Positions 1-64,000 of a stretch of DNA of 64,000 nt are shown in pieces (within the stretch, counting starts at the first letter, position 1; every line of letters starts with the position of its first letter). Location of the stretch: assembly GCA_002269645.1 (NCBI GenBank), contig NIVC01000255.1:1-64000 (forward strand). Direction: 5' to 3'. Origin of the DNA: Macrostomum lignano (Eukaryota). The position numbers were made by a program, and so were the translations under genes. The notes beneath the pieces are model-generated. The model was given only the letters and a program-made list of their open reading frames with translations. It ran no database searches and was not told the DNA's origin.

Positions 1-339
1 GAAAATTCGCGCCTAAATTGTAACCCTTTCGCATTTTTTAGATGATTTTCACGTTAGGTGTTGTTTGTAACAAAACAGACCAGGAATGCAATAAATTTTA
101 TAATTGCAGTAGTGGTTTAGAAAAATTAATGTATTTTTTTCATTTTTCAACCCATGCTGTTGTTTCCAGTTTTCGACCCATTTTTTGCCAAGCTGTAGTG
201 TTTTATCTTGTCAAAAATTGGATTATTTATGATTGGGGTCCCTGGATGTTAGGTATTTGAGTTTTTGTAAATATCTCAATGGGCATCACACTGCATTAGA
301 GCCTTAGAGGTAAAGAGTGATAATGACACGAAAAATATC

Positions 340-399
340 CATGGCGCGAAAATGAACGGCTTGGCGCGAAAAAATGAAGGTTGCTGAGTGGGAACACTG
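340..399. mobile_element. Possible right end of a hAT-like non-autonomous element
   Basis: Ends ...GAGTGGGAACACTG (reverse complement CAGTGTTCCCACTC, a CAG-type hAT-like terminus), preceded by repeated GGCGCGAAAA motifs. The partner end is not in the window. Confidence 0.3.
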
Positions 400-488
400 G
401 AGAGCTGTAACTGTAACTGATTGGGCTGGGCTATCTGATTGTAGGGAAAGTTTTCGGAATTTTAAAAACATTTGAAAATAACTTTTTC

Positions 489-530
489 AGACAGACAGAC
501 AGACAGACAGAGAAAGACAGACAGACAGGC

Positions 531-561
<31 letters not shown>

Positions 562-718
562 GAAAGACAGACAGACAGACTAACTGAGAGACAGGACATA
601 CAGACAGACAGACCGAGAGACAGACATACAGACCGACAGACATACAAAAGGAAAGACAGGCAGACGGACAGACAGACAGACAGACCGAGAGACAGACAGA
701 CAGACAGACAGACAGAGA
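489..718. repeat. (GACA)n microsatellite
   Basis: Near-perfect GACA tandem array; explains the spurious ORFs 431-735. Confidence 0.95.
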
Positions 719-769
719 ACTTTCCCTATAATTAGATATGAACCCTCGCGGCGAAGTGAATTAATGTTT

Positions 770-850
770 TGTAATGTAATAATGTAATGTAATTTATGTA
801 ATGTAATGTAGTTAATGTAATTTAATTAATTAATTAATTAATTAATTAAT
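770..850. repeat. (TAATG)n / (TAAT)n simple repeat
   Basis: Direct reading: aatgtaatgtaat... then taattaattaatta. Confidence 0.85.
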
Positions 851-948
851 GTTTTCATAATAATTTAATAATAAAGCATCCTACTGCATCCTACCACAAC
901 AGATAAGCACATTCCATCAACAATTGACTCGTTCGTCTTAAGCAAATA

Positions 949-1090
949 CCCTTCAGAATCCACCCCTTGGTCTTTACCCTCCAGAATCACCCCTGGGTCT
1001 TTGCCCTTGAGAATCCACCCCTGGGTCTTTGCCCTCCAGAATCCACCCCTGGGTTTTTACCCTCCAGAATCGCGCCCACAGAATCTACAG
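949..1090. repeat. About 30-31 bp tandem repeat (CAGAATCCACCCCTGGGTCTTTGCCCTC-like), about 4.5 copies
   Basis: Unit visible four times with small variants. Confidence 0.8.
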
Positions 1091-1810
1091 CAATATGTAA
1101 CGAAGACAACAAAACTAACCAGCCAAAAACACCTTTTGCACTCATTTAGATTCTGCCCGATCGCTACGAGGGCTTCCAGCGCGCTCTGCCGTTGCCGAAG
1201 TTCTGGGCTGCCGGCTTTCTTTGTCCAGCCGGACCTGGGGCCCAGGATGTACAATGCCTATGGCCTGACCGCTGCGACGCCAAAGGGGCACAAGTTCAGT
1301 GAAAACAGAATTAACTGACTAAAAATGACGCTTAAAATCTTTCGCTACAGCTACCAAAATTAATTCTGGTAAAGAAGATAGTGTCTTTTCTTCGATTTCT
1401 GGGTTCTTTGCTTTCATTTTGATTTGTTTTTTTGCGGTTTTCTGTCCCGAGCGGAGCGCTTACTTTTAGTTATGTTTTGATATTAGAATACACACACAGG
1501 TGCAGTCACACGATTTTTGCCGAATTTTTCGGACAAGTTTGTAGACAAGTCGTTTACGATGTTACTCGTACATTTTTGAGAGTTTGGCTTGCCTTCATGG
1601 TTTGACTTATTTTTTTTTTTGGGGAGAGGGATCATAGGGGAAAGAGAGATTATCATGGACAGCCAGATACACACAGACAGACAGACAATAAGACGGAGTC
1701 TCTCCTCCCTCAAGTTAACCTTGAACAGCTTGTTTGGCAAGAGTACTTTATTTATTAATTCATATAAATACAATCCAACAAAGATTTAAACTGATATATT
1801 CTAACGGCAA

Positions 1811-2228
1811 TGTTGCAGTTTGTTTCGCGTAATTATTTTTACTTTTGAATGCACGCTAACGTGTCACGAAGTTATGAACAATCAAATAAGTGAACATTAA
1901 CAGGACTATAACATCGCTCCTTTGTCACTGAATCCTCAAAAGTAGATTGGCTGCAGGTACAGCCTCAGCAGGTGGGATTATAAATGATGGTGCAGCTGTA
2001 CGTCCTGCCATGACTTGCGAAATATTGTAAATCTTAAGCAATTCTAGGTTTGGGAAATCTTCAGCAGTGTAAAAGATTGCTGCCCTCCTCCCTCACTAAA
2101 ACTTGCCCTAAAGTGTCTATGGCCTTTTAGGATGACGTGGCATGACAAGTCAGCACGAATTTAAACCCTTCGTGACATGTTGGCGTGTATTCAAAAGTAA
2201 AAATAATTACGCGAAACAAACTGCAACA
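1811..2228. mobile_element. About 60-bp inverted repeat pair (MITE-like, or two outward-facing element ends)
   Basis: 1811-1870 TGTTGCAGTTTGTTTCGCGTAATTATTTTTACTTTTGAATGCACGCTAACGTGTCACGAAG is the reverse complement of about 2168-2228 with 3 mismatches. No convincing TSD. Confidence 0.6.
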
Positions 2229-4804
2229 AACTAACTCAAGATTATACATGAAACTAAAGGAAGTCAAGTCGTCAAGTCAAGTTAACTTGTCACACGCTGT
2301 TGCACCTACTCATCTAACTGAGCGTCTGCTACAGAGTTCAGCATAAAAATTATTTGTTGGCTTCCAAAAAATGCGAATAAAAATTAAATATTAGTTTAAT
2401 TATCTCTGCTAAAAAGTTTAAAGCGGTTCTCATTTCTCCTGTAACCCTACTTTAAATAAAGTATGCGTTTTCTTTTTCTATTCTTCTACCTCTTCTGCCT
2501 CCGATGAAAATTTCTAGCTTTTGATAAAAAATTTGCTTTCAAGACATTTCCACCCTAGCTCAAACTTATGATTTTGCTTTTCGGTTATCCTGCTTCTTAG
2601 TTGGATGGTTCTTGCATGGCTTGCCAGTTATGAATTAAGAAATGTAATAAAAAAATCAATAAAGCTCTCCAATGCTGTAAACTGATTTTGTTGTATTCAG
2701 GAATACAACAAATGTCATACTGAAAACATTATAAAACGTTTAGCTGTAGTCACTTACTTACCTACATGTACATGTAATTTGCTATAGTAACTTTATACTA
2801 TCTGCATGTATGCGACAGAACGTCCAGATTCAGATTGGAGAAAACATAGTCTACAACTCAATATGTATGCATAATTCTGGGAACTGTCCGTATGTGAATT
2901 ACGAATTTTTATGTAATTTGAATTCTGTTCGCGGCTATATACGAAGGAAAATCTTTTTCCTTCCCGCCGTGCTCAAGTATATATATACATATATACGACG
3001 GGGCTAAAGTATGACTCAACAGACTAGACTCTTGTGTCTAGACAGACCATAAAGTTCATGTAAACGTCTGAAGGCCTAGTTAGGGCTCTAGCCCTAAGCC
3101 CCAGCTGAGACTGCAAAAAGCCGAGACAGTAAAACTGCAAAAGGACTTTTAACAGCTTTGTCATACAGACAGATAAACAGACAGACAGACGGCTTTTGCA
3201 GCAGCTACTTATCTACATGCACCTAGGCGCTGGGTAAATGTTTTAGCAGGCAAAATTTCGAAAAATTTTAGCAAGCCTGTTTTTCCTGTCTCCGCAGTGT
3301 AATGTTCGATGAATATTAGCCTCCAAAATTATAAAATTGCACGGCTAATGCACTGCTAGAGGTCTTGAGAAAGTGTCTGAATAATTTTACTTTACATTAA
3401 AACTGTATTAAATGCATGACATTTGACAATAACAATGGTATCGCTGCATTCTCATATGAACTTTAGAAATCATTAATTTACGATACATTATGTGGAAGTT
3501 GGGGCTGCCACTAACAATCCAAAGAACGTTATTATTTTTAATTTCGAAATTTAATATTATTTTGCGTGACTTATTACACCACCTTTTGACCCATTCCCCG
3601 CTGTCCCCAGTTTTGGCTCTGTGTGTTCACCCTGTGCCCCAGTTGTTGGTTTAATTCGTCAGTTTCCCCCGTTCTTGCGATGGTTTTCCCACTCCTTTAT
3701 CTGGTCTTTTGCGTCCCTCTTTTGGAAACTTTGTTTATCGCCCTATCTTTCCGTGTTAATTTTGTCTGTTCTTTGCTTGGTCCCCGTGACCACCTTTTGC
3801 CACCAATGTTTGACCCCATTTGTTTATCTTTTGCGTTTTTTAATATCTAAATAATGGTGGAGCTGCCCAATTTCGTTACGCATTTCGTTCCGTTTTCCGT
3901 TCCGTTTCCCCTTTCCCGCTTTTCCGGTTTTATCCTTCCTGCCTACCCATTCAATTTAACTACTAATATTTAATCTGCCCAACTTATTTACAACTAGTGT
4001 TAAGTCGTTAATTTATCCAGTAGTGCACCGCGGCACCAGCCAATCATCCGCCGGAGTAGGGCTCGGTCCCCTCTATTATTTGCTACTTTTAGTTCATTCC
4101 GCACACACGCCAAACTATTTATTCTCTGTTGCACTTATTAACTTAGTATCCTGTCGCTGAACTCTTAATAATAAAACAGTTGATCTGACATTAATTTTCT
4201 CATTAATAACCCGAAGCCTAGCTTATTTAGAGTCACCCGGTGTAAAAAGATAAGTCCGGAGGACCCAGATAGGACTCTGACAAGTCTTTTCCCAGCAGAT
4301 GTTCAATATTTTTTTATTCTTCTGAAATCAGAAATTCTGTCTGGCCATGTCCAGTTTGCAGTTTCAAAACCACCAAAAGTACCTATGAGGGTGTTCTTTT
4401 TGTGAGTCCGCATTCAGTCCTCTTGGTACTGATGTTTTTTTCTGAGTCCGTTGCCGGTCCTTTCTAATGGGATTATTTTTAAAAATAAAATTTAAGATCC
4501 ATAAACAGCATAAACAGCCCAGAATAGCATGAACAAGTTGGTGGCGAATTCCATTGTTTAATAAATTGATTCTATTTAATTACCATCAGTCCTATCTGAG
4601 TCGCCAGCCACCCTATGCATCGGCCCTCACAATTCGTGTCTTAAAGAAGACTTAAGGTGCTACTGTAAGTAGCATTAGTAGCGAAACATTAGTAGCTAAT
4701 ATAAAATGTATGTTTACAATTACATTCGATCAAAAAGAGTAATTAAATCATATTAAAATTTTTATACTTTTTCTCACCAAAGACAACAAAAAAGTATACA
4801 TTAT

Positions 4805-5344
4805 AGGGGCGCCATAATACACACTAGAGGGGCGCCATAATGCACACTAGAGGGGCGCCATAATGCACACTAGAGGGGCGCCAAAATGCACACTAGAGGG
4901 GCGCCATAATGCACACTAGAGGGGCGTTATAATACACACTAGAGGGGCGCCATAATACACACTAGAGGGGCGCCATAATACACACTAGAGGGGCGCCATA
5001 ATACACACTAGAGTGGCGCCATAATACACACTAGAGTGGCGCCATAGTACACACTAGAGGGGCGCCATAATACACACTAGAGGGGCGCCATAATACTTAC
5101 TAGATGGGTGCCATAGTACACACTAGAGGGGCGCCATAGTACACACTAGAGGGGCGCCATAATACACACTAGAGGGGTGCCATAATACACACTAGAGGGC
5201 GCCATAATACTTACTAGATGGGTGCCATAATATACACTAGAGGGGTGCCATAATACACACTAGAGGGGCGCCATAATACTTACTAGATGGGTGCCATAAT
5301 ACACACTAGAGGGGCGCCATAATACTTACTAGATGGGTGCCATA
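4805..5344. repeat. 23-bp minisatellite (GGGGCGCCATAATACACACTAGA), about 23 copies
   Basis: Period 23 measured directly (GCC at 4811, 4834, 4857...). No spacers. Confidence 0.95.
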
Positions 5345-6225
5345 TCTGCAACAGAAATGTTTCTACGAGTATTTCTGCACACAAGAGAAGCCTCCTGGCA
5401 TGACGTAAAATTTGATGTTTTTGCTTGTTCTGAAAAATGCGTACTTTTAACCCTTTAATTTTAAAGGCTCAAAATGTTTCAAATATTTTAAGTTTGTTTA
5501 ACACTTTTCCTTTTTGCAAGACCAATGATCCCTGAGTCATTGGACAGTAGGGTTGTAAGCTGGTTTGTTTGATCGAAAGAAGCAAAATTTTATCTGTGTA
5601 GGCCAGTGAGCGCTTCATCATTTTCACTATAAAAAATCTGGGAAACTGGAGAGGCAGTCAATTACGATTTTTGAGATGAGCTCGAAACATTCGAAGAGCA
5701 GTCAGTAGTGTAAAGAGCAGTGAGATGTTGAGAATATATTTGCTTTAAAAAAGCAGTAAATTGAAATAAGGTTGAACCAGATCTGAGTTTTCTCCGTGGT
5801 CTGGACTCTGGTGCCTCCTATCAGCCGTGTGTAATTAAGGCACAGCCAATCAATCTCCACGATTCTCCAGTTTCTACATTCAGACTTCAGAGCTTCATAC
5901 CACATGCCCACAGGGTTTTGACTTCGAGTTGTAAAAGACGATCGCAAAGAACTATGTGGTGAGAATATTTGTAGGTGGATGTGGGCGCCCAGCTGGAGTT
6001 TTCCCACTGACTCGGGTCGGGGATTCACTATTCAGAAAGATAGAAGGAACTAGGATGATCTAGTGACACTAAAACTGTCATGAGAACACAGACGCATCGA
6101 TACGTTCGTGAATGTATTTATTAATCTAGAACGGGAGGGCAAACTTTGACCTCTTCATCCGGCCCTTGGGTCCTTAGATACTTTGGAATGGCAGTCCGGC
6201 CCGCTCAAGTTCTCAGTTATCCCGC

Positions 6226-6566
6226 TCTCCTCTCTCCTCTCCTCTCCTCTCTTCTCCTCCTCTCCTCTCCTCTCCTCCTCTCCTCTCCTCTCCTCCTCTC
6301 CTCTCCTCTCTTCTCCTCCTCTCCTCTCCTCTCCTCTCCTCCTCTCCTCTCCTCTCCTCCTCTCCTCTCCTCTCCTCCTCTCCTCTCCTCTCTTCTCCTC
6401 CTCTCCTCTCCTCTCCTCTCCTCCTCTCCTCTCTTCTCCTCCTCTCCTCTCCTCTCCTCTCCTCCTCTCCTCTCCTCTCCTCTCCTCCTCTCCTCTCCTC
6501 TCCTCCTCTCCTCTCTCCACTCCTCTCTCCTCTCCTCTCCTCTCCTCTTTTATCTCCTTTCTTCTC
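6226..6566. repeat. Polypyrimidine/polypurine (CTCCT/CTCTC) tract
   Basis: About 340 nt of almost pure C/T; source of the low-complexity SSPLL / EERRG ORFs. Confidence 0.95.
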
Positions 6567-7359
6567 ACTCATCTCTTGAAGCCAGTAGTCTAGCCGCTAG
6601 AACTGAACTAATATCTAGGTTAAAGTTATATGTTTGTTTACTTTATGGGAGTATGGGATACTGAGTTGGAACAGAGAAGGAATCGTTTCAAAGGCCTGTT
6701 TGATCGCCGTAATCGCAAACACGCGGGCAGTGTGTTGGTGGGGTAGCATGTATCAATTTTATTTCGAACTGAATTGCAAGGGACCAACGACCAACTCCTG
6801 TGGAGGAGTAAAACAAGGCCTCTTGAGCCTCTCAATCCTTCCGACATTTTATTGCCCCACCACCCCAACGAGACAGCTGCCTCCTCTGCCTCAGCGGTCT
6901 CGGGGGTTACAACCCGCCCGATAAGAAAAAGGCTTTTTTTCGAACCTCTTTGTTTGATTTATAGGCCAAGGGTTCAGAGACCATGAATACAATATGGCTA
7001 TAAAAATATATAGAAATAGCTAGATATGGCTATAAATATTGGTTTTGATACGTTAAAAATCGACTATTGACAGTTCCCGGGATTGCAAACCCTAACTCAT
7101 AGCCTCTCCCTTATTCTCTTTCCTTTCCACTCTCATATGGCCCACAGCCATGAGCTGAATTCTTTATCTGGCCCTGGACATGGACTCCTAAAAAAGCATC
7201 AGAAGTGCTAGCTCTAGAAGTCCCTGGAGGTAAAAAAGTTGCCGACCCCAGATCTGGAATAATGGTAAAAGTCGGGTTAGATAATCTCATCTATTCATTC
7301 ATGATTTTCCTGTCCCACGGAACTCTGAAAAAAAGAAACTGAAGATACGAAATCCGGAT

Positions 7360-7538
7360 CAGTGGCGTAGCCAGGATTTTCTTCTGCGGAGGGGGTCACA
7401 GTAACAGGCTCACAGCGGCAACCGGGGGCAGGGGGTGCTAGGCCTCTGCGACGGAAGAGGGGGGTGCTCGAAAATTTCGAAAATTTGGCCTGGATTAGCC
7501 GGCTGGGTCATGATCCCCCCGCCTTGGCTACGCCCCTG
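7360..7538. mobile_element. 179-bp MITE with CAGTGGCGTAGCCA-type TIRs
   Basis: Left CAGTGGCGTAGCCAGG; right CTTGGCTACGCCCCTG (reverse complement CAGGGGCGTAGCCAAG). Flanks ccggat / ccgat are only an imperfect duplication. Confidence 0.65.
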
Positions 7539-8141
7539 CCGATCAAGCCTCCTTTATAGCAAATGTGGCTGTGTCCAGATTACGCAGTATTGAAATGAAC
7601 TTTGCTTGCCTTACAGAATCGAAGAAAGAATAACAGGAGCGGGTGTGAGTTGTTAAAAGTTTTAGAAGGTATTAAAGAAAATTTTCTGTTTTCTGGAGAA
7701 GGCTTTCCGAGAAAAAGTTCTGAAATGCCTACTTGAATTTGAATCAGTTTCAGTTTTTCTTCGTTTGGGCATTGTTTAGAAGTTCTTGTTCGAATAAAAA
7801 ATCACAAATTTGTTGCTTGATAATACAACTCAATTCAATACGAGTTGATTCAATTATTACTGAAGAAAACCCTTCTCGGAATGAATGTGACGAAAGGCCC
7901 AGGACAGGAAGGAAGAAGAGGATTGAGAGCCAAGAGGATTGGGGAGCGCCGGAGCGGGACGGGAGGGAATAGGAGGCAGGCAAGAGGTAAGGAAGAATTT
8001 CTATTGGCTGCAGAGATGGCTTTGACTTTGACTCTTAGAACATATAACCAAGACTTAGACCGTCGTCTGGTCTAGACAGGCATCAAAATCCCATTTCCAC
8101 CCATTTCTATTCAATTCAATTACTTTTTGACTTGAATCTCA

Positions 8142-10387
8142 ATGGAAGGCATCCGATTCCTGGTGTTCTTCATGCGGACAAACAAGTACTGGAGTTATCT
8201 GGCAACAGCGTCTCTCTAGGAGAGTTCCAAGACTTCACAAGAGACGACTGGGAGCAGTTTGGTGAAGTCGAAGAGAACCGATATAGCGAGGAGAAATAGA
8301 AATCCGAGCGGAGTATGAGGACGACTGGTATTCCGCAGTCGTTTTGCAAGTTGTCTTGGATGCTGAAACGGACACGGACCCCACAATTAAATTCATTAGA
8401 GAATTAATCGAGCAGAAGAAAAGCGTGGAAGGAATTCTTCGGTCGGTTCCACGTGTGAACAAGGGCGGAAGGAACCGTTTCGTCAGTATGAAGGTAAGCT
8501 AGAATCTACTTTGTCGACTTAATAAGTTAAGTAAATATTCTACATGTCTAACTACTAGCGGTTAGCAAGCAGAAATTATTAATACTTTTTAATCGAAAGA
8601 TTAAAGCATACATCTACAACTCCAACCCATGCAGTACATTGCTACGTCAGCCGACGAAGAAAACAGCAGCACCGATCGGCGGCTTCGGAAGTCGGGGCGC
8701 CCAACCGCCTCAACGTCGCTCAATGCGGAACCAGTAGCTCTTCCAGCGCTCAACACTGCATTGCTACCAGCAAGGCTTGGTGCGACAAGTGAGATGGGGA
8801 CTCCAAGAGCTGTGGTGGCGCCGCCGCCGGCGGTACCTTCTATGCTGACGCCCACAGCAGCGCCTACGTCGACGCTCACAGCAGCGCCTAAGCCGACGCT
8901 CACAGCAGCGCCTACGCCGACACTCACAGCAGCGCCTACGCCGACACTCACAGCAGCGCCTACGCCGACACCATGCGCTGATTCAGTGACGCCAAAGCCG
9001 ACGTACACACCGCGAAGCGTCGACGGTGAAGGCTTAGATGGCGACTGCGGCATCGACAGGCTCCATCCAGCTGCAGTGCTTCACATTCGTCAGTACCTGT
9101 CCAGTGTCGGAATCGACGCAGAGTCGGCAAGTGATGTTGCACATCTAACAATGCTGGCTGCTCGCCGCAGTTGCGACGCAGTTCGTCGCATCAAGCAGCT
9201 AGAGGATCGGATGCTGCCCCTCCTCGAAGGCATCGCAGCTTCATTTGCTAGTCGCACAACTACCAGCAACACCGTCCACATTTCGAGCCTATAGACTCCT
9301 GGGCGGAGTACATCAAGTTTGTCTCATCAAGGCAGTTGCAGTCTAGCCTTGTAAGCAGTATTACGTTATTTTGCAACTATATTTAATTTGCAACCATTGG
9401 CCTTATGTACGAGCTAGATCGAATTAACTATCATAAGCTAATACCCTTTCCCTTTGCAATAATACAGTTATTTTAACTCAGTAATACTAGCTCTTACTAC
9501 TACTACGAGTAGTACACTTATAAGTTATTCCTCAAACCGTATTTTAACAGGGGCCTCATCTGTTAAGTTGCCGGTGCGATACGCTGTCGGAAACGGTCCG
9601 CCGGATGATGAATAAGTGTCTAGCGCCACGAATGCAGGTCGTTGTGAACTGGAGTGGCCGAGGCATGCTTGAGAAATGCCGGACGGAAGTGTTGGGCTGC
9701 CTAATGATAGAGGACCAACTTGCTTTTGAGAATGCCAAGCAAGTTTTCATAGGTAAGAGTACTGTGGCTATACTCTTGCTTTATTTATTGTCCAAATCCA
9801 TTCCCGCTCTGACGCTTGCTTACTTAAGTATAAAAAATCAAATATAAAAACAAGAAATTTAGGAAACCTATGAGCGTATTACTGAATGAAAAAGCAGAAA
9901 AGGAAGAAAGAAAAAGAAAAGACATTTAGGTAAAATCTGTTACTCTACTCTACTATTTACTTAAAGTAGGCAGTATGAAATTATAAACTTCACACCCTAT
10001 AAAAATTTAAAGTTCTGCCTCCCTAATTCATTCTCAGACGCCGTGGCCGACATGTTTCCGCCAGATCCTGTCACGAAGAAGGTCGTGTTCACGGAAAAAC
10101 AGGTTGAGGCGGCAATAATTGCCGTCCTAAGGCATGCTAGTGAGCGGAATGAAGCCAAATTAAAGCGGCTAAAGGTGGCCACGGAATTAGCCGCAGCGTC
10201 TGCAGCCACTTCCAGCTCTGCCACCTCCAGTTCCGCGGCCTCCGCTACTGCTCAAGTGCCCAAGGCTCGCCGCAAAACCTTCGGTGCAAGATCAACAAGA
10301 AAAGAGAGCAACGTCAAGATAGCTCGGCCTCGCATCCTCAGTGATGATGAGTTCAACTGTGAGGACGAATCAGATATGGAGTACTGA
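8142..10387 (+). pseudogene. Spliced DUF4806-like (EnSpm partner) gene with frameshifts
   Basis: Exons about 8142-8493, 8635-9350, 9551-9752 and 10038-10387, with phase-compatible GT-AG introns. Reconstructed C-terminus FEPIDSWAEYIKF..SSL-GPHLLSCRCDTLSETVRRMMNKCLAPRMQVVVNWSGRG...FI-DAVADMFP..TEKQVEAAIIAVLRHASER fits the DUF4806 pattern. Internal TLTAAPTP repeat; frameshift near 9275 and lesions in exon 1. Confidence 0.68.
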
Positions 10388-12094
10388 AGTTACTGAACCA
10401 ACGAATGACACTACGTGTTTCTTAAAATTGCCTAATTGTATTTCGCAAATTGCGATTTCGTAAATGGTATTTTGTATTTGTATTTGTACTTCTATCTTGT
10501 ATTTTGCATTTAGTGTATGATTTTCATTTTTAGTATATGGGATTATCGTGTTCATTTCGTGTTTAATACTATAGCCACAGTAATACTATAATCAGTTATA
10601 ATCAGTTATTACATTATTAAAATGGAGCTGACGTTCTAATTTATTCACAATGTATGGTAACCATTACTTCCTTTGTCAACATCTTCAAAAAAATAAAATA
10701 TCCTCGAGAAATTAAATTCCACAATTCGGCACAAATGCTTAACTGCTTACTTATAGTAGTCAGATGAAAAATCGAAAGATGAGAGTCCTATTCAGATCCG
10801 CCGTGAGCTTGAAATCTGGGTCTGGCGGACTCAGACCACTTTATACCTAAACATATCAGTTGGAGGCTGACGAATCAGTGTCCGCCGGATTATTTTTTCA
10901 ACACCGGGCATTTGCCCGTGGGGCGTAAAACAACCCAGTCTCATCTCAAAGCAAGCTCTGAGACCCCAACGTTCCGTAATACGCAAAAATTACGGTGGTG
11001 TCAGCGCAACTCTACTGTTAGTAACAAGTTAAGTCAAGCATACGAGATACGTTAAATTCGGTGTCTGAGGACCCGCTCTGAACGCTCGCGCCAACGAAGA
11101 CCGCTCGCCTACGACTAAAACTACCCTCCCCCAGGATTGAGGACCCCGGCAGTCGGAGTATCTGCGAGACATTTCAATTGGGATTCGTCCACACGAATTT
11201 TCCGGATTTAATCTGTGCGAATTAACGACGGCGCCGATTCGAAGGCCTGAGCCGCTCATACTCGACATTAAATCAAGCGACCACCGGACAATCCCACCTA
11301 CAATCAAAACTTTCTCCGCCCCACCTCAATTAAATAAAAAAGGTAATTAGTTCCTGTTGTCAACAGCTACGGTAAAACATTAACAAAACTAAACTTACTT
11401 TAAGATTTTATAACTTGTTCATGATAGAAGCAGGAGAGTTTTTAAGTTTTATCACAATACATTTAAAATTGAAGACTTTTGTACCAGAAAAAATGTATCA
11501 AAGGTAGCACAACAGTTAAACTTTCAAATAAAGAATCTATTTTTTTTAAAATACGATACATCAATACGGTACCGGTATATAATTGATCTTCGACTTCAAT
11601 GACAATAAATATGACAGGAACTAAATGTGCTTCACCCCAAGTGTTACAAAAGATTACTATGTGTTTAATATTAGCACTGCTAGACTCACACCGTGTCAAA
11701 AGATAAACAAGCCAATAAAATAGAGACCATGAGTCCATGACTTCATGAGAGTTACTTTAGGCCTGCAACTGCTACACTAATGGACTGCCACATCGCTAAC
11801 TTGCAGGCGGTTGAGCTTACCCTTCAGACTACTGCTGATATTAGCAGCAGTGTGAGCTGCGAGCGGGTGCACGCAAGGGGCCTTCCCTGTGCATCTTAGT
11901 TTAGGCTATTGGCTCTTTCGATACTACTTTTCTAATACGTTTATTTTCATCACTTAAACCAGCAATCCTCTAATCCTTATAATAATCCTCATTACCATAA
12001 TTTAACGTTTGTTCACTCAAATTCTAATTTCTGCTTTTCTGCATGTTCTGCTTTTTTATACGCACAATATTTACATTAAGATAACATTTTGTCT

Positions 12095-12152
12095 AGCAGG
12101 ATTCGAACCTCAAACCTTCCAATTTCAAGTCAGGCCCACTGGCCACCCGACC
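12095..12152 (-). mobile_element. tRNA-derived SINE head or tRNA-like remnant
   Basis: Minus strand GGTCGGGTGGCCAGTGGGCCTGACTTGAAATTGGAAGGTTTGAGGTTCGAATCCTGCTA: A-box-like TGGCCAGTGG and B-box GGTTCGAATCC. Too short and unpaired for a functional tRNA. Confidence 0.5.
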
Positions 12153-12389
12153 AATTTTTAGCACTCAGAGAATTCCCAGACTTCTCATTCCCGTCCGCGG
12201 GTACACTCGACCAGCCTACCCTAGCCCACACGGACCAATAGCAGCGTTCCTTGTCATATCTAGCGTACTATCACTATGCGCACTGTGTGGACTCTCAAGG
12301 ACTAGCCTGTGTGGGTCCACACGAGGACTCACTAGCTAGCCACGTATTTTTTGTTTAGTGGATTGTCTGGCTAGCCCACGACCGTTAGG

Positions 12390-13520
12390 TGCTCTCTCGT
12401 TCCTCCTGCGTCCGAGCCTCTCCCCATGCGTTATTCTATTTTTAGACTGAGGGCTTCGCGAGGGTGTCCCGAGCTGAACCCTCCCTCACGTGCAGCCTTG
12501 TGCACACAAGCCCAAATTTGGCATGCTATTTTCACTGGTGGCTTGAAGCTTCTGTCGGCGCTTCGTACAAGCTACTTTTTAATTCAATTTTTAATCAGTT
12601 TAATCAATAGCTGTTGTGCATCATTATCCGCACTTTTCGGCTGCAGTTTCATGGTCAAGCCACGGAATGCCCAAACGCTCCACCCTCCGCGTTCTATATT
12701 AATGAATGCAGGCCGATCTGTCTGATTTCTCCTCAGAACCGCCTCGTGAGGACTTGTCGAGAGCTTTCTCCAAGTCTAGCGCCTCAGCGCTGGTTAACAG
12801 CGAAGCAAATGCTCCTGAGCAGGTCTTGGTAGAGCAAAGCATCGCTAAGAAGCAGCCGCAAGCTCCTGAGCAGGTCTTGGTAGAGCATTGCAGCGCTCAA
12901 GCAGAAAGCACGCTCCTGGGCAGGTCTCGGTAGAGAATTGCTGTGCTATAGCTCTGGTTTCCAGCCTACCCTATTTGGCAGGAAATCAGTTAGCTGAAGC
13001 CATTCTGCTGTAGTCTATTTGCGACACAGGCGCGAATAAGAGTGAGAGTGAGTGTGCAGTCGCAGCACTCGTGCGCGATTCTAAGAAATAGCTGAGAGCT
13101 TAGTTAGCGTGAGTCTATTGCTGCTTCAGGCGCATAGACCTATTCCTCGCCGCCCATATGCGCGAGTCGTAGCTATTAGGATAGTAGAAGTTAGGGGTCC
13201 TCTGAGAGCTAAACTCAGACACGCTCAAGCGCGGACATTGTCAGTGCCAGGACTGCGCCGCTCAAGGCATTTGCTACCATTGAGTCCTGTCATTTGGATA
13301 TTGAAATATCTGAGGCTAGTTGTTCTAGCGTTATTTATTTGCGTGGAACCCAATCAGCCCTCTTCATTGCGGATCCTACGGTTCCCACGCTGGTGGCAGC
13401 ACTACCCTTAATTTTAGATTTCTCTCCAGTCTCAGCCCCCACAAGAGTGTTCGCTAAGGTTGTCCGGGACGACAGCAGTCCACCTATCCCGAGCAAACAA
13501 AGCTCAGCTACTACACTGGT
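12390..13520 (+). repeat. Dispersed repeat of about 1.1 kb, copy A (upstream of and overlapping LINE A ORF1)
   Basis: Collinear with 25990-27010 (roughly 85% identity by eye). Contains three copies of GCTCCTG(A/G)GCAGGTCT(T/C)GGTAGAG where copy B has one. Confidence 0.85.
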
Positions 13521-14049
13521 GATAGCGGTGGGATTCCAAGGCCTACCGGACCACCCTTCCTCACCCAGACAAACCAAGACACTTCATTCTAAACTAACTA
13601 AAATTACGCCGGTGGTATTCGAGATGCCCGTAGAGGCCAAGAACCCAATAAAATTTGAACAATTTTTAAAAGCTAATTTTCCCAACGTTCGCATAATGTC
13701 GGTCAAAAAATTGTACCACAGCTCAGGGTACTTTGTATTTACAAACACTCCACAAGAAATGAATAATTTACTAACAACACCACTGAAAATCAATGAAATT
13801 AATGGACAAACAGTCACAAGACGCCTGCCATCAAACAGGCCGCGTCACCAAGCCGATGACAGGCTGCGAAAGCCACTAAAATCACCTAACGTACAATCAA
13901 TCATTGTCAAGGGAGTTCCTCTCGTTGTGAAAGCCGAGGAGCTCTTGGTATACCTCGACGATAATTATGCACACTTGCAATTCGATGGAGCCCAGAGGAC
14001 GGGGCAACCTACGCCGCTCATCAGACTCTTCTCCAGGAGCAAAGGCTAG
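13294..14049 (+). pseudogene. LINE A ORF1 (gag-like), zinc knuckles missing
   Basis: QSIIVKGVP...RTGQPTPLIRLF aligns by eye with LINE B ORF1 QSVVVRGVP...NEPTHLIRLF. The CCHC knuckles that follow in LINE B are absent. Confidence 0.7.
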
Positions 14050-14573
14050 TGCATTCACTAGTGCATTCAGGCACTTAAATCTAAATTCCATCAAACTAGA
14101 CCGATCGAACAAGTAGGCACTAGTCAGGATGATAGGATAGGTAGTCAGACTCTGGCTGAGACTTTTGGTGTCCCAGGCCCATCATACGCTGCAATGGCAC
14201 GACCAAAGCCTGTACTCGGTCCAATTATCTACTCGAATCGAGCCGCTGCCGCTGCTGTCGCCCAATCTGACAAGACGACTGCTCAGACTGCATCTCCTGC
14301 TGACAGCTCTGCGCCCGCAATGGTCAAGCAGACTGCACACCTTCAAGCAGCTCTGCGCCTGCTGAACAATCCATTGCTGCCCATGCTGCTGCTGTAATCG
14401 GTGAGAGGGGTTCATCTCAAAGGCCAGCCAGCTTGCTATTCGGGCAGTGATGGAGGCTCTGGCGATTGCCCTCAATCCTGCTGGAACTGCAGCTAGGGCA
14501 GGTGAAGCTGAAGCCAGTACGGTGAGCGGAGGTGGATCCGTGCCCTGAGCAAATACAAAAAATTATCTGAATT

Positions 14574-17500
14574 ATGGCTTTTTATAATAAAAATTCTCCT
14601 AACTCCACCCTGGTTATTGGGCATCTTAATTGTAATTCGCTTAGCAACAAAATGCATGAAATTATTATGTGGTTGCACAATGAAAATATTGACATTGGTC
14701 TATTCTCAGAAACTGAGCTCAAAAATAACGACAAGTTCTATGTCCAAGGGTATGCCATTATTAGATATGACATACCAGACTGCAGAAGAGGGTTAGCTAT
14801 TGCTTACAAGAATACCTTAAAAGTATCCAGTGTTAATCAATACTTCGATAATATCCACCCTGAGCTTATCAGCCTCGCTGTCAACCCCAACAACAATCCC
14901 AGCAATACTATTAGGATTACCCTTTTATACAGAGCCCCTAATCCCGACCGCATCAACACTGCACTGCTTGAGCAGCTTCTACCCCAGCCAAGATCCCTCC
15001 TCATGGGCGACCTGAACTGTCGTCATCACTTGCTAGGAGGGGATAGCTGTGAGAATCATACTGGCAAACAGCTATTCGATTGGCTTAATAACCATCCTGA
15101 TCCTCCCTTCATCCTCAACCAGTATGGTGATTGTACCAGGATCTATAATAGAGGGGGAAGTTCAGTAGGAAATGTCCTGGATCTAGGGATTTGCTCCCCA
15201 GATCTAGCTAACTCTGTTAGTGAGGTTTCAGTAGGTGATGATCTTGACAGTGATCATCTTCCTATTATTATTAAAGTGTTTGTAAACCCTAGCTCGGTCT
15301 GTAATCCCAAACCTCCAAAAAGTTACTGGCATACTGATTGGGAGGCCTTCAGATATGCCCTCCAAGACAAGTTCGAAAACTGCAACCTTATCAGAACCCG
15401 GATCTCTACCCCTGAGGAGCTTGACAGTGCGTTTGAGAAGCTCACTAAAATGTTCCATGAGACTATAGATGAGGTTGTTTCGAACAGGGATCCTAGAGAG
15501 CAACTTCCCCCTGATTTTGTCAGTAAAATAAAGCACAGAAGAAAGCTCAGGAAACTTTTTAAGAAAACCAGAATTGATTCATTTAGAGTTCAAGCCAACC
15601 AAGCCGCTAAAGAAATTAGAATAGCTATATAGGAAATTTGAAGACCTGTGCAAAAAATAGCGAAAACAAGTTATAGAAGAGAGCCAAGACAATTCTGGAT
15701 CGATATTAAGAAAATGACCGGCCAATCCATCGGAGCTTTTTCTTTTCCCGCCCTTAGTTACAAAGGGGTAACTGCTGAAACAGAACAAGAGACTGCTGAT
15801 CTATTTCAGGATTTCTTGGAAGATCAGATTCAACCCCACCCCGACACTAACTCCCTTCTCTTTGAGAGAGTTAAGGCCAGCGAAGATCATGAGATCTTTC
15901 GACCCTATGACTGCATGATGAGAGCCCTGACCTACCACAGGGACAGGGCTGACCCTGATGACCCAGACAAAGAGGATATTGAATCTGACATTCTCAACAT
16001 CCTCGACATCGATGTTCTAATGGAAACTAAAAATCTTAGGACTGGGGGTGCCCCTGGCCCTGATAAAATTCCAAATATTGTGCTTAAGCGCGGGCTCAGC
16101 CCTGACTCAATTAAAACTTTAGCCAAAATATTCAATGCGAGCTTTCTTCTGGGTTATTTCCCGAAGGCCTGGAAAAAAGCAATTATAAAAATGATCCCGA
16201 AACCTAAGAAGTCTAAGCATGAAATAGGTTATTACCGGCCTCTCAGTCTTACATCCTGCCTAGGAAAACTTTACGAAAAAGTCATTGCTAGAAATCTCAG
16301 AATGATTTTAGAAAACAAGGGAATTATAAATGAAGACCAATGTGCGTACAGACAAGACCACTGTACGTTCGATAACATTGTGCGACTCACAGATGATATA
16401 CTAAAAATGAACCAATGGCGTCATGTGACCCTTGGTGTCTTCTTTGACGTCAAAGGCGCCTTCGATGGTGTCTGGTACAGATACCTGAGATATCGCCTCC
16501 TTGAAAGGGAGCTGCCTCACAACATGATCCGTATTATCTCCAGCTACCTAGAAGATAGGGAGATCTCTATACAAACCGGGGAGGGGGCAATAAGCAAAGG
16601 CTTCAGGCCTGCTGCCGGTGTCCCACAAGGAGGGGTGCTGTCCTCCCTTCTGTTTATTATTAACGTCAGCTCGATCCCAATCCCGCGTGACGTCAAAGTC
16701 AAGAAAGAGCCAGTTTGCAGACGATCTTGCAGTCTGGGCGAATGCTAAAACGTCTCTTTTGACGGCCAAGAGGTTGAATGGGTATCTGGCCGTCCTGAAG
16801 AAATGGCTTAATGATGTGGGCATCACCATCAACCTTAACAAAAGCAGGGCTGTTGCCTTTTTCAAATTCAAAAGTAATTCATCCACGGGTCCAGCCAGGC
16901 GTCCGCTCAAACTCGGCCAGGATACTATCCCCTACCACGATTCGGTCACCTTCCTTGGGGTCACCCTAGACAAAGACCTGAACTACAAACAACACATCAT
17001 GAGGACTGTCGGCATCGCCAACGCTAAGCTTGAGGCCATGAGAAGGATTGCTCGTAATACCGGAATCTCCCAGTTGGGGCCCCAGCTGCTCTACAGGTCT
17101 TATATTGAGAGCGGCATGACCTATGGGGCCCCATCCTGGTCAACGCATCGGACACGCTCATTCAGAGACTTCAACTCCTCCAAAATCAGGCCCTCAGAAT
17201 TGTACATGGCGCCCCAAGGTACACCAAAGTTAGCTACCTGCATGAAACCACCAATATGCCGAGGTTCAAGGAGAGAATTCGGAATCTGGGCATCAGGTGG
17301 TTCAAAAAAGCTTTTCTGACAGGAGTGCATTGCTTTGACATTGACCTCAAAGAATGGTGCAGACGGGGTCTCAGAGAACCTGCTACCACTAAATTCAGAA
17401 AAGCCCTAAAAAACCAAAAAAGCCAGAAAGTAAAACTTAGCCATGAAAACGTTAAAACTCACCTCGAGACAGTTCCTGAGAGGCGTCTCAGCTGCAGACT

Positions 17501-17606
17501 TGATTACTTGATTTTAATCTGTACGGACTGCTGCACTATGTTTTTTTATAATTTGATATTATTATGGTTATCATATCGTTATTATTATCAGAAAGCTATA
17601 TTATAG
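14574..17606 (+). pseudogene. LINE A ORF2: AP-endonuclease + reverse transcriptase, broken
   Basis: APE motifs HLNCNSL, SETEL, MGDLN, SDHLP. RT motifs APGPD, YRPLSLTS, FFDVKGAFD, GVPQGG, QFADD. Stop at 15630-15632 and frameshifts near 16700 and 17150-17260. Confidence 0.93.
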
Positions 17607-17669
17607 TGTTTATAAAATTTTGGCTTGAGGTAGAGGGTTGGGAATCTTTTGTTCGGGCTGGTTCTTATT

Positions 17670-18700
17670 CTTCTTTGTTGTTGTTAAACGTGGGTGGGAA
17701 GCTTGGCTACCCGCGGATCAGCCCTGGAGGGGGCTCTGCCGCAGAGGGGCACTACCAGGGGCCCAGACATTAGTAGTACAGGGCCCCGAGATACCCCGAG
17801 ACTTGGAATTGGGCCCCAGCTTAAGCTAGGGAAAGAGCGAGGGACTTCAAGCCTACGGTACAAGACACCGCCAACCCAACAGTGGAATCAGGGACGGTGC
17901 TAGGACCCAGTCCACCCAGCCCCCCCCCCCAGCAGACAGGTCCTCGGGAGTGCGCGAAAAACAGAATTGGATTATTACTGAAAAGCTGTCCAAGAGCGGG
18001 AAACCCAGAAGTCTTGGAAAGGGCTAACTATTGGAGTGAGTCTGGAAGGCTTGTTTCCGAGGGGGAGACTCCAGGCGGACATAGCTACACCTCTATTGCT
18101 ACAACCCCAAGGGCATCGCCTATCCAGCTCATTATTGGGGGCCAGGCCAAGGGGGGGGAGGGGCACAAGGAGCAAGAGGAAACCGGACTCAGCCGGTTTT
18201 CCCCGATTCGGGACGAACTTCCTTCCCAGGACTCCAATCCACTGTCAGAGATGAGAGCCAAGACACTAAAGCAGGGAGACAACCAGAGGAGCCAGCAGAT
18301 GGACCAAGGACAGAGCAGGATGGACCGGGCAGGTAGGGCAGAGCTCATAACTCCAAGAAATTGGATGGCACAATGACCGAGTAAAAGAATAAAAGCATAA
18401 AAGAGAAGGGATAAAACAACGCTGGGATGCCAGCCCAGAAAAAAAGAAATGGCAGAAGGGAGGAGCACCTGAACCCTACAAGCAGGCGTATTGCAAACCT
18501 GCAACCCGGGGCTCAGCCTCAGATGGCATCAACTGGGCTCTACCGTACACTTTAGTGAATGGTCGTCTTTCCTGCAGGGCGGGTGCGACCGGGGGGCTCA
18601 AGTCCCGTTCTAGCCACACTGCATTCCAGATCTCCAACTCACTCCAGGTACACCACCCCTAACCCAAGGCCGAGGGCCAAATAATTGGAATGTACACCAA
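17670..18700 (-). mobile_element. 5'-truncated 3' fragment of a LINE-B-related element (or a SINE with the same tail) inside the LINE A 3' UTR
   Basis: Minus strand ends GCGGCAGAGCCCCCTCCAGGGCTGATCCGCGGGTAGCCAAGCTTCCCACCCACGTTTAACAACAACAAAG, homologous to the LINE B end at 40194-40266. The 5' limit is approximate. Confidence 0.55.
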
Positions 18701-19101
18701 AGAAATCCTTCAATTAAGTTTAAGTTTAATTAAGTTTATCCTTCAATTTTAATTATTATGGACAACAGATTTGTCCAGACAGACTTGCTATTTAATTCTC
18801 ACAAAACTGATGCCACTAAATGATTTTAGAACCTTTGTGATTATTATTATTGTTTTAGTTCTTTTATATTTGTTGTTTGCATTGATGTTTTATACTTTAT
18901 CTTAATTTATTTACACATTTAATACTTGATTAACTGCTTTATTATGCACCAATATTGTTTTAAAATTGCACCGATATTTGTTTCATTGAATTTTGCTATT
19001 GTAATTGTTTTATACTGTACTCTTCGATTATTTATTATTCATCTAACCTCGAAAATTTTACAATGCCTGTCACAAAATTCGAAACATAATACAAATACAA
19101 G

Positions 19102-19162
19102 TAGCGTAAGAGCCTCGGATAGAGGCTGAAGCGCTAGCACTTATTAACGAAACGAACGAAAC
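19102..19162 (+). other. LINE A 3' stem-loop (GGATA loop) and tail
   Basis: TAGCG-TAAG-AGCCTC-GGATA-GAGGCT-GAAG-CGCTA, followed by TTAACGAAACGAACGAAAC. Confidence 0.65.
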
Positions 19163-21240
19163 TCTTTAGAGCAGTCCTTAGAGCAGCCGTAAAGACGGTC
19201 TCTTTCCATTATTTTTTCTGCTTTTTTGGCCATGGCCTGCTTCTAGGAGCTTAGGGACTAATTCCATCAGATTAAGCGTATTTGATTTAGTCGGCTTAAG
19301 CTTTACATGAACTTCTTAAGCCGTATTTAGGTCGTTATTTAGATTTTTGCAAATTTTTACGCACTCTGTGCTTAGTGTGGCAGGCGGGTTGCCACGTAAG
19401 ATGCGATAAAACTTGAATTTGTCATTTTTTCATTTTTGCATGTGCATGGTGAATTGTCGCGTTTTCTCCCATTATTGGAGTGACATCACTCCCGATGCTG
19501 GATTCTGTTTGTACCCGCCACGTGTTTTGCTTACACGAAGTTGGATGTGTACAGTAAATTTTAGTTTTTCTTATGTGTTTATGCCGCCCCGCATTATGCC
19601 CTTTTACGTGATTTTCTCTCCCATGTGCATGTCCAGCCTCTGTCCCCACTGCATGACCGTTAATTCTCCTCTATTTAAACGCGATGATTACATGACTGTC
19701 TACTTACGCGCTTTTCCTCTGCTTTTCCTTTCTTACTTTAGTGTTTATTGTTCTTGTTTATCGTTTAATTTTAGTGCTACTGATTTTGCTAGTTTAAGCT
19801 CAGTTGAAGATTTCGATAGTAAATGGCTACTTGATATTTTTCAATCTTATAGAACATAAATCCTCTATTGTTTTAAGCTTTTCTAGTTAAGTAGTTAAGT
19901 TACTGAACTATGGGTACGTGTACTTTAATGTAAACTATTCTTTCGAACACCTGAAGCTACAGACACGAGTAACAATTTGGTTGAAAGGGGAATAAATTCT
20001 GCGCTTCCGAGTGAAAACATCTTCATACGTGCAACTTATCAAACTTTAAAGGGAAAAGAAATACCGGCCTTCGACCATTTTAAAGTTTAGCGTCCTTCTA
20101 GTCAAGTAGTCCTTGGCCGAGATTTGCTAGCAGGAATTTGCTGACCGAACTTCTTGCAACTGGCGTCAAAAGATTGCTTGTTTTCTGGCAATGGCAATGC
20201 ATGGTTTCAGCTAAAAAAATCCAGAGAAGTGGCTAAAAATCCCAAATATTTTATAACTAAAAGCATCACCGTCAGTTTAAGTGCTTTGAAAGTCAGTTTG
20301 TCATTGTGGGGGACGGAATACTCTCATGTCGCAATCAGATAGGAAAGTAGGAACCTTGTAGGAAAGTAGTTTAATTCCTTAGAAGGCTATAAAAAGTTAT
20401 TCCAAAACACTGTACATTTGCTATGTACATTGAGCCCTACCACCTTATGCTTGGTCTGGTGGAATGAATGAGGGAGTAGCACAAACAACAGAAAAAGCAG
20501 ACAAACTTTACATGCCTACAGTTTCGATTCTGAGGTACAAAGTTAAGACTATATATTTAGAAAGTTAAGACTTTATATTTAGACAGGGAATGAGTCAATG
20601 AAGAATTGTATCAAGTTTGAAGTCAATCGCTGTACGTGGAGAAAACTTATTGCTGCTGAAAGTTAATTAATTTTAAACCCCTTTCACATATACTCAACAA
20701 CATTGAAAAGTCGCCACTCTGTGCGCCAGTGAGCAATTTCTCTTGGACTATTCTGAAATAAAAGATGCGAGAAAACTGATCGGGGTAGCTTTAATCCGTC
20801 CAAAACTCGCACACCGCTCCTCCACTTCATTCCTCAACTCATGTCTGCCGCGGGGGTAGCTAAGTTGCGTCACTCGCAAAGATTGAGAGACTTTACCTGC
20901 ACTCTCAAAAGTGGCGACCACAGACGGAATCTTTTGTGATGGCGACTTTTCGATGTTGCTGAGTATATCTGTCCAGTGGCCAGGAAAGAGAGAGAGGCGG
21001 AGGTTGGGGTGGCTGTTTCGCTGACGAAAAGCGGACGAACTTTAAAAGTACACAGGGCCGTTCACAATTAACTTCGAAACTCGAAACTTTATACACGATT
21101 GTGTCACAATAGTTAAAAATTGTGTCCAATTTGAAGAGGATTGGTAAAGGTAAAGGCGGAGCGAAGCTATAGAGGATTTGGTGAAATACTTGCGAAACTG
21201 GACAAGCAAAATTGTCTCTAGCTAATTACAACTTCCTGAG

Positions 21241-21518
21241 TTTGGCTAGCCAAATTGCTGCTTGCCAGATTCTCGCTAGCAGATTTCGGCTAGCTAAATT
21301 CTTGCTAGTTAATTCCTGGTAGCAACTTTCGGCTAGCTAAATCCTCGCTAGCAAAATTCCTGGTAGCAACTTTCGGCCAGCAAAATTCCTGCTAGCAAAT
21401 CTCGGCTAGCAAAATCCTCGCTAGCAAAATTCCTGCTAGCAAGCTTCGGCTGGCAAACTTCGGCTAGCAGATTTCGGCTAGCAAATTTCGGCTAGCAGAT
21501 TTCCTGCTAGCAAATTTC
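21241..21518. repeat. Array of about 14-15-bp AAATTTCGGCTAGC-like units (about 18 copies)
   Basis: Repeated GCTAGC-centred units; an inverted copy (GAGATTTGCTAGCAGGAATTT) sits near 20119-20140. Confidence 0.85.
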
Positions 21519-21974
21519 ATAGACTACATTTGAACTCCCCCTCTATCTCAAACCCAGCTGAAATTAGGGGGTCTCGACCTTGAGCAGATCCAGAAGCCCC
21601 CCCCCCCTATGAGAAAGACCTCATTTATTCTCAGCACTGTCAAACACCTTTCAAAAATACCTTTCCAGCATAGGGTGCCTCTGGGAGGGTGAGGTCCGAT
21701 CCCCTTCTACCCTGCACGGCATCAGTACCTCGGGCCATATCCCTTTAAGCTATGAGGAAAGAAGCTATCATTCCCTTGGTCACATCACAATCAAGTGTGA
21801 TTTTCCTGAGCTGATACTGGCATGTAAAAAAGACATAATATACCAGCCCGTACATCACACTCCAATTAGGAGCTCAATGTCAGTCACTGATTAGAAAAAT
21901 ACTTCGTTCTGTACTATATTTTATTATTGAAAGCCCTTTAACCTCTATTTGACTGCAGTTTTAGGCGCTTATAA

Positions 21975-24058
21975 CCGTTCCCGACGGATAGGACGAAAAC
22001 AGCCATAGACAGTTTTCAAATTTACGATCATAAATGTTGCTGCTACCACCGTTCCCGCCTATAGTCTCGCTTAAATTTAGTGTCTGTTCGCTTATTTAAT
22101 TCATTTATACGGACTGCTTTATATGAGCATTTTACTTTTAGTTTAGTTTTGACTAGTTATGGATCTCATTTACACGTCGGACTCGGACAATTTTCTCACT
22201 GACGACGAGGACGGATCGTTTTATTTTGATGAAGAGCCAGGTGAGGATGGTGAAAACGTTGAAAGCGCCAGCAGCTCAGATGAGGACGTCGAAATGGAGG
22301 AAGAACACGAGTGGCACCAAGCTATCGAAGGGACGGACGACAGGCCCACGGCTGTCCCAGAGTTCATGGGCACCCTAGGTTTTCGGCCGGACTGGGTACC
22401 ACCACAATCAGCGAATGGCAGTGAGTCAGAGTTTTTGCATCAATACCTAACCGACGAGCTGTTCGAGAACATTGCAAGGTGGACGAACGAACGGGCCTGG
22501 AGTTTCGCTCAGGAAAGGTCAGCTGATGAGTTACCAAAGGTTGTGTCTACATGGAAGGATTGCAGTGTTGACGAGGTGAAGAAGCTGATCGGCATCGTGT
22601 TGCTTATGGGCATTGATGACAAGCCGGAGATCAGCTCATACTGGGAAAAGGATCCTGTGTACCACTGCACGTTTCTGGCTCAGCCACATTCACTTTCGCG
22701 CGATCGTTTCAAGCAGATTCTCTCCTGCCTTCGCTTTTACAGTAGCGCTGGTCCCGCTCCCCAAAGCCCTGTAGACAAAATCTCTCCATTCCTTGCACTT
22801 GTGCAGCACGCCTGTCGGAACAACTACATGCCCGATCAGAATCTATCAATTGACGAGACTCTGGTCATGTACAAAGGACGGGTACAGTTTAGGCAGTACA
22901 TTCCTTCTAAGAAGAGCAAGTATGGTATCAAGTTATACTGCCTGTGTGAGGCCAAGTCCGGATACCTGTGGAACTTTGCCGTTCACACAACGCAGCAGGA
23001 GAATGCCAGGTTTGGTGCCGGAGTGGACTGTGAGGCCCTGTCCTTTAGTGAGCGAGTCGTAGCCGAGCTATGCCGCGACATTCTACATCTTGGCCAACGC
23101 ATCTTCACCGACAGCTGGTTTACATCGTACCGACTGGCTTCGTGGCTACTGGCCCGCGACATCATGCTGACTGGCACCGTGCGCAAAGATCGTGGACCGC
23201 CGCCACTGCTGCGAGACACTAACCTGCACCCTACATCATCAGCATTCGCAAGGTGTGGCAACGTGCTGGCGTGCAAGTTTGTAGACTCCAAGAACAGTGG
23301 CAAGAAGACTGTGTACTTGCTGGACACGGCAGGTAACGCGCAGTGCCACGATGTAGCCCGCGTTCGCCCTGGTGGTCAGCAGCAAGTGGTGGCGAAGCCG
23401 GTCAGCATCACCACGTACAGTCGTTGGATGGGTGGAGTGGACCGCATGGACTCTAACACGAGTCCCTACATAGCAAACCGCAAATCGCTGCGCTGGTTCA
23501 ACAAGCTGGCTTTCCATCTGATTGTGCTGCTTGTCCGCAACGCCTGGATCTTGTACAATTACCACGGCGGCAGCATGTCCTTCCTCCACTTCTTGCGCAA
23601 GGCGTTAGATATTCTGGTTGCGGAAACCGGTGTTGCCTGCATTAACTGCATTGTTTTTCCGCATTAAAAATACACACTTGTTAAGTCTAGCAGCCACAGG
23701 AAACATTTTTTTCAGTCAGAACAGTCTCTTGGCACTTGTTTCTTGGCGGCTGTTAATCGACTGTAAACCATTCTACTCTGTGCATGTGACTTTATCATTC
23801 ACTATGGGAAGCTATCGTTGCCTTATTGGTGTGTTAGATACATAGATGAAGGAATGAAGTTCTATTGATTATAAATATGGTTATATATAGCAGTCAGTAG
23901 TCCTTATACATAATATTTATATGGCCGTTTTCGGCCTCTAGTCGTCGGGAACGGCTGTGGTAAAAAATCCAACAAATCTGGCCCATAGAGATTGATTTTA
24001 TGCCGTCTAGCTTGGAGGTAGACAGAATGGACGAAAACGGCCATCCGTCTGCCTATGG
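21975..24058 (+). mobile_element. piggyBac-superfamily DNA transposon
   Basis: Contains the transposase ORF. Left ATAA|CCGTTCCCGACG..GGACGAAAACAGCCAT has an inverted partner at 23921-23954, and a second candidate right end GG|TTAA lies at 24057-24062. Exact termini uncertain. Confidence 0.7.
22159..23667 (+). CDS. piggyBac transposase (PGBD4-like, DDE_Tnp_1_7 type), 502 aa, open frame
   Basis: Acidic N-terminus, MSRDRF-like LSRDRF, NLSIDE (D1), FRQYIPSKKSKYGIK, IFTDSWFTS (D2), MGGVDRMD (D3), RWFNKL..NAWILY. No C-terminal Cys-rich domain visible. Confidence 0.92.
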   Translation: MDLIYTSDSDNFLTDDEDGSFYFDEEPGEDGENVESASSSDEDVEMEEEHEWHQAIEGTDDRPTAVPEFMGTLGFRPDWVPPQSANGSESEFLHQYLTDELFENIARWTNERAWSFAQERSADELPKVVSTWKDCSVDEVKKLIGIVLLMGIDDKPEISSYWEKDPVYHCTFLAQPHSLSRDRFKQILSCLRFYSSAGPAPQSPVDKISPFLALVQHACRNNYMPDQNLSIDETLVMYKGRVQFRQYIPSKKSKYGIKLYCLCEAKSGYLWNFAVHTTQQENARFGAGVDCEALSFSERVVAELCRDILHLGQRIFTDSWFTSYRLASWLLARDIMLTGTVRKDRGPPPLLRDTNLHPTSSAFARCGNVLACKFVDSKNSGKKTVYLLDTAGNAQCHDVARVRPGGQQQVVAKPVSITTYSRWMGGVDRMDSNTSPYIANRKSLRWFNKLAFHLIVLLVRNAWILYNYHGGSMSFLHFLRKALDILVAETGVACINCIVFPH

Positions 24059-25129
24059 TTAAAACCAGAATAGATGACTTCGTAATGAATTTACTGTCAT
24101 TCCCCGGGGACCCCAAAGACCCCAGGAAAAAGAAAAATAAGTAAAAAACGGCGGATAACTTGGATATTAAGTGGCATTTTTTAACTTAAACTTTGTCGCA
24201 GTTATGCAGTATAAAAGCATAGAATGAGTTTCAATCAGCTTTCTGTTAATCATTTTCATATTGGGCAAAAATGGAAAAAGTAAGTTACAAATGCATTTTT
24301 TTATTTTTCCACCGAAGGGTCCCCGGTTTAATTCCCTGGCCGGGGAGTCCCGACAGGCTCCCCGTTGCCCCGGGGAGCACTCCCCGGGGTCGACATCCCC
24401 ACTGCTAATTATGCTGCTAAAACAGAAAAAGCCCTAAAAATTACCAATATTGCTACTATGAAGCACTTAAATATAAGAAACTGAAAAATTCAGCGGGTAC
24501 AATAGATTGTGAGCTACATGCATTGAGCGGCGCTTTTTATACTTTCACAACCACTTTATTCACCAAAAAATTAAAGCTAGTGCACCGAAAAATAATTCTT
24601 TATTTTTTCTGTCAGCGATATTTTAACAATAAAATTTATTCAACTTGTCACACACTTTTGCACCTACTTATCTAACTGTGCGTCTGCTACAAGAACAACA
24701 AGAACAATGTTAGCATTTAGTGATCTCTTCTACATTGGTTTTATTGTGCTCGAAATTCACGCATTAATTTTCCTTCTCAAAGCTATCTTTATCTTAGTGA
24801 GGCAGGATTTAATTAACCTACAATCTCTACTAACAGTAGTTAAGCGCGAACCAATTTCTCAACCAATCAAATAATTTATTTAGTTGTTTAAATGCTATCC
24901 CTTTTGTTTTAATTCTTGCTAAATTTGTTTTAACTCACCAATTTTGTTTCAATGTATTCCTTCTTCCCCAAAAATTTAGTATAAAAGGGATCCGGGTCAA
25001 CTCTAAAATAAAATAACCTTTTCTTGTTTGGGATTTTGCTCTAAACAGTTCTTGCTGTTGCGAGAAGCTCTTAGTGGAACAAATTAAATTTGGCTAAGAC
25101 TCATCTCATTATTTCTTTGAGAATAGTGA

Positions 25130-25325
25130 AACTTGAGTTCGTGGAGACCAAGAACTAGGGATCCGAGTAAGGAAACTTGAGGTCGTGGAGACCCAAACTA
25201 GGGTTCTGAATAGGGAACTTGAGGTCGTGGAGATTTAAACTAGGGATCTGAACAGGGAACTTGAGGTCGTGGAGACCCAAACTAGGGATCTGAATAGGGA
25301 AACCAGAGGTCGTGAAGACCCAGGA
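25130..25325 (+). repeat. 42-bp tandem repeat, about 4.5 copies
   Basis: AACTTGAGGTCGTGGAGACCCAAACTAGGGATCTGAATAGGG units; read in frame as ELEVVETQTRDLNR. Confidence 0.85.
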
Positions 25326-25989
25326 TAGAGGCCAGAAGGAGAATCTCGAGGGCGTACAGACCCTAAGAAAGCCGTACAGGCTACAATAGACAATAGGCGC
25401 TAAAGAGATTAGGCATTAGGAGAACAAATTAGTCACCGCTGGACACCCTTGATCCCCGGAAAACGCTAGACTTTCGGACTGAACTACCGCTCGGGCACTA
25501 CACGCTATCACAATGTTTCTAAGAAATCGTGTGAAATTAGAAATTTCTAAGAAAGGCCATAGTTTAGGGCAGCCAACGCTATTTAAAGCAGACATTTAGT
25601 AGGATTTTGTAGGAAAGAGGCAACACGTCTCTAACAACTTGGTGACAATTCGGTAGGATATTAGGACAGGAGTACCCACTAGAACATTAGGCCAATCAAT
25701 CTGGACAAGACTCCCAGTTAGGATAGTTCTTTAAGAGTATCAATACGAGCTGCAAAACTTTGATGAGCAGCGGCACGATCTAGTATAATTCCTTCTCTTC
25801 CTCTTCACTCTTTCTTAGTTGTTTGAACGACGGAATCTCAGAGTCTTAGAGCATATTTGTTATTTTTACAACATGGCAAAAAAATTAATTTGCTGGCTTT
25901 CAAAAAATACTAAAAAGCCCAATTTGGGCATGCTATTTTCACTAGTGGCTTGAGACGACTGTCGGCGCTTTAGACAAACTACCCTCCCC

Positions 25990-27010
25990 CCTCTTGCTCT
26001 CTCGTTCCTCCTGCGTCCGAGCCTCTCGCCATACGTCATTCTATTTTTAGACTGAGGGCTTCGCGGACCCCGTTTCCCGAGCCGAACCCTCCCTTGTGCA
26101 GCCTTGTGCGCACAAGCCCAAATTTGGCATGCTATTTTCATGCTACTCTCTCCCCCATGTTTAATCAATATCTGTCGTGCATCATTCCCACTCTTCGGGC
26201 TGTCGTTCTATGGTTAACCCATGTAATGCCCAAACGCTCCACCCTCCGCGTTTTATATCAATGCACGTCTGAATTTCTCAGCAGAACCGCTTCCTGGGGA
26301 CTTGTCGAGAGCTTTCTCTAAGTTCAGCTCTCTAGCGCCGGTTACAGCGAAGCAAAGCTCCTGAGCTGGTCTTGGTAGAGCATTGCTAGTGCTATAGCTC
26401 TGTTTTCTAGCCTACCGTATTGGCAGGAAATCATTTGGCTAAAGCCATTCTGCTGATTATCTATTCGCGACACAGGCGCGAATGTAAGAGTGAGAGTGAT
26501 TGTGCAGTCGCAGCACACGTGCGCGATTCGAAGAAATAGTTGTTAGACTTAGTCAGTTGTGAGTCTATTGCTGCTGCAGGCACATATACCTATTCCTCGC
26601 TGCCCATCTGCGCGAGATGTAGCTAATAGGTTAGTAGGAATTAGGAATCCTCTGAGAGTCAAACTCAGACACGCTCAAGCGCGGACATTATGTCAGTGCC
26701 GGGACTGCGCTGCTTAGGCCATTTGCTACCATTGAGTCCTGTCATTTGGACATTGAAATCTCTGAGACCAGTTATTATAGCTGTTTGGAACCCAAACAGA
26801 CCCTTTCATCGCGGATCCTACGGTCCCCACGCTGGTGGCAGCACTACCCTTAATTTTAGAATTCTCCCCAGTTTCAGCCCACTTACGAGTGCTTAGCAAG
26901 GTTGCCTCGGACACCAGCAGTCCACATAACCCAAGCACACCAAAGGAGAACCACTTCACTGGTGATAGCTGTGGAATAGACTCCAAAACCCCAAGCAACC
27001 AAAAGCTCAG
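25990..27010 (+). repeat. Dispersed repeat, copy B of 12390-13520
   Basis: Collinear match. An extra, permuted copy of the CCCAA(A)TTTGG(G)CATGCTATTTTCA block lies in front of it (about 25918-25980). Confidence 0.85.
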
Positions 27011-27027
27011 TTACTACACTGAGCTCC

Positions 27028-28070
27028 TTGATGAGACAGTGGGAAGTCATCGCAGACGCCTATGATCAGTTACACGACGCGTTTCGTAAAGAAAATCCCA
27101 ACTGCGGAGTAAATAAAACATCTCAGTACGAAATGTTTGGCAGTGACTTTGTCATAGAGCTCTTATGTCTGCAAGACCTTCTGGTACCTTTCAAAGCATT
27201 TATGAGTATTCTTCAAGATGGCCAACTTCCTCATTGGAAGGTTGGCACCCTTTGGAAGACTGTAGCCGATTTTCTTCATGTGCGAGGCGAACGCTTTTGC
27301 AGGTTGGTTTAGAGATGAAATATTGTTTAAGTTTTTCACCAGTTTTCTATTAGCCGTACGAGTTCATAATTTGATATGTATATGAGTTATATTATTTCAT
27401 TAGACAAAATTAGGCGCCTTTTTAAAATGGACATAGTTAAATAAATTGACGAAGTTTAATAAATTAAACAGGCTGGATTATCCTCGCAACGACAAGTTTG
27501 CCGACTCAATTTGCCCAGATAGCGAATTTGCAGGCGTCCTATTGCTAGAGGGTTGGCTCATTCAGGTTGCCCCTGATGATCAGGCTTCACCTCAGACTCC
27601 TGGCAGGCGACGTCGTCCTGGTGGTCCCATCCATTGGCGACTTCGTGAGCAAAATGTAGAATATAGTGATTCATCCAATCATATTTCCATTAATGTAACT
27701 TATATCCTTAAAATATGCATTTTTACACAGGACATCGAAGACGATATCTGCAAGCTGGCAGGAGCCCTTCATCGCAGTTTGTCACTCGAATCAAGCGCTG
27801 CTTGAATAAGTCCCAGCTTGATTGTGCAGTACTTGATGCTACAAATGCCATCTCTGAGCTGACCTCGAGGGGCTGGCAAAAGTGGAGGCGATAACATCGT
27901 CACCGGAAGCTTTCCGCCTCGTCAATCAGGCTTCGTGTTTTGCTACACTGCGCAACCTGGACAAGCGCCTGTCACGTGTGAACGTTGCATCATATGTGAC
28001 GGCCGACAAGGCTGGTTGAAGCCTGATGTCTGTGGCGAGATTGTCAATATCGAAGTGGGTGAACCACGGC
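27028..28070 (+). pseudogene. Fragment of a divergent hAT-like transposase (paralog of 50399-53697)
   Basis: GSDFVIELLCLQDLLVPFKAFMSILQDGQLPHWKV aligns by eye with SAPFIVELLVVRDVLKPFSSVMLRAQNLQLPAWHI in the 50-kb gene. Further spliced fragments FAGVLLLEGWLI and DIEDDICKLA. Confidence 0.6.
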
Positions 28071-28083
28071 ATTCCGCTGATTT

Positions 28084-28255
28084 CATGCTTGGGCGCAACC
28101 TAGGGATTCACCCGGCCGTTTCTATTGGCAAAACACACATGTAAGTCGCTATTGGGCGGAATAGTAGTCACGTGACTGCACTCAGTCAATAGCGACTTAC
28201 ATTTGTGTGTTGCCAATAGAAACGGCCGAGTGATTCCCAAGGTTGCGCATGTATG
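28084..28255. mobile_element. 172-bp fold-back hAT-type MITE
   Basis: Arms of about 70 bp (right arm reverse complement CATACATGCGCAACCTTGGGAATCACTCGGCCGTTTCTATTGGCAA...GTAAGTCGCTATTG). Perfect 8-bp TSD GCTGATTT at 28076-28083 and 28256-28263. Confidence 0.88.
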
Positions 28256-28743
28256 GCTGATTTTGCCCTTCATCTAACTGGAAAAACACGCGATAGAAAT
28301 AGCTTTGCTGCAACTGCAGATGACCATTTATTTTTTTCAAACCCTTGCATATTCAATCGGGCCGGAAAAAGGCATGCGCGCTGCTTGACTTTGCGCTCCA
28401 ATGTGGAGGATCTGGTAAGAACTAGTAAAATTAAAAACTCTCAAACTATTCGGTGCAGTAGCAATAAAGTACAATAAACTTGCCTGTATGATTCAAGTCG
28501 TAGAAAACATTACAGAATAGTAACATTACTTTATTTATTCTCTAATTAAGTTACTAGCAAAGCTGAAATGGATGCTGCCACTTTTTGCCAGTTGCCGAGG
28601 TGCGCAACAACGGTGGCAGAGGGTCGAGGTTGGCTAGAGGGCTCTTGAACATGTTCAACCAAGTATCGTGCCAGACATTCCTGTGCTGGATGAAGGGTAC
28701 ACTGGTGAGGTGAGGTGCCGTAGTTGGATTTTGCGCTGCTGTC

Positions 28744-29583
28744 ATGGCCGCAAATGGAGTCAATCAGGCTCTAGATCTGGAGGATCTAGGGGCTAATGTG
28801 ATAATTGAGGACTTCGACTCCGTGACCATCACTCAGCTGGAAGGGGTGGACCTGGATTTCGCCCTGCTAATGGATTCGGTTGGAGTGCGCAGGCAGTCCT
28901 TGATGCGTCCTCCTCCACCACCTGAGCCGCATGTGAGTGCCTCTTCTGCTTCACAGGCCTCACACGATGCCACTCAGAGCGCTGAGTCAAGTTCGGCTAG
29001 TCAGCCTGCTGCGTACGGAACCGCTAAAGGCAGAGCTACTACCCCTTCTGCAGCTCAAACAGGAGGGTCCAGGAAGTCAGGCAAGCTGCTGCCGGTTCCC
29101 GGTGAGTTGAAGGGGACACTTCTTGGAGCAAAAGGTTTTGTGGAATCAGTCTCCCTGATCGTGGTGGGACTTGACAAGAATCTGACAGGTGAGTTCAACG
29201 CCAAGAGAATGGCAGATTAGGTGTTTTCCGGTGTGCCCAGCCTGCAGGGCAAGCCGTCCACTGAGTACCAGGCAGCTTTGGAGAAGATTTTTGCCGACAA
29301 CGGAGTGCCTAAATTTCTTGGCAAGTGGGCCAGTGAAAACCGCACCAAAGTTGGCCACATGCTCCTCGCAGGAGGAATCGCCAAGGCACCGGTCGGCATT
29401 AAGCAGAAGATAGATGCCAAGATTGATGGATTCCCAGCCAAGGAGATCCAGACGGGCTTCCGTACTGAGAAAAAGGTGGCTCTCTCTGGGGCGAAAACAC
29501 ATGTCCCGAAGGTGGCCCTGTTTGAGGCAGACGAACTGAAAATCAAGACGGGATGCAGGTCAGGTGTCCTACTGAAAACTTGA
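28744..29583 (+). pseudogene. Unassigned degraded coding region (two in-frame ORFs, 28744-29220 and 29221-29583, separated by one TAG)
   Basis: GC-rich, protein-like composition; in-frame stop upstream as well. No family recognised. Confidence 0.35.
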
Positions 29584-29699
29584 CCAAACCTAGTTTACTT
29601 CTGCGTCTACCACCCAATGCAGCTGACACAGAGCGAATTCCTATCAATGTGCGATCCAATGTCACTCAATGCTAAACACAACTCTGCAGCTTTTATTTT

Positions 29700-30780
29700 C
29701 CTTTAGTAACCTACCAGACAGTACACCAATGCATTCTGGGGTTGCGGCAACAATATGCAAGCTTCGTGAACGGTTTTGGATTTTAAAGGTGAGACAGCGC
29801 GTGAAGCAGTTACTGGCGGGGTTTGTTGTCTGCAAGAAGTTTCAAGGTCGACCGTTTTCCGTGAGTGCGGTTCCGCAGCTTCCATCCTTCCGTTTGTCAA
29901 CTGTTCGTGCTTTTCGTACCGTAGGACTGGATTATGCTGGTCCGATATTCTATCGGACGGGGGAGAGTGGTGAGAGCAAAAAGGCGTACATCCTGCTCTT
30001 CACTTGCTCAGCAACTCAAGCCGTTCACCTGGAAGTTGTTTCGAGTATGGACAGCGAACAGCTTCTGCATGCACTGCGTCGGTTCGTGGCTCGACGGGGC
30101 ATTCCCTCCGTCGTCAGTGACAATGCACGGACATTTCGGTCAGGCGCCAAACTGATCGGCGCTAGTGTCTCAGAAGAGCTGCAGTCGTTCTATTCCTCGA
30201 AGAAGATTTGTTGGCATTTTGTGCACGAGCGAGCCCCGTGGTGGGGAGGCTACTGGGAAAGGCTGATTGGCATCGTGAAGATGGCACTAAAAAGGCTGCA
30301 GGTCGACAGCTGTTCGACCAGTTGATCACTCTAACTGTGGAAGTCGAAGCTGTGGTTAACTGTCGGCCGCTGTTCAGGCGACGGATTCAGGTTCGGATCT
30401 TCGGATTCAGGCGACGGTATGGAGGTCATCACACCGTCCCATTTCATTGCAGCTAGTCGTCTCAGCCAAGAACCGGAAAATATCGACGGTGAGGCGGACT
30501 CCGTTCTACCGCTACCGAAACGGCTTAGAATGCTTAGAGCAGCTCTGGGTGGTTTTGGAACCAATGGAAGACGTCCTACTTGGAGTCTCTGCGCGAGAAA
30601 GCCCTAAAGGATCAACCTAACCACCGTCCACCAAATGTTGAAGTAGTTCTTCTGGCAGGTGAAGCTCGACAACCAAGACTCGAATGGAAATTGAGTATTG
30701 TCGAGGAAGTTCGTCCTGGCCGTGATGGACCGTTCGGTTCTTCTTCGCGTTGCGGGTGCTGGGAGTTCCCGGCGTTGGGA
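29700..30780 (+). pseudogene. BEL/Pao integrase + DUF5641-like tail
   Basis: HSGVAATICKLRERFWI, GLDYAGP, LFTCSATQAVHLEVV, RRFVARRG, SDNARTF, APWWGGYWERLI and VVLL..EWKL.IVEEVRPGRDG; several frameshifts. Confidence 0.92.
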
Positions 30781-31229
30781 ACGGGTGAGACGGCCAGTCC
30801 AGTCGTTGATTCCTTTAGAGGTTCAATCCTACGACCGTTATTTTTTGTACTTTCCCACAACTTTCGAATTCGTTTGCTAACTTTTTTTGACAGCCTCTCG
30901 CAAAATTTTTCAATGGGAAAAGGTTTGTTTTTCTGTTTTTAGATAATTCTCTTGGTGGTGGACGATGTTACACGCGTCATTATTCGTCATTTTTCCGTTC
31001 ACGTCGTAATATACTTTTTCCTTATCTATCATGCTTACGTGCGCTTAAACTTGGCTCTAACGGTTTTCTGGTCTCTGCTGACTGTTTCACTCAAAGCAAC
31101 AAACCAGTCCTTGTCTGTTAGGCTAAGATTTTTTTTTCATTTTTCATTGTTATTTCGCAACAAGTTCGAACGTAATTTAGTTTTGCTTCTCCGAATTTAA
31201 AAATCAAATGATAAATCATTTGGGGGGAG

Positions 31230-31657
31230 TGTCGAAAAAATGAGTTGGCCTAGGCTAGCCGCCTATTTCATCCATAACTTATTTTTCTCTATTTTCACTG
31301 TACGCACAATGTACTCAATATATATCTCCGCCAACCCCCTCCCAACCTTTTCACCTATGTTTAAGTTATAAAATATAAAAGCTGAATTCTGGGCTGCCAC
31401 CGCCCTAACTTCGTTTTCTTTATCGTCAGCTAAAATCAGTTTATCGGTTTATTTTATAGTCGCTATACCTGCGTTTGCTGCTAAGTGCTGACATTTTTGT
31501 CCTGTGCATATGTCTTCTCTTGCTTTTTTGTAAGAGATGTAAAAACATGTAGAAGAGAAAACGATTACATGCACAAGAGTGTGTAGTCGGCGAGTATGGC
31601 GTGCAGTAAGTGTGCAAACAAAAAGTTCCTAGTATACATTCCGGCATGCATCCAACA
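31230..31657 (+). mobile_element. 3' LTR of the BEL/Pao element
   Basis: PPT GGGGGGAG (31222-31229) directly followed by TGTCG...; plausible end ...TCCAACA at 31657. No 5' LTR seen. Confidence 0.6.
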
Positions 31658-31821
31658 TGATCCGGATTATGGAGCAGGAGTTAGATGGCCTGGTCAGGGA
31701 CTCAACCTAGTCTCTACAGCTCTGCCTAGTATATCAAGGGAGATCTAGGAGAATCCGAAAAAATCTACTATCAGATCCCGCAACCAGAGCATGGTTAAAT
31801 TATATAAAAATATATAATTTT

Positions 31822-31984
31822 TTATATCATCGGCTGGTCGTCGACGAAGGTCGTCTTAACTGACAAGGAATGTACAGAGCGTACCGTGTTTCGTGAGGAG
31901 ATGCATGTTTCTTTGCAGCTCTGTCTTTTCCAATGTTGACGCATCTTTCGAAGGCAGACGATGTTGGAAGGATAAGATGTATTG
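31822..31984 (+). pseudogene. MULE (ZSWIM3-like) transposase, 5' half
   Basis: WSSTKVVLTDKECTERTVFREEMHVSLQLCLFQC*RIFRR...DVL resembles the MULE TDKD..ER..F...CLFH motif. Joins in frame to 46590 across the TTG TSD. Confidence 0.72.
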
Positions 31985-32744
31985 CCCCTAGTGCCATGCT
32001 TTGTTGTTTTAACATTGCGATTGTTGCAAACGTTGACGAGAAGCCATGTTGCTATTACACTGTTGCTAGAATGTTTTAGAAACGTTGATTATGTTTTCGA
32101 AAATTAAATAATGCAACCTCTCTTTTTCGTAAATTACACAATCTATTAAAGAATGAATAAGTTTTTATATTTTAATAACTTTTAAGTTATCTATTTATTA
32201 CTAATGGATTATAACTTTTATTTAGGATATACTTTTTGTTGAACTGCGTATTCAATAAATGCTTTGTGCTATAATTTTCAAATTTCATCGTCCTTAAATT
32301 TTTGTTGTGCGCTGGAGACCTAAATTGGCTAAGCCAAGAGCTAAGGAGCCTAGGTATTTGAGAACAGTTCGTTTGATTTCATCACTTCAATTCAATTCAT
32401 TTCAGTGCCTTTTGAATTATCATTCAACAATTTTGATTACTAGCATACAACATACTAGCTCGATTACTTGCAGTGCCACCTGGCATCGATGTATTGGCAT
32501 TTTTGGCTTACCTTGTCATCACCATGGTGACAACTTCTGATTCTGAAGTATAAGAGCCTGTGGGTCGTTATCTGGTGATTAATGATAACCTGTCAATGTC
32601 AAATAATCCAATGCCTTCTGGCTCTAACCAACAGGGTCATTCTATTGGTAAGGACTCTTTAAAGCTCGTAGATAGTAGACCTAGTTATTTTATTATTAGT
32701 AGCTACTATTTATTAGCTACATAACACATGCTAGCTTTTTCTTG

Positions 32745-33683
32745 TGAAGTAGCTAAAACCCTATTATATACTGTATGTTACGTATTTCACGCATGTAATT
32801 CTGCCTTTTCCTTTTAGTGTATTCGTAAACTCAATTAATACTATGCACTAAATATGTACGCCTACATCTTTTATTTTGCCTTAACAAAGAATTCAGTAAG
32901 AAAATATTGTTATAATGTATCCGCCATTTTTGTAAAATTTACTATATAAGCAAGAAAATATACGGTAGGAAAGATAACTTTCTCCGCTTGGTTTGCCACT
33001 TGGCTCCAACACTCATATCCTGAGCAGTTGTGCTAAAAATAGAACTTAGTATTCGTCAGTCTTCCCTCCTTTTCTTAGAGGAGCGTCCAGTAGAGACGAA
33101 CAGCCACTCCCTTCCCTTCCTCACCGCGAGCGCTCCCCGGAACGATCCGAGCCCGCACATACCCCCCCCCCTTGGACGTGCAGTAATCCCAAGAAGCCCT
33201 CCCCACTCTACCCCAGGCATAGCGATTGCCAAGTCACTGCCCGCCCCGACTAATTGTCCCTTAATATTAGACGTCTGATTCCGCTACTTAATTCCCAATG
33301 AAGCAAACTGCCCTCCCCGCCAGCATTCCCCATTAACCACTAGAATTCCCCATTAGCGCACCAGGCAACTCTAATCCATCGCGAAGCCCTTACCCCCCCC
33401 CCATTTATATTTCCCTGGACTGAGTAGAAAATTGTGTCTTGCCGCTCGGACACATCACGCCACCAGGAGCAACCTAAGGCTTACTCCTATCAGTAGTAAA
33501 AATTGCGTATCTTCTTTAAATCCCAAGACCCTCGAAATTCCCTGCAAAAATTTGATAAAATAAAGTTAATACTCCCCGACCCCTGTAACAAATTTGGCGG
33601 AATTTTAGTGAAAAGCAAAAGACACTATCACAAATTTGGTATCAGTAATAGGATAAACTTACCTCCCTCACGACCCTACAACA
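32745..33683 (+). repeat. Gypsy 5' LTR
   Basis: TGAAGTAGC...CTACAACA; differs from the 3' LTR by about 13 substitutions and 3 small indels (hand count). Confidence 0.95.
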
Positions 33684-33686
33684 ATT

Positions 33687-33699
33687 TGGTGGCAGCGGT
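33687..33699 (+). promoter_or_regulatory. Primer-binding site complementary to the tRNA-Leu 3' end
   Basis: TGGTGGCAGCGGT, 3 nt after the LTR; complementary to ...ACCGCTGCCA-CCA of eukaryotic tRNA-Leu(AAG/UAG). Confidence 0.8.
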
Positions 33700-33771
33700 A
33701 AAGGATTAGAATCTGGTGAAACGCGCACTCAAACCCCAGTATAATTTTCCATCCCCTATCCCTGAAGTACA

Positions 33772-35493
33772 ATGGCCGCAGGAATTAACGAAGCCCTAGG
33801 ACTCTTAGCCGAAGAGCTCCGTAAACAGCGCCGATCAAATTCAAGAAACTAGTAAAAGCATTAGTACATTTGACGGTACCCCATTCCAATTAGAAGGAGA
33901 AGTATCCGCCCAAGTGAAATTTGGCGATATCCAAATCGAAGTTGATTTCCTCCTATGCCGACATGACTGTGACAATATTCTAGGAATTGAATTTTTCCTA
34001 TTCCAATGCGAAAGCATTCAGCTAGCCAAAGGAATGCTAGTGCTCAATGAAGGAACTTGTATACCCATGCAGTATACCCGCCTACCCGTGAAAGTTTGCC
34101 GAGTTTATACTCAAGAAAGAGCAACCGTCCCAACCAATAGTGCCCTCCGAATACCCGTGAAATTAGCCAAGAATTGTGAATCGAATTACGGCACTCCCAT
34201 GACCATAAAAGCCATTGGCGATACTATCCGAACCCGTGATTTCTCATTAGAAATGGTTCCAACCCTAGTAACTATGAAAGAAGGCAAAGGAATTGTCGAG
34301 ATTATTAACCGCCACCCAGTAGATGTGAATTTAACTCAGACTTCCCTAATTGGCCTAGCCAGACCCATGAAAGCCAAAGACTTGACCTATTGGCAAACCC
34401 AATCTACCAACCCCCAACCCCCGGCGAAAGTCAACCAGACCCAATGTACAGAAGACTCATTGAGTAACCCACGAAATCTCTATTAAAGACCCCACCCCCG
34501 TTAGGATCCCAGCTAGACGCATCCCCCCACACTTGCAAAAGCAAGTTGACGCCCAATTAGACGACATGTTAGCTAAAAACCTAATTAGACCCTGCTATTC
34601 AACCTACTCCACCCCCCTAGTAATTGTCCCCAAGAAAGATGGTTCCATCAGAATAGTCAGCGATTTCCGAGTACTCAACTCAAGAGTTAATTACTACCCC
34701 TACCCCCTCCCCAATATCCAAAAGACCTTCTCCCACCTAACTGGTAGCCAATATTTTAGCAGCCTTGGTTTAAACTCAGGATACTGGCAAGTCCCCATCA
34801 AAGAAGAAGATAAGCATCGAACCGCCTTCTCCACCCTAACTAGAGGCCAATTTGAATACCAAGTGATGGCCCAAGGACTTTCCAATGCCCCCGGAACCTT
34901 CCAACGTCTAATGAATTTAGTCCTATTAGGAATCCAGCATAAGTTCGCCATGTCCTATATAGACGATATAATAGCCTACTCCCAAACTTTTGCCGAACAT
35001 TTAGAGCACTTGAGAGAAGTATTCAAGCGACTAATTGCCGCAGGTCTAAAGTTGAGACCCAAAAAGTGCAATCTTTTCCATCACGAGTTAAAGTACTTAG
35101 GACACGTGATTGGCCGACAAGGCATTCAAACAGACAAGACGAAGATTGAAGCAATCCAAACTGGGCCCCGTCCTAAAGACGTAAAAGAATTACGCAGTTT
35201 TCTTGGCCTATGCAACTATCATTGCCGATTTGTAAAGAATTATGCCAAAGTGGCTCACCCCCTATTCCAATAGACTCGAAAAGAAGTCCAGAATTTCCGA
35301 TCTAAATGGAGCAAAGTGCATGATGAAGCCGTTGAAGCTCTAAAGCAGCGAATGATATCCACTGAAGTGTTAGCATACCCCGAATATGTCGAAGATGAGA
35401 ATGTGAAGATGGTGCTCGACACAGATGCCAGTGACGACAGGATTGGCGCATGCCTTGGCCAAATCCAGAGTGATGACATAGAGCGACCAATAG
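33772..35493 (+). pseudogene. Gypsy gag stub / protease C-terminus / RT / RNase H N-terminus
   Basis: MAAGINEALGLLAEELRK is fused by deletion to the protease end (CDNILGIEF). RT motifs PLVIVPKKDG, DFRVLN, YPLP, GYWQV, MAQGLSNAPGTFQR, YIDD, YLGH; RNase H LDTDAS..IGACLGQ..ERPI, then interrupted. Confidence 0.93.
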
Positions 35494-35593
35494 TTCCCTT
35501 CGTTCCCATAACCCCGATACTTGAAACCGGAATTGCACAACAAGCAAACAATCTATTCTCAATCTAGTCAATCGACCTCCACCCGTCCAAACG

Positions 35594-36637
35594 GTGCAGT
35601 CGGTGGTCGTTAGAGGTGTACCGACGGAGATCGAAGTACCGGCCTTCGTAGAGCATCTAAAGAAGGATGTGGGGCTCAAGGTCGTCTCTGCGAGCCGCAT
35701 AACCTCCAGAGCGCGAAATGAGCCGACGCATCTAATCCGACTTTTCCTTCCCAATAAGGCTACTGCTGATGCGTGCCTGGCAACGGGCATTATATCCGAC
35801 TTTACGCATTATGTCTGTGAGCCCAGCAAGACGACCGCTCCAGTAAGGGCACTCCAATGTAGCAAGTGTCAACGTTTTGGACATACTGCCAACCGGTGCC
35901 GGTCCGCCCCCCGCTGCAATATCTGTGCGGAGGCGCATCGTTGGCAGAATTGCCCCAACCCTGAAGCGGCAAGGTGCGCCAACTGTGGAGAGGCTCATCG
36001 GGCCAACCACCGAAACTGTCCTGTGGCCAATGAAAAACATGACGAAGCGGCCCGGCGTGCTGCAGCGTTCCAAGCTGGCGCCCGGGAAGCGGCAGCAACG
36101 GCACAGGCAACAGTGGCAAAAACCAATCGAGCAGCTTTTGCAGCAGCACTGGTACCGGCAGCAGCAGCAGCAGCAGCAGCGCCACCTGCCCCCGCTCCTC
36201 GTCCAGCCCTAGCGACGGCGTCAAGAGCAACCGAGACCGCTGCACGGGCGTCCACGGCTACGGGGGGCACTGACGACGACTCGTCCTGGCTCACCGGCCC
36301 CAGCCTTCCTAGTCGGAAGCGCCCTGTGCGCGACTCGATTGATTCTGAGACCCAAACGCAGCCGCCAGCAAGAGCTGAAGCGCCAACTAATGTACCGGAC
36401 TTTCAAGGACTGGTGAGTGGGCTCCTCCCCCTCCTGGTTCAAGCACTTGTTGAGGTGCTTACGACTCTCTGGCTGAGTCCAGCCGAACGGCCGCCTACTA
36501 CAGAAGGTACCGGTCAATCCGTGCAAGATGTAGTAGGTAGGGTTCTGGCCCGGGTACTCGAAAGAGGATCGGCAAGTCACAAAGGCCTTGGTCAGCTGCT
36601 TGGTGCCTCCTGGCGTCAGGCGGATGGCCAGACCTAG
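35594..36637 (+). CDS. LINE B ORF1 (gag-like, three CCHC knuckles), N-terminally truncated
   Basis: CSKCQRFGHTANRC, CNICAEAHRWQNC, CANCGEAHRANHRNC, followed by an Ala/Pro-rich linker. Confidence 0.88.
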   Translation: MQSVVVRGVPTEIEVPAFVEHLKKDVGLKVVSASRITSRARNEPTHLIRLFLPNKATADACLATGIISDFTHYVCEPSKTTAPVRALQCSKCQRFGHTANRCRSAPRCNICAEAHRWQNCPNPEAARCANCGEAHRANHRNCPVANEKHDEAARRAAAFQAGAREAAATAQATVAKTNRAAFAAALVPAAAAAAAAPPAPAPRPALATASRATETAARASTATGGTDDDSSWLTGPSLPSRKRPVRDSIDSETQTQPPARAEAPTNVPDFQGLVSGLLPLLVQALVEVLTTLWLSPAERPPTTEGTGQSVQDVVGRVLARVLERGSASHKGLGQLLGASWRQADGQT

Positions 36638-39530
36638 ACAAATATCTAGAGAATACCTTCGGTGATAGTGAGTCAGACAGCTCTAACCCCGCTGCCCTAG
36701 GGCTTAAGATTGCCCATCTCAATTGCAGGGGGATTATACCAAAGCTAAAAGAACTCAGGCTCTGGGTCTCAGACCAAAAGCTGGATATTGCTCTGTTTTC
36801 TGAGACCATCCTAAAAAATACCCAAGTATGCACTTTTCCGGGCTATGCTGCAGTGCGGTTTGACCTTCCGAACACGAACCGTGGACTCCTCCTTGTGCAC
36901 ACCCCTCGAGTAAAGGTAGCCGACGTCCAGCTCTCGTATGACAACGTCAACCATGAGGTCCTCACCTGCACAGTCACTCCTGTGGCGCCCCCGCGCATGT
37001 CCACCTTTCCAATTATCCCTGGTCTATCGGTTCCCATCGCCGGACAACCTTGACACCGGTCTTTTGACGAGGCTGTCTTCGGCCAAGTATTCGCTCATCA
37101 TGGGAGACCTAAATGCTAGACACAGCTTCTTAGGGGGCGAAAGTCGCAATAACAGAGCAGGACAGCAGCTCCACGATTGGCTCTGTGGCAATCCATCCCA
37201 ACGCCCTACCGTTCTCAACCAACCAGGCCAGTTTACTAGAATAGCCCATCGGCAAGGCGTTGTGTCCCGGAATGTGCTTGACCTTGGGTTAGCCTCCGGT
37301 GACCTCGTCTCATATGTTCAAGACTTTAAAGTGGGCTCTGACCTGGACAGTGACCATCTCCCAATTATACTCACGCTAGCGAGCAACTCCCCAGATTGGC
37401 AAGGGCCGGAGAAGGCCCGAAATTTTGCCAAAGCTAACTGGGAAGAGTTCCAAAACTCCCTGATGGAAAAGCTGGTACATGCGTGGCCTCCAGACCTTAG
37501 CACTAGGCAGCAGATTGATGCGGAGGTCGACCTCATCACAAACGCAATCCAGAAAACCATTGAGGAAAATGTCCCGGTCAGAAAAGGCCGTAGAGCACTC
37601 CCCCAAAGGATCATTGCTATGATCAAGGAGAGGAGAAAGCTCCGGCGTCTGTATCACAGTACCAGGGACGATAACTTTGGGCTGCTTGCGAATAGGAAGG
37701 CGAAGGAGATTAAAAGCGCTATCCATTCGTTTGAGCAGGGCCAGTTTACCCAATTGTGCGAGAAAATAGTTGAAAAAAGTCAATGCCGGAATGTCAAGGA
37801 CTTCTGGCAAGACAAAAAAATTGATGGGGCGTAAAAAGGGCACCACTATTCCATTCTTGAACGATGGCGTCTCCCTCGCACATACTGACTCAGACAAAGC
37901 GGACATGCTAGCGAGTGCGCTAGATGCCAAAATGCGTCCAATCCCATCTACTGACGAGAATCTGAAGAAGCGGGTTGAGCAGGTCATGAAGCTCCCCCTT
38001 TTCAGACCTGTCCCTCCGGGCGCTAAACCGCATATGGGCCACCCCCTGGAGGCTCCGTTTTCTGTTACAGATACCCTCTGGGAGCTGGACCATCTGAAAG
38101 TCGACAGTGCTCCGGGCCTGGACAAAGTTCCTAACTGCGTCCTTAAGCATGGCCTAGAGCCCATTGCGGTTACCCGCATTACCAAACTCTTTAATGATTG
38201 TTATCGTACGGGCATCTTCCCATCGCAGTGGAAAAAAGCGGTGGTGACGATGATCCCCAAACCAGACAAACCGCCTGAGTCCCCGGGATTCTATCGGCCT
38301 ATCAGCCTGACTTCCTGCCTCGGCAAGGTGTTCGAGAAATTATTGGTGAGAAGGCTGATGAAACATCTTGAAGACCAAGGAATCCTCGGTGCGGACCAGT
38401 GCGCCTACAGGAAGGTCCACTCGACGTATGACAACCTTGTCCGACTCGTCCAGGACGTCCAAGTGGGCAAAGCTAAACTTAAACGGCTGCTGGCCATCCT
38501 CCTTGACGTGCAAGCGGCGTTTGACTCTGTGTGGTATGACTTCCTGCGGTTTAGAATGCACGAAGTTGACACACCAGATGCCCTTGTCAGGATCTGCTCA
38601 GACTATCTAGCAGAGAGGCTAATGCAGGTCAGGGTGAACGGAGCGCTCAGCCAACCGTACGCGCTACAGGCTGGCGTCCCACAAGGCGGCATTTTAAGCC
38701 CGTTCCTGTACCTGCTCTTTATCAGCACCATGCCTCGGCCACAACATCCAAACCTCAAGCGCAGCCAGTTCGCCGATGACATGGCCATCTGGGCCTCGGC
38801 GGACTCCTTCGCCAGCCTCAAGACTCTCCTGCAGCCCTACCTTGACCAGGTTTGGAACTGGTGTGGGGGACAGGGGATAAAGATCAACGCTGGCAAGAGT
38901 CAGGCAATCGCCTTTAACTACAAACCTACTCGCCGGCTCGATCTGCGCCCCAAGCTTAAACTGGGCGGCACGAATCTGGAATACTAAGAAGTCCGGTTCC
39001 TTGGTATGAACCTGGACTACCGGCTGACCCTCAACTCTCACGTAGAGAGAGTTGTCAGCCATGGTCGGGCGCTTGCCCTGTCGATCAATCGCATTGCAAA
39101 GCTCACCCGACTAAGCAGCAATACCCTAAAAATGCTATACAGGGCCTACGTGGAGAGCGTGCTAACCTATGGCGCCCCCGTGCTCAATATCATTGCACCC
39201 AGCAACCTCAACAAGTTGCAAAAAATCCAAAATCTAGCCCTCGGGATTTGCTACGGTGCCCCAAGTTACACGCAGGTGGCCTACCTTCACGAGATCGCAG
39301 CGATCCCCATGCTGGCCGACAGGCTTCGGGCCCTTGGAGTAGGATGGCTGACGAAGGTGAAGGCCGCCGGGCACCACGACTTCCATATTGAGCCTGAGCT
39401 CCCTAGAGCGGCTAGAAATCTCCTCCAGTGCTGAACCTTCTTTGGGACAGCCTAAAAAGGAGGCACGCAAATAGGTTAGCTGCGGCAAATGCGGCAGCCC
39501 GAGCGGCTAGAAACCCGCCTTGAGCTAACC
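36630..39530 (+). pseudogene. LINE B ORF2: APE + RT, broken
   Basis: HLNCRG, SETIL, MGDLNARH, SDHLP; APGLD, YRPISLTS, LLDVQAAFD, GVPQGGILSP, QFADD. Frameshifts near 36840, 37020, 37810 and 39420; stop at 38985-38987. Confidence 0.92.
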
Positions 39531-40313
39531 ATAGCCCCCCTCCGCTGCGCGTTAGTGCAGTGTCGAGTGAGCCAAAAAGAGGGCTTAAATGCTGCCAATT
39601 AAACATATAGGAAATAAAAGCGAGTGCTTGACTGGTTGGGGGGGGGGTCCCGCGATCCAGTTTTAAAATGGGCAGATCAAGAGAACTTTATTGCTTACCT
39701 GTGATCGCCTGAACCGCACCGCCGCTTTCTTTTACATTGCTTCCTATATTATTGTTAAACATAACTGTACATATCCAAATATCTGCACGCCTGCCTTTTT
39801 GCACCCAGGCATAAATGCGTTTTTATTCAGCTCTTGCCACTTTTTTACTCTAAAAAAATAACTTTTATTTTACACTACTAATGCTTTTATCTATGTTTTA
39901 CCATTGTACATATGACAAATAACTAACTAAATTATTTTATCACCTGGCTACTACTTACAGTAGTCATTTTCAATTAATGCCAATACTACTCTAAATTTTA
40001 ATCCAATAATGCTTGCACTACCCCTTACAGTATGGTCCAGATCTTTGTGAGGACCCCCCTCTATTCAGAAATTCCCCCTATTTTAGTGCAAAATAATCTT
40101 AACGAAGCCAAATGTAAATATTTTAAATCCCAACTCGAAATTCAATTTTTAATGCTTCGCCAACTAAATTCGTACATATAATTTATAATAAATCGGCAGA
40201 GCCCATCTCGGGCTGATCCGAGGGTGCCTAACTTACACCCATTCGTTTAACAACAACAAAAAACAATCTATTCTGCTATCCCGATAATTACTATTGCTAT
40301 CCCGCTATCCGAT

Positions 40314-41429
40314 ATGTCCGACAAAGCGAGAAACCTAGAGAAGCTGCAAGACGAACTCAGTTTAAGCCCCAGCGAAGAAGAAGGCGAATTAATTAGCGAC
40401 GAAGAAAATGAGCTGCCTATTCCCGACCGCAAGCAAACTAGACCCCAGCCTCCCAAACCAAGGCCTCGCCCATCCTCCGTGGTGGTGCGCCCACCGACTA
40501 GTACAACTCCCATGGATCGAGTCGACCTTCTAAAACGTCAGGCTGAAGCTCCAGTCCGAACGCCTCCAGCCACTTTGAAGCGCCAGCCCAAAGACTGCCG
40601 CTCTTCTATTATTCTACCTCCGGCCGAAACCCCTAGTACTAGTGTTATGAAGCGCCTGGGACCTCGTCAGCCGTCTGCAATTTCATCTCTCCGGCAACGA
40701 TCGAAATCACCCGCCAAACAGCCGTCAACAAGAAGGCCGCCAACGTCAACGATCTCAACTCCCCGGACGCGTGCTAGGTCACCAGTCAGGCGATCGACAG
40801 ACAGACGGCCGTTGGTCAGTCGGCAGCCATCATCAGCATCGCCGCCCCGTGACCCCCGGCCGCGATCCAGCTCGCCTAAGCAGCAGCCATCGTCAGCCTC
40901 GCCTAGGCAACGAACCAGGTCGCCCGCCATGCAGCCGCCAATCAGCCAGCCGTCATTGGTGACGCCACCGGCACAATATGGCCTGCGATCACAGCACCAG
41001 CCTATTGAAAGATCACCTGTCGCTCAAATTCCCCCCTTGATGGTTGATTATGTCGAGCCAAATCCTCTGGAGGAGATCAGAGGCGAATTCGGCATTGTCA
41101 TCCTTCATCTTTCTGAGAATCAACGAGAAGAATACCGCCGGTTGGCCAACAATATGAAGAACTACATTGTTAGCATGGGCCGTCTTCGCCTGGACGGTAG
41201 GCCTCTGCCAACCCGAGAAGCCCTAAAGCCTACGATTCAAGCTCTGCGCCGAATGCAGCCGCACCAGGCTGTCGCTGCTTGGAAACGAGCCGTGGCATAT
41301 GCCTTGCATGAGCTTAATAACGGCTGGGTCAACCGCGCGATGGTTCGAACTGAAGTCCTGTGGACTGGTCTAGAATGTGGTTGGCCCTACCACGATCGAC
41401 TACCGACTGCTATGATTCAATATATGTAG
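40314..41429 (+). CDS. Gypsy extra ORF (env position, not env-like), 371 aa, unknown function
   Basis: ATG-to-stop open frame between the pol remnant and the 3' LTR. Acidic N-terminus, about 200-aa Arg/Ser/Pro-rich region with RxxSP repeats, and a C-terminal region of about 120 aa that looks globular. No signal peptide or TM segment. Confidence 0.75.
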   Translation: MSDKARNLEKLQDELSLSPSEEEGELISDEENELPIPDRKQTRPQPPKPRPRPSSVVVRPPTSTTPMDRVDLLKRQAEAPVRTPPATLKRQPKDCRSSIILPPAETPSTSVMKRLGPRQPSAISSLRQRSKSPAKQPSTRRPPTSTISTPRTRARSPVRRSTDRRPLVSRQPSSASPPRDPRPRSSSPKQQPSSASPRQRTRSPAMQPPISQPSLVTPPAQYGLRSQHQPIERSPVAQIPPLMVDYVEPNPLEEIRGEFGIVILHLSENQREEYRRLANNMKNYIVSMGRLRLDGRPLPTREALKPTIQALRRMQPHQAVAAWKRAVAYALHELNNGWVNRAMVRTEVLWTGLECGWPYHDRLPTAMIQYM

Positions 41430-41568
41430 TGACTGAATCTGATATGCTATCATGTTACTGACATTAGTGTGTAACGTTTTTGAAAAATTCTCCCGCACTT
41501 TTTTTAAAAATTTTTTGCTATTTTTCACGCGCATGTTTTTTTCGAATTTTTCTTTTAGGAAAGCCAAT

Positions 41569-42507
41569 TGAAGTAGCTAAAATCCTATTATATACTGTAT
41601 GTTACGTATTTCACGCATGTAATTCTGCCTTTTCCTTTTAGTGTATTCGTAAACTCAATTAATACTATGCACTAAATATGTACGCCTACATCTTTTATTT
41701 TGCCTTAACAAAGAATTCAGTGAGAAAATATTGTTATAATGTATCCGCCATTTTTGTAAAATTTACTATATAAGCAAGAAAATATACGGTAGGAAAGATA
41801 ACTTTCTCCGCTTGGTTTGCCACGTGGCTCCAACACTCATATCCTGAGCAGTTGTGCTAAAAATAGAACTTAGTATTCGTCAGTCTTCCCTCCTTTTCTT
41901 AGAGGAGCGTACAGTAGAGACGCACAGCCACTCCCTTCCCTTCCTCACCGCGAGCGCTCCCCGGAACGATCCGAGCCCGCACATACCCCCCCCCTTGGAC
42001 GTGCAGTAATCCCAAGAAGCCCTCCCCACTCTACCCCAGGCATAGCGATTGCCAAGTCACTGCCCGCCCCGACTAATTGTCCCTTAATATTAGACGTCTG
42101 ATTCCGCTACTTAATTCCCAATGAAGCAAACTGCCCTCCCCGCCAGCATTCCCCATTAACCACTAGAATTCCCCATTAGCGCACCAGGCAACTCTAATCC
42201 ATCGCGAAGCCCTTACCCCCCCCCATTTATATTTCCCTGGACTGAGTAGAAAATTTTGTCTTGCCGCTCGGATACATCACGCCACCAGGAGCAACCTAAG
42301 GCTTACTCCTATCAGTAGTAGAAATTGCGTATTTTCTTTAAATCCCAAGAGACCCTCGAAATTCCCTGCAATAATTTGATAAAATAAAGTTAATACCCCC
42401 CGACCCCTGTAACAAATTTGGTGGAATTTTAGTGAAAAGCAAAAGACACTATCACAAATTTGGTGTCAGTAATAGGATAAACTTACCTCCCTCACGACCC
42501 TACAACA
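41569..42507 (+). repeat. Gypsy 3' LTR
   Basis: Matches 32745-33683; preceded by a short purine run AGGAAAG and followed by TSD CTTG. Confidence 0.95.
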
Positions 42508-42859
42508 CTTGCCTTAATTTAAGCTATTATGAAGCAAAGCTAAGGCCTAATGTCCATTTTTTTATTTGAAAGCTTTATGTTTAATTTTTTTGACTCAAAT
42601 ATATAGAATTCTTTTAAAAAATATATAACATTTTTAGAAAGACAAGTCATTAATTCGTAAGGCCTAATAATACTTGTAGATACAAATTTACTAGATATAT
42701 AAAATTTTATATAAATACAATATAAATGATCTAATACACTTAAAGACAAAATAACATTTGATGATAATCCATTAGCTAATTGCTTTTACCTTAACTTTAA
42801 AACTTTACCTAGACAATTCGGCTTCTAGAGAATGTAGTAAACGAACTATTCAACGGCAT

Positions 42860-44780
42860 TTGAAAAGAAGCTATCTAGAAGCTGCTTCTGGGCAAGAAAA
42901 CTACTTAGAAATTGAAATGCTTGACATTCAATGTGCTAGGCCTATGGTCATGGAGTCTAATGTGCCTCAGTTAGAGCAAATGTGTGAGCTCCCTAATGAT
43001 AATTCATTGGATAATGGTAAGTTTTTCCCAGTTTTTACTTTCGTAAATAGTTCTTTTCTTAATGGTCTGCATTGTGCATTTTATAGCTGTTTACAATTAA
43101 ATGAAAGCTATTTGAAGTATTATACAAAACTTTAGTAGAAAAGAAACTTTTTCAATCTAATTTTGTATTCTGTATCTTACCTTTTGGGCTTTATGAGTCT
43201 TAACTATTTCTCAAATCAATTTCTCTACTGAGTCTGAAGACAATGGTGTTGATGACCAATGTGCAAGGCTAGAAGATTTGCTTTGTGACTGGGCTAATAC
43301 AACTGGACCAGAAATGTGTGAATTATCTACTTAAAAGTTTGCAATAAGAATTTCCAGGTCTTGCTTCTGACTACCGCTCACTATTAAAAACACATAGGAA
43401 GCTCCATTTTCGTTCTGTGTATCCTGGACATTACTATCATTTTGGGTAAAAGCTGGACTTGACTTCTTATTTATGCATTCTATTGCCCATTCTTGCCAGA
43501 ATTTAGAGTTACATCTTTTTATTGATGGAGCCAAAGTGCACCATAGCACAACATACACAATGTGGCCTATACTAGCTAGAATTTCAAATTTGCCTCCATA
43601 CATGCGCAACTGCTGGCCGACCTGGCCGATCTGGCCACTGTAAATTGTGGTGGACCAGGGGTAAGTCGCAAAAATGCCCAACCTAAAGAATACAGACGGA
43701 GTACTAATTAGATGACGAGGCATTTAGCCCTAATAAGACAGTCATAGTTACTCCTGCCGTTTACCCAAAATTGCGTTAAGGTTTCTTGTACAGGTAAGTC
43801 GCATTTTTGGTCGAAAAGTAAGTCGCATGGCCAGTGTAAATCAGGGGGGTTGCGCATGTATGTTTGCCTCACTCTGTCTTTAATGTTGGCTTGTACTCGT
43901 ATTATGGAACAGGCAAGCCTCAATCTGCAACAGATTTTTTATTTGACTGTATTAATGAGTTGAATGATTTAATGACCAATGGCTATGTTATTAGTGTTGC
44001 ATCTGAATGAAATTCAATTCTCCCATTCAGACTCTATGATTACCTGTGATTCACCAGCACGCAGTTTTGTTAAAGGCACAAAGGCATGTTGTGGCTATTT
44101 AGGGTGTGATAAGTGTACTGTTGAGGGGGAATATTGTGATGGAAGAGTAACATTTGCTAATCTGCATGCTACATTGCGAACAGATATTGGTTTTAGATCT
44201 GATGAGTATCCCAATCATGTTCTGCAACAGAGCCCATTTTTATGTCTGCCTATTGACATGGTGCATGATTTTCCATGACCCCATGCACTTAATATATGAA
44301 GGTATTGTTTTGAAATGTCTTAAAAATTTTAGTCAAGGCCAGTTGCCACATTGGGCTTCTGGACCTCAAATTCGTCAAATGAGTAATGATCCTGTTTCTA
44401 TTATGGACTGCATCCCACATGACTTTGCACACCATTAAGCCTTGATCAATGGAGTGCTTAGGTCTGTGGAAGGCAACAGAGTTAAGGTTGTTCATTTGGT
44501 ATCTAGCACATTTTGTTCCTGTAAGAAAAGGTCCCAGATTCTTTGTATAACCTTTTTTATCATTCCATACTTTTGTTTTTATTTTGTCACACCCTATTGA
44601 GTATCAATCATATTTTGCATATCCTGAAGCTTTGACTGCTCACATTGTTGAAGAGTGTAAACTTATTTGGGGTGAAAAGTTTATTGTGTATACCATACAT
44701 TCAATCATTCATATCCCTTCTGAAGTGCAGCGTCGGGGTGCATTAGACAGTTTTAGTTGCTTTTAGGGCGAAAATTTTTT
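42860..44780 (+). pseudogene. CMC/EnSpm-type transposase, decayed
   Basis: GHYYHFG, LHLFIDG..MWPILARI, GKPQSATDFL..INEL, ITCDSPARSFVK..GYLGCDKC, DPMHLIYEG, WKATELRLF, WGEKFIVYTIHSIIHI..GALDSFSCF; multiple stops and frameshifts. Confidence 0.88.
43597..43862. mobile_element. 266-bp hAT-type MITE inserted in the EnSpm transposase
   Basis: Perfect 14-bp TIR CATACATGCGCAAC/GTTGCGCATGTATG; 8-bp TSD TTTGCCTC. Removal restores ISNLPHSVFNVGLY in frame. Confidence 0.93.
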
Positions 44781-44969
44781 TCGCTTCATCACTGTAACTT
44801 TGTAACTAATGTAACTTTGCTGAAATTTTTATTATAATTTATTAATTTTTTATATCTAGAGATTTTAATTTTTATTATATTGCCCTAAATTTTAAAGTTA
44901 TAACAGCAATTGTCTGTGCAGTGTCATACATCCATTAATTTATACATGTTTACTAATTTGCTTCTTTCA

Positions 44970-45800
44970 GTTTCAGTTTTTTCGACGGCTTTGTGGTAAA
45001 CAAGTACCGAAGTCCGTGTCCAAAATTTTCTATCGTCTTATAGACGATACTGTGGCACAAAAATTCAGTCTGCGCGGAGCTGTCCGGAGTGGAGCATCGA
45101 AGCACAGCTTTGAGTCTATAGGACTGTTACCATTCATCAAAAGTAAGCGATATTGGTTGTAGGCAATTGGTTGTTCTATTGGTGTTTTGTCATCTAGCTG
45201 GCTTGTCTGTTTCTGTTGTTTTACAGCCTTTGAAGATGAATCATTGAAGATGAATCATCTATTTTGCTATTTCCATATAAAAATTTTTTCAGATATCGTG
45301 TGGAGCTGCCACAAAGACGCTAAAAGTGACGCCATCGAGTCAGCCATTTCTGCTAACCTCCGCCAGGTGGTGACTTGAGAACGCCGCAAGAAGAAAACTA
45401 TCCTGGCGGCCGAGCGTCGTGCCATTCGTGGAGAAGGACACACAGGACACACACGACAGCGACGATGACAAAGAGGCGGACAAGGAAGATGAGCCCGACG
45501 AAGGCTTGGCGATGGATCATGCCCACCTTCTGTGGTGCCAAGCGGGCAGGCGTAAGCCTGGCAAAGAGACTCAGATCCAGGGCGACGGGAAAGACACTGG
45601 CCGGAACCGCTTGGAACTGTCCCAGGAAAACACCCGCAGCCGACAGAGTGGTCCCGGACCAACCACCCGGGGCACCTCTCAAAACCACACGATGGTGACG
45701 CGCCAAAACGTGCGCGGCCAGCTCGGTCAAAGCAGAAGCGCGGCAAGAAGAGACGGAGCCCGACGAAGCAGAGATCGACGAGGAAAAAGAGGCTGATGAC
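44970..45800 (+). pseudogene. DUF4806-like partner gene remnant with acidic tail
   Basis: SVSKIFYRLIDDTVAQKFSLRG..KHSFESIGLLPFIK, intron, then DIVWSCHKDAKSDAIESAISANLRQ. Same pattern as the 8-10 kb gene. Confidence 0.62.
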
Positions 45801-45882
45801 GAGGAAGAGGGGGCTCTAAATGATCTGGCAGCTGATGAAGACGTGGCCATCATTACTGATGGTACCGTGTCTCTATATTCTC

Positions 45883-46182
45883 TCTAGCTGACTCTCACTT
45901 CATCTAGCTGACTCCCTCACTGCATCTAGCTGACTCCCTCACTGCAACTAGCTGACTCCCTCACTGCATCTAGCTGACTCCCTCACTGCATCTAGCTGAC
46001 TCTCACTGCATCTAGCTGACTCTCACTACATCTAGCTGACTCCCTCACTGCATCTAGCTGACTCCCTCACTGCATTTAGCTGACTCCCTCACTGCATCTA
46101 GCTGACTCCCTCACTGCATTTAGCTGACCCCCATCACTGCATCTAGCTGACTCCCTCAATGCATCTAGCTGACTCCCTCACT
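45883..46182. repeat. 22-bp minisatellite (TCTAGCTGACTCCCTCACTGCA), about 14 copies
   Basis: Period 22, with a few 20-bp variants. Confidence 0.95.
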
Positions 46183-46589
46183 CAGTCTAATTGAAAAACA
46201 TTAACGACATTAAATTCACAAATACAAAGTATATCTGCATTAAAGCATCCCATTTGTCATTTGTGCATTTTCTATATATGCATTTTGCATAACCAAATAA
46301 TTACTGTTGGAACATATTAGCATTGACATGGTTTCTATAAAATTTTTCTTTTATTTTATTACCAGGCTGCAAAAAATGGCTACAGTAATGAACATTACTA
46401 AATAAGTTGATTATACACGCCATGCTACAAAGGTTGCACAAATTTTGCTATCTGGTTGATTTTGCAATGTTGCACATCAACATTCCTACAACATTCATGA
46501 GCGCGACAAATGAAACATTTCATCAACATCTTCTACTTGTTGTCATCAACATTCCTGCAACAGTGCTACAACAAACTTGGCACTAGGGG

Positions 46590-47110
46590 TTGATTATTCT
46601 TGAGGCCCTGGCATATGCTGCTGATGAGGCGACGTACAATTCAGAACTGCTTGAACTCCAGCAAACTGCAAGTGCAAAGTTCATGGATTACTTCACAAAG
46701 AATTGGCATCCAATCCGCAACCAGTGGGTTATGGGCCTCAAAGATGCATGCCTCAGTAATAATATGATGAATTGTGTCGAATCTTTAAATCAGAAAGTCA
46801 AGACCATAGTGCGGAAAAATTCTGGATTCCTACAGTTTTATTGAAAATCTGCTCAAGTTCATCACTTCAACAAGAATTCAGTGAGATGTTGTTGTTACTG
46901 ACTTTATTGTTAAAGCCTCTGTCCATCCTTTCCAGAAGGGTTCTGCTCAAATGAGCTACTTAGAGCTTCTTACACCTATTGCACTCAAAAAGATTATTTG
47001 CCAGCTAAATCTGGCATAAATTTCCGGAGACTGTCTCAACATTACGGCAGAAAGTTGCAGCTGCATTTTCTATAGGAGCTACCACCTACCATGTCATCAC
47101 ATTTTTCATA
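46590..47110 (+). pseudogene. MULE (ZSWIM3-like) transposase, 3' half with SWIM finger
   Basis: YFTKNWHPIRNQWV..NNMMNCVESLNQKVK; SWIM motif ESCSCIFYRSYHLPCHHIF at about 47045-47105. Confidence 0.8.
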
Positions 47111-48127
47111 TACAAAGTGGACTGGGGCTCATTTTGTAGAACCAGGCTTGTGCGCTTTTCAATGGACAAAGGAATTTAATAGTTTAAAAAAGCTTAGAGC
47201 TTAGACTATTAGGCTCATTTTACACTAAGCCCATTAGCTGAAACAATAGATATTATATATATTTATTTTATCTAATATTTTACTAAATTTGTATCCTTTA
47301 AAGTAGAGAAATTTAATGCATGGCACTGTGAAAATAACGCAAAACTTATTTATATAGTCCCATGCAAATAACAAGTACTATTGCACAAATATAATATCAG
47401 TTCTAGTATTAGTAATTGGAATTAGTCAGATTAGATATATAAGAATTAAGTTCAATTCTAAGTTCAATTCAATTTAGATACTAGATAGATTTAGTATTAT
47501 GAGCCCGATAAATTGAAGCAAATTTAAATTCAGCAAAAATCTTATTGGCTATAATACAAATGCCTAATCCTAATGGTTAATATCATTAAAAATGAATAAG
47601 ACTTAGAGAAGAGACTTATGGGACTTTTTGAACTTTAGGTACATAAATAAAATACTTCCAATTTTCCGATTTTTCTGAAACTTTCATTAGTCTTAGCGGC
47701 TGTTCAAAATAATAATAAAGCAAAAAAACTGCCAAAAGTTAACTATAGAGTTAACAGGAGCTCATTTGTTAATCCCCAATGTAATTAGTGATAATATGGT
47801 TGAAACAGTTTTAGAGAATTGTGTATTTGAAAATTGAAAGTTTTTTAGAATATTACCTTATGAATGTGTGCGACTTCAACAATTTAAGTAATTCAGTCTA
47901 AAATAATATTTAAATAACTCAATTTTTAATGTCACAGTAAGGACTTCCCTTTTTTTCTTTTATTCACTGAATTTGCTATGCTGCAGCAAAAGTGCCACGT
48001 CAATTAAGTTTTTTTAAATAATGCTGAATTGCGGTTCACTGCTTGTCCTCCTTTGCTGCTTTCTAATTCGCTGATCACTTGTCTGTCTAGCTGTACATCC
48101 CTATTGCAGCCAATGGCCATTTTCGTG

Positions 48128-48463
48128 GACGGCGTCCGGCGCGGATTGGCCTGGCGGCGGCTGGGCGCGCGGCGGCGGCGCGGTGCGTGGCGGCGGCGCG
48201 CGGTGGCGTGGCGTGTGGCGGCGGCGCGTGGCGGCGTGGCGCGGGGGCATGGGAGAGGGGTGCGGGGGCACACGTGGGGAGGGGCACAGAGGGGAGGCCG
48301 GGCGGTGCGCGGCGCGGCGCAGGCGGGGGGCTACAGGCAAATTTGGTGACAAACAAATTCGGCGACAGCAGCTTTTCTGTGACAAATTTGGTGAAAGCAA
48401 ATTTGGCGACGGCAGAGCCAATTTGGCGACAGAGTCACAGACTTTGTCCAATTTGGTGGCAAC
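48128..48463. repeat. GC-rich GGC/GCG tract followed by an AATTTGG(C/T)GAC array
   Basis: About 200 nt of more than 80% GC with G-runs, then about 7 spaced copies of AAATTTGGCGAC-like units; related AATTTG/CATTTCGTC units at 48838-49040. Confidence 0.75.
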
Positions 48464-49067
48464 ATATATATGATAGCTACGAACATACTCACCAGGATGC
48501 GTGAAATTGGAGTTCATTAAATAATCAGGGACATTGTGACGCTTGTCTTTACAAAGGTGTTATACAGCGAAGTGAATATAACAAAAAAGAAGACTAATAT
48601 TCAATGGGGATGCAGCATATAAATTTAAATATAATGCAAATGCCTTTTAAATGTCGGATGCACCTAGTCATTAATTAAGCATGCAGCTTTTCGTTTCAGC
48701 ATTTTGTATATTTTCAAAAAGAAAATATTGAATGTGCAGTATGTGGAGATACATGTACCGACGTAGATATATGTAGGTACGTTTATATAGAAGAACTGAC
48801 TACATGCAGAAAAAACTGGTCATTTCGTCAACTGTTAATCAGGCCATTCCGCAAATTTGGTCATTTCGTCAACCAATTTGACGACATGACCAGCACCCAA
48901 AAAAATTGGTTAATTGCAGGTTGCAGCCAGTTACAACAAATTAACATAGTATCCGCGCATTTTGCACTCTCGCATTTCATCCCCGGGCTGATGCACTTCG
49001 TCCCCAACCATTGCATTTCGTCCCCAAGTTCTAACGGACCAGACGCAGTTTGATGTAGATGGCGATG

Positions 49068-49068
<1 letters not shown>

Positions 49069-49119
<51 letters not shown>
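49069..49119. repeat. (TA)n microsatellite
   Basis: Direct reading. Confidence 0.95.
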
Positions 49120-49122
<3 letters not shown>

Positions 49123-50398
49123 CCTGCCTTCATTATATATTATACTTTCATTACATTGGGGTATACTTGACAATTGGCCACCAGTTGGATTGCATCAGTT
49201 GCCCAGCCTATTTTTTTCAACTTGTCCCCATCAATGTGATGTCAGTGCCAATGTAGTTGGGGGAACAAACCTATATATGTATCTATCTGTCTCAAATACT
49301 ATTCATTGCTGCCTTCATTCCCTATTCAGGCCTATTGGAATAAATGCCTTTTTTGCATCTGGCTATCTGCTTCACTTTTTAGACAAGAGCACTTGGTGGT
49401 ATGCCACACCATGCTAGAGAAGACAATGCACAGTGTAGAGTCACTGACCATGTATAACATACTGTAGCATGCCATGCGGTGTGCCTGCCATGTCACTCTT
49501 GAAATGTGATACTGAATTGGCTATCTGCCCATTTGAGACTTAATTTCAATAGGGACTTCATAGACTATTTAACTTTTCAATTGTACTTTCAATTTTTTGC
49601 AAAATTTCCCTTTTCTCTATATACATGTTAAATGCAAAAACATTATGTTTTTCTTAAGTACACATTATGCATAAGAACAAAAAATAATGAAGGCATTAAG
49701 ACATACACAATGCATCCTGTAGCAAAAATGTGCCATATTGTTTTTTAATCACACTTGGCATACAATATGTTACATGTCTATTTCATAGGAAATCAAGTCT
49801 ATTCAAATCAAGTTCTGAGTGCAAATACCTGTTCCTTTCAATCAGCAGGCAGACGTGAAGACCTGCCTTGGAGGCTTCTTGCCCTGGCAAGAAGTAATGT
49901 TCAACTTACCTTTCAACCTTGCCAAAAAGAACTCGCCATGTTGATGTTGACCTGCTAATGTGGAAAAGGACTTCTATTTTAGTCTCTTGTGCCACACTGC
50001 CACATAACTGAGTCACATTGGCCATTGGCCCAGGCCCTTGTGTAAATTCAGAGGGATGTACATGTATGAACTTACCTGTCAGATTCTATCCAATTTTACA
50101 ACTTAATTTGGTCTGCAACCATTTATACTAGCTAGAGCAGCTAGGTTAGCTGACAGTTGCATATGAATAGGTTATATAAATATTGTCTGCCATTGTCATT
50201 GACATTGCATTGTAACTCTTCTTGGTCATTGCACAATTTTTGCAGCTGTTCATGGTGTCCATTCTATTTGCAAAGCAAAATTTTGATTTAGCTCAAGGAT
50301 TATTCTAGGCATGGCCTAGACTTGTCAATAAATGTACACTGGTGGTAATGAAGTCAACTAATAATAAATATCGATTCTCAATCTCTTAATCCCGACCT

Positions 50399-53300
50399 AT
50401 GTCCAGGGCGCTCACTTCCCAAGAAGTAAAGGCCTCAGGAGCGGCCATAAGCCTCTCGGCTGCAGAAGCCTTAGTGGATGCCACCCTTTCCGTAATAACT
50501 GGAGGCTGTGCAGCTACCCACTACAAGGAAACGGTGTCGCTTTTGCACCGCCGTGGCGTCTTGGTGGGCGACTTTCAGCATGGCCGCCAAGCGTGCATCT
50601 CCATTTGGGAAGCCGCAGACAAGCACTTTGTCGAGAAAATCGTTACGCAGCTGAAGAAGCCACTGCCATCCACGTCGCTGGCGCCATTCTGGTGCCTAAT
50701 GGCCGACAAAAGTACGCCAGCCCGAAGCTCCAACCAGGTATGTTGTAGTCTCGTAGATATCCGTCTAGCACTCAAGCACTGGACACATGAATTGTGCCGA
50801 AATTTGCCGGAAGTACAATTTATTTGCACCCTTGACCCTTACAAATTCCGTAATCCCCCACAACCCTGGTAAGGCCGTGCTGGTCTGCGCCTACGGTTCG
50901 GATGGCATCCGGACCTCCTATTTGGTCGGGGCACCGGCTGTGTATCACCCAGCAGACTGCAGCCTGTCGGGTGGGACTGCTGCGTTACTCGCCACGTGAG
51001 TAGAGTCTCATAAATTTATATATGAGTAATTAAGTTCAAGAGTTAATTATAATTACGAAAGACAGTAGTATATGTTGTAGTTGTATTGCTGCCTCTGAGT
51101 CTCTCCATTGTCTAGGCTCCATTGTTAGGCTTTCCCCGCTCCTTGTCAAATATCAGGTCCGCCATACGAGCCGTTCAGGACGCTGGGCTGCACCTGCGCC
51201 AGTGTGCCGGGCTGTCCGCCGATGGCCAGTATGTGCAGCAATCGTTTAATGCTGTCTTCAATGCCAGGATTAGTGCCGCAGACGCAGAGCCAGAGCAGAC
51301 TGAGGCAGCGGCAGCGGATGCCGCCAATTTCAGTGACGGTGACTGTGAAGGCCGCGATCGCGAGATTCGTGACGGCGCTGACTGGCTTGATGCGGGCAAC
51401 CACAATCTGGACGGCCAGATACAGATCGACCAGGGCTTTTTTGGCGTAGTCTGGGACCCGGCCCACTGGATGGACCTCGCTGTTCGCGACGCCTTGAAGT
51501 CTAGTACAGCGTTTCAACGAGTCGTCCAGGCATTTCGTTGGCTTCGCCGCAAAGTCCAGCGCGGCAAAATTGCCGTGGCCGCCGACCAATTCGCAGCTAT
51601 GCTGGAGGACCGGCCTGCTTGAAAGAGCCAGTCCTTCAGCACAATGCGTTTTGCATCGTCGAATTTTTCAATGGTCACAAAGACGCTCACTGAGCTGAAG
51701 ATATGGCTTGCCACGCTGGCTGCATCCAAGCTGCCACGAAAGGATCAGCATGTTCTGGCGTATTTGAAGTCAGCGCCGTTCATCGTCGAGCTGCTGGTCG
51801 TCCGCGACGTGCTGAAGCCCTTCAGCTCAGTTATGCTGAGGGCGCAGAACTTGCAGCTTCCTGCCTGGCACATTGTGGGCGATCTTTCGTATCTGGCAGT
51901 GCAGCTTGAAAGGTGAGAAAAAGTCAGTGTTATTCAAGTCCCCTCCCTTCTCTCTTCTCGGAAAGAAAACGAAACTTTCATTATGACCACTTTAAAAAAA
52001 CAACTCCTGAGTGGACAGAGCGGTATACTTTTATATTGAACAGAAAAGCATCTGTATGATTTAAAGCAGAATTGGACTATGGGAGAGCCTACAAACTACA
52101 AAATATGATATAGGTAAAACAAACATCAAATGTCAATAAAGTAAGCAAGCATGAAATTATAACAAGCTATATTTAAATTCTAAGAAAATTCCGGTCCAAT
52201 TGTCTTAAATGTACTTATTATGTTCTTTAATAATGTCGCATCACTTTACCAGGCTAAAGCAGGCACTGGGTGCGCTTTCCGATGGCCTGGCCCCTGGTGG
52301 AGTCCCTAGCGCTAGCGGCAGCGGGCAGGGCGACTGTAGTCGAAGCCAGCAGCGGGTCGAGCACGAGCCACAGCCACTGCTGCCGGTGGAGTCACAGCTT
52401 CGGGATAAGCTGCCAAGTCTGCGCAACGGCATGTACGATGGGATGGAGGTTGCGGCATCAGCAGCCAGCCCCTTTCGGGTCCAATCATTGGAGCCTGACG
52501 ACTCGGACTAGTCCAACAATGACGATGATGACATCCAGGTTAGAGATATGGAGATTGTTCCCCGCATTTTTTTACAATTAGAATCATGAATTGAAGCCAA
52601 GCCACAATGGCTTTTTTGGATATGTTAAAACTGTCAACAGACTATTAAACTGTTAGACAGTAGACACTCAATAGACTATTAGACTTCATGATGGAGGCTG
52701 AAGAGAGATGTAGAGGGATTCGGGGAGGAAGATAAGAGACACGGAAACCTTTTGGAAATTGGAAAAAAATAAAATTTGAAATCAATTTCTGAACCCTCCC
52801 TAAAATTCCCCTAAATCAGGTCGTACGACATGATCCGGCCAGTGCCAGCATACCGTCGAGATAGCCCTGAAGGCATCGCTGCAGGTGGTTAGTGATGTGG
52901 CCAATGCCCTCAGTCGCCGCAGTGCAATGGCTATGCCAGCGTTTGTTTACAGGTTGGAGGCGGCCTTTGGCTTGGTTGGCTATCTTTGAGCCCTCTGTGG
53001 CCGTCGTCGCCAACAGACAGTGCAGCTACGTTTTGAGGCTGCATTCCAAGTGCACGGAAAAGCTGCTTTCTGTGGGGCAGTCGAATCTGCTATGACTCGA
53101 CAGCAGCTTCGACAAATGTTTGGCGCCAATGCTGGCTCACGTCTGCATGCAGCCTGGCGTGAAGGGCTTTATGCCATGGTGTGGGCCGAGGACAGCCACT
53201 GCCGAAAGGTCATCTTTGGCAGCGACTGCCTGGATTCGCCACTACGTGCCCTCTCCACCACGACTGACAATCAGTTTAGCCTCGACTTCGGGCTACCTAG

Positions 53301-53697
53301 CGGGCCCGTAGTTAGTAAGGTGCGGGAGGAGGCTTTCTGCGCTGCCATGTTTAGCAACCCAGCTGTTTATCAGCTTTTCGGCACCTCCATGTGTGCGCTG
53401 TACGACTGGGCACTGGCAAAGCGCGGGCCGGAAGTGGAGGTCGAGAGTGTTTACTCGGCTATGGATTGCCACTGTCAGCAAGGGGCACTCCAGCTGGACA
53501 AAACCCTGGAGCTACGGACTCGGCTGGCATGGCACCTCCCTCTATCAGGGGCATCGATGCCGGGGACCATCACGGCGATTGCCAGCAAGTGGCTGAAGAC
53601 TCATCAGGTGCTTCGAAAAAGCAGTCGCAGCACAACCCAGAAGCAGCAGGTGCTTCGGCGACTGGCGGCAACAAAGCGCCGGGTCAACGTTGATTGA
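50399..53697 (+). pseudogene. Divergent hAT-like DDE transposase, multi-exon, decayed
   Basis: Phase-compatible exons about 50407-50737, 50875-50995, 51157-51912, 52253-52537 and 52820-53697. Motifs CLMADKST (D), LSADGQY (D), WDPAHWMDLA (CxxH position), FSTMRF (TRW position), GPEVEVESVYSAM (E). Stops at 51620, 52509 and 52986 plus a frameshift. Termini not found. Confidence 0.72.
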
Positions 53698-54242
53698 TGC
53701 GAGCCATTGACTGACTAATTGAACCAAATCACTGATCCTGGGGACTGGCCCTGGCGCGGTATGGGTAGATGTCTGGCGCAGGAAAGGGGGGCGTCCAGCG
53801 CAGTTCAGACCTTGGCTGCAATAGGGCTGTACATTTATTCTTAAATTTTTTATTCTTACTTTTGTGACTTTAATCTTCATTGATACTAACTACAAATTTT
53901 GCATCCTTTCTTTATTCTAAAGGTAACTTATCAACTAATTGTGCTTTAACTTTACTAAAAATTGCTACTACTAATTTTTGTGACCTATTAACTAACTCTG
54001 CTTTACTAAAAAAGGTACGCTAATTGTGCCTTATATGTCATTTTTTTAGCATTTTTCTTGTAGATTATTCTGAATTAGTGCTTTGCAAAATAAAATTGAG
54101 AGTTTTTTTCTATTCTCAAAATAGAGGTACCATAAAATAGAATTTTAATCCTCAGACCACAATTATTCTATTTTTATCCTTATATAGATCATCTAGGTGC
54201 AACACGAAGCCAATCTAGCTGTCTAGCAAGGGGCCTAGCCAA

Positions 54243-54340
54243 GGTAAGTTGCAAAAATGCCCATTAAATTAGTACTCTAAATTAGGAAAGGAGTACTAAT
54301 TAGATGACGAGGTATTTCTTCCTGCCATTTACCCAAAACA
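54243..54340 (+). repeat. Fragment related to the interior of the 43597-43862 MITE
   Basis: Shares GGTAAGT(T/C)GCAAAAATGCCCA, GGAGTACTAATTAGATGACGAGG and CCTGCC.TTTACCCAAAA. Confidence 0.7.
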
Positions 54341-56515
54341 TTGGTACCATTATTGGAGTTGTGGTAAGATCTAGCATGAGATCATTGTTTCCTTGTGTTT
54401 ATATGCCATTTTAGATACGAAAACAGAAGAAAAAGAAAGTCCATTTGCTTTTATCCATCTGAAATATATGTTGAGGGTACATTTGGAAAAACATGTTTCT
54501 GTGAGATTTTGCTAAAGGAAAATAAAAAAGTATGTATATATCATGTTTTACATAAAATTTTGATGGGAGTCATGTGGAAGTCAATATAAACAATGGTTGA
54601 AAACAAAAGATGAAACTTTCAAACAGAAAATTTATAAAGAAAAAAATTTTTTAACTAATATTAATAAATATTTTTTATAGAATTTAATATTCTTTTTCTG
54701 AATATTTACTTTGTTTGACTCAGTATCAATTTGTTACTTCAAATTTCAAAATCTACATATGTTCATTTTTGACTTTTTGATCACATAAGGATTTTTTTGA
54801 AATAATAACAAACTTTGATACCATATAGCTTTCTTGTTATTGCACCCATTATTATAGCTAGGGGGTCCAGTGAGAAAATTTTTTTTCTGAATTCTTAACT
54901 TTTAACTATGCCATTTTGTAGATCTGGATGTTCTGATTGAAATGACACCAAGGTTTTGAAAATTGGTTCAGTAATAAAAAAGTTATTGAGGTTTTTCTTC
55001 TGAAAAAATGCATCTTTTTTCGTATCTCAAATACACTAGAAACTGTGCTGTTTTTGGAGGAAAAATCATGTTTTTCGCAGTAAAATCTGTATAACATTTT
55101 TTTTTTCAACCAATCTTGGTGCTTTTGGTGTCATTTTGTAGCATTTTGTTTCCACTTTTTGATCCTGTATTCTGATGTGTACATGTGTTGCTGGAATTAA
55201 TGCACTTTAGTGGAGATTGGCAAAAATTTGTTAAATACTATTTTTCCCGGGATATATTACTTTTACTTATTTAGGGTATATCTCCATAATTCCTGAACCA
55301 ATCTTATTGTTTTTGGTGTCATTTTGTAGCTCTTTGTTGCCACTTGTGGATCTTATATTCTACTAGGCACATATGCTGCTAGGGTGTATGGAATTCAGTG
55401 GAAATGGGAGAAAATAAGTAAATAACTAATTATCCCAGGCCCAGGCCCAGGGTATAGTCTTTTTTTTAGTATAGCCAATATAGGTATATCTCCATTTACC
55501 TTATCATATTGATTATTGCCCTTCAAATGGTTTCAAATGGCTTTTTTGACATTAGCAGTATTAGTAGAATGAATTAGTAACTTTTACTAAAATGACACAA
55601 AGTCACAACATATCCCCATTTGGCCATTTCCATGACCATGCCCATGGCATGGGCCATGACACTACATGACATTTCAGCCTTTGCATAGCTTCTGGTCATC
55701 ATGGCTAGTCCTAATTCTGAGCCTGAGCTTCAGGCTGAGCCCAAGCCCAAGGGGACTGAGGCAGGGCAGGAGACAAGGGTCACTAACGGTCTCATGCTTG
55801 CCACCCTGGAAACCGCCATGGACGCAAAGTTGCCCACCACTGAGATCTGGGACTCCTTGGCAGAGTGTATAGATTTGCCAAGTGAGACAAGCTCGGACGG
55901 CCTCAGGCTTCTCCATCGTGTGGTGCTGAAGCTGAAGGCGAAGTCGCGGGACCTGCAGCGGTCAAGGGTGCGCGAGGAGGCTGCTGGCAAGAAGAGTGCC
56001 TGGTCCAGCTTCATGGAGGCTGCTTTCGTCTGTCCTGGTGGAGTGATGGCGACTGCAACCCAGGCGCTGCCCATTCCTCGCACACCAGTCGGCCGAGCGT
56101 CCTCTTCTGCTGCTGCTGCTGCTGCCACGTCCCCTGAGGAGCAACGGGGCGTAGAGGCTGGGCTCCGAACGTCTGTGGCGGACCTGCGGGCCCAGCTGGC
56201 AAGCTCAGAGCAGACTGTGTGGAAGCTGCGTGCCGAGGTCTCTCAGCGCCCACTGCGGAAGGTCTGGGTGCAGCGGGTCCGGCGTCTTCAGGACCGACTG
56301 CAAGCAGCTCGGCAGCATGCGCGGATCAAGACCCAGGTGCTGCTGGCCATGCGTGATGCCAAGCAGTCTCAGAAGCGTCGCCAGGTTGCCCGGGCAGAAG
56401 CTGCTGCGGCGCAGCGCATCCGCGACCTTCAGGCAAAACTGCGCCAGATGCACGATATGTTGTCTACCGCAAACAGTCGCGTAAGAGGCATTGAATATAA
56501 ATAATGTGTAGCTAT

Positions 56516-56575
56516 TGAGACAGACAGACAGAGACAGACAGACAGACAGACAGAGAAACAGACAGACACAGACAA
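56516..56575. repeat. (GACA)n in transposase intron 1
   Basis: Direct reading; a (CACC)n tract similarly fills intron 2 (about 57048-57107). Confidence 0.9.
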
Positions 56576-59564
56576 AAGAAATATTCTTTGTGTCATTCAT
56601 TCAACTTCCACTTCGAATCCAACCCTTATTCCTAACACCTAACAGATCCAGTATCTCCAGGACTACATCTGTGCCAGCCAGACGCATGTGCTCCAGACGC
56701 ACGAGCCGCGCCCTACCAGTGGACAACAGTACACCAACAGGGTCATCTCCACGTGCATGGACCTGGTGCTCAAGTGCCACGTCCCTGGACGAGCCGTCCG
56801 CGACACCGTCAGGACTGTCGTGGAGGACCTCTGCGAGTCGCGGATCGTCGACAAGCTGCCATCGGACTCGCTGATCAGCGCGGTCACGTACGGCGTGGGC
56901 AACAGTCTCGCCAAGGCGAAGGCCATGGAGAGCATCCTGCTCGCGGCCGGGACTGACCAGCCGCTGACGCTGATGACCGACGCCACTAGCAAGAAGGGCA
57001 ACCACTGGAATGTCCTGCAGGTTAGTTTTAATTGTAGTGAGAATGACACCCACCCACCTACCCACTCACCCACCCACCCACCTACCCACTCACCCACCCA
57101 CCCACTCAGGCCGACACTGGCGACGGCACGGTGGCGCTGACGCTGCGACAGGTCGAGGGCGGCACTGCTCAGATGTACGCCCGCGAGATGGATACATCCA
57201 TCGACCGTCTCGTCGACGCCTATTGCGACATCGTGAAGCCGGGGGAAGATGGCGCGGAGGCTAGGCGCGAGATGAAGCGCAACCTCTTCGTCCGCGTCAA
57301 CTTCCTGATGACGGACCGGCACGTGGTCAATAAGTGCCTGCTGGTCCTGCTCAACGAGATGCGGGACACTATGATGTCCAACGACGGCCTGCCTCCTCCT
57401 GAGAAGGTGGTTGCAGTGTACTGTGCAATGCACCTTATCGTCAACCTGGCTGCTGCGATGGAGAGCGGCCTGCGCGACTGGGAGGGCTGCGTTTCGGCCG
57501 CGCCGCTAGGGGCTGCAGCTGTCCCCGGTTTCAAGACCGCCAAGGCGGAGTCCGGTAAGTTTTCAATGTCCGGGGGATCTCTGGGGCTTTGGGGGATAGA
57601 GACTTAACATGTGCCATTTCCCGTCCATTCTTCCCTGTAAACAGGCACTCAGCGGCTGATCAGGACTGTCAGCAAAGCCTTCCATCGACTGGGGAACGAG
57701 CAGTGCGGCGTTGCCGTTCCGTTCGAGGTCTACTTGCAGTCGCGCGGGGCGAAGCCGTTCCAGATGGAGGACTTCCGGGGCAACCAGGCGTACGTAATCT
57801 TCCCTAACGGTGGCCACGTGTTCGCCCAGCAGAAGCTACTGACAGCCTTCCTGCAGGAGTACCCCTGCAGCAACCGACTACTCGTTGCCGTGCAGAACGA
57901 CCTGGCGTCCGACATCCTCCTCACCGGCTGTCGCGCGTTGGGCGTCATCGACTTCCTGGTCGTCAGGTGAGGCTGGAACGAGGTTTGTCGTTGAAAGGGA
58001 GACAAAAAATGAAGAAAAGGAAAAAAATAAAACAATTCCAAACCCTCCAATTCTATCCACAGGCCCTTGTGGCTGCTTCTCCGGAGCCCGAGGTCGGCGG
58101 TGAGCCTCATGGACATGAACAGCCGCTACGAGCAGCTGTGTCAGTGGCTCCAGGACGTGGCCTCGTCGGACGCTGTCCAATTCTCAGCGGACTTCAGCGG
58201 GCCATTTCCTGACCTCGCTGATGCCGTCCTGAAGCCACAGGATGCACGGGACACCTGGGCTGCCCTGACCTCCGACGCCTCGGACCTGGACAAAGATCTC
58301 CTTGGCCAGGCTCTGCAGGTTGCTTCCGCGCACATGCTGGTCCTCGCTCGCCGTGAGGTGATAGATCACCTGCCTGGTGGTGCGCTGCGCAGCCTGCCAA
58401 ACGACCATGCCCGGATGGCCGCCGCTGCGCCAAAGGACAACGTCCCGTACGAGGAGGCCTTCGCCGGGCTTGACAGTATTGTCAGGTCGAAGCCAAACAT
58501 GCGCGACGTGGCCCGCGAGACTTACGTCCTGTTCAAGCAGAACGGCACTAGCGAATGGCTTTGCGAGAAGTCACAGCAGGAGCAGGATGCGATGATGACG
58601 CGCGCACGGCAGATGGCCAAGAAGGTCGAGGCGCAGGCCAAGGCGGATACCCAGGCTATTCGACTGGCGCAGCAGCGCCTGCAGCAGAGCCGGATTGCGC
58701 AGGACCAGCTCAAGAAGGCCACTAAGGAGCGTGTCCTTCGCGACCTGATCAACTCCGTGCACGACTACGGTGGCCTGTGGCTCACGGTGGCTGACATGTG
58801 CCAGCACCTGCAGGACATGCCGGAGCAGCTGCAGGAGCAAGCAGTGACCGCCCAGTTGCAACCACAGATACTATAAACACTAGATAGGCCACTCCAGCTA
58901 ATTTTCACAACACGACAGTTTACTCTACTTTCTGCTTAGTAGTAGTAAAAACATTTTAGCGTTATTTATATTTTTTTAAAATAAAAAAACAGATGAATGC
59001 AATGCAGCAATTGTATTGATTTTTTGCAAAAAGAAACTTATAATTATACTTTCCACAATTCAAAGCAACATTGTGAATGCTTTAGATTGCATAGAAGGCT
59101 ATATTATTGCAGTCTACTATTGTATATTTAGCAAATACGAGCTATATCATATACTCCATAATCCATATTCGTGAAGCAAAATAGAAAGATTTCTCATCTT
59201 AATCAGCTCATCTGTTTGTGAAACTCGCAGCGTGCTGTCGAAGAACAGGGTCGCCAGTCGCCCTTGTTCAGAGGCAGCATTCAGAACGGCCCAACAGATG
59301 AAAAAAACTGGCGAATGCGCCACTTCAAGGTCCAGGGATGTATCCGATGGAGCCAATCCTCAGTGGTTTCGTAACAGGCAGCCGATAAGCAGCAGGACTT
59401 TTGTGGTGCAGCTGCAATGAGCTGCTGATGAGATGACATCCTTTGACCAGAGCACCCCTGACTGCGAGCGCCCTGCCGCCCAGTCGACCGCTGGAAGCTG
59501 CGCTAGCCACGCCTCCACAGTCCATGGATGCACGACTGCGCTGCACTTGCCTTGACCATCGAGA

Positions 59565-59826
59565 GTTGCCGCTGCAGCCGCTTGATTTGCCTGTCGCTTT
59601 CGGGATTGCCGCTGCAGCCGCTTGATTTGCCTGTCGCTTTCGGGATTGCCGCTGCAGCCGCTTGATTTGCCTGTCGCTTTCGGGATTGCCGCTGCAGCCG
59701 CTTGATTTGCCTGTCGCTTTCGGGATTGCCGCTGCAGCCGCTTGATTCGCCTGTCACTTTCGGGATTGCCGCTGCAGCCGCTTGATTCGCCTGTCACTTT
59801 CGGGATCGTTGCTGCAGCCGCTTGAT
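59565..59826. repeat. 40-bp tandem repeat, about 6.5 copies
   Basis: GCCGCTGCAGCCGCTTGATTTGCCTGTCGCTTTCGGGATT at 59568, 59608, 59648, and so on. Confidence 0.95.
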
Positions 59827-60089
59827 CTTTGCCTCTAGCGCTTGGAACCCGCGAATCGGCTGCAGAGGTGAGAGCTTTCAGCCGCAACAGCTGTTCTCGG
59901 CGCAGAATCTGGTAGCCGAAGGTTGCTCTGCCACAGCACTGGCAGCAGGCAAGTCGCAGGCTCGGCTGCAGATAGATTGCTAATTGGCCCCAGCACTGGA
60001 GGGTACATGTCGTCTGCCTCTTCATCGTTTATCAGTCCTTTGCACAGAGGGTAGCTGGTCTATTTGAACGAGCCGAGGCAGCATCAACT

Positions 60090-60372
60090 CTTGGTGTGGG
60101 ATTGCGTCCCAGCGAAAACAGATGTCTTGCACATCCGTGGCACTTTGTAAGGCAGCAGTAGGCCTCGTCCATAAAGTGCAAGCTGAACACACGGAGGCCC
60201 CGTGATTTAATTGTTTATAAAGATCAATATCCACGCTCCTGTAGTAGCTGCTGCCAGCGCTTCGCCAGTGTCATCTTTTGGTAATTTATGCATTCGCAAC
60301 GGATTTTTCTTTCTCGGATGTTAATAGCACTAGTACAAAGCTCGTGCAAGTGGGAGCACAGCAGTGGTTCGA
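60090..60372 (-). pseudogene. Frameshifted THAP zinc-finger domain
   Basis: Across frames: NHCCAPTC ... MHKLPKD ... LAKRWQQLLQER ... VCS/LHFMDEAY ... RWDAIP, i.e. the C2CH, W, HF and AVP hallmarks. Confidence 0.75.
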
Positions 60373-61574
60373 ATCAAAACATTTCTCGAGTACAAGATTA
60401 GATAGAAAAGCTAGTATGCACTCGAACTTTCTTTAACTCTGACTCTTGTCCTGTTCATCTATATAAGCTTGTATTTAAGCACGATTCGCCACCCCCAAAT
60501 TTTCTAACCCACAACCTCTCAACCCCCACCCCACCCCTAACCCAGGCTAGCTATGTGCAGTCCTTTATTTTCTATCCCACCACCAGTAGGCCTAAATTAT
60601 CGATCCACTCACCCTGCCTTATACGAAACTGATATTAACCCTATTCCAGACTACCCCCCTTCCTCCACTTTGAAAGATAGCGGCATTGCACACTGTCTGT
60701 CGCGTCTTAATGTACACCATTACTGCACAAAACAAGTTAGTTGTTTATGGCGTTAGCAAAACGATGTCTTAAAAACAGTCACTCGATTTGTCTAATTTAG
60801 CAAATAATACTGTTGCTTCCTTTCATTGCTACTAAGCAGAAAGTAGAATAAAAAACTTGCCCAGAAAATTAGCCTGAGTGGCCTATCTAGTGTTTATAGT
60901 ATCTGTGGTTGCAACTGCACAAAGCCATGAGTAAATGTTATTAATTTAATGCCACGATATGCACTCATGCCTTTCCTGTCATCAAAGAACTTAATATGTA
61001 CTGCTTTACACCCTCCTCAAACACAGAGCCGACAGTCCCCAAGGACATGGCTGGCTGCCTCAACCTGACAGACTCCGGCGCCAGGAGGTCGGTCCAGCTT
61101 CTTGTCGACAACCTGCAGGCTTTCCTGGGCCACCTGGAGAAGCAGAACGATGCGCCTGTCGACGAGGTCACTGCGCAGGCTGTTTCGGTGCGGTCTGCTG
61201 ACGACCGTACTAGCCGTGTCCAGGCTGCCATTGCCAAGAAGCTGGAGCCAGCGCAACGAAAGGCCCCAGCTGCATCAGCACATCCAGGCGCCGCCAGACC
61301 TCGTGGACGGGGCCGGGGTTCTGGCCGAGGAGCTCAGCCTCCGGCTCAGGGCACCGACAGAGGCGGACGCGGGACCGGGCGCGGACGCGGGACCGGGCGC
61401 GGACGCGGGACCGGGCGCGGACGTGGGACCGGGCGCGGACGCGGGAGTGCTGGCATCTGAGCCGGTGCAAAGCGGCCTCGTATCTCCAGCTCCGAGTCCG
61501 AGTCTGATTCTGACGCCTCCAGTCCTGAGGATGCCCCGGAGGCTGCCCAAGCCGCACTGGTGCCGACACTCGAG

Positions 61575-61795
61575 AACCTGCCAGACCTTGTGGGTCAGCG
61601 CATTGAAATGCGCTTTGGCTATGCTGATGGGTCGGAGCGCTGGTCGCAGGGCTACGTGCTGGGCCATGTGCCAGGCTTGAGCCGTGATGTCCTTGCATGG
61701 GTCTTTGAGATGGTCTTCGACGAGACTGGCCCTGAGGATGTGTACCGGTACACACTGTGCAATGATTGGATGAACAATGACCTCCACGTGCTAGA
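61575..61795 (+). other. Spin/Ssty (Spindlin) Tudor-like domain coding segment
   Basis: LVGQRIEMRFGYADGSERWSQGYVLGHVP...WVFEMVFDETGPEDVYRYTLCNDWMNNDLHVL resembles the Spindlin repeat pattern ([28 protein letters not shown]...[29 protein letters not shown], quoted from memory). Confidence 0.7.
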
Positions 61796-64000
61796 CAGCG
61801 ATGACGATGACGAGTAGCTTAAGTCCTTCTTAAAGTACTTTGTGGCCCAGCACTGCATCGCATGGTAGAGGGAAGGGGGGCATAGGGGGAATGTATATAG
61901 TACATATATCATTGTATGTATCATGTATGTATAGTTTCTATGTTTCTGCATAAAGACTTGTACTTACCAATCAGTTGAGCAGTTTTCTTACTGAACAATT
62001 ATTAGAAAGGAAGTTAGCGTCGTTGACCAGACGAATGCTAGGGGTCGCTTGCTGGGATAGCTTTGCTGGGGTCAGTATCCAGCAGCCTTCCAGCGGAAGC
62101 CTTCCTTTTGACCCCCATGTTCCATGTATGGAATTAGATGTATAGATTCGTATGAAGCCATTTGACCACATATATATAGCTGTATATATTGTATAGAGGG
62201 TACAGTGGGCCCTACTATACTGTTTTGCAAAAAAAGTGCATGCAGCAATTTCCCTTCATCTTTTCAACCCCTTGCTGTACATTTTCCTATCTCCGTAATG
62301 TATTTGCATGTATGCCTGCACCAATGTTGAGAATTTTCACCTAGTGCGGCAAGGGCTAGTGGAAATCGCTTTTAGGACAAAATATATGACCAATGTCCCT
62401 ACCATTTGGTGAAAAAAACTCGCGGTCGACTCTTTCCATTTTTAAAAAAAGTGTGATTTTCATGTTTCTAATGGGGATTTACATGTATTTTGCCCATTTC
62501 TGGTAAGCACACTGCGGCAAGGGTTAAAAGCATCCTGTTTGGCGTAACAGGTTCTTTTTGTCACCAGAAGTAAGTGGAAAAAAGAATTAGGGAGTCGACT
62601 CATTCCATTCAAAAGTTATGGCCATTTGAATTGGCCATACATGTACTGATGTACTGATGTACATGTACTGATGTATTGAATTGATGTACATGTACATGTA
62701 CATGTACATTTTTTTAGGAAAATTTTTTTCAGCCAAAATGGTCTGCATAATGATCCCTCAATCCAATGTGCATGCATTTTGATAGTTTTGCACTCATTCA
62801 ATGAAAACTGGAGCTGCCTGACCCCATATTTTTCTCCAATTTCGGCACAGTTTTAAAAATGTACAAAAATGTATACCATGTTTCACAGTCTGCAACTTTC
62901 TTGTCGTATGTACTATACACACAAGCAATATGTTGTTTGAAAGATCTACTTGTCTACTTTCCAACAAATGTAAGATCGTTGCAGTGTGTCACTTATTTTA
63001 AAAGTTATAGCCACAGAAAGAAGACCACTTTTTTGCCATTTTTCCCTTCTGCACAAGCCAAAAACAGGCTTACTGGACCCCCTATTATAGCATAGAAACA
63101 CTCATTGGAAAGTAAATTTTATATTTTTTTATTGATAATAAGCTTTATTTTCTAACCAAAACACTTTAATTCTTTTTTTCAGAACATTGCATCAATTTTT
63201 ATGATTAGTTCATTTTTCTATTTTTTATTTGCTCATTGGAGCCCCTAATAAAGATTCTCCTCACCTTAAAACCCCATATCACATGCCCTGGTGGTTGGTG
63301 GTTATTGCCCCACCCCCCCCCCCTTGGCCTCATCAGTCATCAGACCCCTCTTGAATTTGGAATTTACCTAGGCCCACCTAATCTTCAATAGACCCCCATC
63401 CCTCTATTGAAGTTTAGGTAGATAAAATCAATTCCCATGAATTGAAGATTCTCCCTACCCAAAAACCTCCCATTCCCCATGCCCCCGTAGTTGGCTTTAA
63501 GCTACAAAAAATAAAGCTCAAATTTGAAATCAGCACTATCAAAAACCCCTGTAGAGACAAAATTATGATCTTATCAAAACTGCAACTATTTTATCTACCT
63601 AAAGACTATAGTAAAGTTCAGGAAGTCCAACTTATGAGTTATGACGACAATTGACAATTTCAACGCATTTTCTCTATATTAGGCCTATAATACGAAACCA
63701 TAAAACAATATACTTCGCTACCAGGATGGTTTCAAGTATTGCATTTTCAGTATTTCATTAGAACACAAACTAAAAATGACTTACCATTGCATTGGCATAT
63801 CCAAAATTTGTCCATCATTAAACAAAAGAATAGGCCTAAGATAAGAGTAAGACTCAACAATCAAACTAAAGCTGCACCGCCAGTGTCTGTGTAATTTAAA
63901 TCGTAGTCCGAATCACATTGGGTGCACGCCCAAACAAAAACCGATAGTTTCAAAAATGCACGCCGTAAAAAATTAAGTGGTGTGACACTGGGCCTTTTCA

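Follow-up and report, generated by a model that had tools for sequence, protein, structure and literature searches.

The open reading frame next to the 3′ LTR of a degraded Ty3/Gypsy retrotransposon in the flatworm Macrostomum lignano is one copy of a lineage-wide gene, here called ORF3, which is under purifying selection at family level, pol-less derivatives included. Comparisons of related elements show ORF3 and the first half of the LTR as one cassette, which has been swapped between near-identical gag-pol bodies and a pol-less lineage. Our preferred reading, held tentatively and a little short of an even chance, is that ORF3 would act on LTRs of its own type as an activator or anti-silencer comparable to foamy-virus Tas. 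The activation of animal LTR retrotransposons is usually attributed to host factors, and few of these elements have a regulator of their own, such as CERV. The ORF3 family, kept by pol-less parasites and inherited with the LTR type, allows a cognate-versus-non-cognate test of self-activation or silencing evasion. Furthermore, element 'families' defined by reverse transcriptase (RT) can hide many regulatory types, and orthogonal activator–promoter pairs, if true, would be useful as tools.

The window element and its nested LINE

The window analysed here is a stretch of 64,000 nucleotides (contig NIVC01000255.1, positions 1 to 64,000, forward strand). The element within it has the marks of a Ty3/Gypsy LTR retrotransposon, namely LTRs that end in TG...CA, a 4-bp target-site duplication (TSD; CTTG), a polypurine tract (PPT) and a primer-binding site (PBS), which we take to be of the tRNA-Leu type (Table 1). 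The initial annotation gave the LTRs as 939 bp and about 98% identical; both lengths are confirmed, and the alignment has 924 matches and 13 mismatches in 937 columns, with three indel events (98.6%). The TATA-like site in the LTR suggests that U3 is probably short and R long. The gutted interior that had been described is also found. Compared with the intact relative L038, about 1.5 kb of gag and early pol is missing, which leaves some 18 gag codons; a stop stands behind the RT core; and about 2.65 kb is missing compared with L032, comprising the rest of RNase H, the integrase and most of the pol–ORF3 spacer, so that RNase H is broken at 35493 and there is no integrase. Intact relatives (L038, L048, L060) have the pol order PR-RT-RH-IN by Pfam, whereas the window copy is truncated. 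The best non-host RT–RNase H matches are about 50% identical and carry no clade name. At the 3′ end of the LTR (window 33607-33683; also L066 and L116), repeated PBS-like segments look as if primer-site remnants had been absorbed into U5.

Table 1. Features of the Gypsy element in the window, in window coordinates
Feature	Position	Strand	Remarks
5′ TSD, CTTG	32741..32744	.	partner 42508-42511
5′ LTR, 939 bp	32745..33683	+	
PBS	33687..33699	+	common to relatives
gag remnant, ~18 codons	33772..33824	+	comparison with L038
pol remnant	33830..35493	+	part of protease region, RT (Pfam RVT_1), RNase H start
Stop TAG after RT core, inside pol remnant	35271-35273	+	Pfam, sister comparison
pol–ORF3 spacer remnant	35508..35559	+	comparison with sister elements
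TTGCACAA block in spacer remnant	35533-35540	+	clade-wide; putative start-site region
LINE TSD, 14 bp	35546..35559	.	partner 40261-40274
Nested LINE, 5′-truncated, 4.7 kb	35560..40260	+	Pfam, free copies, TSD
ORF3, 371 aa, accessory gene	40314..41429	+	ATG 40314 to TAG 41429, uninterrupted
Acidic amphipathic N-terminal helix, aa 3-17	40320..40364	+	predicted; aa 8-17 fit class 1d export-signal pattern
Short cross-family motifs	40422..40556	+	PxRQxTRP-like, SVV, RxxLLxxQA helix (aa 66-78, pLDDT ~79)
Basic RS/SP linker	40665..41021	+	predicted disordered; sequence not conserved
Conserved C-terminal domain	41052..41426	+	six predicted helices, pLDDT 87, pTM 0.82 (AlphaFold2)
PPT	41555..41568	+	
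3′ LTR, 939 bp	41569..42507	+	TATA-like site at LTR position 199

A nested LINE makes up half of the internal region. It sits 40 nt upstream of the ORF3 ATG and consists of a zinc-knuckle ORF1 remnant, an endonuclease–RT ORF2 in four pieces, a 3′ UTR and an (ACA)n tail; its free copies are 85% identical. The initial annotation had overlooked this LINE, as well as the deletion of most of the putative ORF3 promoter. Since the ORF follows the LINE immediately in the window, as it does in L033/L034, it might be taken for a neutral passenger or for part of the insertion, a reading to which we give practically no credence. LINE-free Gypsy sisters carry the sequence flanking both sides of the LINE TSD, and ORF3 therefore belongs to the Gypsy element; 12 of 12 other LINE loci that were fetched are without the ORF, and the gene is under purifying selection, which together refute the passenger reading and uphold the earlier description of an accessory gene.

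Another member of the (ACA)n-tailed LINE family is found at the same spot just upstream of ORF3 in L033 and L034 (G000:C1298 and C283), and the members at this spot are 76–84% identical (window 35546-40274 against L033/L034). The shared spot is probably explained by the likeness of the target to the LINE tail. A LINE dedicated to the site upstream of ORF3 was considered and rejected, as only 2 of 14 other LINE loci share the spot (93% alike, probably one event) and 12 lie elsewhere. Five of these 12 (L103, L106, L110, L111, L113) have one 3′ flank in common, which suggests a second preferred target or tandem arrays.

ORF3 of the window is uninterrupted next to the 3′ LTR and, as had been annotated, carries an acidic N-terminus and four SP motifs (aa 129, 153, 182 and 200), together with a C-terminus of about 125 aa predicted to be all-helical. 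Its openness, on the other hand, had been offered as evidence in an otherwise gutted element and does not serve as such. The LTR divergence predicts about 7.7 substitutions in the frame, the probability that it would still be open under neutrality is 0.73 with substitutions only and 0.12–0.40 with indels, and the ORF1 remnant of the LINE likewise has 370 codons without a break; the intactness of the window ORF3 is thus unremarkable. As far as its sequence tells, the window copy is probably dead or non-expressed and decaying.

A lineage-wide gene and its product

That other Gypsy copies would carry the ORF is borne out, as the C-terminal 130 aa match at every one of the 150 places that were scored among 226 candidates in the 764-Mb genome. 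Identity is 24–82% apart from the window copy itself, and the gene is the third ORF in elements of the layout gag-pol-ORF3. Sixty of these places were fetched as 10-kb loci. They were selected to be diverse and, for the most part, to have long open frames, which biases counts of intact frames among them upward; 44 of the 60 have an LTR pair. Complete copies run LTR, gag (300–350 aa), pol (~1,615 aa), ORF3 (279–535 aa), LTR, with LTRs that are mostly >99% identical. The reverse test places the C-domain at most 7 kb downstream in 33 of 36 RT relatives. Deep clades A and C are recovered in both the RT and the ORF3 trees, and clade B is unresolved in the ORF3 tree. A profile search of 1.84 billion representatives returned six proteins, five labelled Macrostomum lignano and one Logan cluster; one of the six is identical to ORF3 of L066 and is annotated as a hypothetical protein.

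Selection on the ORF, earlier raised as a possibility, is observed at family level. Among pairs with dS 0.04–1.5 and identity >55%, C-domain dN/dS is 0–0.45 in 35 of 35, below the neutral value of about 1, in pairs that overlap and are not independent. Nine non-overlapping close pairs have 60.5 synonymous changes over 838 sites and 33.5 non-synonymous changes over 2,531 (pN/pS 0.18, p=2e-15), and two pol-less pairs give an ORF3 pN/pS of 0.14 (p=1e-4). The N-terminus and linker are likewise under purifying selection. For the window ORF3 and its nearest relative, dN is 0.08 and dS 1.14.

In terms of layout, the full-length model places helices at aa 3-15 and 66-78 within otherwise disordered sequence ahead of the C-domain, in which D, P, L, E, W, W and P are invariant and the net charge is +1 to +9. 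Of 45 ORF3s, 41 have N-terminal 45 aa whose net charge is −5 or below; among the four exceptions, three begin at an upstream ATG and one is broken. The linker is basic and unalignable between families, RS/SP-rich in some of them only and with Q-, P- or A-rich repeats in others. SP dipeptides number 0–8 per ORF3 (n=45), the window copy holding the maximum and eight having none, and the likeness that had been drawn to the RS/SP tails of SR proteins and hepadnaviral core thus does not extend to the family. The description as non-env stands: a hydropathy scan, rather than a dedicated predictor, detects no membrane segment or signal peptide in 45 of 45 ORF3s (maximum Kyte-Doolittle-19 ≤1.21, with acidic N-termini), and the window ORF3 has no hydrophobic segment (maximum 0.28).

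Searches named no family for ORF3, and the C-domain is confidently predicted as helical. Full ORF3 has no Pfam family at E 0.1, the 21 C-domains searched include no DnaJ at E 1, and Foldseek against PDB and viral libraries gives no match at E 0.001. The best E in a PDB sequence search is 0.098; the word-index search returned none with the full-length alignment and one with the C-domain alignment against longer proteins. Best Z scores in the VIA fold search are 7.2 (wide), 6.7 (second look) and 8.3 (full-length model). A homodimer prediction, run without an alignment, gave no verdict (score 0.00). One lead came from the atlas, to the tyrosine-recombinase core-binding domain (QRICH1, Phage_int_SAM_1, ALOG), at 0.86–0.89 and under its bar; a second family member did not reproduce it, and the hhalign probability with 18 in-genome domains was 1.2%. 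Among the fold matches listed (best 50 per search) there is no such core-binding domain, which is no proof of a new fold. Separately, QRICH1-type core-binding domains occur at 101 places in G000 (e.g. L071-L102); most of these loci are presumably Crypton-like, and a few look like a domesticated host gene. Two further observations concern single copies. ORF3 at L036:7259-8332 has its last 33 codons duplicated in tandem and in frame. L056 and L057 (G000:C1098) are identical elements in a tandem arrangement at a distance of 8.6 kb, and one and the same stop interrupts the ORF3 C-domain of each.

Inheritance of ORF3 with the LTR

Members of clade A are 94–100% identical in their gag capsid, RT and RNase H proteins, with RT dS of 0.09–0.39, whereas the ORF3 C-domains of the same pairs are 37–85% identical, with dS of 1.1 or saturated; the RT and ORF3 trees conflict within this clade with strong support. 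First-half-LTR similarity exceeds 0.4 in all 37 pairs with ORF3s >70% identical and in none of the 593 others, a comparison for which some LTR ends are missing from the fetched loci. The 61 pairs with RT >93% identical but different ORF3s have a mean first-half-LTR similarity of 0.03. Near-identical LTRs are found despite silent-site-saturated ORF3s that are about 73–80% identical (L042/L044, L049/L050, L070/L120), which fits both exchange among compatible types only and homology-limited crossover. Tnt1 subfamilies reportedly have divergent U3 regions, this regulatory part of the LTR being more diverged than the coding genes; unlike here, U3 in Tnt1 travels without an accessory gene. Family-specific tandem repeats (13–46 bp, up to 11 copies) are present in the LTRs of L058, L128, L127, L069, L117, L052, L134 and L038, mostly downstream of the LTR TATA in what appears to be a long R region.

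The pol-less lineage comprises 12 of the 44 LTR-bounded loci, nine of which keep a long open ORF3. Autonomous and pol-less bodies have common cassettes of 2.6–2.9 kb at 94–97% in four of four pairs tested. Furthermore, L066 and L070 have bodies that are 89% identical and ORF3s at only 47%, L116 and L117 have Gags at 96% and ORF3s at only 47%, and the C-domain is 100% identical between L066 and L116 and between L070 and L117; body and cassette thus vary independently. Nine mini-Gag ORFs (~195 aa) of pol-less loci are 50–97% identical mutually and 31–41% to full Gag. They lie, among others, at L066:4783-5373 and L070:4610-5197 and in L120, L121, L122, L125, L126 and L127, with a CxxC motif at the end; mini-Gag is possibly a capsid-derived parasite or dominant-negative factor.

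Deeply diverged types on one backbone resemble balanced incompatibility groups, as might be expected if ORF3 were a particle-associated or competition factor involved in packaging, localisation or exclusion of other cassette types. We consider this very unlikely, because the Gag capsid region is 98–100% identical where ORF3 C-domains are only 39–58% identical, similarity between ORF3s is not matched by similarity in gag (rho −0.15, 55 pairs), and the 45 ORF3s have neither signal peptide nor membrane segment. It is also conceivable that ORF3 targets host proteins and shows no specificity for its element, perhaps by suppressing piRNA or chromatin silencing, in which case its coupling to the LTR would be no more than linkage. 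Short motifs kept in otherwise unalignable disorder (RxxLLxxQA-like in 18 of 22 families, RQP in 21 of 22) would suit such a role, as would the purifying selection on the N-terminus and linker. Pol-less parasites should, however, be able to do without a public-good suppressor, yet a long open ORF3 is retained by 9 of 12, under selection, and dN/dS above 1 is not seen in the pairs compared; we therefore regard such action without element specificity as improbable.

Putative internal promoter and candidate functions

A TATA box lies 60–120 nt before the ORF3 ATG in 10 of 13 clade B/C loci (0–9% in shuffles) and has a common downstream CCC(T)GA-like context. No canonical TATA is found upstream of ORF3 in clade A, the clade of the window (0 of 9), where the spacer keeps non-coding blocks, namely TATCGATC, a GTCACGAAA-like block, an AT-rich stretch and TTGCACAA. 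The conserved or TATA-containing spacer is likely a promoter for LTR-independent ORF3 expression, to judge by its sequence. The window spacer has kept the last block (TTGCACAA) only, now 4.7 kb from the ORF3 ATG. With the upstream promoter-like blocks deleted and the LINE between the rest and the ATG, the window ORF3 is probably silent. The initial annotation had suggested looking for a spliced mRNA from the 5′ LTR, and the sequence favours a putative internal promoter instead; no AG occurs in the window between the 3′ end of the LINE and the ORF3 ATG. Contigs of presumed-RNA runs cover parts of the ORF3s of L048 and L070 and cross the spacer. They contain no leader-to-ORF3 joint and no start pile-up, and are neutral on promoter or splicing, as they can show neither starts nor absence.

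The reading of ORF3 as a Tas-like activator or anti-silencer builds on this putative LTR-independent promoter, on the acidic helix, on the folded domain and on strict inheritance with U3. ORF3 would be a conserved non-envelope third gene of the Gypsy lineage, inherited or exchanged with the first LTR half and made, independently of the LTR, from its own internal promoter in the TATA-containing spacer. Working in the nucleus as an activator or anti-silencer, ORF3 would turn on those LTRs that match its type. Its C-domain would recognise sites that are particular to the type and lie in U3 or in the 5′ portion of R, and its acidic N-terminal helix would recruit host co-activators. Many cassette types could then persist on one gag-pol backbone as separate regulatory niches. 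A type-specific factor of this kind would explain why pol-less parasites retain ORF3, as with VANC. The predicted N-terminal helix may also be taken for an acidic activation helix, and PhixxPhiPhi, a pattern that is typical of such helices, occurs in 12 of 12 clade B/C families and in none of 10 clade A families. The wider picture, possible though on balance we would not count on it as a whole, is of an env-less lineage with a portable, self-starting, type-specific switch, made up of an internal promoter, an activator of unrecognised fold and a cognate U3, of which a dozen or more ancient cassette types would be borne by a common gag-pol body and by pol-less parasites, like incompatibility groups.

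Several points count against an activator. First of all, ORF3–U3 coupling is also expected from physical linkage and the lack of crossover homology. Second, clade A does without a canonical TATA, and no common spacer–LTR response element emerges from 9-mer sharing, the own LTR ranking first in 1 of 20. Third, the C-domain charge is just +1 to +9, and the N-terminal helix fits an export-signal pattern in 13 of 22 families and lacks PhixxPhiPhi in all 10 clade A members. Finally, snakehead retrovirus has a 3′ ORF that had been taken for a Tat-like gene and turned out to be largely dispensable (PMC12193657).

ORF3 could also be an adaptor of the Rev/Rex/CERV kind, which binds element RNA at a site within the cassette and, by way of an export signal at the N-terminus, promotes the stability of this RNA or its export from the nucleus, under regulation by phosphorylation; we think this rather unlikely, though a serious contender. 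Rev-type factors come from spliced mRNA. The class 1d export pattern (as defined in the available portion of PMC3442415) is present at the N-terminus in 13 of 22 families (shuffles 0.4–21%), with clade A at 9 of 10 and clade B at 4 of 5, and the candidate signal, which precedes a basic linker, lies in an acidic helix that has disorder on either side, as true signals do. On the other hand, the pattern is missing in 7 of 7 clade C families, such patterns give many false positives, and SP sites are absent from 8 of 45 ORF3s. The best VIA row with the full-length model is the C-terminal domain of the export factor Gle1 (Z 8.3, rmsd 4.0, 120 aligned), a weak match that is tied with unrelated helical proteins (Z 7.4) and falls to 5.4 with the domain-only model. 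CERV of Cer1 provides a Gypsy precedent in the part of PMC10309623 available, but is made from a spliced mRNA, whereas ORF3 looks promoter-driven. RNA export and anti-silencing both remain live for ORF3.

The activator or anti-silencer reading finds its closest parallel in foamy Tas/Bel1, an acidic-class activator that binds internal and LTR promoters and has little homology between species (accessible part of PMC517496). As in that system, a non-structural gene lies near the 3′ LTR, has an acidic region and diverges strongly between types, and the internal promoter of ORF3 is putative. Unlike Tas, in which the acidic region is C-terminal, ORF3 has it at the N-terminus, and no sequence relationship was found; the host of ORF3 is an env-less Gypsy retrotransposon, and activation by ORF3 is proposed by analogy. 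CERV of C. elegans Cer1 is likewise a novel accessory protein of an LTR retrotransposon with structured domains and flexible linkers, and ORF3 is similar in its candidate export signal and possible proline-directed phosphorylation. The five-exon spliced mRNA sharing exons with gag, the Cys loop and the G-like domain described in that portion of PMC10309623 have no counterpart in ORF3, which is a single downstream ORF. VANC of Arabidopsis VANDAL, as covered in the available part of PMC5735166, also diversifies with the type of its element and goes with family-specific non-coding tandem repeats, which several LTRs here have and several others lack. VANDAL elements are, by contrast, plant DNA transposons, with DNA methylation as the target, and no homology was found.

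Non-env third ORFs and internal promoters for ORF3 are already known, from the parts of PMC5408684 and PMC4402516 at hand. Bdelloid Juno and Vesta are invertebrate Gypsy elements with a non-env third ORF downstream of pol, but encode there recognisable enzymes (GDSL, DEDDy) or TM proteins, whereas the flatworm ORF3 has no named domain (PMC5408684). Oikopleura Tor3b/4b have a promoter, Penv, in pol or the pol–ORF3 spacer, as may also be the case in the flatworm; Penv drives a membrane Env and was shown by RACE, whereas the flatworm promoter is a candidate from sequence (PMC4402516). The ORF3 protein family and the exchange of a promoter–ORF–U3 cassette were not found in the openly searchable literature, and a prior mention elsewhere is possible. 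The main text of PMC12801592 does not contain the term 'ORF', the family is not in its Table S1, and neither four gene ids nor the PBS motif occur in its five supplements; LTR reporter transgenes, according to the same paper, already work in Macrostomum lignano.

Outside the element, the window also holds a tandem array with a 22-bp unit and at least 12 copies (45861-46194).
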